Positions 1 through 64,000 of a stretch of 64,000 bases of DNA are shown piece by piece. Below the pieces are notes generated by a model that was not told the DNA's origin, did not search any database, and saw nothing but the letters and a program-made list of their open reading frames with translations. Source of the DNA: Eledone cirrhosa (lineage: Eukaryota); assembly GCA_964016885.1 (NCBI GenBank), contig OZ024742.1:268708001-268772000 (forward strand), given 5' to 3'. A program made the translations under genes and the position numbers. How positions within the stretch are numbered: position 1 is the first letter of the stretch; each line of letters starts with the position of its first letter.

Positions 1-110
1 CGAAGAATCAGTGATGCATCGGAACACAATTTATTACGTATTACAATTGTTTGTCCGGCGAACAGCTCGGGGAGCGATCTGTTTGTGGATCGAACCAGAT
101 TCTGGATTCG
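1..110. repeat. Unclassified interspersed repeat fragment (paralogue at ~11436-11545)
   Basis: cagtgatgcatcggaac..caatttatt..ttacaat..cggcg..acagctcg..gcgatctgt..gtggatcga recurs at 11436-11545 with moderate divergence. Confidence 0.7.
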
Positions 111-469
111 CAAGTTCCTCATCCTGTTTGCATGGCACTTAGATTGGTTGATAGTTCGTGACGTCATCATTGTGCTTGACCATTGGAATCTGCCCACTGG
201 CTATCTCCATTCAGACGTAAGCTGTCATTCATTCCAATCCCAACGCCAAAATTAATGCTGTCTTTAGGAGTGCTTTTATGATTTCCATGCCAATCCCTTG
301 CATGCCAGCCTCCCCATACATATACCCCCACACGCACACGTGCTCACACCTATATAGAGGCATTCCGAACCATTAATCGTACACTTGTATGTGTGGACCT
401 ACACACACTCACACATAGAGCATGCGCGTTTGCGTTCACACATGTACATACATATATATTTATCTCAGA

Positions 470-1040
470 TGAATTCCTGAGCTGGAAGTCAAGCAGGGAT
501 CCAGTTTCATCTTGTTGTTCTATGCTAAACCTTATGTTAATGTTCACGCTAGAGAATCTTGTTTATATTTTGTCTGCTTCTTCACGGCTGGTGTAAGGAT
601 GAGTATGTTATCTACAAATCGCGTGAAGAAGGCACAGGAGGGTCCGATATTCTAGGTAATTCATATAAGTGATGGCCAGCAGGCCCGATAGGTTAGAGCC
701 CATGAGCAGTCCTATGTGTTTGTATGTGTGGTTGTGGAAGGTGGAATAGGTATTATTCATCGTGATGGTTAAAGGCTGATGTATGTCTCTCGGTTGCAGA
801 CAATTGTATATGTCTTCAGAGATCATGCTATCAGTCAATAAATTGAATGCTGGGTGAGCGGAGACTGTAGTGTAGGAGACAGCGTCGAGACTAAAGGTAT
901 GCTTCTTGAGTATAATTTGGTATGGTTGGAGTTGGTAGAGACATTGTATGAATTCATGCGAGCTACAGACATGCCTGAGGAAGGTGGATAGCATAGGCTT
1001 AAGGATCTGAGTGAGGAGCCAAGACATATTATATAGGGAT
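470..1040 (-). pseudogene. Degenerate Penelope-like reverse transcriptase fragment
   Basis: Translations MNNTYSTFHNHTYKHIGLLMGSNLSGLLAITYM (PLE RT GxxMGSxLS motif) and IRFSIEQQDETGSLLD (PLE IKFTxE..GxLPFLD-like) with frameshifts. Confidence 0.7.
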
Positions 1041-1042
1041 CC

Positions 1043-1297
1043 TTCTATGCTGTGCAATATGAGAAATGTAACGGCTTGTATATAGGCAGCACCAGAAGAC
1101 ACATACACATAATTAACGAACACATTAACATTAATGCTTCCTCATGCAAAGAAAAATATTTAGAGAAAGGGAAATACACTAAGAAAACCATAACCGTTAA
1201 CATTAAAACAATGGAAAGGAACCTATGCAATCTTAGAATAAAGGAAGCATTTATCATAGCCAGAACACACCCACAAATCAATAATAGACTAGAATGA
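1043..1297 (+). pseudogene. PLE GIY-YIG endonuclease fragment, inverted relative to the adjacent RT
   Basis: KCNGLYIGSTRRHI...LRIKEAFIIARTHPQINNRLE matches the PLE GIY-YIG C-terminus (YIGxT..R; E..I....P.IN). Confidence 0.7.
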
Positions 1298-1596
1298 AGC
1301 ACACAATACATAACATTGAATTAGGCGCACAACGCCTAATTTAGAAGGCCACTGGTCTCTACACATAGGGGTACACATGGGCCCGCATACGAGCATATAG
1401 ATGCGTAATGGTATGCCTTGGTGTATATATGCATGAGAGCGATTACATTTGTTCATATGAGTGTATGGGCGTATTTGCTGGTGGGAGGAGACACACTCCA
1501 TCATATTATTTTTCTGTGAGAAACTCTGTATATGCATCCATGTCTTCACACTATTATATCCGTGCATGTGTGCGTATTTGCGTACGTGCTTACACA

Positions 1597-1599
1597 AAC

Positions 1600-1648
<49 letters not shown>
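1597..1648. repeat. (CA)n microsatellite
   Basis: Direct reading. Confidence 0.95.
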
Positions 1649-1652
<4 letters not shown>

Positions 1653-2864
1653 TATACGCATGTACATGTGTGTCAGTGCGTGTTAGTATATATATGTTTG
1701 TGTATTTTTAAAGGGAAATCACTATGTGCCTCCTTTGACCTGTCCTGACCTTTAATTTTTTAAACAAATGAGGTTAAAAAAAAAATTAATAAAATACTTC
1801 CGGTAGCATGGTATTGCTCGCACTATTGGACACTGGATTAGTCCCTTTTATTTTCTCCAGAGAGATTTTATTAATCGAAATATCATGACATATAAATAAA
1901 TTAAGTTAAAATACATAGCACCTTGTTTAACAATTTATTTATTCCTGCATTTCATATAGTCTTGGCTTTCACACGAGTGTGTGCCAGCCGCGAATCTAAA
2001 CGATAGCCCGGCTTGTTTCGATGTTAGTATTTGTTGACCTAGGATCACCATATTTTACGGTATTTTGAAATTTGATTTAAATATAGACTTATGCAAGAAA
2101 GATAAATTTTCAAGGGATATTCAATTACATTTGGCTTCCTGAGATTATCTGATGTTGGTTTAGAAACTCTAGTCAAATTAAAGTTCATTTAGAAAAACAT
2201 AAATGCAGGCAGGGTTATGCCTATATCAATAAGTTAGTGAATTGGTGTGCACAAGATGAAAAAACATTATAAACCTGAAATTTAAAACCAAACAATCAGT
2301 TACATTCTACATTATGTTATATACTTATTGCTGGGGGAGCGCAGTTTGTTCACCTCTGAGAAACCAAAAATGAAATGATACGTAGAATTATGTAAATATT
2401 CTAGGTTGTTGTGGAGGTATTTAAAGGCAGTGTGCACACTTGGAGGTATTTGCAAAGCAGCCAATCTCAGAAAAGTGTATGTCTACTAGTTATTGCGTCC
2501 CGAAGAGCAACACAAACATGAATATATGTGTACAGATTTCAGAAATTCCCCTTTCGCTGTTTAAACAGGCGTTTGGATATTGTGTATCTAAAAATAGGCC
2601 ACGTTTCTGCGGTAATATTCCCCAACCACATGGTTCCAAAATTACACATACACATGCACATACACATATATATATTTATATAAATTTAGGTGATTATTTC
2701 ATAGAAATAACTAGCGTTCACTTTTTTTATCTAACTTATCCCTATAAAAATTATCACTCAAATAAAATATAGCATAACGCATTCTATTTTTTGAATAATT
2801 GAGTTTCATTGTGTGAACGTGTAAACCCAGACATTTACAATAAACGCACCAGTTAACATACATA

Positions 2865-2893
2865 CACACCCACACGCGCGCACATGCACACAT

Positions 2894-2957
<64 letters not shown>

Positions 2958-2970
2958 ACACACACACACA

Positions 2971-3041
<71 letters not shown>

Positions 3042-3045
3042 TCAC
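2865..3045. repeat. (CA)n microsatellite
   Basis: Direct reading. Confidence 0.95.
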
Positions 3046-3472
3046 ATAGATATACATGTTTGTGTGTGTATGTATGTGGGTGTGTGTTCGTGTATACCAA
3101 ACACACATAAAGAATGATAGGGAATACTTTGTTGTGTGAAGGAGACAGGCTGATACTAAACGTTTCTCCGTTGTTAAGTTTTTATTGATACATATTTCGC
3201 TCGCTTATCTTTTTTTCTCTTCTGAAATGTTATATCGATCATTCATTCAATGTTGTGCTTCTCGATAACAGCAATTTATAAATGTTGATTTACCTCTTAT
3301 CTGCAATACAATAAGGTCCTTCAGATGATAGCACATCTCTTGAATATTGTCAGCTTGATAATTATTATACTTTGCCAATATCCATCTTTTCTCCTTTGCA
3401 TTTGTATTTTTAGAATACTTTTATATGCATTTATCAAATATGTGATATTTTTTTTTCGTGTTTACACCCGTC

Positions 3473-3473
<1 letters not shown>

Positions 3474-3530
<57 letters not shown>
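3474..3530. repeat. (TTA)n microsatellite
   Basis: Direct reading. Confidence 0.95.
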
Positions 3531-5094
3531 TTTCTTTTCGCTTGACTTTGTCCTGTACATTCGTTTACACATTAAATGACCGGCATCATTATTTTTTTCT
3601 TTTTCTCATGGCTTGACTATTTGAAATTATTCATAGCTCTAGGTTCTATCAATACTTACGGATGTAGCGCCATATTTGGTTATTTCAAATGGCGAACTAT
3701 GTTAATGGTTGCTTCAGTTTGCTACTGTGGATTTTCTCCCGATGACAGCTGACGCCAGTGAGCCATTAGCAAATCGTTTTCCTTAATGGTCGACACAAAC
3801 GCTAACATACTTATGTAAATTTTTATGAGTAAGATAATGCAAATATCTATACGTTCCTGTGTGTATGCATATCCCTGCATTTCATGTCTGTGCGTACAAT
3901 TTCTCTGTGAGTGTGAATGGATGTCTATGTATTTATGTATATGTGAATGCATATGAATGTTGAGGCACATTATCTTTCCATCTGTGTAGTCAATTCCTAA
4001 ACAGATTGATCAGCCGACACGTCCTTTCAATTATATATTTCTGTAGGAAGATAATTGGTAAGGGAGAATTATAGACGAAATGTATCAATATTATACACGG
4101 TTACCAGAAACACTACATCACTAACTTATATAACACAATAAGTTAAATAATGTATCCGTATCAATCGTAAGTAAAAATGTACAAATCTTGAATCGCTTAT
4201 TTCTATTTCTGTTCCTAATTCGAGTTTTTTTATGCGGCTTTTGTTTTGTGAATGCCATGCAGGGAAAAATACGTTTTGGAAAGATTTCTTTTCTTTCTCA
4301 ATGTTGAGTTGTGACAATTCAAACTACTTAATTTCCTCCAAATATTTTGAAAGTAGAATGTTATGCTGCTTAAATTAGAAAGAGGGAACATTCAGTGGAA
4401 ATACCTTATTCAGCTCAAATGCCAGGGTATTTGTTGCGCTACAGACCTTTGAGCCAACATTCCGGTTGGGTTATTTCACCTTTCACCGTCCCTTTCTCTC
4501 TCTCTTTCACACACACACACACACACACACTTATTCCCTCCCTCTGGTACTCTCTCACTCTCATTCCTGTCTACCTATATTTCGCTGTCAATCTCGCAAT
4601 CGTCTCTTTTCAAAGTAAGATATTTCTAAGGCATCAATACACAATATTCCCTTCCACGGGAATTGCATGTTACATTACTGCAATTTTGTTAGCAGAAACG
4701 TACTATAAAGATCTATCTGAGTTACAGGATATATTTACCGGAGTGTGAGATAGCAACTTGCATGTAGCGAGATTGTTATGTTGTGGGTATTGGACAATTA
4801 CCATATCGCAAGTTCCTTCTTAGATCATCCGCTAACCAAAAGAGCATAGCTTAATAGCAAAATTTAAAATATTGGTCGGTGTATCAAGAGATCTGGCATT
4901 CTGATTCGATTGAATGTTTATTTCAATCCGCACATTAACATTAATTGTGTGAAATGCACTTTTAAGAACTACTTGCTGGCTTTAAATATATGAACGCTAG
5001 ATCAAAGTTATTTCTCCCACAGTGTGTCAAAGATTGGTAGTATCGGGAGTGGGTGGGATACTATGCTTTGCAGCAAAAAAAATAAGGCCATTTA

Positions 5095-5220
5095 TGGTCT
5101 GAGTTCAAATCCTGCCGAGGTTAACTGTGCCTTTCATCCTTACGGGGTCGATAACATAAAGTACCAGTAATACGCTGGGATAATTGGTGGCCTTGTGCCA
5201 ACAATAGAAATAATTATAAT
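5095..5220 (+). mobile_element. tRNA-derived SINE fragment (B box, central domain and 3' tail; cephalopod-type)
   Basis: B box gagttcaaatcc, central gcctttcatccttacggggtcgataa..aagtaccag, tail ggccttgtgccaacaatagaaa; partial inverse copy at 35271-35326. Confidence 0.75.
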
Positions 5221-5832
5221 GAGAATGTACTATTAAAAAATGTAGATTAATCCAAATTGCTTCATTTCAGACATTATTAATATTTTGTTCACATTGGGTA
5301 ACAGTCAAATTTTAATATGCATTTGTATGCCCTCAGCAGAATTGAAATGCTTTAAAAGTATCCTGGTTCATTCCTGTCCTAGATGATTGTCTTCAAAACA
5401 TTTTAGCAACACGTTAATTAATTAAGCGCTCCCCTTTTCTGAATACAAATACAGCTGGTAAAGGTATTTTCGCCTGATGAGTGGTCAATGATTGTAACAA
5501 GTGACTAATTATTGTGTGCACCTCCATACTTTCTTTTTTTTTTTCATTTTGTTTTTCCATTAACGCCTCTTCTATTCTTTGTTGATCTGTCAATCCTGTT
5601 CACCATATCATCCCTTGAAAAACACATTAAATATACAGCCAATATATTGTTTAACTTATTCTTGTCTGATAACCCTCTAAACACACAGGCAAAACCAAAG
5701 TTGTTTAATAGGACAGTGACTTCTCTCCACAATTATTGTTTTCTATTGTTACTTTAAGCTGATCCACGTGACAGTGATTACCAAACACACACACATATAC
5801 GCACGTATAAGAACACCAGTCTCTATCTCTCC

Positions 5833-5894
<62 letters not shown>

Positions 5895-5900
5895 TATACA

Positions 5901-6594
5901 TGAAATTTTAGTAAGTAAGTTAATTTTATAATTTTCTTATTTTACGTCTCTCATGATATTGTTCTGCAACCCCATGCATTGAACCACAAGGTTACTAAGA
6001 CAAAACCTATGTATTTGCTAGCATTGGTATGCATCTGTGTGTATATATATGTTACTAGATATATTACTTCTTTATAATTATCTCCAAATTATTTGTCGAG
6101 CAATATTGGCCAAGACTGCTGCTATAGTAGCAGGCAGGCTGCTGTCTTCTTAACAAACCACTTTCCACTGATTGACCTCGATGTCACGCGATTGATTCTT
6201 TTTGAATTTGCCACTGACGCAGTAGGCAGTGATTTTCTCAATGGCTAGGAACTCAGTCCACGCTTTGCTATTTTCTATCCACTGAATTATTTTTGTATAA
6301 GTTCCCAGAGTCCACGCTTTGCCTGTAAACTTAGCTGAGAATAGACTTCCCTGACGACGAAAGGCTTCTCAATATTTTCTTCGGAAAGTATATTTATTCC
6401 CTTTCAGAAACTAATTAGTTGGGAGTGAAATTTTAGTAAGTAAGTTAATTTTATAATTTTCTTATTTTACGTCTGTCATATTATTGTTCTGCAACCCCAT
6501 GCATTGAACCACAAAGTTACTAAGACAAAACCTATGTATTTGCTAGCATTGGTATGCATCTGTGTGTATATATATGTTACTAGATATATTAATT

Positions 6595-6601
<7 letters not shown>
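5901..6601 (+). mobile_element. Non-coding HHR mini-retroelement: 1.3 copies of a 525-nt unit, between (CA)n and (TA)n
   Basis: Direct repeat 5901-6076 / 6426-6601 (offset 525), internal HHR, CTCC/GTCGAG motif at 6082-6100, no ORF. Confidence 0.85.
6346..6425 (+). ncRNA. Type-I hammerhead ribozyme
   Basis: Helix I cttcc/gggag; core CTGACGA; helix II gaaagg/cctttc; GAAA; palindromic helix III CTAATTAG; predicted cleavage after TT at 6420. Confidence 0.8.
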
Positions 6602-6685
<84 letters not shown>

Positions 6686-6729
6686 TATATATTTATATAT
6701 ATATAAATATATATATTTATATATATATA

Positions 6730-6801
<72 letters not shown>
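6597..6801. repeat. (TA)n microsatellite
   Basis: Direct reading. Confidence 0.95.
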
Positions 6802-6805
<4 letters not shown>

Positions 6806-6854
6806 TGCACACACAGACACAGCTAAACACACATACGTATATATTAAATGCAGT

Positions 6855-7635
6855 GAGTAAAATCGATATTGCAGCTGTGGCAGCGTCTCTCGAAAGAACA
6901 ATCCAAGCCAACCACTCTATAATATGGTATTGAAAAATCCATAAATTAAATCTTAGATTATTAAACATACGTTAAATGTATGAGAAACTGAAAACTGTGG
7001 TTAGTTACAGAATGCCACAACAACTGCTACAACACCGAAAATACCAACAGTTTAATACGAATCTCGACCTAATTGATAGATATAATCAATATATTCAATT
7101 GGTTTCTGTGAATTCGAAATCAACAATCCGAATTAAGCTATACGCAAGTTTGTACTGTATTAAGATCGAACGTTCTGTGTACCATCTGCTCGGTGCAATG
7201 TGACTGCTGTGATAGTATAGTACAAACTATCGTAGCGGGTCACGTGTTATTTCTCAAGGAATAGGGAAGAATTCCATCCGGTATTTTGGCGGGCAAATTT
7301 GAAGTGTGGACTAAGGCATCAATTCACAGTCTTTGAATTGAAGATCTCAACCAGGTTATCAAAGAAACAGAAATAATGAATCATTCAATAATCGATCAAT
7401 TAATTAATTATAAAGGTTAGGAGGAGAACAATAATAATGATATTGAGTAAAATCGAAGTTGGAGCTATGGCAACATATCTCGAAAGAACAATCCTCAGAA
7501 GCTTGCCCAAGTACTCGATAAGATGATATCGAGAAATCTAAATCTTAGAGTAATAAGCAGACGTTAAATATTTGAAAAATTGAAAACTGTGGTTAGGTAA
7601 AGAATGCCACAGCTACTACTACAATAACGAATTTA
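6855..7635 (-). mobile_element. Old non-coding partial-tandem element (~590-nt period)
   Basis: Diverged direct repeats ~6855-7035 and ~7445-7630; TCGAGTAC on - at ~7511-7518; (TA)n tracts nearby on both sides. Confidence 0.55.
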
Positions 7636-7641
7636 CAAAAA

Positions 7642-7700
<59 letters not shown>

Positions 7701-7703
<3 letters not shown>

Positions 7704-9522
7704 GTGGTTACACGATATTTGGTTCACCATGCCGAGAAAAATGTTCCACCTTAGCGGATTCTCAGCTCGTAATGGACATAGTTATACTGAGCAGGAAGGA
7801 CAACCGCACGAAAGGGCATGCGCAGAAACGGTCACTTCACTCAGGCAATACTAAGTTACGTGCCAGAGGTGTAAGGGAGATAACTGCGAAAGTCCGAAAG
7901 TTTCTAGTCGATAAGAAAATTAGGATGTTGTTGTAATTCAATCCGGAGCTTTGTAGTTATGTAAGAGGTGTTTCCAGACGTGAGGACAACGTGTGAAGAA
8001 ATCATTTCTTGAGTTTAGGCAATCGATATTGCGTAATCTCATTAGAATATTTATTCGTTCATCAATACATAGTCCACACGGCGGAGTGCCCCTTGCGTAT
8101 GGTTTGGACATAGTGATGGCTTTCCATTGAATGGGGTAATCTGTACATGATTCCTTGAGGAACCATACGTGGCTCACGAGTTTCGTGGATGAACGTCCGT
8201 CCGGGTACCTAAAGGTCGACTGGTCGTTCAGGAATGCGGCAATAGCATCCTGGTGGGGTATTGCTCTTAGGGCTGTTGGTGATGTGGGCCTTCATGTTCT
8301 TAGCGCAGGAGTATCCTAGTTTTACTTTGTGTCAGTTAAAGATGGAGCGGTATTCATGACCTATGGGAAAATGTCTATCTAAGAGGGCTAGAAAGTGTTT
8401 GCCTACATTGGTTTTAACGTTGAGTGAGAAGGCAGGAGAGAACTAGATAGCTTGACTATTGTTACGCTTTGTTTTCTAATTGCTGTTGTTGTTAGTGGGA
8501 GAGTAAGTGATAGGTTGCGAGAAGCCGCTGTTAGCTAACGCCGTGTTATAGTAGGATGCTGTAAAATATAGACTTATTAGAGAAGAGGTTTGAGATTCTA
8601 GTATTGATATTATTTACGAAGTTTCTAAAAACTGTGGGTGGGTGGCATGCGTCCTTGTGAGTATATTTGAGTTTTTCGTTAAGCTTATGAGAGAGTCTGT
8701 AGGTGTGTGTACGAAGGTCTAAATTAATCCCTAGTGAGGTTGGTAGCTACTGTTATCCTAAGTCCTAATTCATTGAAGGTAGAAGCTAAATCTTTTTTAA
8801 ACCGGTCGATGCCGTGACCAATTTTATGGCTCGATATTGTCAGTTCATCGTCGCGGTATATTTCCGTGTGGAAGTCCGGGAATCTAACACGTAACACGTA
8901 ATATGTCTAAAATAAATAGGCCAACGAAGTCACATACGTAAGCACTATCAAACGATCTCATGGGGACGTCGAATAGATCTGAAGTTGTTGGCTTCTTTGC
9001 CCTGGCTACACCGTTGTTGAAGAGGAGGGTTTTCCGGCAGTGAGCGATGATTTTCCTGTCTAAACCATGGATGGTAGTGTAAGTGGTAGCAAAGTCCAAC
9101 GCTTTGTTTAACAGGGTCTCTGAGATTGACGGGTAACAATCAACAATTTCAAACTGTGTGAACTTCGCTTTTTTGGATTTAAAATAGTTAAACCACTTAA
9201 TTATGGAGTCGCTGTTCTCCCACTGGGACAGGTTGGACTTGGTCCTAATGGTCTTAACTATGTTTCTAAGTATAGCCTTACTGACTAGTCCCATATCTAT
9301 GCGTGCCGAGTTTAGTAGTCTACATATGGAGTTAGAAGTAAAGTCTACCTTGTGATCTTTCAGGGTGAGGAATGCCTCCTGCCTAGCTAGAGATTGTAGC
9401 TTCTTATCAAACTTAAGGGCGGCGGCAAATTCTTCGGCTTCTGTATTAATGTCGTGGTAGGCCATAGGGTTAGCTTTCTTGAGTGCTCTACCACTACGGA
9501 TATTACCTTCCAGTGTCCTACT
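7701..9522 (-). mobile_element. 5'-truncated, degenerate Naiad-like PLE (RT + GIY-YIG) in (TA)n
   Basis: TLKDHKVDF..CRLLNSAR.DMG.VSK and KFTQFEIVDCYPSISE (8884-9520); C-terminal WK...KPY....CGLCIDE....LNSRNDFFTRCPH (7938-8177); TA tracts on both sides. Confidence 0.85.
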
Positions 9523-9628
9523 AATATATATATATATAGATATATATATATATAAATATATATATTTGTTTTGCAAGGTGATATGAAATCGTGTGTCGAA
9601 ACAAATATAGTTAGACTTGTTAAAATAT

Positions 9629-11290
9629 ATTTATGGTATGGTGGGAAAGGAGACTCAAAGAACTCCTTGAAGAGAGTTCCATAGACCTCGTCATGTATTT
9701 TCGTTACGTAGACGATATTAATATAGTAATAAGAACACCCCCACAAGATAGTACTAATGAGCATGATTTGGAACGCAGCACAATGGAAAGCAGATAGCTA
9801 ACACTATACACCAGAGTATAGATGTAACTGTTGACCACCCTTCCAAACTAAAAATAGAGTACCAGTATTAGACACGGAACTCTGGATTAACACTATAGAC
9901 GAAAGGGCCCACATTCTCCACTCACACTATGCTAAACTCATGGCCTCCAAATACCTGATACTCAAACACTCAGCAATGTCCAGTAGTGATAAGTTTAATA
10001 TTCTGATCGCAGACTTGGTACGAGTGATGAAGAACGTGTCCCGCATGTGCGACCCCACTGAAATGGGAAGACACATCCAACACTTTATCAACCGCTTGCA
10101 GTTATCTGGCTACAACCGAAGAGACAGAATCAGAGTATACAAAGGAGCAACGGAGAATTATAAGACCCTCATAGAAGTGGACACGAAAGAAATTTGCCCA
10201 ATATACAGTAGCAAATCAATGAATAGCTTAGATAGGACTAACGATAAGATAGGTAAAGCCACTTCATTGTACGACAAACAGAGATAAAAGGGTGTTATGT
10301 TCCTGGATGCTACCCCTGGGGGTAAATTAGCTAACCAATGTAGAAAGGCTCTAAGAAAGACCCTCTTAAAGATTAAAGTGGTAAACAAGCCAGGAACTAC
10401 CATAAAATCCCTGATCAGGAAAACACACCCCTTTACTAAAACCCTCTGTGTTAGTAAGAAATATGTTATATGTCAAATGAACACCCAGATAAACTGTAAA
10501 GCTAGAAATGTAGTATATAGCATCAGATGTACAGAAGGTACTTGCATAAACATGACAACTACATACATAGTTGAGACAGCTCGAGCATAGGAGAGAGAAT
10601 AGACGAACACATGGGGGTGGGGGGGTTAAAAAAAAACAAAAAATGGTTCCGTACTACAAGTACACGCCAGACAACATGACGGTAATATAGAGAACATAGA
10701 AATTAAAATAATATCTAAACATAGAAATGACTCAATAAGCAGGCAAATCGAAGACGCAAGTGAAATAAAGCATAGAAAGCCAAAGTTGAACAGAAAAACG
10801 AATGGAATAACAATAACAACCATACCCAAACAAACAATACTGACTCTAAGGAAATGTAAATAAATAAATAAATATATACACAAGTACAATAACAACAGAG
10901 ACATATAAACAAACACTAGTAAACAAAGATAGAATACAAAAATCAAAACCCATACACTCAAACGCGAACACACACACCGAATATTAAACACAGACGCAAA
11001 CGCATGCGCAGAAACGGAGACAAGAATAAATAAATAAATACATAAATAAATAAAATAAAAATGGCGTAGACATTAAAATACAATACAATAGGAGTGAACA
11101 TAATAGTACTACTGATGATGTTGTAGATGTGCAACAAAAGAACTTTGATATATATTTATATCTGTATGTTTAACCGTTTGTCAATCAATGATAAACGTTG
11201 ATTGCCAAATAAATTAACTATGGAGATATAAAAGATACAGAAGCGAAACCATCAAACAGTGAGTGTGTTCTGTTATTATTTCTGGGATAT
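9629..11290 (+). mobile_element. 5'-truncated PLE of a second family (RT C-half, GIY-YIG, 3' UTR with decayed HHR)
   Basis: MVWWE..YFRYVDDINI, MASKYLILKHSAMS, CKARNVVYSIRC..YIVETAR; homologous to 13524-15762; decayed HHR ctgatgatgttgtagatgtgcaacaaaa at 11109-11148. Confidence 0.85.
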
Positions 11291-11435
11291 TGTTTCAACA
11301 ATATGATGCACCCCAAGTATAATATATATATATATATATATATATATGTCTAATGGTAGCTAAGATGCTTCCATAGGGGGTATGCCACTTGAGCACTCTA
11401 TGCTCCTACGGAGCAGAATATGATAGAGTGGAAAA

Positions 11436-11545
11436 CGAAAATTCAGTGATGCATCGGAACTCAATTTATTGTGTGTTACAATCGTTTCCCCGGCGACAGC
11501 TCGAGGTGCGATCTGTGTGTGGATCGACCTGACTCTTGATTCATT
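11436..11545. repeat. Unclassified repeat (paralogue of 1-110)
   Basis: Similarity to the window start. Confidence 0.65.
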
Positions 11546-11647
11546 TCGTAGCATATGCTCCGAAATTCATAGACGTGTCCGAGAAAAACATAGAAAATTG
11601 TCTGTTTAAAAATTACGTGGGTATTACGTGGGTATTTAAATCTGCTT

Positions 11648-11753
<106 letters not shown>

Positions 11754-12002
11754 ATACATATGATGAAACACGTGCAAGTGTTACGCAGTAGAATCTATTC
11801 CAACTCACCTAGAATACGGTCTTTTACTAATGATTTTGTAATTTTATAATTACATTCTGTAAATTGTTACACTTGGAAACTAGATAGCTACCACAGGAAA
11901 CACCAATTCGAATAATTCATACGTTGAGTAAACACTACCGTATAGGGTTTTATTCTTGTGGACAATCAATTGAATTGATTACACGAACGGAATTTGAATA
12001 AT

Positions 12003-12078
<76 letters not shown>

Positions 12079-12259
12079 GAAGAGAGAAGAAACATTTAGA
12101 TATAATTAGTAATATTATGTATCATACCTAAACTGCTCCTAGATTCCTCGACTACGTAGTTTCGTGGCATAAACAAAAACAATACATCATAAAGATATAG
12201 AGTCTTTGCGAGGTCTGCCGTCGTGTAGACGCGTTCTTGAAGCTAGTAAAATGAGGTAT

Positions 12260-12347
12260 CCTCTTGATAAGTCGGCAGACCTCGCAAGGACTCTATATCT
12301 TTATGATGTATTGTTTTTGTTTATGCCACGAAACTACGTAGTCGAGG
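12260..12347 (+). ncRNA. Type-I hammerhead ribozyme (PLE-variant core)
   Basis: CCTC-TTGATAA-GTCGGCA..loop..TGCCAC-GAAA-CTACGTAG-TC-GAGG. Confidence 0.75.
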
Positions 12348-12852
12348 AATCTAGGAGCAGTTTCGGTATGATACATTTTATTACTAATTATATCTAAATG
12401 TTTCTTCTCTCTGCATAATGTATTTTTGACTCTGATACTGGTTCAGTCTAATTCAACCGGATTGGTCTGTCCCAGTCATTCATTGAGCAACATCGGTAAG
12501 GTTGGCACCATTAACTCACGGTTGAGTGTGGATGCATTCATGTATATGTGTGTGTCCGCATGTATCTGTGTGTTTCTAAATATATTGTTCATAACTCCCT
12601 CTGGTCGAGTAATCTTTGAAGTGTGGTGACTGCTGGAAAGCTGCCATTACTCATACTTCTCGCCCCCTTCACCACCTCTTCTACGGCTTCGATATAAATA
12701 CCCACTCCGCCTCCGTGGTATTTTCTTCGGGGTTATAAGAGGCTTAGCTCTGTTTCTCGACCGTTATATCGCGTGACTATCTCCCCCTCCGCCTTTTAGG
12801 ATTCTTTCTCACGTCGTGTAGACGCGTTCTTGAAGCTAGTAAAATGAGGTAT

Positions 12853-12940
12853 CCTCTTGATAAGTCGGCAGACCTCGCAAGGACTCTATATCTTTATGAT
12901 GTATTGTTTTTGTTTATGCCACGAAACTACGTAGTCGAGG
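12853..12940 (+). ncRNA. Type-I hammerhead ribozyme, second tandem copy
   Basis: Same motif as 12260-12347, offset 593 nt. Confidence 0.75.
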
Positions 12941-13176
12941 AATCTGGGAGCAGTTTAGGTATGATACATTTTATTACTAATTATATCTAAATGTTTCTTC
13001 TCTCTTCATAATGTATTTCTGACTCTGATACTAGTTCAGTCTAATTCAACCGGATTGGTCTGTCCCAGTCATTCATTGAGCAACATCGGTAAGGTTGGCA
13101 CCATTAACTCACGGTTGGGTGTGGATGCATTCATGTATATGTGTGTGTCCGCATGTATCTGTGTGTTTCTAAATAT

Positions 13177-13219
<43 letters not shown>

Positions 13220-13222
13220 TTA

Positions 13223-13287
<65 letters not shown>

Positions 13288-13493
13288 TCAGGGTTGAGGT
13301 TCACCACTGGATAGAGCTGGTCAATTCCGTATGGTCAATCTTAATGTAATAATATGGAGAGTACTCAACGTAACGCAGTTCAACCGTCTTTCTTTTTGTA
13401 GTTGGTGGTGCTAGTATGGAGTTGAAATGATCATAGTATAATAAACCTCTCAAGGATTTACACAAGTCCAGCCTCCTGTCATTTCCTTATAAT
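13288..13493. mobile_element. Internally deleted derivative of the 15981-18345 element
   Basis: 13288-13424 matches 15981-16116; 13423-13493 matches 18270-18343. Confidence 0.8.
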
Positions 13494-13523
13494 ATATATA
13501 TATACTTGTGGAGGGTCATATTT

Positions 13524-15762
13524 GTGAAATATTGACAGAATTAATAACAGAACACACTCACTGTTTGGTTGGTTTTCGCTTCTCGCTTCTGTGTCTTTTA
13601 TATCGGTAATCTATTATACTCGGTCCTCAATGTTGCCATTGACTGACCGGCGGTCAAAAATAATACAGATACAATATCGACACAAACACATATATATAGT
13701 TTATCATAAATCTTTCGTTGCACATCTGCAACATCGTCAGTGGTGCTATATTTTCCTCCTGTTGTATTGTATGTCTACGCCATTTTTATTCAGTCTGTCT
13801 ATATATTTATTTATTTATTTGCTTGTTTGTTTATTTTATTTTGTCTTCTTTGCACATGCATTTGCGTGTGTGTATAGTGTTTTGTTTGCTGTGTGGTGGG
13901 TGACTAGTGTGTGTTTATGTGCTTGTTGTTATTGTGCTTGTGTATGTATTTATTTATTTATTTATTTATTTTATTTTATTTACTTATTTATACTTCGCTT
14001 AGGTCAGTGTTGTTTGTTTGGGTGTTGTTGTTCATTCTTTCTGTTTAGCCTTGGTCTTCTAATTTCTATTTCACTGGCCTCTCTGATTTGCCTATCTGCT
14101 GGGTCATTTCTAGGTTTAGATATTATTCTAATTTCTATGTTGTCTATGTTACCGTCATGTTGTTGTCTAGCATGTTCGTATAGTACTGACCCCTTTTTTC
14201 ATCCGTTTAGTTCCCCCCAGTGTTGGTCTATCCTTTCACCTATGCTACGAGCTGTCTCACCTATGTATGTTGTTGTCATGTTTCTGCAAGTACCCTCTGT
14301 ACATCTTATGCTATAGACTACGTTTCTAGTTTTACAGTTTATCCGGGGGTTCACCTTACATATGATACATTTCCTATTGGTACAGTGGGTTTTCTTAAAA
14401 GGGTAGGTTTTGCTGATCACGGATTTTATGGTGGTTCCTGGCTTTTCTACCAACTTTATTTTTAAGTGGGCCTTTCTACACTGGTTAGCTAATTTTCCTC
14501 CAGGGGTAGCGTCCACAAACATGACACTCTGGTATCTCTGGTTGTCGTACCATGAGGTGGCTTTCCTTATCATATGTCTAGCCCTATCTAAGCTATTCCA
14601 TGATTTTCTCCTGTTTAATGGGCAAATTCCTTTCATGTCCAGTTGTATGAGGGTCTTATACTTCTCCGTGGCTCCTTCGTATACTCTGATTCTGTCTCTT
14701 TAGTTGTAGCCAGAGAATTGCATGCGGTTGATGAAGTGTTGGATGTGTCTTTCCATTTCTGTTGGGTCGCACATGCGGGACACATTCTTCATTACTCGTA
14801 CCAAATCTGCGATCAGAATATTAAACTTAGCACTACTGGACATTGCTGAGTTTTTGAGTATCAGGTATTTGGAGGCCATGGGTTTAGCATAGTGTGAGTG
14901 GAGTATTTGGGCTCTCTCGTCTATAGTGTTAATCCAGAGTTCTGTGTCTAATACAGGTAGTCTATTGTTAGGGTGTTTGGAAGGGAAGTCGATAGTTACA
15001 GTTATACTCTTGTGTATGGAATTAGCTATCTGCTGGATGCTTTCCATCGTGCTACGTTCTAAATCAAACTTGTTAGTGCTCTCTAGTGGGGGTGTTCTTA
15101 TAACTATATTGATATCGTCTACATAACGAGAGTACATGATGAGGTTTATGGAGCTCTCATTAAGGAGATCTTTAAGTCTCCTTTCCCACCATACCATGAA
15201 AATAATAGCAACATCACCAGCTATGCTGACGCCGATGGCTGCTCCCTCATTTTGGGTTTAGATCTTCTCGTTGAACTTAAATGTGTGGCCCTTTAGGGTA
15301 GTTTTGATACTAGCCCCTATTGCATGTGCGACCATTTTTCTTACCTGATCATTGTTTTGGGGGGTCCGTATAGCTTTGGTCCACCCAATCCACCTTCCCA
15401 TGGGAGTCTTTTTTGCCATTGAGGTTATGGTTGGGGGTCTACCTCTTATAGGTCTACTAGGGCAGAAACGTTCTTTCTGTTTAGCCTTCTAAGTTCTATT
15501 TCACTGGTCTCTCTGATTTGCCTATCTGCTGTGTCATTTCTATGTTTAGATATTATTCTAATTTCTATGTTGTCTATGTTACCGTTGTGTTGTTGTCTGG
15601 CATGTTCGTATAGTACTGACCCGTTTTTTCGTCCGTTGGTCAGTCAATGGCAACATTGAGGACCGAATAAATTAGATTACCGATATAAAAGACACAGAAG
15701 CGAAAAGCGAAAATCAACCAAACAGTGAGTGTGTTCTGTTATTAATTCTGGCAATATTACAC
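13524..15762 (-). mobile_element. PLE (second family) with inverted pseudo-LTR termini and an internal partial duplication
   Basis: RT 14700-15197 (YSRYVDD, DFPSKHPNNRLPVLD); GIY-YIG 14199-14636 (NVVYSIRC..YIGETARSIGER); TIR 13524-13648 / 15638-15762; 15474-15637 duplicates 14036-14207. Confidence 0.9.
13704..13743 (-). ncRNA. Hammerhead ribozyme motif (helices I and III partly decayed)
   Basis: Minus strand CCA-CTGACGA-TGTTGCA-GATG-TGCAAC-GAAA-GATTTA-TGA. Confidence 0.6.
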
Positions 15763-15784
15763 ATATATATTTATATATATATAC

Positions 15785-15886
<102 letters not shown>

Positions 15887-15887
15887 T

Positions 15888-15983
<96 letters not shown>

Positions 15984-16174
15984 GGTTTGAGGTTAACCAC
16001 TGTATAGAGCTGGTCTATTCCGTATGGTCAATCGTAATGCAATAATATAGAGAGTACTCAACGTAAGGCAGTGCAACCGTCTTTGTTTTTGTAGTTGGTG
16101 GTGCTATTACGGAGTTAAATATTATAATGATATGACAGGAGGCTGGATTTGTGTAAATCCTTGAAAGGTTTATT

Positions 16175-16232
16175 ATACTATGATCATTTCAATGACTGGG
16201 TTCCGTATGAATCCGGTGATATCATCAGGTAT
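16175..16232 (-). ncRNA. Hammerhead motif
   Basis: ATAC-CTGATGA-..ccg/cgg hairpin..-GAAA-TGATCA-TA-GTAT; base of helix II is weak. Confidence 0.55.
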
Positions 16233-18236
16233 TCGAAATATAATACGTGAATGTAATAGATAAAATCCATGGGGCTGAAAATCGAGGACCCGAGGGCAAA
16301 CGCTATTCTGTTCCTTCAACCTCAGCCGGTCGCCCTCGAGTGACGTGGCTAAAGTTTATAGTATGCTACTACCGGTCAGATAAACGAAAACAGAAAGGGA
16401 TGGGAACATAAGTTAGCGTCAATCTCATGACACAAGTTAAAAGAAAGGAAGAAAGAAAGGAGAGAGAAGAAGGAGGACGAAAGAAGAAGAGAAGCCAGGG
16501 TTAATGTCAGCTAAAAGAAGAAAGGCAACTACTACCGGTCAGATATAGGCAAGCAAGAGGGGGACGGAAGATAAGTCTGCTGGAGGAAGACAGGAAGAGG
16601 GAAGAAGAGAAAGAAGAGAAGAGAGAAGTAGAAAAGTAAGGGTTGATGGCTACAAGAAGGAAGATAGAAAGAAAGAGGAAGAAAGGTCGATATTAATGTC
16701 AGACCACAGTCAGGCCAGGAGTGGCGCGAGAAAATTTTCACAGGGACCCGCATCTTAGCAGAGGTGAATATATTGGGAGTCAGTGTGTTACAATGTTTAG
16801 ACTTCTGGGATGAAGTTAAACAATTAATAATCAATATTCAATATTAAAGAGGTTATAAAATTTAAAGTTCAACAGTTTAACATTTTCAGGTTGATATATC
16901 TAATAGTTCCGATTTGTTCTGTAATTTAAAGGTACTATGTGGCGGTTAAAACACCGGCCGCGCCCCGGGCCCCATGGTGAATTAAGCTACGCCGAGTATT
17001 TTCATTTACCGAAAGAAGGGGAAATTTATTTTTCCAAGCACTCCAGGTAAGCTCGTGCGCCAGGGGGCTGGTCTTGCCGCCATTAAAACCCACCCAACAG
17101 TCCGACAGAAAGTTGGAACTCTAAAATATTGCTTAACTTTATCGGATGAGGTTGAAAGAATTCAGAATAACATTATAAAACTAAAGAGTAAGAAGTTTGG
17201 GAATTGAACAAACAGAAAATTGAAGATTAAACATTCAAATAACTTCTATGATGTTTTGGGTTGCGGGGTTTAATTAAATAGAGTCTTTTATGAAGGAACA
17301 TTAATTGTATTATGTAGATCTGCAATTTATCCTAGTGGGATGTAGAGTACGGGATATAGTCGTGTAATATTTATTTTTGTTCTCAGGAGGAGACATTCTT
17401 GTGTCGTGTGCTAATGGGTACAGGTCCCAATGTGAGGAGTAGAAATACATGGATACATAGAAGTGGAACACGTGTAAGAGCACATTGGTACAGCAAAGGT
17501 ATTAATATATAAACATACCAATATATAGGTATAAATATGTAAATAAATCAACAAGAGTGGTGTTGGAGTAAGATGGAGAAATCAAGACATAGGAGAATTA
17601 GAATATAGTTCAGGTTGCAGTATTTATGTTCCCGGGGGGGGGAGGGACAATCCCGTGCCGTGTGCTAAGGGTACACGCGAGTAAAAGTCCGAATAAGGGA
17701 AGCAAAAAGTAGATGGATGTATAGAGGTAGAGTATGTGGAAAGGCATTAATAGAGCAAATAATGATGTGAAGATATAAATACACAAACAATAGTCGTTGT
17801 CTAGTAAATGTAGAGTTCAAGACACAGGAGAAATACAATATAGTTCAGGTTGCAGTATTTATGTTCCCAGGGGGAGATATTCCAGTGACGTGTGCTAAGG
17901 GTACACGCGAGTAAAAGTGCCTATATCTGACCGGTAGTAGTTGCCTTTCTTCTTTTAGCTGACATTAACCCTGGCTTCTCTTCTTCTTTCTTCCCCCTTC
18001 TTCTCTCTCCTTCCTTTCTTCCTTTCTTTTACCTTGTGTCATGAGATTGACGCTAACTTATGTTCCCATCCCTTTCTGTTTTCGTTTATCTGACCGGTAG
18101 TAGCATACTATAAACTTTAGCCACGTCACTCGAGAGCGACCGGCTGAGGTTGAAGGAACAGAATAGCGGTCGCCCTCGGGTCCTCGATTTTCAGCCCCAT
18201 GGATTTTATCTATTACATTCACGTATTATATTTCGA

Positions 18237-18287
18237 ATACCTGATGATATCACCGGATTCATACGGAAATTGAAATGATCATAGTAT
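18237..18287 (+). ncRNA. Hammerhead motif (inverted copy)
   Basis: ATAC-CTGATGA-tatcaccggattcatacggaaatt-GAAA-TGATCA-TA-GTAT. Confidence 0.55.
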
Positions 18288-18337
18288 ATTAAACCTTTCA
18301 AGGATTTACACAAATCCAGCCTCCTGTCATTTCACTA

Positions 18338-18385
<48 letters not shown>

Positions 18386-18391
<6 letters not shown>

Positions 18392-18844
18392 ATTAAATAA
18401 ATGGAAACTATATTTATAAAACCATATTTATTTCATTATATATATTTCGGGGATATCATATTAACAATATGCTATGCCTTCCTCAGACAAAATACAATAT
18501 AAACAGTTTTATAGATAAATAGATTCGACATACCGTTATAACACCGACTTGCATTTGAAGAGGTTAAACTGCCAGTTTAACCTCTTCAAATGCAAGTCGG
18601 TGTTATAACGGTATGTCGAATCTATTTATCTATAAAACTGTTTATATTGTATTTTGTCTGAGGAAGGCATAGCATATTGTTAATATGATATCCCCGAAAT
18701 ATATATAATGAAATAAATATGGTTTTATAAATATAGTTTCCATTTATTTAATATTGTAAATATACTCCAAATATTTGTCGAGTGCTTTTATATCAGTTAT
18801 AAATATTTACTAGTTGTAACCCAACAATTTTAAATATAACTTTC

Positions 18845-18848
<4 letters not shown>
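18386..18848 (+). mobile_element. Hairpin HHR mini-element: 186-bp inverted repeat with a 1-nt spacer plus a ~90-nt tail, in (TA)n
   Basis: 18386-18571 is the reverse complement of 18573-18758; HHR at 18651-18714; CTCC/GTCGAG at 18765-18782. Confidence 0.9.
18651..18714 (+). ncRNA. Hammerhead motif
   Basis: attttgt-CTGAGGA-agg..catatt/aatatg..ccc-GAAA-TATATA-TA-atgaaat; helix I relies on G-U pairs. Confidence 0.6.
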
Positions 18849-18880
<32 letters not shown>

Positions 18881-19176
18881 CATATATATATACATATATA
18901 TAAATATATATATGTATATATATATATACATATATACAGTTGAAAATTGCAAACTTGACTGTCACCACATATTATGAACCTGAAGATTGCGAAAGCATGA
19001 AAGTACTTGTTCAAATAACACTTAGAATTTAATATTCTATCATACTATTTCCATTATAATACCATTATAAATTTTAAAGGATTGTAAATAAAACGAGTAA
19101 ATCAGACAAAGTTGAAATTCCTCTTATTAATATATATGTTCCGAGCAATATAAGGAACACTTGTGATTATTTATGC

Positions 19177-19211
19177 CCTTGAGAAGCCCAACTGGGCGAA
19201 ACGTACGTAGG
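19177..19211 (+). ncRNA. Minimal PLE hammerhead motif in 5' pLTR
   Basis: CC-TTGAGAA-GCCC-AACT-GGGC-GAAA-CGTACG-TA-GG. Confidence 0.75.
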
Positions 19212-19500
19212 TGATATTTTAAATAAACATGTTTTAACGGTCTATTCTCCGATTTTTTACTTTCCCACGTGCTTACGCTCTGCTAACTCTCTAGCCCACT
19301 AAATATTAACACTTCGAATATTTAATACTGCCGGCACTAGTATCGAGCACCTTTGGCATACGCTACTTGGCAAATAACTATATGTATCACCTATCCCACC
19401 TTTTCTTCTCTTTCTCGATACGTAAATACTATATTACCGTGCTCCTTTTGTAGAGCAGCTCACCTTATTTGCCACTATATTGGAGAACCAGCCGTTACCC

Positions 19501-21810
19501 ATGTCTCTCAAGTGTATCCCCTTACCCAGCAGAAAAACATACCTTAAACTGCTTATAGACGCTACTAATTCGTTTATACGGAGAGTCAGATGGAAGGCCT
19601 ACCACCTGGATAAGAACACCCGTAACCTTCCTGAACCCAAAGAGAAGCATGGCTTCAAAACATACCGAAACCCACCGCACAACACCTTACTGGACTCCTT
19701 TGAAGAGAACCTGCTGAAAATGATCAAAAACGTTAAGCTCAGAAAGAAACACCAATGCAGCAATCCATTCTTAACGTCCCTTGATACACTAATAACTAAG
19801 ATCAAGAATGACCCGCACCTCTTCGTCACCTCCGAAAAAACCAAAAAGCTGTACAAGATGGACGCGAGTGAGTATAAAAAATTCATCTATAAGGAACTAC
19901 ACAAAGACTACAAAAAGACACCCTCTAGTACCCTAAATGACATAAATAGAGTAGGGAAGGATATAGTCACCAGCTTAGAAATAGAAAAGTACACTAACCC
20001 GTACGTCCCTCTGACGGCTAAATTCTCTCTTAAGGATCACAAATATGACTTTAATGAGAGCCCCTCTATTAGACTAATATGCCCCTCTACATCAGATATA
20101 GGTAAGATTAGTAAAGTGATCCTCGACAGAGTACTACTCGAGCTTAATAGAAAGGCTAAGGTCTGCCTCTGGGGCAACACGGACCAGGTCATAAATTGGT
20201 TCACCGAGTTGCCGGATAAAGCCACCCTGAAATTCATCCAGTTTGATATAGATAGCTACTACGCCTCTATCTCCCCCATACTCTTAAATAAGGCACTTAT
20301 CTTAGCTAGATCTAACACTAGCCTCACTAAAAAAGAAATAGACATAATTCTAGCGGCACGTAGAACCATTATCCAGTTCGAAGGCTCCCACTGGACCAGA
20401 ACCGACCGTCCTGATAACTTCGATGTTACCATGGGGTCCAGTGACTCAGCGCAAGCAACTGACCTGGTCGGGATATACCTCCTACATAAGCTTAGGGAAG
20501 AAATACCGGACCTACAAGGAGGTGTATATAGGGACGACGCCCTGTTTACCGTTAGGAACCATAGCCCCCGTAGGATAGAGAACCTTAACAAACATATACA
20601 CAGTTTCTTTAAGTCATACGGCCTATCCGTAACTATGGACCTCAACCATAGGGTTGTCAACTTCCTGGACGTGACTCTGGAGTTGAGTACGGGCTTATAC
20701 AAGCCATACCATAAGCCTGGAGAGTGCCTCTCTTATATTAATTATGCCTCCAACCACCCTAAGCAGACTCTCAACTCCATAGTCTATAGTATCTCACATA
20801 GAATCTCGAGGCTATCCGCCAATGAGGATATCTTCAACCAAGCGGCAGATTACTACAATAGGGCCCTGATAAGCGCCGGCTTTAACCGAGGAATTTCCTA
20901 CATCCCTAACGCTAGCTCTAGAAACCACCCCTCTCATAAAACTAACGTTATAGTAAGCCATACCTATAACCGATCGCGCGGCGACCTCGTTGAAGTCGGA
21001 TATAATAGAATAGATAACCGCACCAAAGATCACGTCCCCGGCGACGGTGAACACTGTAGATTACTCAAACTATTCCCCTATTACAAAACCAACAAAGGCG
21101 ACGGCCTACTACCAACGCCTTCCAACCAACATCTTCGTGTACATAAACATGGAAGAGGTAGAAAGAGTGCACCCGAGCATAAAGTGAAAAGGGCACGCAA
21201 CGGGCGACTGTGCATTAATACACATAAGAGCGGTCACTTAGATGGTACCACCCGTAGCAAAAGTACAAGGACACGTAATCTCCACCGTAACGTCCTATGG
21301 TTCCCCCCCTACTCTCGGAGTGTGGCCTACAACATACCCCGGATGTTCTTCGAAGCCTTAGAGAAGAACTTCCCGCCCAACCATAGGTATAGACAAATTC
21401 TTAATAGGAACAATATAAAAATATCCTTCTCCACTTCTCCTAACCTAGCAGACATCATAGGAACAACGAACCACAGTAAGATCACCAAGACACAGCACTT
21501 CGACACAGACGCACCTACACCTGACAATAACTATATCGGCCTTAACAACTCCCTGGCAGCATCCAATAGTGTTGGCAACGGCATCCGCAGACGCAACCAG
21601 AATAACCGCGAAATGACTGGGGAACATGCAGAACATGACGTGCGGAATAACAATCGCACCACCCCGCGTGCTGTGGCTTGTAATTGTGCTAACGACAGCT
21701 GCGGTAGCGTAGATAACAACGTAGGCTTACCGTGGGAAATAGACGGAACCGCGACAGAAATTGCAACTGCCGCGACAGAGGACGCTGCCCCCTTAGAGGA
21801 TACTGCTTGA
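19501..21810 (+). CDS. Naiad-like PLE reverse transcriptase (out of frame with the downstream endonuclease)
   Basis: MSLKCIPLPS N-terminus, RWKA, LKDHK, QFDIDSYYASIS, FDVTMGS.DSA, YRDD, NFLDVTL, SNHP, WFPPYS. Confidence 0.88.
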   Translation: MSLKCIPLPSRKTYLKLLIDATNSFIRRVRWKAYHLDKNTRNLPEPKEKHGFKTYRNPPHNTLLDSFEENLLKMIKNVKLRKKHQCSNPFLTSLDTLITKIKNDPHLFVTSEKTKKLYKMDASEYKKFIYKELHKDYKKTPSSTLNDINRVGKDIVTSLEIEKYTNPYVPLTAKFSLKDHKYDFNESPSIRLICPSTSDIGKISKVILDRVLLELNRKAKVCLWGNTDQVINWFTELPDKATLKFIQFDIDSYYASISPILLNKALILARSNTSLTKKEIDIILAARRTIIQFEGSHWTRTDRPDNFDVTMGSSDSAQATDLVGIYLLHKLREEIPDLQGGVYRDDALFTVRNHSPRRIENLNKHIHSFFKSYGLSVTMDLNHRVVNFLDVTLELSTGLYKPYHKPGECLSYINYASNHPKQTLNSIVYSISHRISRLSANEDIFNQAADYYNRALISAGFNRGISYIPNASSRNHPSHKTNVIVSHTYNRSRGDLVEVGYNRIDNRTKDHVPGDGEHCRLLKLFPYYKTNKGDGLLPTPSNQHLRVHKHGRGRKSAPEHKVKRARNGRLCINTHKSGHLDGTTRSKSTRTRNLHRNVLWFPPYSRSVAYNIPRMFFEALEKNFPPNHRYRQILNRNNIKISFSTSPNLADIIGTTNHSKITKTQHFDTDAPTPDNNYIGLNNSLAASNSVGNGIRRRNQNNREMTGEHAEHDVRNNNRTTPRAVACNCANDSCGSVDNNVGLPWEIDGTATEIATAATEDAAPLEDTA

Positions 21811-22190
21811 CTGATAGGGTTATATATAGATGCACTATTACTAGCCACAATAGCGTTAAACATTATATAGGGGCCACCTCCGGCCCGTTCAAAATTAGGT
21901 TTCGAACACATCTCCACTCTTTCACAAATAGAAAACTAAGGCACTCCACTTCGTTCGCGGACTACATCACATCACTAAAGGACTTAAACATCAGCTTCTC
22001 CACGCACTGGGAGATTGTCGGCAGGGCTGCACCGTACAACTTCAAGAGGAAATGCGATCTTTGCCTCATGGAGCTCTACCACATCATAACTGCACCCCAC
22101 AAGCTCATCAACAGCAGAGCTGAAACAGCGATAAGTTGTACACATCGCTTAAAAATATCCTTCTTCAGATGGGTTAAGGATGAAGAGTGA
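21732..22190 (+). CDS. PLE zinc finger (CNC..CP...C) plus GIY-YIG endonuclease, different frame from the RT
   Basis: CNCRDRGRCPLRGYCL..VIYRC..HYIGAT..FKIRF..H..SF..CDLCLME..INSRAE..CTH. Confidence 0.88.
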   Translation: MGNRRNRDRNCNCRDRGRCPLRGYCLTDRVIYRCTITSHNSVKHYIGATSGPFKIRFRTHLHSFTNRKLRHSTSFADYITSLKDLNISFSTHWEIVGRAAPYNFKRKCDLCLMELYHIITAPHKLINSRAETAISCTHRLKISFFRWVKDEE

Positions 22191-22490
22191 AATAGTACAC
22201 TGGATCTCCCTGCAACAAGTCTTAACACCCCGGCGGGCAGGCGCTGCAAAATAACACCCAGGAAACAATCCTTGCATACCAGACCCAGCCTCAGACAAAC
22301 GGATGCGGGATAAAAAAAAAATTTTAAAAAAATTGTCCGGGAAAGACTGCCCTAACACCGGCCAGAGTTACCTCCCTTGACCTGCTCCAAAATCAAAACA
22401 ATATATTTTTGCGAGCAATGAACCTTGATGTGGATTTAACCCCCAAAACTCTTTCCGTGCAATATAAGGAACACTTGTGATTATTTATGC

Positions 22491-22525
22491 CCTTGAGAAG
22501 CCCAACTGTGCGAAACGTACGTAGG
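22491..22525 (+). ncRNA. Minimal PLE hammerhead motif in 3' pLTR (one helix II mismatch)
   Basis: CC-TTGAGAA-GCCC-AACT-GTGC-GAAA-CGTACG-TA-GG. Confidence 0.65.
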
Positions 22526-22744
22526 TGATATTTTAAATAAACATGTTTTAACGGTCTATTCTCCGATTTTTTACTTTCCCACGTGCTTACGCTCTGCTAA
22601 TTCTCTAGCCCACTAAATATTAACACTTCGAATATTTAATACTGCCGGCACTAGTATCGAGCACCTTTGGCATACGCTACTTGGCAAATAACTATATGTA
22701 TCACCTATCCCCCCTTTTTTTCTCTTTCTCGATACGTAAATACT

Positions 22745-23265
<521 letters not shown>

Positions 23266-23276
23266 TGTGTGTGCAT

Positions 23277-23926
<650 letters not shown>

Positions 23927-26150
23927 TATATATTTATATTGACAAATATACAAATGTTTCCACGCCAATCTATCGCCACACAGTTGTGTAAATTACATCT
24001 GAATTTACACACGTGTGAAGTAAACATATATTACGGGATATGTGCGAAAAGTGATAGAGATCATGGATTGATATGAGACGTATTTTTCTTAACGTTCATT
24101 GGATCATATTGTTCAAACATTGAAAACCAAAATGCATGGAGAGCAAATATACACATACTCCGGGGAAAAAATACTATACAACTTTCTTACAACACATTTA
24201 TTTATAGTTTTAAATGGATCAATTATCAATATGTAAATTGAATAAAATAAATGATCCTAAAAAGTAATGAAAGAGGAACACAATTAGGAAAATATTTTTT
24301 GTTAATGGATATTTGGTTGTTCATATTTAATGTGTGAAAAGCGGGTAAATATTTGCCAAACATGTAGAGAATACGTAAAAATAAAAACATTTTTGAAAAT
24401 ATTCGTTTAATTATTTAACATCTTCAATATTGAAAAATATTTATTTTTACATTTTAATTTGCCACATACATATAATTTTGTAAAATTATTAATAAATATT
24501 TTTACAAATATGTTCTGATTATCATTTTCTGAAGTTTGTTTACACTAACCTGAGATTTCAAGAATTACCGGTTTCCATTTTTCGATAGTTAAAATTCGAC
24601 CAAATAAGCGTTTAGGATTGACAATTTCAGTCGAATAAAATGAACCCGTGAATAATAAAATGTTTGACGAAAACCAATTCGCTATCGTTAAATTGAAACT
24701 GTCTTAATCATAGTAGTGACCATGGTAATTCTTAAGTTAATTAATAACCCCAATAAACGCAACAAGGGATAATAGTTATTTTTATTCCGAAAGGAAAAGG
24801 AAAAATCTGGTTTTGTACTTCTTGGTATGTGTATGACACTATTTTGGCTATACAAACTATAATTCTTTTTAAAAACATTATACAAATAATATAATAATGA
24901 TTTAGCTTAGGGAGGTGAAATGGCCATGTGGCATATGGACTGGTCCTTTTCTGTTATTCAAAGTATGGTGAAAGAATTTGTCACTTGTTTGTGTCTGGAG
25001 ATGAGAGAACAAACGAACATGTAGAATGAAACTTAAACGCTTAAAGTTAATACAAAATTAATTATGTAATATAAACAACTGATATTTAGCAATAACCATT
25101 TAGTACAAACTGTGCCTTCTATGATGAGAAAATGTGATATTTGTTCTAACCTTCGCATGATTATGTTAGTGTCTGGACATAACCCTGTTGGTATGGATGT
25201 TTACATGTCACCTTGGGTAAATGAAGATTATCATAGCCTTGGCACCTCTCTTTCTATGTGAAATGCATTTTGTAGCAGCCTTACCATATTCCTCTTCATT
25301 GCAATAATTCTAACCAGGTCCAAATATTAAATTTCGTCTTGAAATATCCCAGACACACTGGTCCAATGGTACCTTCTCAACACAAACTTTAGGACACTGC
25401 ATATATATATTACCATTTATCTGAAGAAAATTGCTTTCAATCTAGGTAGAATCCATCTTGCTCTTTTGTTGCTTTAATTCGGAACTAAATAGATGTAAAG
25501 TTTTCCGAGATGAAGAAAGGCTATAGCCGATGGACGTAACAACATTGTATCAGTAGAAACTATTTTGTGATATCAATCAAGAAGCAATATAATTTCAGTA
25601 GATATTTTATGAGATCAATAAATTACTGATGGATAATTTATTTCGAACGTTATTTCACTTTGTCAAATTTTTCATCGTGCTATTATGTACGTAGTTGCGC
25701 ATGACTAAACTGTGAGAAATATAAAAGAAAAACAAAGCTTATTTGGAGGGTTTTGTAAAAATATATAAACAATATTTTCTATTTAAAAGTGTAAATTTAG
25801 AACGAAATTTAATTATCACTATTCACACATCTTTCCGATGAAACAGAAAAATATGAAAGCGTGTTTATATTTGGCGTTTTCCTTTATTTTCATCTTCTCT
25901 TGTGTTCATAACTGTTTTAATATATAAATAATAAAATATCGGCCACCGCCAGCGGACGAAAATAGAATTTGCTTTTAAAATAACCGTTCTAACAGCGACA
26001 AGTAAATTAAATAAGTGTGGCAACAAAATATTCGGTTCACCGTAATGTCATGCATTTCAATGCATTTCTATGATGCAAATACACACACAGACACTCACAT
26101 ACACACACACAGACGCACACAAACATACACCCCCCCCCTCACACACACAC

Positions 26151-26200
<50 letters not shown>

Positions 26201-26307
26201 AAGATGAATATAAAATGAAAGTGCTTTTTTTGAAAAGGAATTTATTAGGTATTGACATATGTTTCTGTAACAGACGGAATACCTATGTATCGCTGCTTGC
26301 GTAATCA

Positions 26308-28032
26308 TATATGCCCCTCTAAATCTGATATAGGCAAAATTAGCAAATATATACTAGACAGAATTATCCCCCAAGTTAAGCTTAAAGTAGAAATTAAACT
26401 ATCGGGTAACACTCATGAAGCAATAAGATGGTTTAATAACATTACTGATAAGAAAAAATCAAAATTTATTCAGTTTGATATTGATGAATATTATTCCTCA
26501 ATTTCACCTGATACTCTACATGAAGCTCTTTCGTTCGCTAAGGCTAATTCCGACCTTATGGATGCTGAAATTAAAATTATTATGGAAGCGAGGAAAACTA
26601 TAGTTAAATTCGATGATAGCTACTGGGTTCGCAAAGATAGACCTTCTAATTTTGATATTACTATGGGTTCCAATGATTCGGCGGAAGTAACAGATCTTGT
26701 GGGAATTATCACCCACAGACTACAAGGAAAATTCAAGGATCTCCACGATGGAATCTACCGTGATGATGCGCTCCTATTAGTTAAGCATATGAATAACCAG
26801 AATTTAGAAACGATGCGTAAAAATATCAGAAAGCTTTTTAAGGAACTAGGATTAAATATTACATTTGAATATAACCTCAAAGAGGTCAATTTCCTTGATG
26901 TTACTTTGAATCTCAATACAGATACGTTTAAACCGTTCCATAAACTAAATGAGAACCTTAAATATGTAAATACGAGTTCTAACCATCCACTCTCTATAAT
27001 TAAATCCATCCCTAGAAATGTTTCTCTTAGAATCTCCCGCCTGTCGTCCAACCAACAAACCTTCAAAGAACATGCCGAATATTATGATGATGCACTTAGG
27101 AAAGCCGGACACCTAGATAATATAGAGTATATAGTCGAAGATCACCATAACACCCAAAATAAATCCCATAGGAGTAGAAATAGCACAGAATCACCACCAT
27201 ACATACACTACCGCAATAGACACAATAATAGTCGCACACCACCAAACAGAAGGAGATGTAAAGAGTATATTTGGTACAACCCGGTATATAACAACTCTAT
27301 TAAAACCAATCTACCCTCACAATTCTTTCGATTAGTTAAAAAACACTTTCCAACATCACATAAATATAATAAAATCTTAAACCCTAACACTATTCGACTT
27401 TCATATTCAACCGCCCCTAATATTGAACAACATATAAAAAAGCTTAACGCAAAACGGTTGTATAAACGCCTTCCAACACATAACAATACACGTAAAACAT
27501 TAGCTATAACATCACAAAACAACAAACAACATCCTGTCCTACCTAAGCAACCTCATGAACCCATCCATGACAATACAACAACGTAAAATTATAATTGCAA
27601 CTGTGTCCAACCAGGAATGTGTCCGTTGAACAATCAGTGTCTTGAACGCAACATCGTATACAAATGTACTATCGAATCGGATAGACAGAAGTGGTACTAT
27701 GTGGGATCTACAGCCACCTCCTTCAAATCACGCCTTTATAGACATCGTTACTCGATAAAACATGAAAACCAGCGTTATGTAACAAAACTCGCAGACAAGG
27801 CTTGGCAGCTGCGTGAAAATAACCAACAATTTCACCACCTAAAATGGGATATAATAGCACACACACACACACCCACCCCCACGCACAGGAATTTTGTAGA
27901 TTATGTAATGTGGAATTATGTTGTATTATGAAATCCAAAAACATTTTATTAAATAACAGAATAGAGCGATCGTTATACTGTAACCATCGCTTAAAATCTA
28001 CATTTTCATATTATAAATACTACCAGGATTGA
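26308..28032 (+). pseudogene. Naiad-like RT + GIY-YIG, interrupted by in-frame TAA at 27584-27586 and frameshift(s) near 27840-27885
   Basis: ICPSKSDIGKISK, QFDIDEYYSSIS, FDITMGS, YRDD, WYNPVYN, CNC..CPLNNQCL, YYVGST, CRLCNVE, LLNNR.E...CNH. Confidence 0.88.
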
Positions 28033-28516
28033 ACGCTTGTCTCTATCTCCGTTTGATTGTCAAAATAGATATAAACATTCTCTATTAGTCTTAATTATAT
28101 CAACTCTTCTATTATTTACCATTTAATATAAACTGCTATAGATAAAATGAGATTTCTGATTTCTTAATTCAATTCCCTAATGCATATACCAGCTGGCTAC
28201 TAGCATTGATGTTATTCAGCAGCAATCGAAATCTCCCCCTTCCCCAATTGACACTTTATAATTAATACTACTACACCAAATGACCAGCCCTGTCCACTGT
28301 CCAATTGGTCAAGTAGAGATTAAAATTGGCACTCCCAAAAATTCTTATTTAGATAAAATGAACCATTTACTCATGGTATTCTCATTAGAAACCCTTTATA
28401 TACTTGTTTAGCAGTAAATTGAATTACCATCTGTCATATACTATCCCCTCTCTTCTTCCTCTATTACTAATATAAATACTTCAATTTTTCTGATTTTATC
28501 CAATTTATCCAAAATC

Positions 28517-28629
28517 TTTGAAGAAGTGACAACTGATTATACATTTGCTATCGAATACTTGCTAACATTATATGATTACGCAAGCAGCGATACATAGGTA
28601 TTCCGTCTGTTACAGAAACATATGTCAAT
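28517..28629 (+). ncRNA. Hammerhead motif with a ~75-nt loop on stem II
   Basis: TTGAAGA-A-GTGACA..(long loop)..TGTTAC-A-GAAA-CATATG-TC-AA. Confidence 0.5.
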
Positions 28630-28785
28630 ACCTAATAAATTCCTTTTCAAAAAAAGCACTTTCATTTTATATTCATCTTTTCTACATTTTCTCCGGAATA
28701 TAATTTATACTCGTTGAGCAAACCTACACGTATGCTGTTCATCTCTAACGTAACGATATATTATCACTACATTATTGATAACCTG

Positions 28786-28861
<76 letters not shown>

Positions 28862-30805
28862 TATGACAATAGCATTAAGGAAGCGTTAAGCATATTTTGG
28901 GTATATATGAAAGCATATGTGAGCATCGCTATGTCGACTTACATTCTTTATTAAATTTTAGTTATGAAGTTATACTAATAATTAATAAAAGGTATACGGA
29001 AGATATTGATCTGGTGTAAGATATAAATCTTTATATCTTGTAGAATGGGATAAGATTGATTGCTGGGTCAGGAATAGTGTAAATAAACAAGATGCAGAGG
29101 GAGCAGAATGATGAAAGGATTGGAATGCTTAACGGAAATTCATTATGTATTAATGAGAAGAGAACGTGAGTGGGAAATAAATAAATGTCGGAGGGAAAGG
29201 AAGGGGGTATTTCTGCAAACCAATGTGTAGGGGTAATTATGTATTTTGTATTAAACAGACAGTTAGAAAAACACTAAGTTCAAAAACTTAGAGTGAAGAC
29301 GGAGATGGAATAATACTCAGTTAAGAAAAAGCAGACTGTAAGATAGTTTTTCCAACACATATTACATAGTACAACTGACATTCAAATATACATTGTACTG
29401 CTATGTAAACGTTTCCTAGATCTGTTCTTGTTTGTCTTGGTACTAGTCATGTTCAAGTGTCCGTGTGTCCCACAAGCAATCTTGCAATATACCAGATATT
29501 TTTCATTTACTCTGATTTTTCTGCACGTTGCATTCTGTAAACCATCATCTTTCTGTCCTTCCAAATAAATTCATGTCTCTTATAAGTTACCTTATTTCTC
29601 CCTGTACGGGTTAATAATACATGGAGAATTGGATAAGCGAAGAAAGTAACATGTTTATTTTCATTCTTTTAGACCAATGAAAATATAGACAATTCTGTGA
29701 TCATACGGATGATGGAGTTGCTTTATGGAGACGAATTCACAATTATACTTTCTTTAATCTCAATTGTCTCCAAACGATTATTCTAACATAAATAATATAA
29801 ATATTGAAATGAGGTTTGTAATTCATGTCGCTAAAATTTCTTGGCAGAGCTATTTGACTTGAGAAAGGGTCGTAGTTAGCGCATATCGATACGGCCAGCA
29901 GATATGATGGATAGTTTCGATATAAACGACGAAAAAACATTCAAGGTGAAATACTAGGGAAGTTGGAGCAATAAGTGATGTCTGTAGCTCCCCAAAAAAC
30001 TGTTACAGCCCAGTGATGTATTTAAGTTCCATGTCTCTGGTAGTGTAGATTTGGATGAAAGATTGGAATTCCCCTATTGATGTGTGGCGCCTGAGTTAAC
30101 TGCCACAGGCGGGAGTGGGGAGAGTCACAAGACACCATCTGTCAGAATGTGTTATGGACTGGATTCCATTAGGAGGGAGGATTCGCCACACGAAATTCAC
30201 TAGGGACAACGCTTAGAAGTAGTGATTTTAACCATGTGTGTTTTTCTTCAGTTCCGAATTTGAATTTAGCGGTGTGAGCTCCTAGATCAATTAACGTTGC
30301 ACTGATGATACATAGATTGACTATTGACCTCAGCCATTTAATTCGAGAAACATATTCCTAAACAATAATAGAATAAGTATGAAATGACATGAATAATTAC
30401 TGACATTTAAAAATTATGTTTTAAATATGGTAGCTTTTGGAATTAGATATATTCTTACATCGTGTTACAAATTTTCTCCTGTTAATACTTGATACATTTA
30501 AGTATATGTCAAACTTTCTTTTTAATTTTATAATGAATGCTCGGATTTATTCCTAGAACAGGAATTACAGGTAATATGGCGCTTGTCTGAACACACTACT
30601 TTTAGACTAAATATTCTATTGTTTGTAATATGAGTGGGAAATAAATTTGTCTGCATAAATGTGTGCATGTGTGTATGTGAACACACACACACACACATAT
30701 ATATATATAGTATATATATATATAAAATATATATATATATTTTATACATATATAAAATAAAGTAAAATAAAAAGTCAAATGTTTAAAATTTAGCTTCGTT
30801 TATTA

Positions 30806-30858
30806 CTGCTATATATATTTCGGTGACAGCCATCTTTGGCTGTGACCTCTTCAGGCAG
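30806..30858 (-). ncRNA. Canonical type-I hammerhead ribozyme (antisense arm)
   Basis: Reverse complement of 31015-31067. Confidence 0.85.
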
Positions 30859-31014
30859 TCCGAATTAGTGCGGTATAGACAAGTACATATGTTGTTGAGG
30901 TGTTCCAGTTCCTCAGTGAAATAACAACCCAACCAGGAACTGGGCATATCAGAGTATTGACAAAATTATACACCTCAACAACACATGTACTTGTCTATAC
31001 CACACTAATTCGGA

Positions 31015-31067
31015 CTGCCTGAAGAGGTCACAGCCAAAGATGGCTGTCACCGAAATATATATAGCAG
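31015..31067 (+). ncRNA. Canonical type-I hammerhead ribozyme
   Basis: CTGC-CTGAAGA-GGTcACAGCCA-AAGA-TGGCTGTcACC-GAAA-TATATA-TA-GCAG; predicted cleavage after 31063. Confidence 0.88.
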
Positions 31068-31356
31068 AAATAAACGAAGCTAAATTTTAAACATTTGACT
31101 TTTTATTTTACTTTATTTTACATTACTCCGGAGTAACCAAACCAACCTGCGCACTTCGTCGAGTGCTCCAGGTGCATACTGAGTTGTTGGTATACAACCA
31201 ACATATACTCAAAATATATACATATATATATAATAATAATAATAAATGTGAATACTAAAATTTGAAGAGGGCTCGAATATGTTTCAGAAGATGCCGTTAA
31301 GTGTAAACGCAGCGATTCTTTGCTTAAAATTTAATCAGTTATTTTAATACACTCAT

Positions 31357-33392
<2,036 letters not shown>

Positions 33393-34090
33393 ATATATAA
33401 AAAGAAAACAAACAAATAAATAAACGCAGGAGTAAATTTCACATGGTATTATTAGCTTCATGCTTGGTGAGAGTTGGAGAGAGAGGAACTCCGAGAACGA
33501 ATGAGGGGGGAGTTAGTGGGAATAACATAAAGGGGAGGGGGGAAATAGAAATAATAAAAACAATGAATATAGAATATAAAGTGGTAAAAAATGTAATATA
33601 TAAAGCAAACAGATGATTTAAAAAAGAAACAACAATATTAAAAAATGAGAGGCGTGTATGGATCCGGGAAGGCACCGGTGGGGTTGTGCGTGGATGTAAG
33701 TGTGAGAGTGTGGAGTGAGGTAGGTGGGGTTAGAGTAAGTGTATGTATTTGGGAGTTTGAAAAACCATTGTGTTTTTGAGTGGAGTGTATATCTTTGTGT
33801 ATATAGTCCTTTTATAGGTGTAGGTATGTGTGTGTGAACAGCGTGGAGCTTTAACTCTCTCACTGAATTGCGAAACAGTTCTTACCAAAGTTGTCTGGAT
33901 GTTGTAGTTATCATAGTCGGTTTGTCAATCATATTTTATCCTTTTCCTTGAGCTCTGTGGACTCTACTATCGTTAGTCAGCATTTTCTTCATCCTAGCGG
34001 TTTGCGTACCTTGTGATTTGAACCAACATATATATACACACACACACACGCACGCACACACATACACACACACACGCACACACACAAAAA

Positions 34091-34135
<45 letters not shown>

Positions 34136-34231
34136 AATGTGTGTTTGTGTATGTGTGTGTTATAAGTCTTTTCCTTGAGCTATTTTGATTAAGCTGGACC
34201 ATCGTGAGTTTTTTTACTCAATATGTAATTT

Positions 34232-34322
<91 letters not shown>

Positions 34323-35270
34323 TAACATTAAAGTTTAAGCAAATAATCGGTGCTTTCACCCTTTACGGATCTTCTGAAACTAAAAAAATCAATCTGTGAA
34401 AGCAGAAGCAAATATTTCGAGAAACGTTGCAGTCGAAAGAAAACAGGACGACGATACTTTAGTTCGTGAAGACGTTCCCTGGCAATGAACGAAATCAAGC
34501 GAATATAATACGTCGTTATGTGGAGCGCTGAGAATAATTACACGCAAAGACAAAACCACGTTTATTGTATAGATGGAGTCGTAGACTAATATTCTATTTA
34601 GGAAACCGAATGATTCTCGGCTTCAGAGTTAAGAATAATGTAAATAAATTAGTAGAACGAAAATTACAGAGGTTATTAAAATCATAAAAGTAATAATAAT
34701 TAAATAGATACATACACGCATCTATATACGTAGAAACACGTGCAACGCGAAAGCACACGCCATGCATGCATATACATACACGTTCGCATCAACACGCGGA
34801 CATATACATAAATCCGCGCGACACATTTACCCGCACACATACGAACATATACATCAAATACACATAAAATATATATGTCTGTGTGTGTGTGTGTATACAT
34901 ATAAGTATATATACATACATACAAAACATAGATAACACTCACATTCTGTTTAATACATTTAATTGCAAGCGATCGTTTCTTCCAGACATAGATCTGGATT
35001 CATCGGAGCATATACAATGTTAAACCAAATAAAATCCCAATCCTTAGAACATTCAATAAGATACATTATATTTGAGAAGACTAATTATAATTGTTAGTGT
35101 CAGTTACAATATATTTAAGAGTAAGAACAAAAGAACATTATAATGAAATACTTATAGTGAAAAGATAGTAATACAGTATTATAAAGAAAAGCTGTTTTAA
35201 AGCAATATGATATATGCAAGGAACATTACTTATGAAACATTATATTAAGAATAGCATACCAAGTATATAA

Positions 35271-35326
35271 ATAATTGTTTCTACTTTTGGCACAAGGCCA
35301 GCAATTACCCAGTACATTACTGGTAA
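35271..35326 (-). mobile_element. SINE 3' fragment
   Basis: Reverse complement of ~5162-5218. Confidence 0.65.
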
Positions 35327-35639
35327 TAGGAGAGAACATGCGATAAAGGTAAGACAATTGTGTAGTGATAGTATATATATTGGTGTTATATATTATAAGC
35401 ATTATAAGATATAGTAGTTATAGGCGATGATATTTACGCGAAAAGTCTCATAAAGATTATGTAGAAAATGGTAATATCTATAGTTGTGAAGTATGTAAGC
35501 AATAAGTATAGAATTGTATACTTCAAACATATATATACAAAACAACACTTCATTCAAAGGTATGGAGTTTAAGGTCCTTTTTCTTTGAAGTTGATATGAC
35601 AGTTGTATTTCTGCACTGTAGTATATCTGATATTTTACA

Positions 35640-36600
35640 TTCAGGTAAATATGTGTCTGACAGTCTGCACAAATATGTGTCTGAGAGTAGGTAGCCAATG
35701 CTCAAATTGTAGTGAAAGAGAAGACAGTAGACCAAGGGATGTCCAAGGAAGAAATAACAGCTGGGAGGAAGAGCAACCTTCATGAAACATCTCTCCATAT
35801 CACCTTCTTTAAGAAAACAGAATTCAGAGATCCACAGACATAGAACTGGTTAAAAAGAGGAGACCTTAAAAAAGCTACAGAAGGAATGCTAATGGCTGCG
35901 TAAGAGCAAGCCCTCAGAACGAAGTGGGTGAAACACTACATAGACAAGGAAGTGGTTAGCTCACTGTGCAGGAGCTGTGGAGAGAGAGGGGTGAGGGTGA
36001 TTATGATAGTATATGAGTGTAAACACCTAGCACAGACTCACTATAAAGACTGGAGACATGATAGGAAAGGTGATTCACTGGTATCTATGCAAAGTAAACA
36101 ATGTACCACATTCTGAGAAGTGGTATGAGTATAAGTCAGAGTCGGTGATAGAAAACGATCAAGTGAAGTTGCTATGGGATTTCAGAATACAGGGATGACC
36201 GAGTGGTTTTTGACAAGGAAAAAAGATCGTACCTGATTGTAGATGTAGCCTGCCCATTTGACAAGAGACTGTAAGAGAAGGAGGGGGAGAAAATTGACCG
36301 ACGCCAGGATTTAAAGTGGGAGTTAAAAAGGATTTGGAACTGCCATGAGATGAAGGTTGTCCCGATTACCAGCCATAGGAGCACTAGGTACTATCTCATA
36401 GAGTTTCCAAGGATGGTTAAAGAACATTAGTCCACTCCCGTTTTTCGGAACATCCCAAAAGGTATGCTTGCTGTGATCAGCAAGAACCCTCCAATACGTC
36501 CTGAATATTTGAGGCTGCAGGTAGCGGCTTAATAGTCATTGCAACAAACTTTCCAGTTAAATAACCTCAATGACTGAAACTCAAAGAACTATACTAATAA
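35640..36600 (+). mobile_element. Old 3' fragment of R4/Dong-like LINE family B
   Basis: Homologous to ~45930-46880 (RGDLKKATEG, CCHC remnant, RLE region, 3' UTR gaggctgcaggtag). Confidence 0.85.
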
Positions 36601-36601
36601 T

Positions 36602-36741
36602 AGAAGAAGAAGAAGAAGAAGAAGAAGAAGAAGAAGAAGAAGAAGAAGAAGAAGAAGAAGAAGAAGAAGAAGAAGAAGAAGAAGAAGAAGAAGAAGAAGA
36701 AGAAGAAGAAGAAGAAGAAGAAGAAGAAGAAGAAGAAGAAT

Positions 36742-36776
<35 letters not shown>
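36602..36776. repeat. (GAA)n followed by (TAA)n microsatellite
   Basis: Direct reading. Confidence 0.95.
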
Positions 36777-36778
<2 letters not shown>

Positions 36779-38371
36779 GAGTTTGGACTAGATAAATGCG
36801 CCAAAGCAACGTTCACCAGAGGAAAGCTGCTGAAGAGTGCAGACATTAATCTTGATCGGGGGAACGTGATAAGAGAGCTTGATCAAGAAAAACTTACAAA
36901 TATCTAGGTGTTTGTGAAGGAGACGGAATCAAGCACTCGACAATGAGGGAAAGGATAAGGAAGGAATGTTAACGCAGAGTAAGAGCAATCTTAAGAACGG
37001 AATTGAATGCAAGGAATAGGATCGATGCCATAAACACGCTTGCCATACCAGTAGTAACCTACAGTTACAATGTCATCAACTGGTCAAGCACAGAGATCCG
37101 TAGGCTCGATACAAAAATTCGAAAATTCTTAACCATGCACAGAATGCATCACCCTAAGGCAGATATAGGTAGAATATATCTCCCTAGGAAAGAAGGAGGA
37201 CGTGGGTTAATCCAGTTAGACATTGCGTTGAAAACTGCAAAAATTGGATTATCTACATATCTAAGGGAATCAAATGATTGGATGATCAAACTCGTTTTGA
37301 AACACGAAAGCATCAAAAGATCATATTCCATTACAAAAGATGCACAAAGATACAGTAATGGACTACAAATTTCAGAAGTCCCATTTACTGCTGAAATGGA
37401 AAATACAGAAAAAGCAAAGCAGGTAAAAGTAACTACAAAGAAAGAACTGCTACAGAAACTGGCTAAGAAATGGCAAGAAAAGCCTCTGTATGGAAAATAC
37501 CCAGAGCGAGCTAACAATCCTGATGTTGACAAAACTTTAACCCATCAGTGGTTGGCATCCTCTGAACTGAAATCGAGACTGAAGGACTGATTATATCGGC
37601 ACAAGATCAGTGTCTGCCAACAAAAAATTACCAAGCCAACATAATAAAAAATGGGTGCAGCCCATTATGCCGTGTATGCAAAAAACAACCAGAGACCATT
37701 GACCATATAATTTCAATGTGCAGTCCTACAGCTCCAACCGAATACCTAAACAGGCATGACAGAGCTGCACAATACATACATTGGATAATGTGTAAGCACT
37801 TTGACCTGCCCATCAAAAGAATTGGTGGGAGCATCAACCACCTCCCATACTTGAAAAAGATCACATCTCAATCTTGTGGAACTTTAGCATCCAAACAGAC
37901 CGAAAAATAGAAGCAAATAGACCTGACATTGAAGGACTTTCAAAAGAGGGTATGCCTGCTAATTGATATGTCTGTTCCAATAGACAAGAATGTATCTATA
38001 AAAACATTTGAAAAATTGAGCAATTATAAGGACCTGGAGATTGAAATTGGAAAAATGTGGAAATTGAGAACTAAAACAATACCAGGGGTTGTAGGCGCTC
38101 TGGGAATGATACCTAAGGGGTCTAATGATTACTTATCGCAAATCCCAGGAAACCCGCGTATAGGAGAAATACAAAAGATAGTACTAATGGGAACTGCCCA
38201 TATACTAAGGAAGATTCTGTCAATATAAGTACATCACAAGTCTAAACACTAAGGATGCATGTGTGAATATGTATGTTCTTTCTTGAACATGGCGGACCTT
38301 GTTGTCTCTTGAGGTCACTGATTGTGACTTGGTGATAACTCGTATGAACATAAAGCAAGATAAATGCAACT

Positions 38372-38372
<1 letters not shown>
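36777..38372 (+). mobile_element. 5'-truncated R4/Dong-like LINE family A
   Basis: Near-identical to 40720-42300; (TAA)n on both sides. Confidence 0.92.

Positions 38373-38452
<80 letters not shown>
38373..38452. repeat. (TAA)n microsatellite (tail/target)
   Basis: Direct reading. Confidence 0.95.
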
Positions 38453-38457
<5 letters not shown>

Positions 38458-41400
38458 CGTTCTAGAAGTGGTAACACGAAAAGATTACCCCTTGGCGGAT
38501 AAGGATAAAACGCGACAAAATAAAGTAGATGTCTAATGATGAAATCTCATACCGGATCGGCCGTCACCCGGGTAAAAAAGGGCCGCGTCCCTCAGAGAGG
38601 AACCAGACTGGGGTCGAAAAATCAGCTAATGGTTCAAACCTTCCCATCACTTCGGAGCTGGAGACCTCCCATAACCGGAATACTCCTGCTGTTGGCCCTC
38701 CATGCTCACCACCAAGAAATCCAAAGAAAAAGAGAGAAAAATGGTCAAGGGAAGATAATAAAGAAGTCCTTGAGGCTTTCTACACTGCCATGTACTACCC
38801 GTCAAATACATCGAATACAGAGCAAACATATATCAACTGGAAAAAGAAACATCCCGAAAACAGAGGCTATATTGACAGTAACAAACTAGCCAATATACGA
38901 AGAAATATTGTAAGAAAAAAGTTACTAACTGATATAGAAATTGATCAGATCAAGCTAGTAGCACAAAGTCAGCGAAGGGAAAATGAAGCATGTGTCAGTG
39001 AAAACGAGGTAAACTGTAACACTTCGAATCCCAGAGTTGGGGCGGAATCACTGGCAACAGAACAAATTAAAGAAAGGAGCGAAAAAGTGGAGGGAGTGCA
39101 TGCTCAGGATGAAACTCCAAATGAAAATAATGAGATCGTAAATGATAAAGAAATGAATGAGAATGAACTTGCCAACTTGAAGGATGAAATTATGATCGAA
39201 TGGATGAAAATGAAAGAATCTGACATGGGGGAACGAGACACCCTCCCTAAGATCCAGAACTCCAAACAGAACCAAAAGATAATACACAAGACTAACATAA
39301 TTCTCAAAAACATTATCATCACAAACAAAATAAACATTACTGACTTAAATCATCTCTATTATGCATCGGCTAAAGTCACCACTCACTTATGTGGAGTGAA
39401 GATGAAAAAACAAAGGAATTCCCACAAGAAATCTACTTGGCAAGATAACATCAATCGCCAAATAAACCTTCTCCGATCTGACATAGAAATTTTAACAAAC
39501 TATAAAGTAGGTGAACATGTTAAACAAACTAAACTTAGAAAATTGAAAAAAAAGTACAGTATAAGATCAACATGTGACATAGACATGCTGATAGAAACAA
39601 TCAAGCAAAAAGTGTCGGCCAAAGCTGCTCGTATAAGGCGCTTTGAAAAACGATCTAGATTCTATAAGGACAATAATATGTTCAAAAACAACCAAAGAAA
39701 CTTCTACAGAAAAATTGGTAAGTCAACAATAACTGCTAAATCAATACCACCCAAGGAGGAAGTGCAAGAATTCTGGGAAAAGATCTGGGCCGAAGAAAAA
39801 GTTCATAACATACATGCCCCATGGATAGATAGACAAATGAAAGAAACAGCTCACCTTGAAGAACAAACATGGGAAAATATAACAGTTGAACAGCTGCGCT
39901 TGGCTCTAAGAAAAACCAGCAAATGGAAATCCCCAGGAAAAGACAAAATACAAAACTTTTGGATAAATGCCTTCACAGAGTCTCATGAGCTGTTAGCCCA
40001 ACTTTACAATGAAATAGTTAAGGTGCCAGAAAAGATACCATCATGGCTAGTTAACGGCATTACATTCCTGCTACCGAAGAATGATGAGACAAACAATCCC
40101 AAAAAATTACAGACCGATAACCTGCTTGACCACAATGTATAACATTTTAACATCAGTCCTAACTGAATACACATATGACCACCTGATAACAAATGACCTA
40201 TTTCCCATTGAGCAGAAAGGGTGTAAACGAGGCTCATATGGCTGTAAGGATCAGCTTCTGGTTAACAAAATGATACTGGAAGATTGTCATAATAGACACA
40301 AAAATCTATCGATTGCGTGGATAGATTATAAAAAAGCATTTGATAGTTTGCCACACAGTTGGATTAAAAAATGTTTAGAGATTTTCAAAATATCCCCCGT
40401 TGTCAGGAGGTTTTTGTCATTCAGTATGAGGACATGGAGAACGACACTCCTTTTGAATAGTGAAACAAAATCACTGGAAGCTGGAGAAGTTAACATTAAT
40501 TGTGGAATTTTTCAGGGTGACTCTTTATCACCGCTTTTATTCTGCATCGCACTTATACCATTAAGTAAAATGCTCAATGAAACAAAACATGGATATAGAG
40601 TCTATGACAAAACCATTAATCACCTGTTCTACATGGATGACCTGAAACTATTCGAAAAAAATGATGAACAATTGCAAGGGCTATTATCCACTGTGAAGCA
40701 GTTCAGTGATGACATTAAAATGGAGTTTGGACTGGATGAATGTGCCAAAGCAACATTCACCAGAGGAAAGCTGCTGAAGAGTTCAGACATTAATCTTGAT
40801 CGGGGGAATGTGATAAGAGAGCTTGATCAAGAACAAACTTACAAATATCTAGGTGTTTGTGAAGGAGACGGAATCAAGCACTCGACAATGAGGGAAAGGA
40901 TAAGGAAGGAATGTTACCGCAGAGTCAGAGCAATCTTAAGAACGGAATTGAATGCAAGGAATAGGATCGATGCCATGAACACGCTTGCCATACCAGTAGT
41001 AACCTATAGTTACAATGTCATCAACTGGTCAAGCACAGAGATCCGTAGGCTCGATACAAAAATCCGAAAATTCTTAACCATGCACAGAATGCATCACCCT
41101 AAGGCAGACATAGATAGAATATATCTCCCTAGGAAAGAAGGAGGACGTTGCGTTGAAAACTGCAACAATTGGATTATCCACATATCTAAGGGAATCACAT
41201 GATTGGATGATCAAACTCGTTTTGAAACACGAAAGCACCAAAACATCATATTCCATTACAAATGATGCACAAAGATACAGTAATGGACTACAAATTTCAG
41301 AAGTCCCATTTACTGCTGAAATGGAAAACACAGAAAAAGCAAAGCAGGTAAAAGTAACTGCAAAGAAAGAACTGCTACAGAAACTGGCTAAGAAATGGCA

Positions 41401-42320
41401 AGAAAAGCCTCTGTATGGAAAATACCCAGAGCGAGCTAACAATCCTGATGTTGACAAAACTTTAACCCATCAGTGGTTGGCATCCTCTGGACTGAAATCG
41501 GAGACTGAAGGACTGATTATATCCGCACAAGATCAGTGTCTGCCAACAAAAAATTACCAAGCCAACATAATAAAAAATGGGTGCAGCCCATTATGCCGTG
41601 TATGCAAAAAACAACCAGAGACCATTGACCATATAATTTCAATGTGTAGTCCTATAGCTCCAACCGAATACCTAAACAGGCATGACAGAGCTGCACAATA
41701 CATACATTGGATAATGTGTAAGCATTTTGACCTGCCCCATCAAAAGAATTGGTGGGAGCATCAACCACCTCCCATACTTGAAAAAGATCACATCTCAATC
41801 TTGTGGAACTTTAGCATCCAAACAGACCGAAAAATAGATGCAAATAGACCTGATATAATATTGAAGGACTTTCAAAGGAGGGTATGCCTGCTAATTGATA
41901 TGTCTGTTCCAATAGACAAGAATGTATCTATAAAAACATTTGAAAAATTGAGCAAGTATAAGGACCTGGAGATAGAAATTGGAAAAATGTGGAAATTGAG
42001 AACTAAAACAATACCAGTGGTTGTAGGCGCTCTGGGAATGATACCTAAGGGGTCTAACGACTACTTATCGCAAATCCCAGGAAACCCGCGTATAGGAGAA
42101 ATACAAAAGATAGTACTAATGGGAACTGCCCATATACTAAGGAAGATCCTGTCAATATAAGTACATCACAAGTCTAAACACTAAGGATGCATGTGTGAAT
42201 ATGTGTGTTCTTTCTTGAACATGGCGGACCTTGTTGTCTCTTGAGGTCACTGGTTGTGACTTGGTGATAACTCGTATAAACATAAAGCAAGATAAATGCA
42301 AATAATAATAATAATAATAA
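38453..42320 (+). mobile_element. Full-length R4/Dong-like (RLE) non-LTR retrotransposon, family A, in (TAA)n
   Basis: 5' UTR, single long ORF, 3' UTR ending in (TAA)n. Confidence 0.92.
38529..42160 (+). pseudogene. R4/Dong-like ORF: RT, CCHC finger and PD-(D/E)xK restriction-like endonuclease; two frameshifts
   Basis: [71 protein letters not shown]; breaks at ~40100 and a 20-nt deletion at ~41148 relative to the 37201 copy. Confidence 0.9.
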
Positions 42321-42639
42321 ATGGAAGAAGACCCCCCCTCCTCTGTCTACACTATACAGAACAGCCAAACAACACCAATCTCACCAACACCAGAAACTAG
42401 ATACACCACCTACCCCATCACCTCTCTGTGTACACTAAACACAGCAGCCAGATAACGGCAATTTCACCACCACCACAACAAATCTCAACATAATAATGAT
42501 AATAATAAATACTATTATTATTGTCCCAAGTTTTAAAAAAATGTTTAATCCCAACATTAAGGGAATTTATGTCAACACATATACGCGTCTAACCCCATAG
42601 ATTCACCGAACGGACATTAGTAACGACAACGCCGCCCAT

Positions 42640-42855
42640 CCATCATTACTACCACTATCCCATCACCGCCGCCACCACTCCTTCATTGCTACCACCGCTA
42701 CAACACCATCACTACAGTAATACGACCACATCACCACCACCACTGCCATCATTACTACCGCTATCCCATCACAGCCGCCACCACTCCTTCATTGCTACCA
42801 CCGCTACAACACCATCACTACAGTAATACGATCACATCACCACCACCACTGCCAT
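42640..42855. repeat. Two copies of a 106-bp CCA/ACC-rich unit
   Basis: ccatcattactacc..cactgc at 42640 and 42746. Confidence 0.85.
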
Positions 42856-43246
42856 AGTATCGACATCACCACCCCCACTGTCTCAGTATCGCTACCGCCG
42901 CTATTCTCTCCCAGTGCTTCCTGCTAGTTGCTGCCACCACATTATAGAATTCCTACTAAAAAAGAGGAAGGCATCAACATATATAGATAGACTCAAAAGA
43001 AAAAAGAAAAAACAAACATCAAAACCAAAGCAGCACAGCAACAACAGCAAAAAAAGAGAAAAACAAACAGAGAGAAACAAAAACAAAAAAAAAACGTAAA
43101 GAAAATAAGAATGAAGAGAGAAACAAGCGGACGGACAGAGAAGAGAATGGAAAAACTGAGTCAGACATTCGAACACTACATTACAATGAAACTTAAGCTT
43201 ATTCATTTTTGGTTTTTTTTCTGCCTGTGTGTTTGTTTGTTTATTT

Positions 43247-46200
43247 ATGTTCGTCTACAGCGTGGTGATAATGCCACACAAGAGCCAAGTGGAGCAGCGC
43301 AACCACCGGAGACGGTGAATCCACAGATGGTTATGTAATCATACATTCGCCAATCCGCGATAAGAGTGTTTAAATATCGAACCTAAACAGTTCGAATAAC
43401 GGTGAAATGGAGACTAGAACATCATGTGACAGACTCTCACCCAACAGGTACTCCCTGGCTCAGCAGCAGGAACCTGGCTGTCAACCAAATACTGCTGGTG
43501 TCGGAGGAAGAAGGAGAAGGAAAGGGACCAAAACCAACTGGACGAAAGAATTGAATAGAACTGTTATGCAATGTTACCTGAAAAGTAACCCCAAGGAAAG
43601 GGGCTATAGGAGACGGATGCATAACATCTGGAACGAGATTGGTTTATTTAAATTAGATGAACAAAAATTGGCCGGGCAGGCTCGGGTAATAAGAACTAAT
43701 GTGTGGATAAGCGAGCTGGAACTGGAGGAACTGAGCAGAGAGATTAGGTTGGAGATGGAAGGTGGAGTATTCCAGGCAAACGAGCCAGTGGGAAATGACG
43801 GTGAAGAATTCGAGAGAACGGAGGAACCACCCGAAGCAGACAATGATCTGAATACTGAGATAAATAATACCTGGAACAGAGATCCGGCCACTGAGGAGAT
43901 GAATGCTGATGGGCTAGGACAAGATTCGGTTGACATCCTAAATTTAGTGGTAGATGAATTGAACAATGATAGTGAGAGACCTATGAACCTAAGATTTGTA
44001 GACAGGAAACATTTAAAAGAAACAACAGCTAAGGTAAACAAAGTCATCTCATACCTTGAGGCGAGGAGCCTTCACCAGTGCAACAATATCCTCAAAGCAA
44101 CAGCAAATACGGTGAGGAAACTACTTGGTATAAAAGCGAGAGGAAGCAACAGACAAGAAAGAGCAGAGCCTTGGTGGAAGAAACGACTGAGTGGTCAAAT
44201 CAGGGAAATGAGAAATGACATTGGAAAGCTTGAGTCACTACTGAATGGGACACTAAAAAACATAGGCACTAAAAATAGACTGGAAATAAAGTACAAAACT
44301 AGGAGGAAAAAGCTAAATATTATCATAGAGGAACTGAAGCAACGCATTGTAGCAAAGAGTGCAAAAATCAGGCGATACGAGAACAGAGTCAGTCAGTATA
44401 AACAGAACCGCATGTTCGACAACAACCAGAAGATGCTGTTTGGACAGCTTGAGGGGAAAGAAAGAGGCAACGACTTGATCCCTGAGGCGGAACAAACTAA
44501 AACATTCTGGAGAGGAATATGGGAGTAGGATGTTAGACATAATGACCAGGCAGGGTGGATTGAGACAGTACAGAGGGAGATAGGTGAGCAGGCACACCAA
44601 CAAACTGATTTGAGTATCATAGTTGAAACTCTTAAGGGGCAGGCCAAAAAGCTAACCAACTGGAAATCACCAGGCCCAGATGGTGCGCAGGGGTATCGGA
44701 TTAAAAATTTAACATCCCTCCACCCGAAACTGACAACCATGTTCAATGACTGCTTGATGTCAGGTGAGGTACCAGAGTGGTTGACAAAAGGTACCACAGT
44801 TCTGATAATGAAAGACCGAATCAAGGGTAATGATGTTACCAACTATAGACCTATCACATGTCTGTCCGTAATGTGGAAACTGTTCACGAGCATTGTGTCT
44901 GAGGAAATCTACCATCACCTCCACACAAACAACTTGTTACCGGACGAACAGAAAGGATGCCGAAAGAAGTCACGTGGTACAAAGGACCAGTTACTTATTG
45001 ATAAGATGGTAATGGGGAATTGCAGGAGGAGACACACTGATCTTGCCATGGGATGGATAGACTACAGAAAGGCATTTGACATGGTGCCTCATTCTTGGAT
45101 CACCAAAAGCCTGGAGATATTCAAGGTGGCAGATAACATCAGACAGTTGCTGGGCAGGAGTATGGGGTCCTGGGAAACAGAGTTGACATCAACTGGAGAC
45201 TCCTTGGGAAGCATGAAGATCAAGAGAGGTATCTTCCAGGGAGATAGCCTGTCCCCTCTGTTGTTTGTCCTTGCCCTGATGCCCCTGACCATAATGCTGC
45301 GAAAAGTGAGCGCAGGATACAAGTTGGGAAAGGGAGAGCTTACCATCAATCACCTCCTCTTCATAGCGGATCTTAAGCTCTTAGGGAAGAGTGAGAAGGA
45401 GTTAGATGTGCTTGTTGACACTGTCCGTATTTTCAGCAGTGATATATGTATGCAGTTTGGTATTAGTAAGTTTGGAGTCATTGTGATGAGGAGGGTAGGT
45501 TGAGCAGAAGTAACGGAATCCAGATATCAACAGGTGAGATGATAAAGGAAATTGACTCTGAGGAAGGATACAAGTATTTGGGCGTTCTGGAGGCTGATGG
45601 CATAAAGAACAAAAAAAATGAAGGAATTGTTAAGAACTGAATACATTTGGAGGGTAAGGAGCGTATTGAAGTCACATCTGAACAGCAGAAATGCCATAAG
45701 CGCAGTAAATTCCCGAGCTGTGTCTATTATTAGGTACAGTACGGGAATTCTGAGATGGAATGTTGCTGAGCAAAAAGAAATGGATAGGAAGACTAGGAAG
45801 CTATTGACTATCTACAACATGTTCCACAAGAGGAGTGATGTCGATAGACTCTACCTAAGGAGATCTGAGGGTGGAAGAGGTCTTATCAGCATAGAGGACT
45901 GTGTTCAGATGGAGAAAAACAACCTACACAAATACGTGACTGATAGTAAGGAGCCAATGCTCAGAACTGTACTGAAGGAGGGGACAATAGGCCAGGGGAT
46001 GTCCAAGGAGGAAATAACATCAAGGAGAAAGAGCAGCCTTCAGGGAAAATCCCTTCATAGTACCTTCTTTGAGAAAACTGAATTTAGAGATCCACAGACA
46101 TGGAACTGGTTGAAAAGAGGAGACCTCAAAAAGGCTACAGAAGGAATGTTAATGACTGCGCAGGAGCAGGCACCCAAAACGAAGTGGTTGAAACACCATA

Positions 46201-46890
46201 TTTACAAGGAGGAGGCTAGCCCACTGTGCAGGATCTGTGGAGAGAGAGAGGAGACTGTGGCTCACATTGTATCCGAGTGTAAACACCTAGCCCAGACCCA
46301 CTATAAGGGCTGGAGACATGATGTGATGGGAAGGATGATCCACTGGCACCTAAGCAAAGTAAACAATTTACCACATTCTGAGAAATGGTATGAGCATAGG
46401 CCAGAGGCGGTGATGGAGAACAATCAGGTGAAGGTGCTGTGGGATTTTAGGATACAGACGGACACAAAACTGGAACACAATAGACCTGAACTGGTGGTTG
46501 TGGACAAAGAAAAAAGATCGTGTCTGATCGTGGATGTGGCCTGCCCATTCGACGCGAGAGTGCAAGAGAAGGAGAGGGAGAAAATTAACCGATACCAGGA
46601 TTTAAAGTGGGAGGTAAAAAGGATTTGGAACTGCCATGAAGTCAAAGTGATCCCGATTGTCATAGGCGCACTGGGGACTATCTCCAAAAGTTTCCAGGTA
46701 TGGTTAAAGAAAATCGGCCCCTTCACGCTTTTTGGAACGCTTCAAAAGGAATGCTTGCTGGGAACAGCAAGAACCCTCCGATACGTCATGAATATCTGAG
46801 GCTGCAGGTAGTGGCTTGATATTCATTTCAACAAACTTTCCAGTTAACTAACATCAATGACTGAGATTCAAGGAATAATGATAATAATAA
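43247..46890 (+). mobile_element. Full-length R4/Dong-like LINE family B
   Basis: 5' UTR, ORF from 43407 to 46799, 3' UTR then TAA repeats. Confidence 0.9.
43407..46799 (+). pseudogene. R4/Dong-like ORF (RT, CCHC, RLE) with TAG at 44526 and frameshifts near 45495-45620
   Basis: [81 protein letters not shown]. Confidence 0.9.
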
Positions 46891-47120
46891 TGTTTTCTTT
46901 ATTAACCACAAGGGTTTACATAAAGTAGACATTAAGGACAGTACAGGACAATACAGTCGGTACAAATGGGTATTTCTGCGTGTAAAAAAAACAGAGGATG
47001 TAATAGAATAACACAGAAAAATTCCCCAATAGGGGGCAGACTTCCGAGGGACATTTGTAGAGAAAGCCCTTTAAAATACCACAGTGACCCTGACTACTAG
47101 GGCAAGTGCCCTCTCCCAGT

Positions 47121-50100
47121 TTTCCATCTTTAATTTACAGACACATACTCAGAGAAGGCCCATTCATTCGGGCCATACTTGCTTCTCTCACCCATCTTTC
47201 AACAAAATGCTGGGAAGAGAGCACTTCCCTCTCTACCCTGATTTTCCTTTTCAAATGAAATTTGAAAAAGTTAATCAGGGCATCACCGAAGAGGTAAGTG
47301 CTCGTCTTCAGCCCTTTCAAACGTGTCCGCCATACTATCTCTTTCGCCATGGCCACCAGACAGATAAAAACTGCCTGCCCTTCCCGGCTAAAGGAAGAGG
47401 GCGGGGAAATCCTCACCATGGACTCAGCTGATAGCTGGATCCGTCCTACACGTGACAGCAGGTGTTCGACATAAACCCACAAGCCAGCATGCTCGGACAC
47501 TGGACGAGTGCGTGCAGGACGGTTTCATCGCCCTGTGCGCATCTCGCACATGCCCGGCTGACGGCACCTCCATGCCTGTAGAGTTTATCCCGAACTGGCA
47601 AAGCTCCCCGGTAGCACTGCCAGTCCAGGGATTTCTGGAAGTTGTCCATAGGCCCCGGCCCGAAAGTTCTTCCGAAGAGATTGGCTAGTTGATTTTCGTC
47701 GACGCCTAGAGTTTCTCCAAGTACGTCGTCGCTCTTCCCCTCCACTAATCCCCTATAGAACGCCTAAGTGGAGTTTATACCGATCACATTGCCCGATTGG
47801 TCGAGGCTGTGAGCGCCTGAAAACATTCCAGTAGCCTAGCGCTCCCTCTCGGTCTTCGCTTGACCCACGACTGCAGCTCCGTCAAGGAGACGAGCTGGGT
47901 AAAAACGTCTCTAGCAAACGGCGACTACAACTGATCACCGTCGAGGAAGAGGTGGAGATGTCGTAGCCTGAGCGCGTGTCTGCGCATCATCAGCCACGGC
48001 GTGCCCAGCCCTCCACGTAGCGGGTGTTGACAGCAGATGGACCGCCTGACCATCGGAGCGCGTCCCTTCCACAAGAAGCGAAAGAGCAAACAGTCCAGCG
48101 CAGTCAGGCGGGGCTTAGGACAAGCTACGACGGTCAGGCGGTAGTAGATGACGGACGCGATGTACGCGTTAGCCACCTCCGCTCGACCTTTCAGGTATAG
48201 CTTCCTCTCGGCCCATTTCTGCGAGAGAGAAGCCACCCTGATCGTCAGCTCATCCCAGTTTTTGTCCGTCTGGAGGTCTGGACCGAACCAGACCCCTAGC
48301 AATTTAACCAGTCCATCCGTCCAGCGCCCGACGACGCTGTTGGACGGCATGGACCTGCCTCTCCAGGTGCGGAGCTGCAGGCACACTGACTTTTCCTGGT
48401 TGATAATTGCTCCTGTCACCGCTTCGTATTCTCTTAGTGTAGTGCTGATCGCCTCAATGTGTTTGGCGTTCGACTCCACTACGGTGACATCGTCCGCATA
48501 TGCTGACACGGATCTTCCGCATCCTAGTTCGGGCGGGACGCCCCTCAGCGTCTCCAGTTTGTGCAGTAATGGCTCGAGAGTCAATACGTACAATAGGGAC
48601 GAGAGGGGTCATCCTTGGCGGACCAAGCGCATGATGTTGAACGGTTCCGAACGGTGACCGTTCACGCTCACTATAGAGCAGATGTCGCTGTGCATGGCAG
48701 CGATCCAGCCTCTGAAGACGGGCCCAAAGCCAGCCGCCCTCAGGACTGCCGCTAGGTAACGATGGTGGACCCTATCGAAGGCTTTCGACTGATCTAAATT
48801 GATCAAGAACCCACCTGTGCCAGGTTCCCTAGCTACCCTCACTACGATGTATCGCATGAGGTGGAGGTTGTCGTGGATGGATCTGTCGGGAATGGTGCAT
48901 GTCTGTGCCTCTCCCACCAGACCACCAACGACAAACCCCAACCTCTTTGCTAGCACCTCGGCCAAAATCTTGAACTCTGTGTTTAGCAGAGTTATGAGCC
49001 CAAAAATATCTATGTTATCCCCCTTGTTCGGATCCTTTCTCAGCAGCGCCACCACTCCTCGGCTCACAGAGCTGGGAATTCTCCCGTTCTGTTGCCAGTT
49101 GCAGTAGACGTCCGCCAAGAGGCCTCCGAACAAGTCTGGCATTTGTACGTAAAGGTCATAGGGCAGACCATCCAAACCAGGCGATTTATACCTTGTGCAG
49201 CCAGTCATTGCCTCCCGTACTTCAGCGGTTGTTATCGGCTTTTCGCAACACTCCGCCTCAGTAGCCGAAAGCCGCAGCAGTCCGTCAAGGTAGACACTAA
49301 AGTCCATCCCTCGATCCGGCCCGCCACTGCCTCCGAACAGTTGAGCGAAGTGTCACTGAAAAGCTTCACACATTACCCGGGATCGAGTAGCATGCGCCCG
49401 TCGTGGTCCACCAAAGACCGGATCGTGGCTTTATTGCCACGACGCGCCTCCGCCATTCGGGCCCATTGAACGGCTTTCGTCCCCTCGTGTCTGAGAGCAC
49501 GCACCCTAGCTGTGACACCGCAGCCTTCGTGCTTTGCATTGAAGAATTGGTCAAGGGCCAATTTCGCCGCAAGTACGTCGGTCGCGATGCCTTTGCTAAT
49601 TTTCTAACTAATTTTCTCTCTGCGCTATTTTTCTCTATTGCTAAAGCCTTACTAACCCTAATGGACTCTATTCTAATTGCTCTTTTCAGAGCAAACCACC
49701 ACTTGTTGTTGATGATGGCCCCGTCAACGCCCGCTTAACTAGTTTGCTAATCCGGTCTCTGTAGGCCTTGCGCGCTGGTAAGGACGCCTTAGCCTGCAGT
49801 AGCCGGGTCCTCGTCTATGAAGCCTATCTAAGTCAAGCACACAGATCACGAATTTGTGGTCCGTGTAGCTGACTATCTTGAATTGTGGACAGCCTATGCT
49901 AGACCTATCTATTTCTCTACAAAATATTCTATCTAGATATGATCTGGATGACCCTATGCGATTTGTCCAAGTCCACATTGGTACATTCGGGAAATCCATT
50001 CGGTACCTGTCAGACAGTTCAAAACGCCTGAGCAGATTGGTGAGACTCTTGCACCCTCCTTCCCTATCCACTAATCCCACACAATCCCAGCGTGCATCTA

Positions 50101-50536
50101 AGATCCCGTTCCAGTCGCCCACTAACACTAAAGAGCGGGACGTTCCAAGAAAGGTCTCCAGACGCCGGAAGAAATCAGGCCGCCCTGCTCCTGTCGGGGC
50201 ATAGACGGCCACTAACCTGAAAGCTTGCCCTTCTCCGCTGGTCACGTCCAGCACCACCAACTTACCTTCTGTGTCCAGGAAGATGGCCCGTATGGCAAGA
50301 TCCAAACCTCTGCGAAAAAGCACAGCAACTCCTCCCCCCGATCCCGGACGGCTGGGAGATGCGTACACATCGTAGCCGCCGAAGATCGGTGCGAAGGCCC
50401 GTGCTTCGGAGATTCTAGTCTCGCTGATGGCCACTACATCTATGTTTAGTGACCTGAGGTCGTTGAGCAGGTGGCCCTGCTTCCATGACGACCCTAAGCC
50501 ACGCGCATTTATGCTGCCTATTCTGAGTGAGGTCAT
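47121..50536 (-). pseudogene. Tx1-like ORF2: AP endonuclease, RT and C-terminal zinc finger (frameshifted)
   Basis: SINARGL, ISET, VYAP, GDWN, YLDRIF, TDH; KSPGLDGLP, DQSKAFDRV, RQG, AYADD; CARC..ETVLHALVQC. Confidence 0.9.
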
Positions 50537-50570
50537 GTTGGAAAGGAGTGGAAAAGATGGGAAAGACCAC

Positions 50571-52516
50571 TTACCTTACTTCTCGTAGGGGAAGGACGGT
50601 TTTTCCATCCTTTTCTCTGATTGTGGCCTCCTCAGGAAGGATGTCCTTATAAATCCTCCTGGAGAGTGCTTGTCGGAAGTCTCCGATGTCTTTGGGGAAT
50701 TTTTGTTTTAGTGTCATGTACGTTTTCTGTGTGATGCGAGTGATTTGTATGTGTGGGGGTGGTGTGAAGTTTGGGGTTGTTGTGTAGTCTTTTTCTGTGA
50801 TGCTGGTGTTGTGTTGGATGTAGTGTAATAATTGCTTGTTGTTCAAATTTAATGCTGTGTAGTGTGTATCGTTTTGGTTGATTTGTTTTGTTTGCGTTTG
50901 TTGTGGGTTTGTTTCTGTTTCGCATTTTGGTGACTTTTGTGGTGTAGGTGATGGTGGTGTTAGGGTTAATGATGGTGATGGTGTTGGTATTTGGGTTGAT
51001 GGGGTTGGTAATGCTGGTGTGGATGGTGGCATATCTGTCCTAACCTTTTTGTTTCTTAATTTATTTGTTTCCGTCTGTATTTTGTTTTTGGAGGGGGAAG
51101 GAAGAGAATTTTTTCTTTTTTGGTTTCTTCATTTTCCTGATACCGTTTCCCACTCCTCGTCGTCACAATCTGTCTCCCGTTGTGATAGCCCGGGGAGTGG
51201 AAAATCCTCCACAAGCATTAGTTTTGGTTGTGGCGTGGTGGATGGTGTAGGCGCTGGTGCTAGTTCTGAAGCGTTGGGTGGTGGTGGTGTTGGTTTTGCT
51301 ACTGTTGCTGGGGTTGTTGCTGTTATGATTGCTTCTGTTGTTGCTGCTACAGTTGTTGCTGCCATATCTGCTACTGGTTGTGTTGATGGTTGTGTCACTG
51401 GGGTGGGTAGGAGAGGTGGCCTCAACCTTTTAGACTGAGGGCAGAAAGCCCTTAGGTGGGTTCCTTCACCACAAACGACACACCTAGGCCTTCTGCCCTC
51501 GACAATTACGGTGAGGTGGCTGCCGTCAGTGTGGTCTATTACCTCTGGGATCTCCGCAATGCTTTTTTGGTCCGCTTGGCTCAGGAGCTCCATCCCAGAT
51601 CCGGACCAGTTTTCCTGCTTTTCTTTTGCTATTGCTATTATCTTTGTGTTGGCCTCGATGCCGGCGAGGACGGCCGCTATTAGCCAGGGAATTTCGATGG
51701 CCGGTGGAACGTGGGTCACCCTGATCTTTACGAGACTCTGGCCACAATAGCTTGGGACGAGTGTGAAGTCGTCACTTCTTAATGGGGCCATGGAGTGTTC
51801 TCTAGCCTCCTCTGGTGTTTCAAAGAACACGTCCACGGTTCCATACTTTTGCCCACGTCTGATGTGGGTTTATCTTGCCCACACATGTCCCAAAGCTTTT
51901 TAGATTTGGGACTCGGATGCGATTTTACATTTATTGTTTTATACGACACGGTGCATAGGCGCCGATGCTCCATTTTATTAGGTTGGGGGGTGAGGCTGAC
52001 CCTGTACCCATCTTTCTTTACCATTTGTTTGGCATTTTCTAAATCCTCCTGAGTTACCGTAAATGCTTCGAACTGTTTTGCTACTCTGGCAAAACTGAGG
52101 GTGGTTTATTTTATGTTATTGTTGTTGTTGTTGCTATCGTTATTTTTGTTATTATTAATTTTAGTTTCAGTTGTGGTGGTGTTGACGTCAGTGAAAGTCG
52201 GTTTGGGAGAGTCTATTTTGGTTGAAAATATTTCGACATCACGAGTTGATTTATTTTTTCCTTTTGTTTCTGTTGTTGCGGTGGGGGTGGGGGTGGTTGT
52301 TGTCGCGGTGGAGGTGGTGGTGGAGGCTTTAACACCTGCAGTCATTGGTAATGGCGGGAAATGAATGTCTGCCTGAGACAAATTTAAAATATTGCTACTG
52401 CTTATATTTTTTTTAGTATTGGCAAATGTAGTAACATTTACAATGGTGGTGTCGGTGTGAGGTGTTAATTTGTGAGGAAGGCTTTCAGCTGCTTGGTGCA
52501 GAGATGAATTAGCCAT
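50571..52516 (-). pseudogene. Tx1-like ORF1 (gag-like, zinc knuckle), frameshifted
   Basis: VEGRRPRCVVCGEGTHLRAFCP; Thr/Pro-rich linkers; pieces 52106-52516, 51779-52024, 51129-51836, 50571-51032. Confidence 0.8.
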
Positions 52517-52726
52517 TTCTTTTTCAAAGAAATTTTTTGATAATCATAAAAGTTTAAATTTTGGGCACAAGGCCCCAATCTTTTTGGGTGTCCTTTTCGG
52601 AAAACAATGTATGTGCGCTTATATATAGTTAACAATAACAATTTTCCATAAATGGCAATTTTTTACAAACGGAAATAAGAAATCTTTGCGGAGCTCACGA
52701 TGATACGATTTACTACGTAGGTCGCC

Positions 52727-52727
<1 letters not shown>

Positions 52728-52773
<46 letters not shown>
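52728..52773. repeat. (TAA)n microsatellite between the Tx1 5' end and a family B copy
   Basis: Direct reading. Confidence 0.95.
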
Positions 52774-52776
<3 letters not shown>

Positions 52777-52788
52777 AAACAATGAAAA

Positions 52789-55086
52789 CTGTGGATTGAG
52801 ACAGAATACAAAAGGAACAGGCACACCAACAAACTAATTTGAGTATCACAGTTGAAACTCTTAAGGGGCAGGTCAAAAAACTAACCAACTGGAAATCACC
52901 AGGCCCAGATGTGCAGGGGTATTGGATTAAACATATGACATCCCTCCACCCGAAACTGACAACCATGTTCAATGACTGCTTGATGTCAGGTGAGGTACCA
53001 GAGTGGTTAACAAAAGGTACCACAGTTCTGGTAATGAAAGGCCGTATCAAGGGTAATGATGTTACCAACAATAGACCTATCACATGTCTGCCCGTAATGT
53101 GTAAACTGTTGACAAGCATTGTGTCTGAGGAAATCTACCATCACCTCCACACAAACAGCTTGTGACCGGACGAACAGAAAGGATGCCGAAAGAAATCCCG
53201 TAGTACGAAGGACCAGTTACTTATTGGTAAGATGGTAATGAGGAATTGCAAGAGAAGACACACTGGTCTTGCCATGGGATGGATAGACTACAAAAAGGCA
53301 TTTGACATGGTGCCTCATTCTTGGATCACCAAAAGCCTAGAGATCTTCAAGGTTCCAGATAACATCAGACAGTTGTTGAGCAAAAGTAGGAAGTCCTGGA
53401 AAACAGAGTTAACATCAGCTGGAGAATCCTTGGGAGACGTGAAGATCAAGAGAGGTATCTTCCAGGGAGATAGTCTGTCCCCTCTGTTGTTTGTCCTTGC
53501 CCTGATACCCCTGACCAATATACTGCGAAAAGTGAGAACAGGATACAAGTTGGGAAAGGGAGAGATTACCATCAATCACCTCCTCTTCATGGACGATCTT
53601 AAGCTCTTCGGGAAAAGTGAGAAGGAGTTAGATGTGCTTGTTTACACTGTCCGTATTTTCAGCAATGATATATGTATGCAATTTGGTATTAATAAGTGTG
53701 GATTCCTTGTGATGAAGAGGGTTAAATTGAGCAGAAGCAACGGAATCCAGGTACCAACAGGTGAGATGATAAAGGAAATTGACACTGAAGAAGGATACAA
53801 GTATTTGGGTATTCTGGAACAAAATAATGAAGGAATTGATAAGATCTGAATACATTCGGAATGTAAGGAGCGTATTAAATTCACATCTGAACAGTAAGAA
53901 TGCCATAAGTGCAGTAAATTCCCCAGCTGTGTCTATTATTAGGTACAGTGTGGGAGTTCTGAGATGGAATGTTGCTGAACAAAAAGAAATGGATAGGAAG
54001 ACTAGGAAGCTATTGACTATCTACAACATGTTCCAAAAGAGGAGTGATGTCGATAGACTCTACTTGAGGAGATCTGAAGGTGGAAGAGGACTTATAAGCA
54101 TAGAGGACTGTTTTCAGATGGAGAAAAACAACTTACACAAATACGTGACTGATAGTAAGGAGTCAATGCTCAAAACTGTACTGAAGGAGAGGACAATATA
54201 CCAGGGGATGTCCAAGGAGGAAATAACAACAAGGAGTAAGAGCAGCCTTCATGAAAAATCCCTTCATAGTACGTTCTTTGAGAAAACTGAATTCAGAGAT
54301 CCACAGACATGGAACTGGTTGAAAAGAGGAGACCTTAAAAAGGCTACAGAAGGAATGTTAATGGCTGCGCAAGAGCAGGCTCTCAAAACGAAGTGGTTAA
54401 ACTACCATATTTACAAGGAGGAAGCTAGCCCACTGTGCAGGATCTGTGGAGACAGAGAGGAGATTGTGGATCACATTGTATCCGAGTGTAAACACCTAGC
54501 CCAGACTCACTATAAGGGCTGGAGACATGATGTGATGGGCAGGGTGATCCACTGGCACCTATGCAAAGTAAACAATTTACCACATTCTGAGAAGTGGTAT
54601 GAGCATAAGCCAGAGTCGTTGATAGAAAACGATCAGGTGAAGGTGCTGTGTGATTTTAGGATACAGACGGACAAGAAACTGGAACACAATAGACCTGACC
54701 TGGTGGTTTTGGACACATAAAAAAGATCGTGCCTGATTGTGGATGTGGCCTGCCCATTCGACACGAGAGTGAAAGAGAAGGAGAGGGAGAAAAATTAACC
54801 GATACCAGGACTTAAGGTGGGAGGTAAAAAGGATTTGGAACTGCCATGAAGTGAAAGTGGTCCCGATTGTCATAGGCGCACTAGGTACTATCTCACAAAG
54901 TTTCCAGGGATGGTTAAAGAAAATTGGCTCCGCCACGATTTTTGGAACGCTTCAAAAGGCATGCTTGCTGGGAACAGCAAGAACCCTCCGATACGTCATG
55001 AATATCTGAGGCTGCAGGTAGTGGCTTGATATTCATTTCAACAAACTTTCCAGTTAACTAACATTAATGACTGAAACTCAAAGAAC

Positions 55087-55125
<39 letters not shown>
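52789..55125 (+). mobile_element. 5'-truncated R4/Dong-like family B copy with (TAA)n tail
   Basis: Colinear with 44555-46890; FMDD intact; several stops and indels. Confidence 0.9.
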
Positions 55126-55126
<1 letters not shown>

Positions 55127-58100
55127 TTTTCTTTATTAACCACAAAGGTTTACATAAAGTAGACATTAAGGACAGTACAGGACAATACAGGACGGTACAA
55201 ATGGGCATTTCTGCGTGTAAAAAAACAGAGGTTGAAATAAAATAACAAAGAAAAATTCCCCAATAGGGGGGAGACTTCCGAGGGACATTTGTTGAGAAAG
55301 CCATTAAAAGACCACAGTGACCCTGACCACCAGGGCAAGTGCCCTCTCCCAGTTTTCCACCCTTAATTTACAGACACATACTCAGAGAAGGCCCATTCAT
55401 TCGGGCCATACTTGCTTCACACCCATCTTTCAACAAAATGTTGGGAAGAGAGCACTTCCCTCTCTACCCTGATTTTCCTTTTCAAATGAAATTTGAAAAA
55501 AGTTAATCAGGACATCACCGAAGAGGTAAGTGCTCGTCTTCAGCCCTTTCAAACGTGTCCACCATACTATCTCTTTCGCCATGGCCACCAGACAGATAAA
55601 AACTGCCTGCCCTTCCCGGCTAAAGGAAGGGGGCGGGGCAATCCTCACGATGGAGTCAGCTGATAGCTGGATCCGTCCTACACGTGACAGCAGGTGTTCG
55701 ACATAAACCCACAAGTCAGCAATGCTCGGACACTGGACGAGTGCGTGCAGGACGGTTTCGTCGCCCTGCGCGCATCTCGGAAATGCCCGGCTGACGGCAC
55801 CTCCATGCCTGTACAGTTTATCCCGAAATGGCAAAGCTCCTCGGTAGCACTGCCAGGCCAGGGATTTCTGGAAGTTGTCCATAGGCCCCGGCCCGAAAGT
55901 CCTTCTGAAGAGATTGGCTAGTTGATTTTCGTCGACGCCTAGAGTTTCTCCAAGTACGTCGTCGCTCTTCCCCTCCACTAATCCCCTATAGAACGCCAAG
56001 GTGGAGTTTCCACCGATCACATTGCCCGATTGGTCGATGGCTGTGAGCGCCTGAAGACATTCCAGTCTACAAGCGCTCCCTCTCGGTCTTCGCTTGACCC
56101 AGGACTGCAGCTCCGTCAAGGAGACGAGCTGGGGAAAAACGTGTCTAGCAAACGGCGACCACACCTGATCACCGTCGAGGAAGAGTTGGAGATGTCGTAG
56201 CCTGAGCGCGTGTCTGCGCATCATCAGCCACGGTATGCCCAGCCCTCTACGTAGCGGGTGTTGACAGCAGATGGACCGCCTGACCATCGGAGCGCGTCCC
56301 TTCCACAAGAAGCGAAAGAGCAAACGCTCCAGCGCAGTCAGGCGGGGCTTAGGACAAGGTACGACGGTCAGGCGGTAGTAGATGACGGACGCGATGTACG
56401 CGTTAGCCACCTCCGCTCGGCCTTTGAGGGATAGCTTCCTCTCCGCCCATTTCTGGATGAGAGAAGCCACCCTGCTTGTCACCTCGTCCCAGTTTTTGTC
56501 CATCTGGAGGTCGGGACCGAATCATACCCCTAGCAATTTAACCGTTCCGTCCGTCTAGCGCCCGACGACTCTGTTGGATGGCATGGACCTGCCTCTCCAT
56601 GTGCCGAGCTGCAGGCCCACTGACCTTTCCTGGTTGATCATTGCTCCTGTCACCGCTTCGTTTTCTCTTAGTATATTGCCGATCTCCTCGATGGGTTTGG
56701 TGTTCGTCACCACTACGGTGTCATCGTCCGCATATGCTGACACGGATCCTTCGCTTCCTAGTTCGCGCGGGATGCCCCTCAACGTCTCCAGTTTGTGCAG
56801 TAATGGCTCGAGAGTCAATACGTACAAGAGAGACGAGAGGGGACACCTTGGCGGACCGAGCGCATGATGTTGAAAGGTTCAGAAATTTGACCTAGCTACC
56901 CTCTCTACGATGTATCACATGAGGTGGAGGTTGTCGTTGTTGGATCTGCCAGGAATGGCGCATGTCTGCACCTCTCCCACCAGACCACCAACGGTAATCG
57001 CCAACCTCTTTGCTAGCATCTTGTACAAAATATTGAACTCTGTGTTTAGCAGTGTTATAGGCCTGAAATTATCTACGTTATCCCCCATGTTCGGATACTT
57101 TCTCAGCAGCGCCACAGCTCCTCGGCTCACAGAGCTGGGAATTCTCCCGTTCTGTTGCCAGTTGCAGTAGACGTCCGCCAAGAGGCCTCCGAACAAGTAT
57201 GGCATATGTACGTAAAGTTCATAGGGCAGACCATCCAAAGCTGGCGATTTACCCCTTGCGCAGCCAGTCATTGTCTCCCGTACTTCAGCGGCTGTTATCG
57301 GCTTTTCACAACACTCCGCCTCAGTGGCCGCTGCACCCGATAAACTGTGCGAAGTGTCGCTGAAAAGCTTCACACATTTGCACGAGATCGAGTAGCATGT
57401 GCCCGTCGTGGTTCACCAAAGACCGGATCGTGGCATTATTGCCACGACGCGCCTCCGCCACTCGGGCCCATTGAACGGCTTTCGTCTCCTCGTGTCTGAG
57501 AGCACCCACTAGCTCTGACAACGCAGTGTTCGTGCTTTGCATTGAAGAATTGGTGAAGGGCCAATTTTGCCGCAAGTACATCGATCGCGATGCCTTGCTA
57601 GGCGCCTCGTCTAATTTTCTAACTAATTCTCCTTCTGCTCTATTTTTCTCCATTGCTAAAGCCTTACTAAACCTAATGTACACTATTCTAATTGTTCTTT
57701 TCAGAGCAAACCACCACTTGTTTTGACGATGTCCCCCGTCAACGCCCGCTTAACTAGTTCGCTAATCCCGTCTCTGTAGGCGTTGCACGCTGGTAAGGAC
57801 GCGTTTAGCTTCCAGTAGCCGGCTCCTCGTCTATGAAGCCTAAGTCAAGCACACAGATCACGAAATTGTGGTCCGTGTTGCTGATTATCTTGAATTGTGG
57901 ACAGCCTATGCTAGACCTATCTATTTCTCTACAAAATACTCTATCTAGATATTATCTGGATGACCCTAAGCGATTTATCCAAGTCAACATTGGCACATTC
58001 CGGAAATCCAATCGGTACCTGTCAGACAGTTCAAAACGCCTGAGCAGGTTGGTGAGTCTCTTGCACCCTCCTCCCATATCTGCTAATCCCACACAGTCCC

Positions 58101-58599
58101 AGCGTGCATCTAAGATCCCGTTCCAGTTGCTAACTAACACTAAAGAGCGGGACGTTCCAAGAAAAGGGCTCCAGATGCCTGAAGAAATCAAGCCACCTGC
58201 TCCTGTCGGGGAATAGACGGCCCTAGCCTGAAAGCTTGCCCTTCTCCGCTGGTCACGTCCAGCACCACCAACTTACCTTCTGGGTCCAGGAAAATGGCCC
58301 GTATGGCAAGATCCAAACCTCTCTGAAAAAGCACAGTAACTCCTCCTCCCGATCCCGGACGGCTGGGAGATGCGTACACATCGTAGCCGCCAAAGATCGG
58401 TGCGAAGGCCCGTGATTCGGAGATTATGGTCTTGCTTATGGCCACTACATCTATATTTAGTGACCTGAGGTCGTTGAGCAGGTGGCCCTGCTTCCATTAC
58501 GACCCCGAACCACGCGTATTTATGCTGCCTATTCTGAGTGAGGTCATGTTGAAATGGAGTGGAAAAGATGGGAAAGAACACATACCTTACTTCTCGTAG
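55126..58599 (-). mobile_element. Tx1-like copy 2 (ORF2 and 3' UTR; ORF1 missing; internal deletions near 56885 and 57335)
   Basis: Colinear with 46891-50590. Confidence 0.9.
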
Positions 58600-61195
58600 T
58601 GCAAGAATTCTGGGAAAAGATCTGGGCCGAAGAAAAAGTTCATAATATACATGCCCCATGGATAGACAGACAAATGAAAGATACAGCTCACCTTGAGGAA
58701 CAAATATGGGAAAATATAACAGTTGAAGAGTTGCGCTTGGCTCTTAGAAAAACCAGCAAATAGAAATCCCCAGGAAAAGACAAAATACCAAATTTTTGGA
58801 TAAATGCCTTCGCAGAGTCTCATGACCTGTTAGCCCAACTTTACAATGAAATAGTGTAGGAGCCAGAAAAGATACCATCATGGCTAGTTAACGGCATTAC
58901 ATTCCTGCTTCCGAACAATGATGAGACAAACAATCCCAAAATTACAGACCGATAACTTGCTTCACCACAATGTATAACATTTTAACATCAGTCCTAACTG
59001 AATATACATATGACCACCTGATAACAAATGACCTATTTCCCATTGAGCAGAAAGGGTGTAAACGAGGCTCATATGGCTGTAAGCATCAGCTTTTGGTTAA
59101 CAAAATGATACTGGAAGATTGTCATAATAGACATAAAAAATCTATCAATTGCTTGGATAGATTATAAAAAAGCATTCGATAGTTTGCCACACAGTTGGAT
59201 TGAAAAATGTTTAGAGATTTTCAAAATATCTCCCGTTGTCAGGAGGTTTTTGTCATTCAGTATGAAGACATGGAAAACGACACACCTTTTGAATAGTGAA
59301 ACAAAATTACTGGAAGCTGGAGAAGTTAATATTAATTGTGGAATTTTTCAGGGTGACTCTTTATCAACGTTTTTATTCTGCATCGCACATATACCATTAA
59401 GTAAAATGCTCAATGAAACAAAACATGGATATAAAGTCGATGACAAAAACATTAATCACTTGTTCTACATGGATGACCTGAAACTATTTGCAAAAAATGA
59501 TGAACAATTACAAGGGCTATTATCCACTGTGGAGCAGTTCAGTGATGACATTAAAATGTAGTTTGGACGAGATAAATGCGCCAAAGCAACGTTCACCAGA
59601 GGAACGCTGCTGAAAACTTCAGACATTAATCTTGATCGGGGGAATATGATAAGAGAACTTGATCAAGAGGAAACATACAAATATCTAGGTGTTTGTGAAG
59701 GAGACGGAATTAAGCACTCGACAATGAGGTAAAGGAAAAGGAAGGAATGTTACCGCAGAGTAAGAGCAATCTTAAGAACGGAATTGAATGCAAGGAATAG
59801 GATCGATGCCATAAACACGCTTGCCATACCAGTAGTAACCTATAGTTACAATGTCATCAACTGGTCAAGCACAGAGATCCGTAGGCTCGATACAAAAATT
59901 CGAAAATTCTTAACGATGCACAGAAGGCATCACCCTAAGGCAGATACAGATATAATATATCTCCCTAGGAAAGAAGGAGGACGTGGGTTTTGCCAGTTAG
60001 ACATTGTGTTGAAAATTGCAATAATTGGATTATCCACATATCTAAGGGAATGACATGATTGGATGATCAAACTCGTTTTGAAACATGAAAGCATCAAAAG
60101 AACATACTCCGTTACAAAAGATGCACAAAGATACAGTAATGGACTAGACATTTCAGAAGTCCCATTTACTGCTGAAATGGAAAACACAGAAAAAGCAAAG
60201 CAGGTAATAGTAACTGCAAAGAAAGAACTGCTACAGAATCTGGCTAAGAAATGGCAAGGAAAGCCTCTGTATGGAAAATACCCAGAAAGAGCTAACAATC
60301 CTGATATTGACAAAACTTTAACCCATCATAGGTTGGCATCCTCTGCACTGAAATCGGAGACTGAAGGTCTGATTATATCAGCACAAGATCAGTGTCTGCC
60401 AACAAAAAATTACCAAGCCAACATAATTAAAAATGGATGCAGCCCATTATGATGTGTATGTAAAAAACAACCAGAGACCATTGACCATATAATTTCAATG
60501 TGCAGTCCTATAGCTCCAACCGAATACCTAAACAGGCATGACAGAGCTGCGCAATACATACAATGGATAATGTGTAAGCATTTTGACCTGCCCCATCAAA
60601 AGAATTGGTGGGATCATCAACCACCTCCCATACTTGAAAAAAATCACATCTCAATCTTGTGAAACTTTAGCATCCAAACAGACCGAAAAATAGATGCAAA
60701 TAGACCTGATATAATACTGAAGGACTTTTAAAAGAGGGTATGCCTGCTAATTGATATGTCCGTTCCAATAGACAAGAATGTATCTATAAAAACATTTGAA
60801 AAATTGAGCAAGTATAAGGACCTGGAGAACGAAATTGGAAAAATGTGGAAATTGAGAACTAAAACAATACCAGTTGTTGTAGGCGCTCTAGGAATGATAC
60901 CTCAGGGGTCTAATGATTACTTATCGCAAATCCCAGGAAACCCGCGTATAGGAGAAATACAAAAGATAGTACTAATGGGAACTGCCCATATACTAAGGAA
61001 GATTCTGTCAATATAAGTACATCCCAAGTCTAAACACCTAAAGATGCATGTGTGAGTATGTATGTTCTTTCTTGAACATGACGGACCTTGTTGTCTCTTG
61101 AGGTCACTGATTGTGACTTGGTGATAACTCGTATGAACATAAACAAGATAAATGCAGCTGTAATAATAATAATAATAATAATAATATTAATGATG
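58600..61195 (+). mobile_element. 5'-deleted R4/Dong-like family A copy with (TAA)n tail
   Basis: Colinear with 39762-42320; multiple stops. Confidence 0.9.
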
Positions 61196-62146
61196 ATTTT
61201 TTTTTTATTGGCCACAAGGGCTGACATCAAGAAAAACATTGCAGACGGCACATGATGGTACAGTACGGTACGATGTGGGTTTTGTTCGTGTAAAGATTTT
61301 TATTATTTCTGCGTGTAAAAAAAAAAAAACAACAGAGGATGTAACAAAAAAAGGAACAATGAAAAATTCGACAATAGGCGGGAGACATCTGAGGGCCATC
61401 GTAGAAAAAGCCCATTAAAAAAAGTCACAGTGACCCTGACCACCAGGGCAAAAGCCCTCTTCCAGTTTTCCACCTTCAATTTAAAGGCACGTACTCATTC
61501 GGGATATTCTTGACTCTCTCACCCATCTTTCAACAAAATGCTGTGAAGAACGCACTTCCCTCTCTACCCTGAATTTCCTTTTCAAATGAAATTTGAAAAA
61601 GTAAATCAGGGCGTCACCGAAGAGGTAAGTACTCGTCTTCAGCCCTTTCCGACGCGTCCACCACACTATCTCTTTCGCCATGGCCACTTGAAAGATAAAA
61701 ACTGCCTGTCCTACCCGGCTAAAGGAAGAGAGTGGGGTAATCCTCACGATGGTCTCAGCTGATAGCCGGATCCGTTCTACACGCGACAGCAGGTGTTCGA
61801 CATAAACACACAAGTCAGCAATGCTCGGACCCTGGACGAGTGCGTGCAGGACGGTTTGGTCGTCCTGCGCGCATCTCGGACATACCCGGCTGACGGCACT
61901 TCCATGCCTGTAGAGTTTATCCCGAAGTGGCAAAGCTCCTCGGCAGCACTGCCAGGCCAGGGATTTCTAGAAATTGTCTAAAGTTCTTCCGAAGAGATTG
62001 GCTAGTTGATTTTCGTCGACGCCTAGAGTTTCCCCAAGTACGTCGTCGCTCTTCCCCTCCACTAATCCTCTATAGAACGCCAAGGTGGAGTTTCCACCGA
62101 TCACATTGCCCGACTGGTCGAGGGCTGTGATCGCCTGAACATATTC
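61196..62146 (-). mobile_element. Tx1-like 3' fragment (copy 3)
   Basis: LPLRDKLYRHG..CPRC..QTVLHAL; related 3' UTR. Confidence 0.85.
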
Positions 62147-62149
62147 CTA

Positions 62150-64000
62150 ATGGTTTCTTTATTGGCCAGAATGCCTAACATGAAGAAAAACATTAGAGAC
62201 GGCACAGCATAGTACAGGACGATACAATGTAGGTTTTGGTCGTGTAAATATGTTATAACAACATAAAAATCGGGATAGAAATCAAAAATTCAAGCAACAA
62301 AAGTTCCCCAAGATGGGTGAAACCTCCGAGGATCACTCATGGTGAAAACTACACAAAAGACCACGGCCACTCTGACTACCAGGGCAAGCGCCCTCTCTAA
62401 CTTTTTCCACTTCTCAGTCTACAGGCACATACTCAGAGCGGGCCCGTTCACTCGGACCAGACGCGCCAGTTTCACCCACAGCTTCACGCCAGTCTCACCA
62501 TATCAACAAACTTACTAGAGGACAGCACTTCCATCTCCACCCTGATTTTCCTCTTCAAGTGAAACTTGAAAAAGTTAATCAGGCATTGGCCGGACAGAAA
62601 TGTGTCCGTCTTCAACCCTTTCAACCATATCCTCCACACATTCTCTTTCGCCATGGCCACCAGGCATGTGGAAACTGGCTGCCCTTCCTCCCCATTAAAG
62701 GAGGATGCCCGGGTTATCTGCACAATGGACTCAGTCAATAACCAGATCCGTCCTACACGCGACAGCAGCTGTTCGACATGGCTCCACATGTCAGCAATCC
62801 TCGGGCACTGAACGAGTGCGTGCAGGACGGTTGTCGCCCTGCGCGCATTCTCAGACAGGTTCGGCTGACTGCACCTCCGTGCCTTTAGAACTTATTCCAA
62901 AGCTGCCATGCCAGATATTTCTGGAAGTCGTCCATAGTCCTCGGTCTGAAATTTCTCTTGAAGAGTGCGAACAGCTGATCGTCTTCGACGCTCAGGGTCT
63001 CCCGGAGAACGTCGTCGCTCTTTTCGTCCACTAGCCCCCTATAGGATGTTCCACCGATACTAGTGCCTAGCTGCTAAAGCTAGTGAGTGCTTGGAGACAT
63101 TCCAGCTTCCAAGTGCTATCCCTCGGCCTTTTCCTGATCCAGGACAGCAGCTCCGTCAAGGAGACGAGCTGGGGAAAAGCGCGTCTGGCAAACGGCGACC
63201 ACACTTGTTCACCGTCAAGGAAGCACCAGAGATGTCGCAGCCTCAGCTCATGTTTGCGCTGAGGCTGCGGTATGCCTAGTCTTCCATGCAACGGCTGCGG
63301 TATGCCTAGTCTTCCATGCAACTGGTGTTGACAGCAAATGGATCGTCTGAACATGGGTGCACGGCCATTCCACAAAAAGTGGAAGAGAAGGCGCGACATT
63401 TTGGTCAGATTTGGGCGGGGGCAAGGTACGACAGTCAGGCGGTAGCAGATGACGGACGTGAGTACGCATTCGCCACCTCCGCCCGACCTTTCAGAGGCAG
63501 CCTCATCTCGGCCTCATTTCTGGGTGAGAGAGGCCACCTTGCTCGTCACCTCGCTCCAGCTTTTCTCCATCTGGAGGTCCGGACCGAACTAGACCCCGAG
63601 CAATATATCCGGTCCTTCCGTCCATTGCCCACAACGCTGTCGGACGGCATGGACTTGCCTCTCTAGGTGCCGAGTTGCAAGCCCAACGGCTTTTTCTGGT
63701 TTATCTTTCCTTCTGACACCGCTTTGTATCCCTTGATATTGGTGTCGTGCATCTGGACGTGTTTAGTGCTCGACACCACCACGGTGACGTCGTCAACGTA
63801 AGCTGACACAGATCACCCACATCCCACTTCGCGTGGGATCCCCTTCATCGTCTCCATTTTTTGCTGTAACGGATCGAGGGCCACTACGTACAAGAGGGAT
63901 TAGAGGGGGCAACCCTGGCGGACCGAGCGCATGATGCTGAAATGCTTGCGACAGGTGACCATTCACCCTCACAATCGAGCAGATGTCGCTGTGCATCGCA
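62150..64000 (-). mobile_element. Diverged Tx1-like subfamily copy (RT C-half to 3' UTR; continues beyond the window)
   Basis: Similar to 47000-48700 (VRQGCPL, AYVDDVTV, FLWNGRAPM, FFKFHLKRKIRVE). Confidence 0.85.

Follow-up and report, generated by a model that had tools for sequence, protein, structure and literature searches.

The locus described here comes closest to two groups of mobile elements that carry hammerhead ribozymes. For animal non-LTR retrozymes, RNA circles have been shown in mussel, coral and axolotl, and the copying of a circular template into cDNA longer than one unit belongs to the published retrozyme model, which is presented there as a hypothesis (PMC7229834). For Penelope-like elements, PMC8557442 describes the role of the hammerhead as unclear and PMC7761336 as a mystery; in the in vitro experiments described in PMC11167929 ribozyme mutants left insertion unchanged and unprocessed RNA was the main substrate.

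The present locus lies in a stretch of 64,000 nt from Eledone cirrhosa (contig OZ024742.1, positions 268,708,001–268,772,000, forward strand), hereafter the window. The reading favoured here, which we hold to be fairly probable, is that of a many-copy non-coding hammerhead repeat, likely inserted in a TA microsatellite through a Penelope-type enzyme whose template was likely circular RNA for the most part, with the start of this copy at 5901 attributable about equally to a cut template or to ordinary truncation.

The element and its hammerhead

A direct repeat of 181 nt (5901–6081 and 6426–6606) with a spacing of 525 nt and 96% identity defines the unit, the shared sequence starting at T5901, equivalent to T6426. 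The element ends at about 6597, is followed by (TA)n at 6598–6802 and measures 697 nt in total, that is 1.33 units. The features are as follows.

5838–5900, no strand: left flank within the target microsatellite, (CA)27 and then a short TA-like spacer
5901–6597, forward: single-arm insertion, non-coding, 1.33 units; its 5′ end, variable in the family, lies 5 nt past the predicted cut (+5), and its 3′ end is fixed, type B, at unit position 172
5901–6425, forward: full 525-nt unit, from the direct repeat and the genome copies
6345–6426, forward: type I hammerhead fold, from the minimum-energy fold, covariation and a descriptor match
6345–6350 with 6421–6426, forward: stem I
6351–6357, forward: core CUGACGA
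6358 with 6406, forward: C6358·A6406 mismatch at the base of stem II
6359–6364 with 6400–6405, forward: stem II
6407–6410, forward: GAAA
6410–6412 with 6417–6419, forward: stem III, 3 bp, palindromic AAUU loop
6420, forward: predicted cut after U6420, site GUU
6426–6597, forward: partial second unit, unit positions 1–172
6461–6478, forward: site A (unit position 53), the other fixed 3′ end of the family, unused by this copy and with one substitution in this pass
6576–6597, forward: site B (unit position 172), the fixed 3′ end used by this copy, adjoining (TA)n
6598–6802, no strand: right flank, (TA)n, target repeat

A reading made beforehand from the letters of the window (the sequence-only reading) had placed a hammerhead with its cut after 6420, had equated 5901 with 6426, 5 nt past the cut, and had given the insert a length of 1.3 units; these points were borne out by the fold, the direct repeat and the measured length, respectively. 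The minimum-energy fold of 6341–6433 was the type I hammerhead itself (−17.6 kcal/mol); the longer piece 6335–6435 gave a different fold (z −0.44). Rfam gave no match at gathering level in the whole 64-kb window, and none of its hammerhead families was found at E ≤ 10 in 5800–6700. A purpose-made hammerhead descriptor, run on both strands of the 64 kb, returned one match, 6345–6426. Across 16 hand-picked diverse copies, whose relatedness inflates the test, 94% of the stem cells were paired, with 13 double changes (0 of 500 shuffles), and compensatory changes were found at two pairs of stem II (AU/GC/CG and UA/GC). The CUGANGA-type core was present in 113 of 154 copies, and the string GAAAC–stem III–GUH in 136 of 154.

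NUU sites are cut poorly, and cleavage at a GUU site with a C·A mismatch closing stem II may be slow. Stem III with 3 bp and a palindromic loop is of a type reported as working in dimer form (PMC4209133). Since this copy holds only one hammerhead, it is unlikely to release a monomer by itself.

Within 5901–6597, no ATG-initiated ORF of at least 50 aa was found, save two that run into the TA repeat; the longest stop-free run in a trimer of the unit was 72 codons, and the unit is 63% AT. A TATA-like word (6295–6301), which differs among subfamilies, and reverse CCAAT-like words (about 6165–6200) were seen by eye upstream of the hammerhead and are a possible internal promoter. In-place tandem duplication was rejected because the 5′ and 3′ borders are the same as in dispersed copies, and an LTR element because the ends vary on one side only. 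Elsewhere in the window, a second partial-tandem repeat (6840–7645) directly follows (TA)n; its two copies, spaced by 590 nt, share about 80% identity, and it terminates in (TA)28. The hammerhead descriptor had no match in it on either strand. A short repeat at about 5090–5190 resembles an octopus SINE.

Family copies, paired 3′ ends and repeated reading of one template

Many copies of the 525-nt unit were found in the same genome (3.0 Gb searched), with two fixed 3′ ends that both adjoin (TA)n: end A (unit position 53; 1112 exact matches genome-wide) and end B (unit position 172; 629). For the statistics of ends, the first 100 A places listed, the first 100 B places listed and all 19 of a variant A pattern were taken regardless of length; the sample comes mostly from contig C1 and favours copies whose ends are intact. 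The best 30 loci by BLAST were left out, as the query selects copies with a full unit. After one arm of an ambiguous pair (L154 A) had been dropped, 248 of 249 arms were kept, from 197 insertions and with 246 mapped 5′ ends; two arms that ran off their locus were kept as at risk and not counted as ends. Insertions mostly span 0.2–1.6 units.

Genome-wide, 12,847 matches were counted for the 18-nt 3′ core of this hammerhead, from which older sister families (70–88% identity) appear to be several times more numerous; several of their copies were nested in the same TA runs (L010, L024, L029, L247, L267). Locus L070 (201–302) contains a further type I hammerhead, unrelated and of canonical appearance, whose stem III is palindromic and whose site is GUA; it probably belongs to another family.

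More than half of the arms (168 of 249) end at an inversion. Among the 118 inverted insertions, 105 paired an A arm with a B arm, 13 were ambiguous and neither A+A nor B+B occurred (0 each), so that A+B held in 105 of 105 assignable cases; in 130 of 155 arm records, duplicates included, the B arm reaches beyond site A. The copy at 5901–6597 is a lone B-type arm. The arrangement resembles L1 twin priming, in which priming on the RNA takes place from each of the two target ends and an inverted 5′ piece results; it differs in that the two sites of priming are fixed here and that the arms overlap as a rule.

A length of at least 525 nt was reached by 78 of 248 arms. In 60 arms (59 siblings and the 5901–6597 copy), the two passes of the same arm differed at 2.7% of sites, compared with 8.5% in random pairs; at 59 subfamily marker positions the passes differed at 51 of 1450 sites (3.5%), random pairs at 45%. 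Among 12,607 sites there were 13 cases (in 8 of 59 arms) of an allele private to one insertion that both passes carried, set beside 12 doubletons in 200,855 sites between same-subfamily insertions, a measure not identical to the both-pass count. Read-through junctions were without scar, 201 of 217 showing one of three subfamily spellings. In the 5901–6597 copy itself, the second pass differs from the first at 5 of 172 nt, and the four scored differences are rare alleles on one side. Subfamily ages overlap (1.4–2.7% from their own majority), and one duplicated two-arm insertion (L225/L226; C1:426.60 and 426.82 Mb) has arms from different subfamilies that differ at 21 of 34 marker sites, reflecting either a single event with two RNAs or a pair of neighbouring insertions; mixing of templates would therefore often show. 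The proposal of the sequence-only reading that more than one unit was copied from a template was thus supported, and its further option of template jumping lost ground for unrelated RNAs, where routine jumping was rejected because successive passes share a subfamily haplotype. A circular template best explains the shared haplotype, the private alleles and the scarless junctions, and the genomic pattern is compatible with circular RNA.

A co-resident autonomous Penelope-like element, encoding RT and GIY-YIG, offers a comparison. It has a 4.2-kb tandem unit and its own small hammerhead (L255, C6:60241000–60250999; also L287–L336), its 3′ word has 2,904 exact matches genome-wide, and the family carries the CxxxxCxxC linker described for Neptune and Nematis in PMC8557442. 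The 525-nt unit was not similar to its 3′ region (score 31 against 30 ± 3.8) or, apart from separate insertions, to 34 GIY-YIG loci (150 of 10,597 candidates scored); a GIY-YIG match between two copies (C1 near 30.68 Mb) was likewise a separate insertion and not part of the element. All 17 inverted pairs of the autonomous family joined a short and a long arm, with ends at about +127 and about +178 from its cut, the latter matching the retrozyme B end (+176) in distance from the cut. Its arm ends pile up at −80 to −60 from its own cut (28 of 61, about 0.9 expected), about 30 nt below a TATA-like word, a place that is likely the transcription start and hence a fixed RNA start; the same window held 20 of 246 retrozyme ends. 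As a true RNA 5′ end leaves a sharp pile-up in the autonomous family and the retrozyme has none of that size, most retrozyme templates would have no 5′ end inside the unit.

This absence of a pile-up bears on the alternative that linear read-through transcripts of tandem sources served as templates, the ribozyme being dispensable and tandem length being renewed by jumps within an RNA or by recombination. The stop rate climbed with length, from about 2 per 1000 nt below 300 nt to 5–10 at 600–900 nt, and only 3 arms passed a third site, which is not as a processive rolling circle predicts. Together with an excess of second-pass ends at −80 to −31 (17, 8.8 expected), the rising stop rate suggests that some templates were linear transcripts, to which a further excess at −71 to −64, mostly of second-pass ends, also points; arrays of 3–5 units exist, and L225/L226 joins two subfamilies. 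As a general account of the family, linear templates nevertheless appear quite unlikely given, besides the missing pile-up, the private alleles common to both passes, the conserved core and the covarying stems.

5′ ends and the predicted cut

The 5′ ends were scattered round the unit, and the first cut site was read through by 210 of 248 arms. Against counts expected from a stop rate smoothed over arm length, 2 of 246 ends lay at 0/+1 (1.3 expected), 9 at 0 to +5 (4.0 expected; ratio 2.3, 95% CI 1.0–4.3), 12 at 0 to +7 (5.3 expected) and 28 at 0 to +20 (14.5 expected; P about 0.001), the other 218 of 246 lying elsewhere. Divided by arm type and pass, the excess appeared in A1 (9 against 5.7), A2 (7 against 3.1), B1 (8 against 3.3) and B2 (3 against 1.6). 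The best 21-nt window of the whole unit started at −2 (family-wise p 0.04; 0 to +20, 0.08), a window width that was picked after seeing the data. No 8-nt window was significant family-wise. The 62 later-sampled arms contributed 6 ends at 0 to +20, too few by themselves. In the first sample, a small cluster of 5′ ends was seen at unit positions 276–281 (6 within 6 nt). The excess after the cut is real but small, about 13 extra stops in about 290 passages, and about half of the ends in the post-cut window belong to it.

Over the whole genome, junctions flanked by TA and no more than 30 nt from an anchor were more frequent after the cut (78 of 1563) than at a mid-unit anchor (15 of 617; odds ratio 2.1, p 0.007), a comparison that rests on one clean control whose anchor was 2 nt longer in one count (640 in place of 617 changes little). 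Reverse-strand counts were not used, as one locus was listed many times. From 23 TA-junction matches near the site, three were dropped since their alignment ran through a TA run, and the remaining 20 mapped to −7 to +20: 19 at +2 or later, including two at +5 like the 5901–6597 copy, one before the cut and none at 0/+1. A third control placed just before the cut gave 228 of 5947 (odds ratio 1.3 relative to the cut window, p 0.04), with an anchor that also matches sister families and about half of whose listed forward matches were internal TA runs by eye.

A start of this copy's RNA template at the ribozyme cut, with the enzyme running off the end of that template and 5 nt being lost on joining, has by our estimate a chance just short of even. 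It agrees with the position of the best 21-nt window, with an excess in every pass and both arm types, with the placing of the mapped TA junctions and with one insertion (L078) whose two arms end at 0 and +1. The autonomous family points the same way, 7 of its 61 arm ends lying at −12 to +12 of its own cut (about 1.2 expected; five insertions), with two full-length arms meeting at the cut at C1:21.876 Mb; 7 of the 61 arms ran off the reference. Running against it are the two ends at exactly 0/+1 and the background share of about half among the ends at 0 to +5, and the junction pattern detects less before the cut, at its edge.

The same excess would arise if the folded, uncut ribozyme (with the 3′ strand of its stem I) or a bound protein made the enzyme stall. 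The excess is spread over 0 to +20, and 4 ends share position +11, close to the boundary of a longer stem I seen by eye. Both points are in keeping with stalling, as are a similar excess inside the core (−71 to −64; 13 against 4.3 expected, mostly second pass, the best of the 8-nt windows) and the preference for unprocessed RNA in the in vitro account cited above. We regard stalling as unlikely, although it deserves some weight: the 12 ends at 0 to +7 lie inside stem I and reach up to the cut, none is extra just before it (−20 to −1; 12 against 12.8 expected), and AT content had no predictive value for the stop rate (rho −0.03).

For the copy at 5901–6597, the choice between cleavage and ordinary truncation is thus a roughly even bet, and because sister ends fall all round the unit and reach only about twice the expected number after the cut, its start is weak evidence of cutting. 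The sequence-only reading had taken the 5′ end to coincide with the cleavage site, to have been made by cleavage and to attest ribozyme activity in vivo, and had proposed comparing 5′ ends over genomic copies. The end is close by, at +5, and not at the cut itself; that cleavage made it was not upheld beyond an even chance. The comparison of copies yielded an approximately 2-fold excess at 0 to +20 among mostly scattered ends, a weak sign of activity at the level of the family, while a single copy proves little. Better, if indirect, signs of a working ribozyme are the covariation and the seamless same-haplotype read-through.

Under the favoured reading of a mostly circular template, copies with two ribozymes would be transcribed, cut and ligated into 525-nt circles, the cutting probably taking place in dimers because stem III is weak and palindromic. 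An RT/GIY-YIG protein would then cut (TA)n, one DNA end being primed at each of the two sites, A and B, and the cDNA would run round the circle and halt at nearly random places. About 5% of passages over the site would meet cut RNA and stop within 20 nt of the cut, and the offset of +5 may be explained by joining to the first T able to extend the TA repeat.

More tentatively, and with a likelihood somewhat below even, the genomic ends of both elements may record the Penelope cycle in vivo. In every event, one complex of protein and RNA would prime the two DNA ends at two different fixed RNA sites. The retrozyme template would be mostly circular, a single RNA being copied into both arms through strand displacement, and the hammerhead would set the 5′ end of a measurable minority, full-length autonomous copies included. 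If this is true, the Penelope hammerhead gains a visible, testable role. The family gives countable footprints, namely, for a circle, stops that are uniform together with a haplotype common to the passes, and further a strict rule of one site per end and a small excess at the cut, for which the autonomous element is an internal control; no paper counting these footprints was found among the open-access papers searched.

Comparison with retrozymes and Penelope-like elements

As judged from its sequence, the element fits a new member of the animal non-LTR retrozymes, having one hammerhead per unit, more than one unit head-to-tail, no coding capacity, no LTR and a GC content below 50%. With the retrozymes as described in PMC7229834, PMC7761336 and bioRxiv 10.64898/2026.07.22.740005 it shares an AT-rich non-coding unit with one type I hammerhead per unit, and it also shares a weak palindromic helix III, tandems of more than one unit and the presence of Penelope-like elements in the same genome. 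The unit is longer, 525 nt compared with about 170–400 nt for published retrozyme RNAs (150–450 bp repeats; PMC7229834, where size is descriptive and no criterion). The published retrozymes are described as long arrays, whereas the element here forms inverted two-arm insertions in (TA)n; unlike them as described, it has a GUU site and a C·A pair closing stem II.

Features of non-autonomous Penelope-like elements were found as well: truncation, a partial tandem, an inverted 5′ copy and two 3′ ends that define a one-end tail. Penelope-like elements with a C-terminal GIY-YIG, as described in PMC8557442 and PMC3846280, show 5′ truncation, partial tandems, inversion of a 5′ copy, a one-end tail and insertion into microsatellites; two internal RT start sites are described in PMC11167929, and the additional base that separates core position 9 from stem II recurs in the Penelope-like hammerheads of PMC4209133. 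In contrast to autonomous Penelope-like elements (RT and GIY-YIG), the element has no ORF, and its tail of 119 nt compares with the 30–40 bp described for Penelope-like elements. The rule of one site per end is strict here (105/105), whereas the start site in vitro was the same for both strands according to PMC11167929, and the small excess of genomic ends at the cut differs from that account, which describes no reads ending there. A dispensable ribozyme and the lack of cut-end reads, as described in PMC11167929, fit a template that is mostly uncut or circular.
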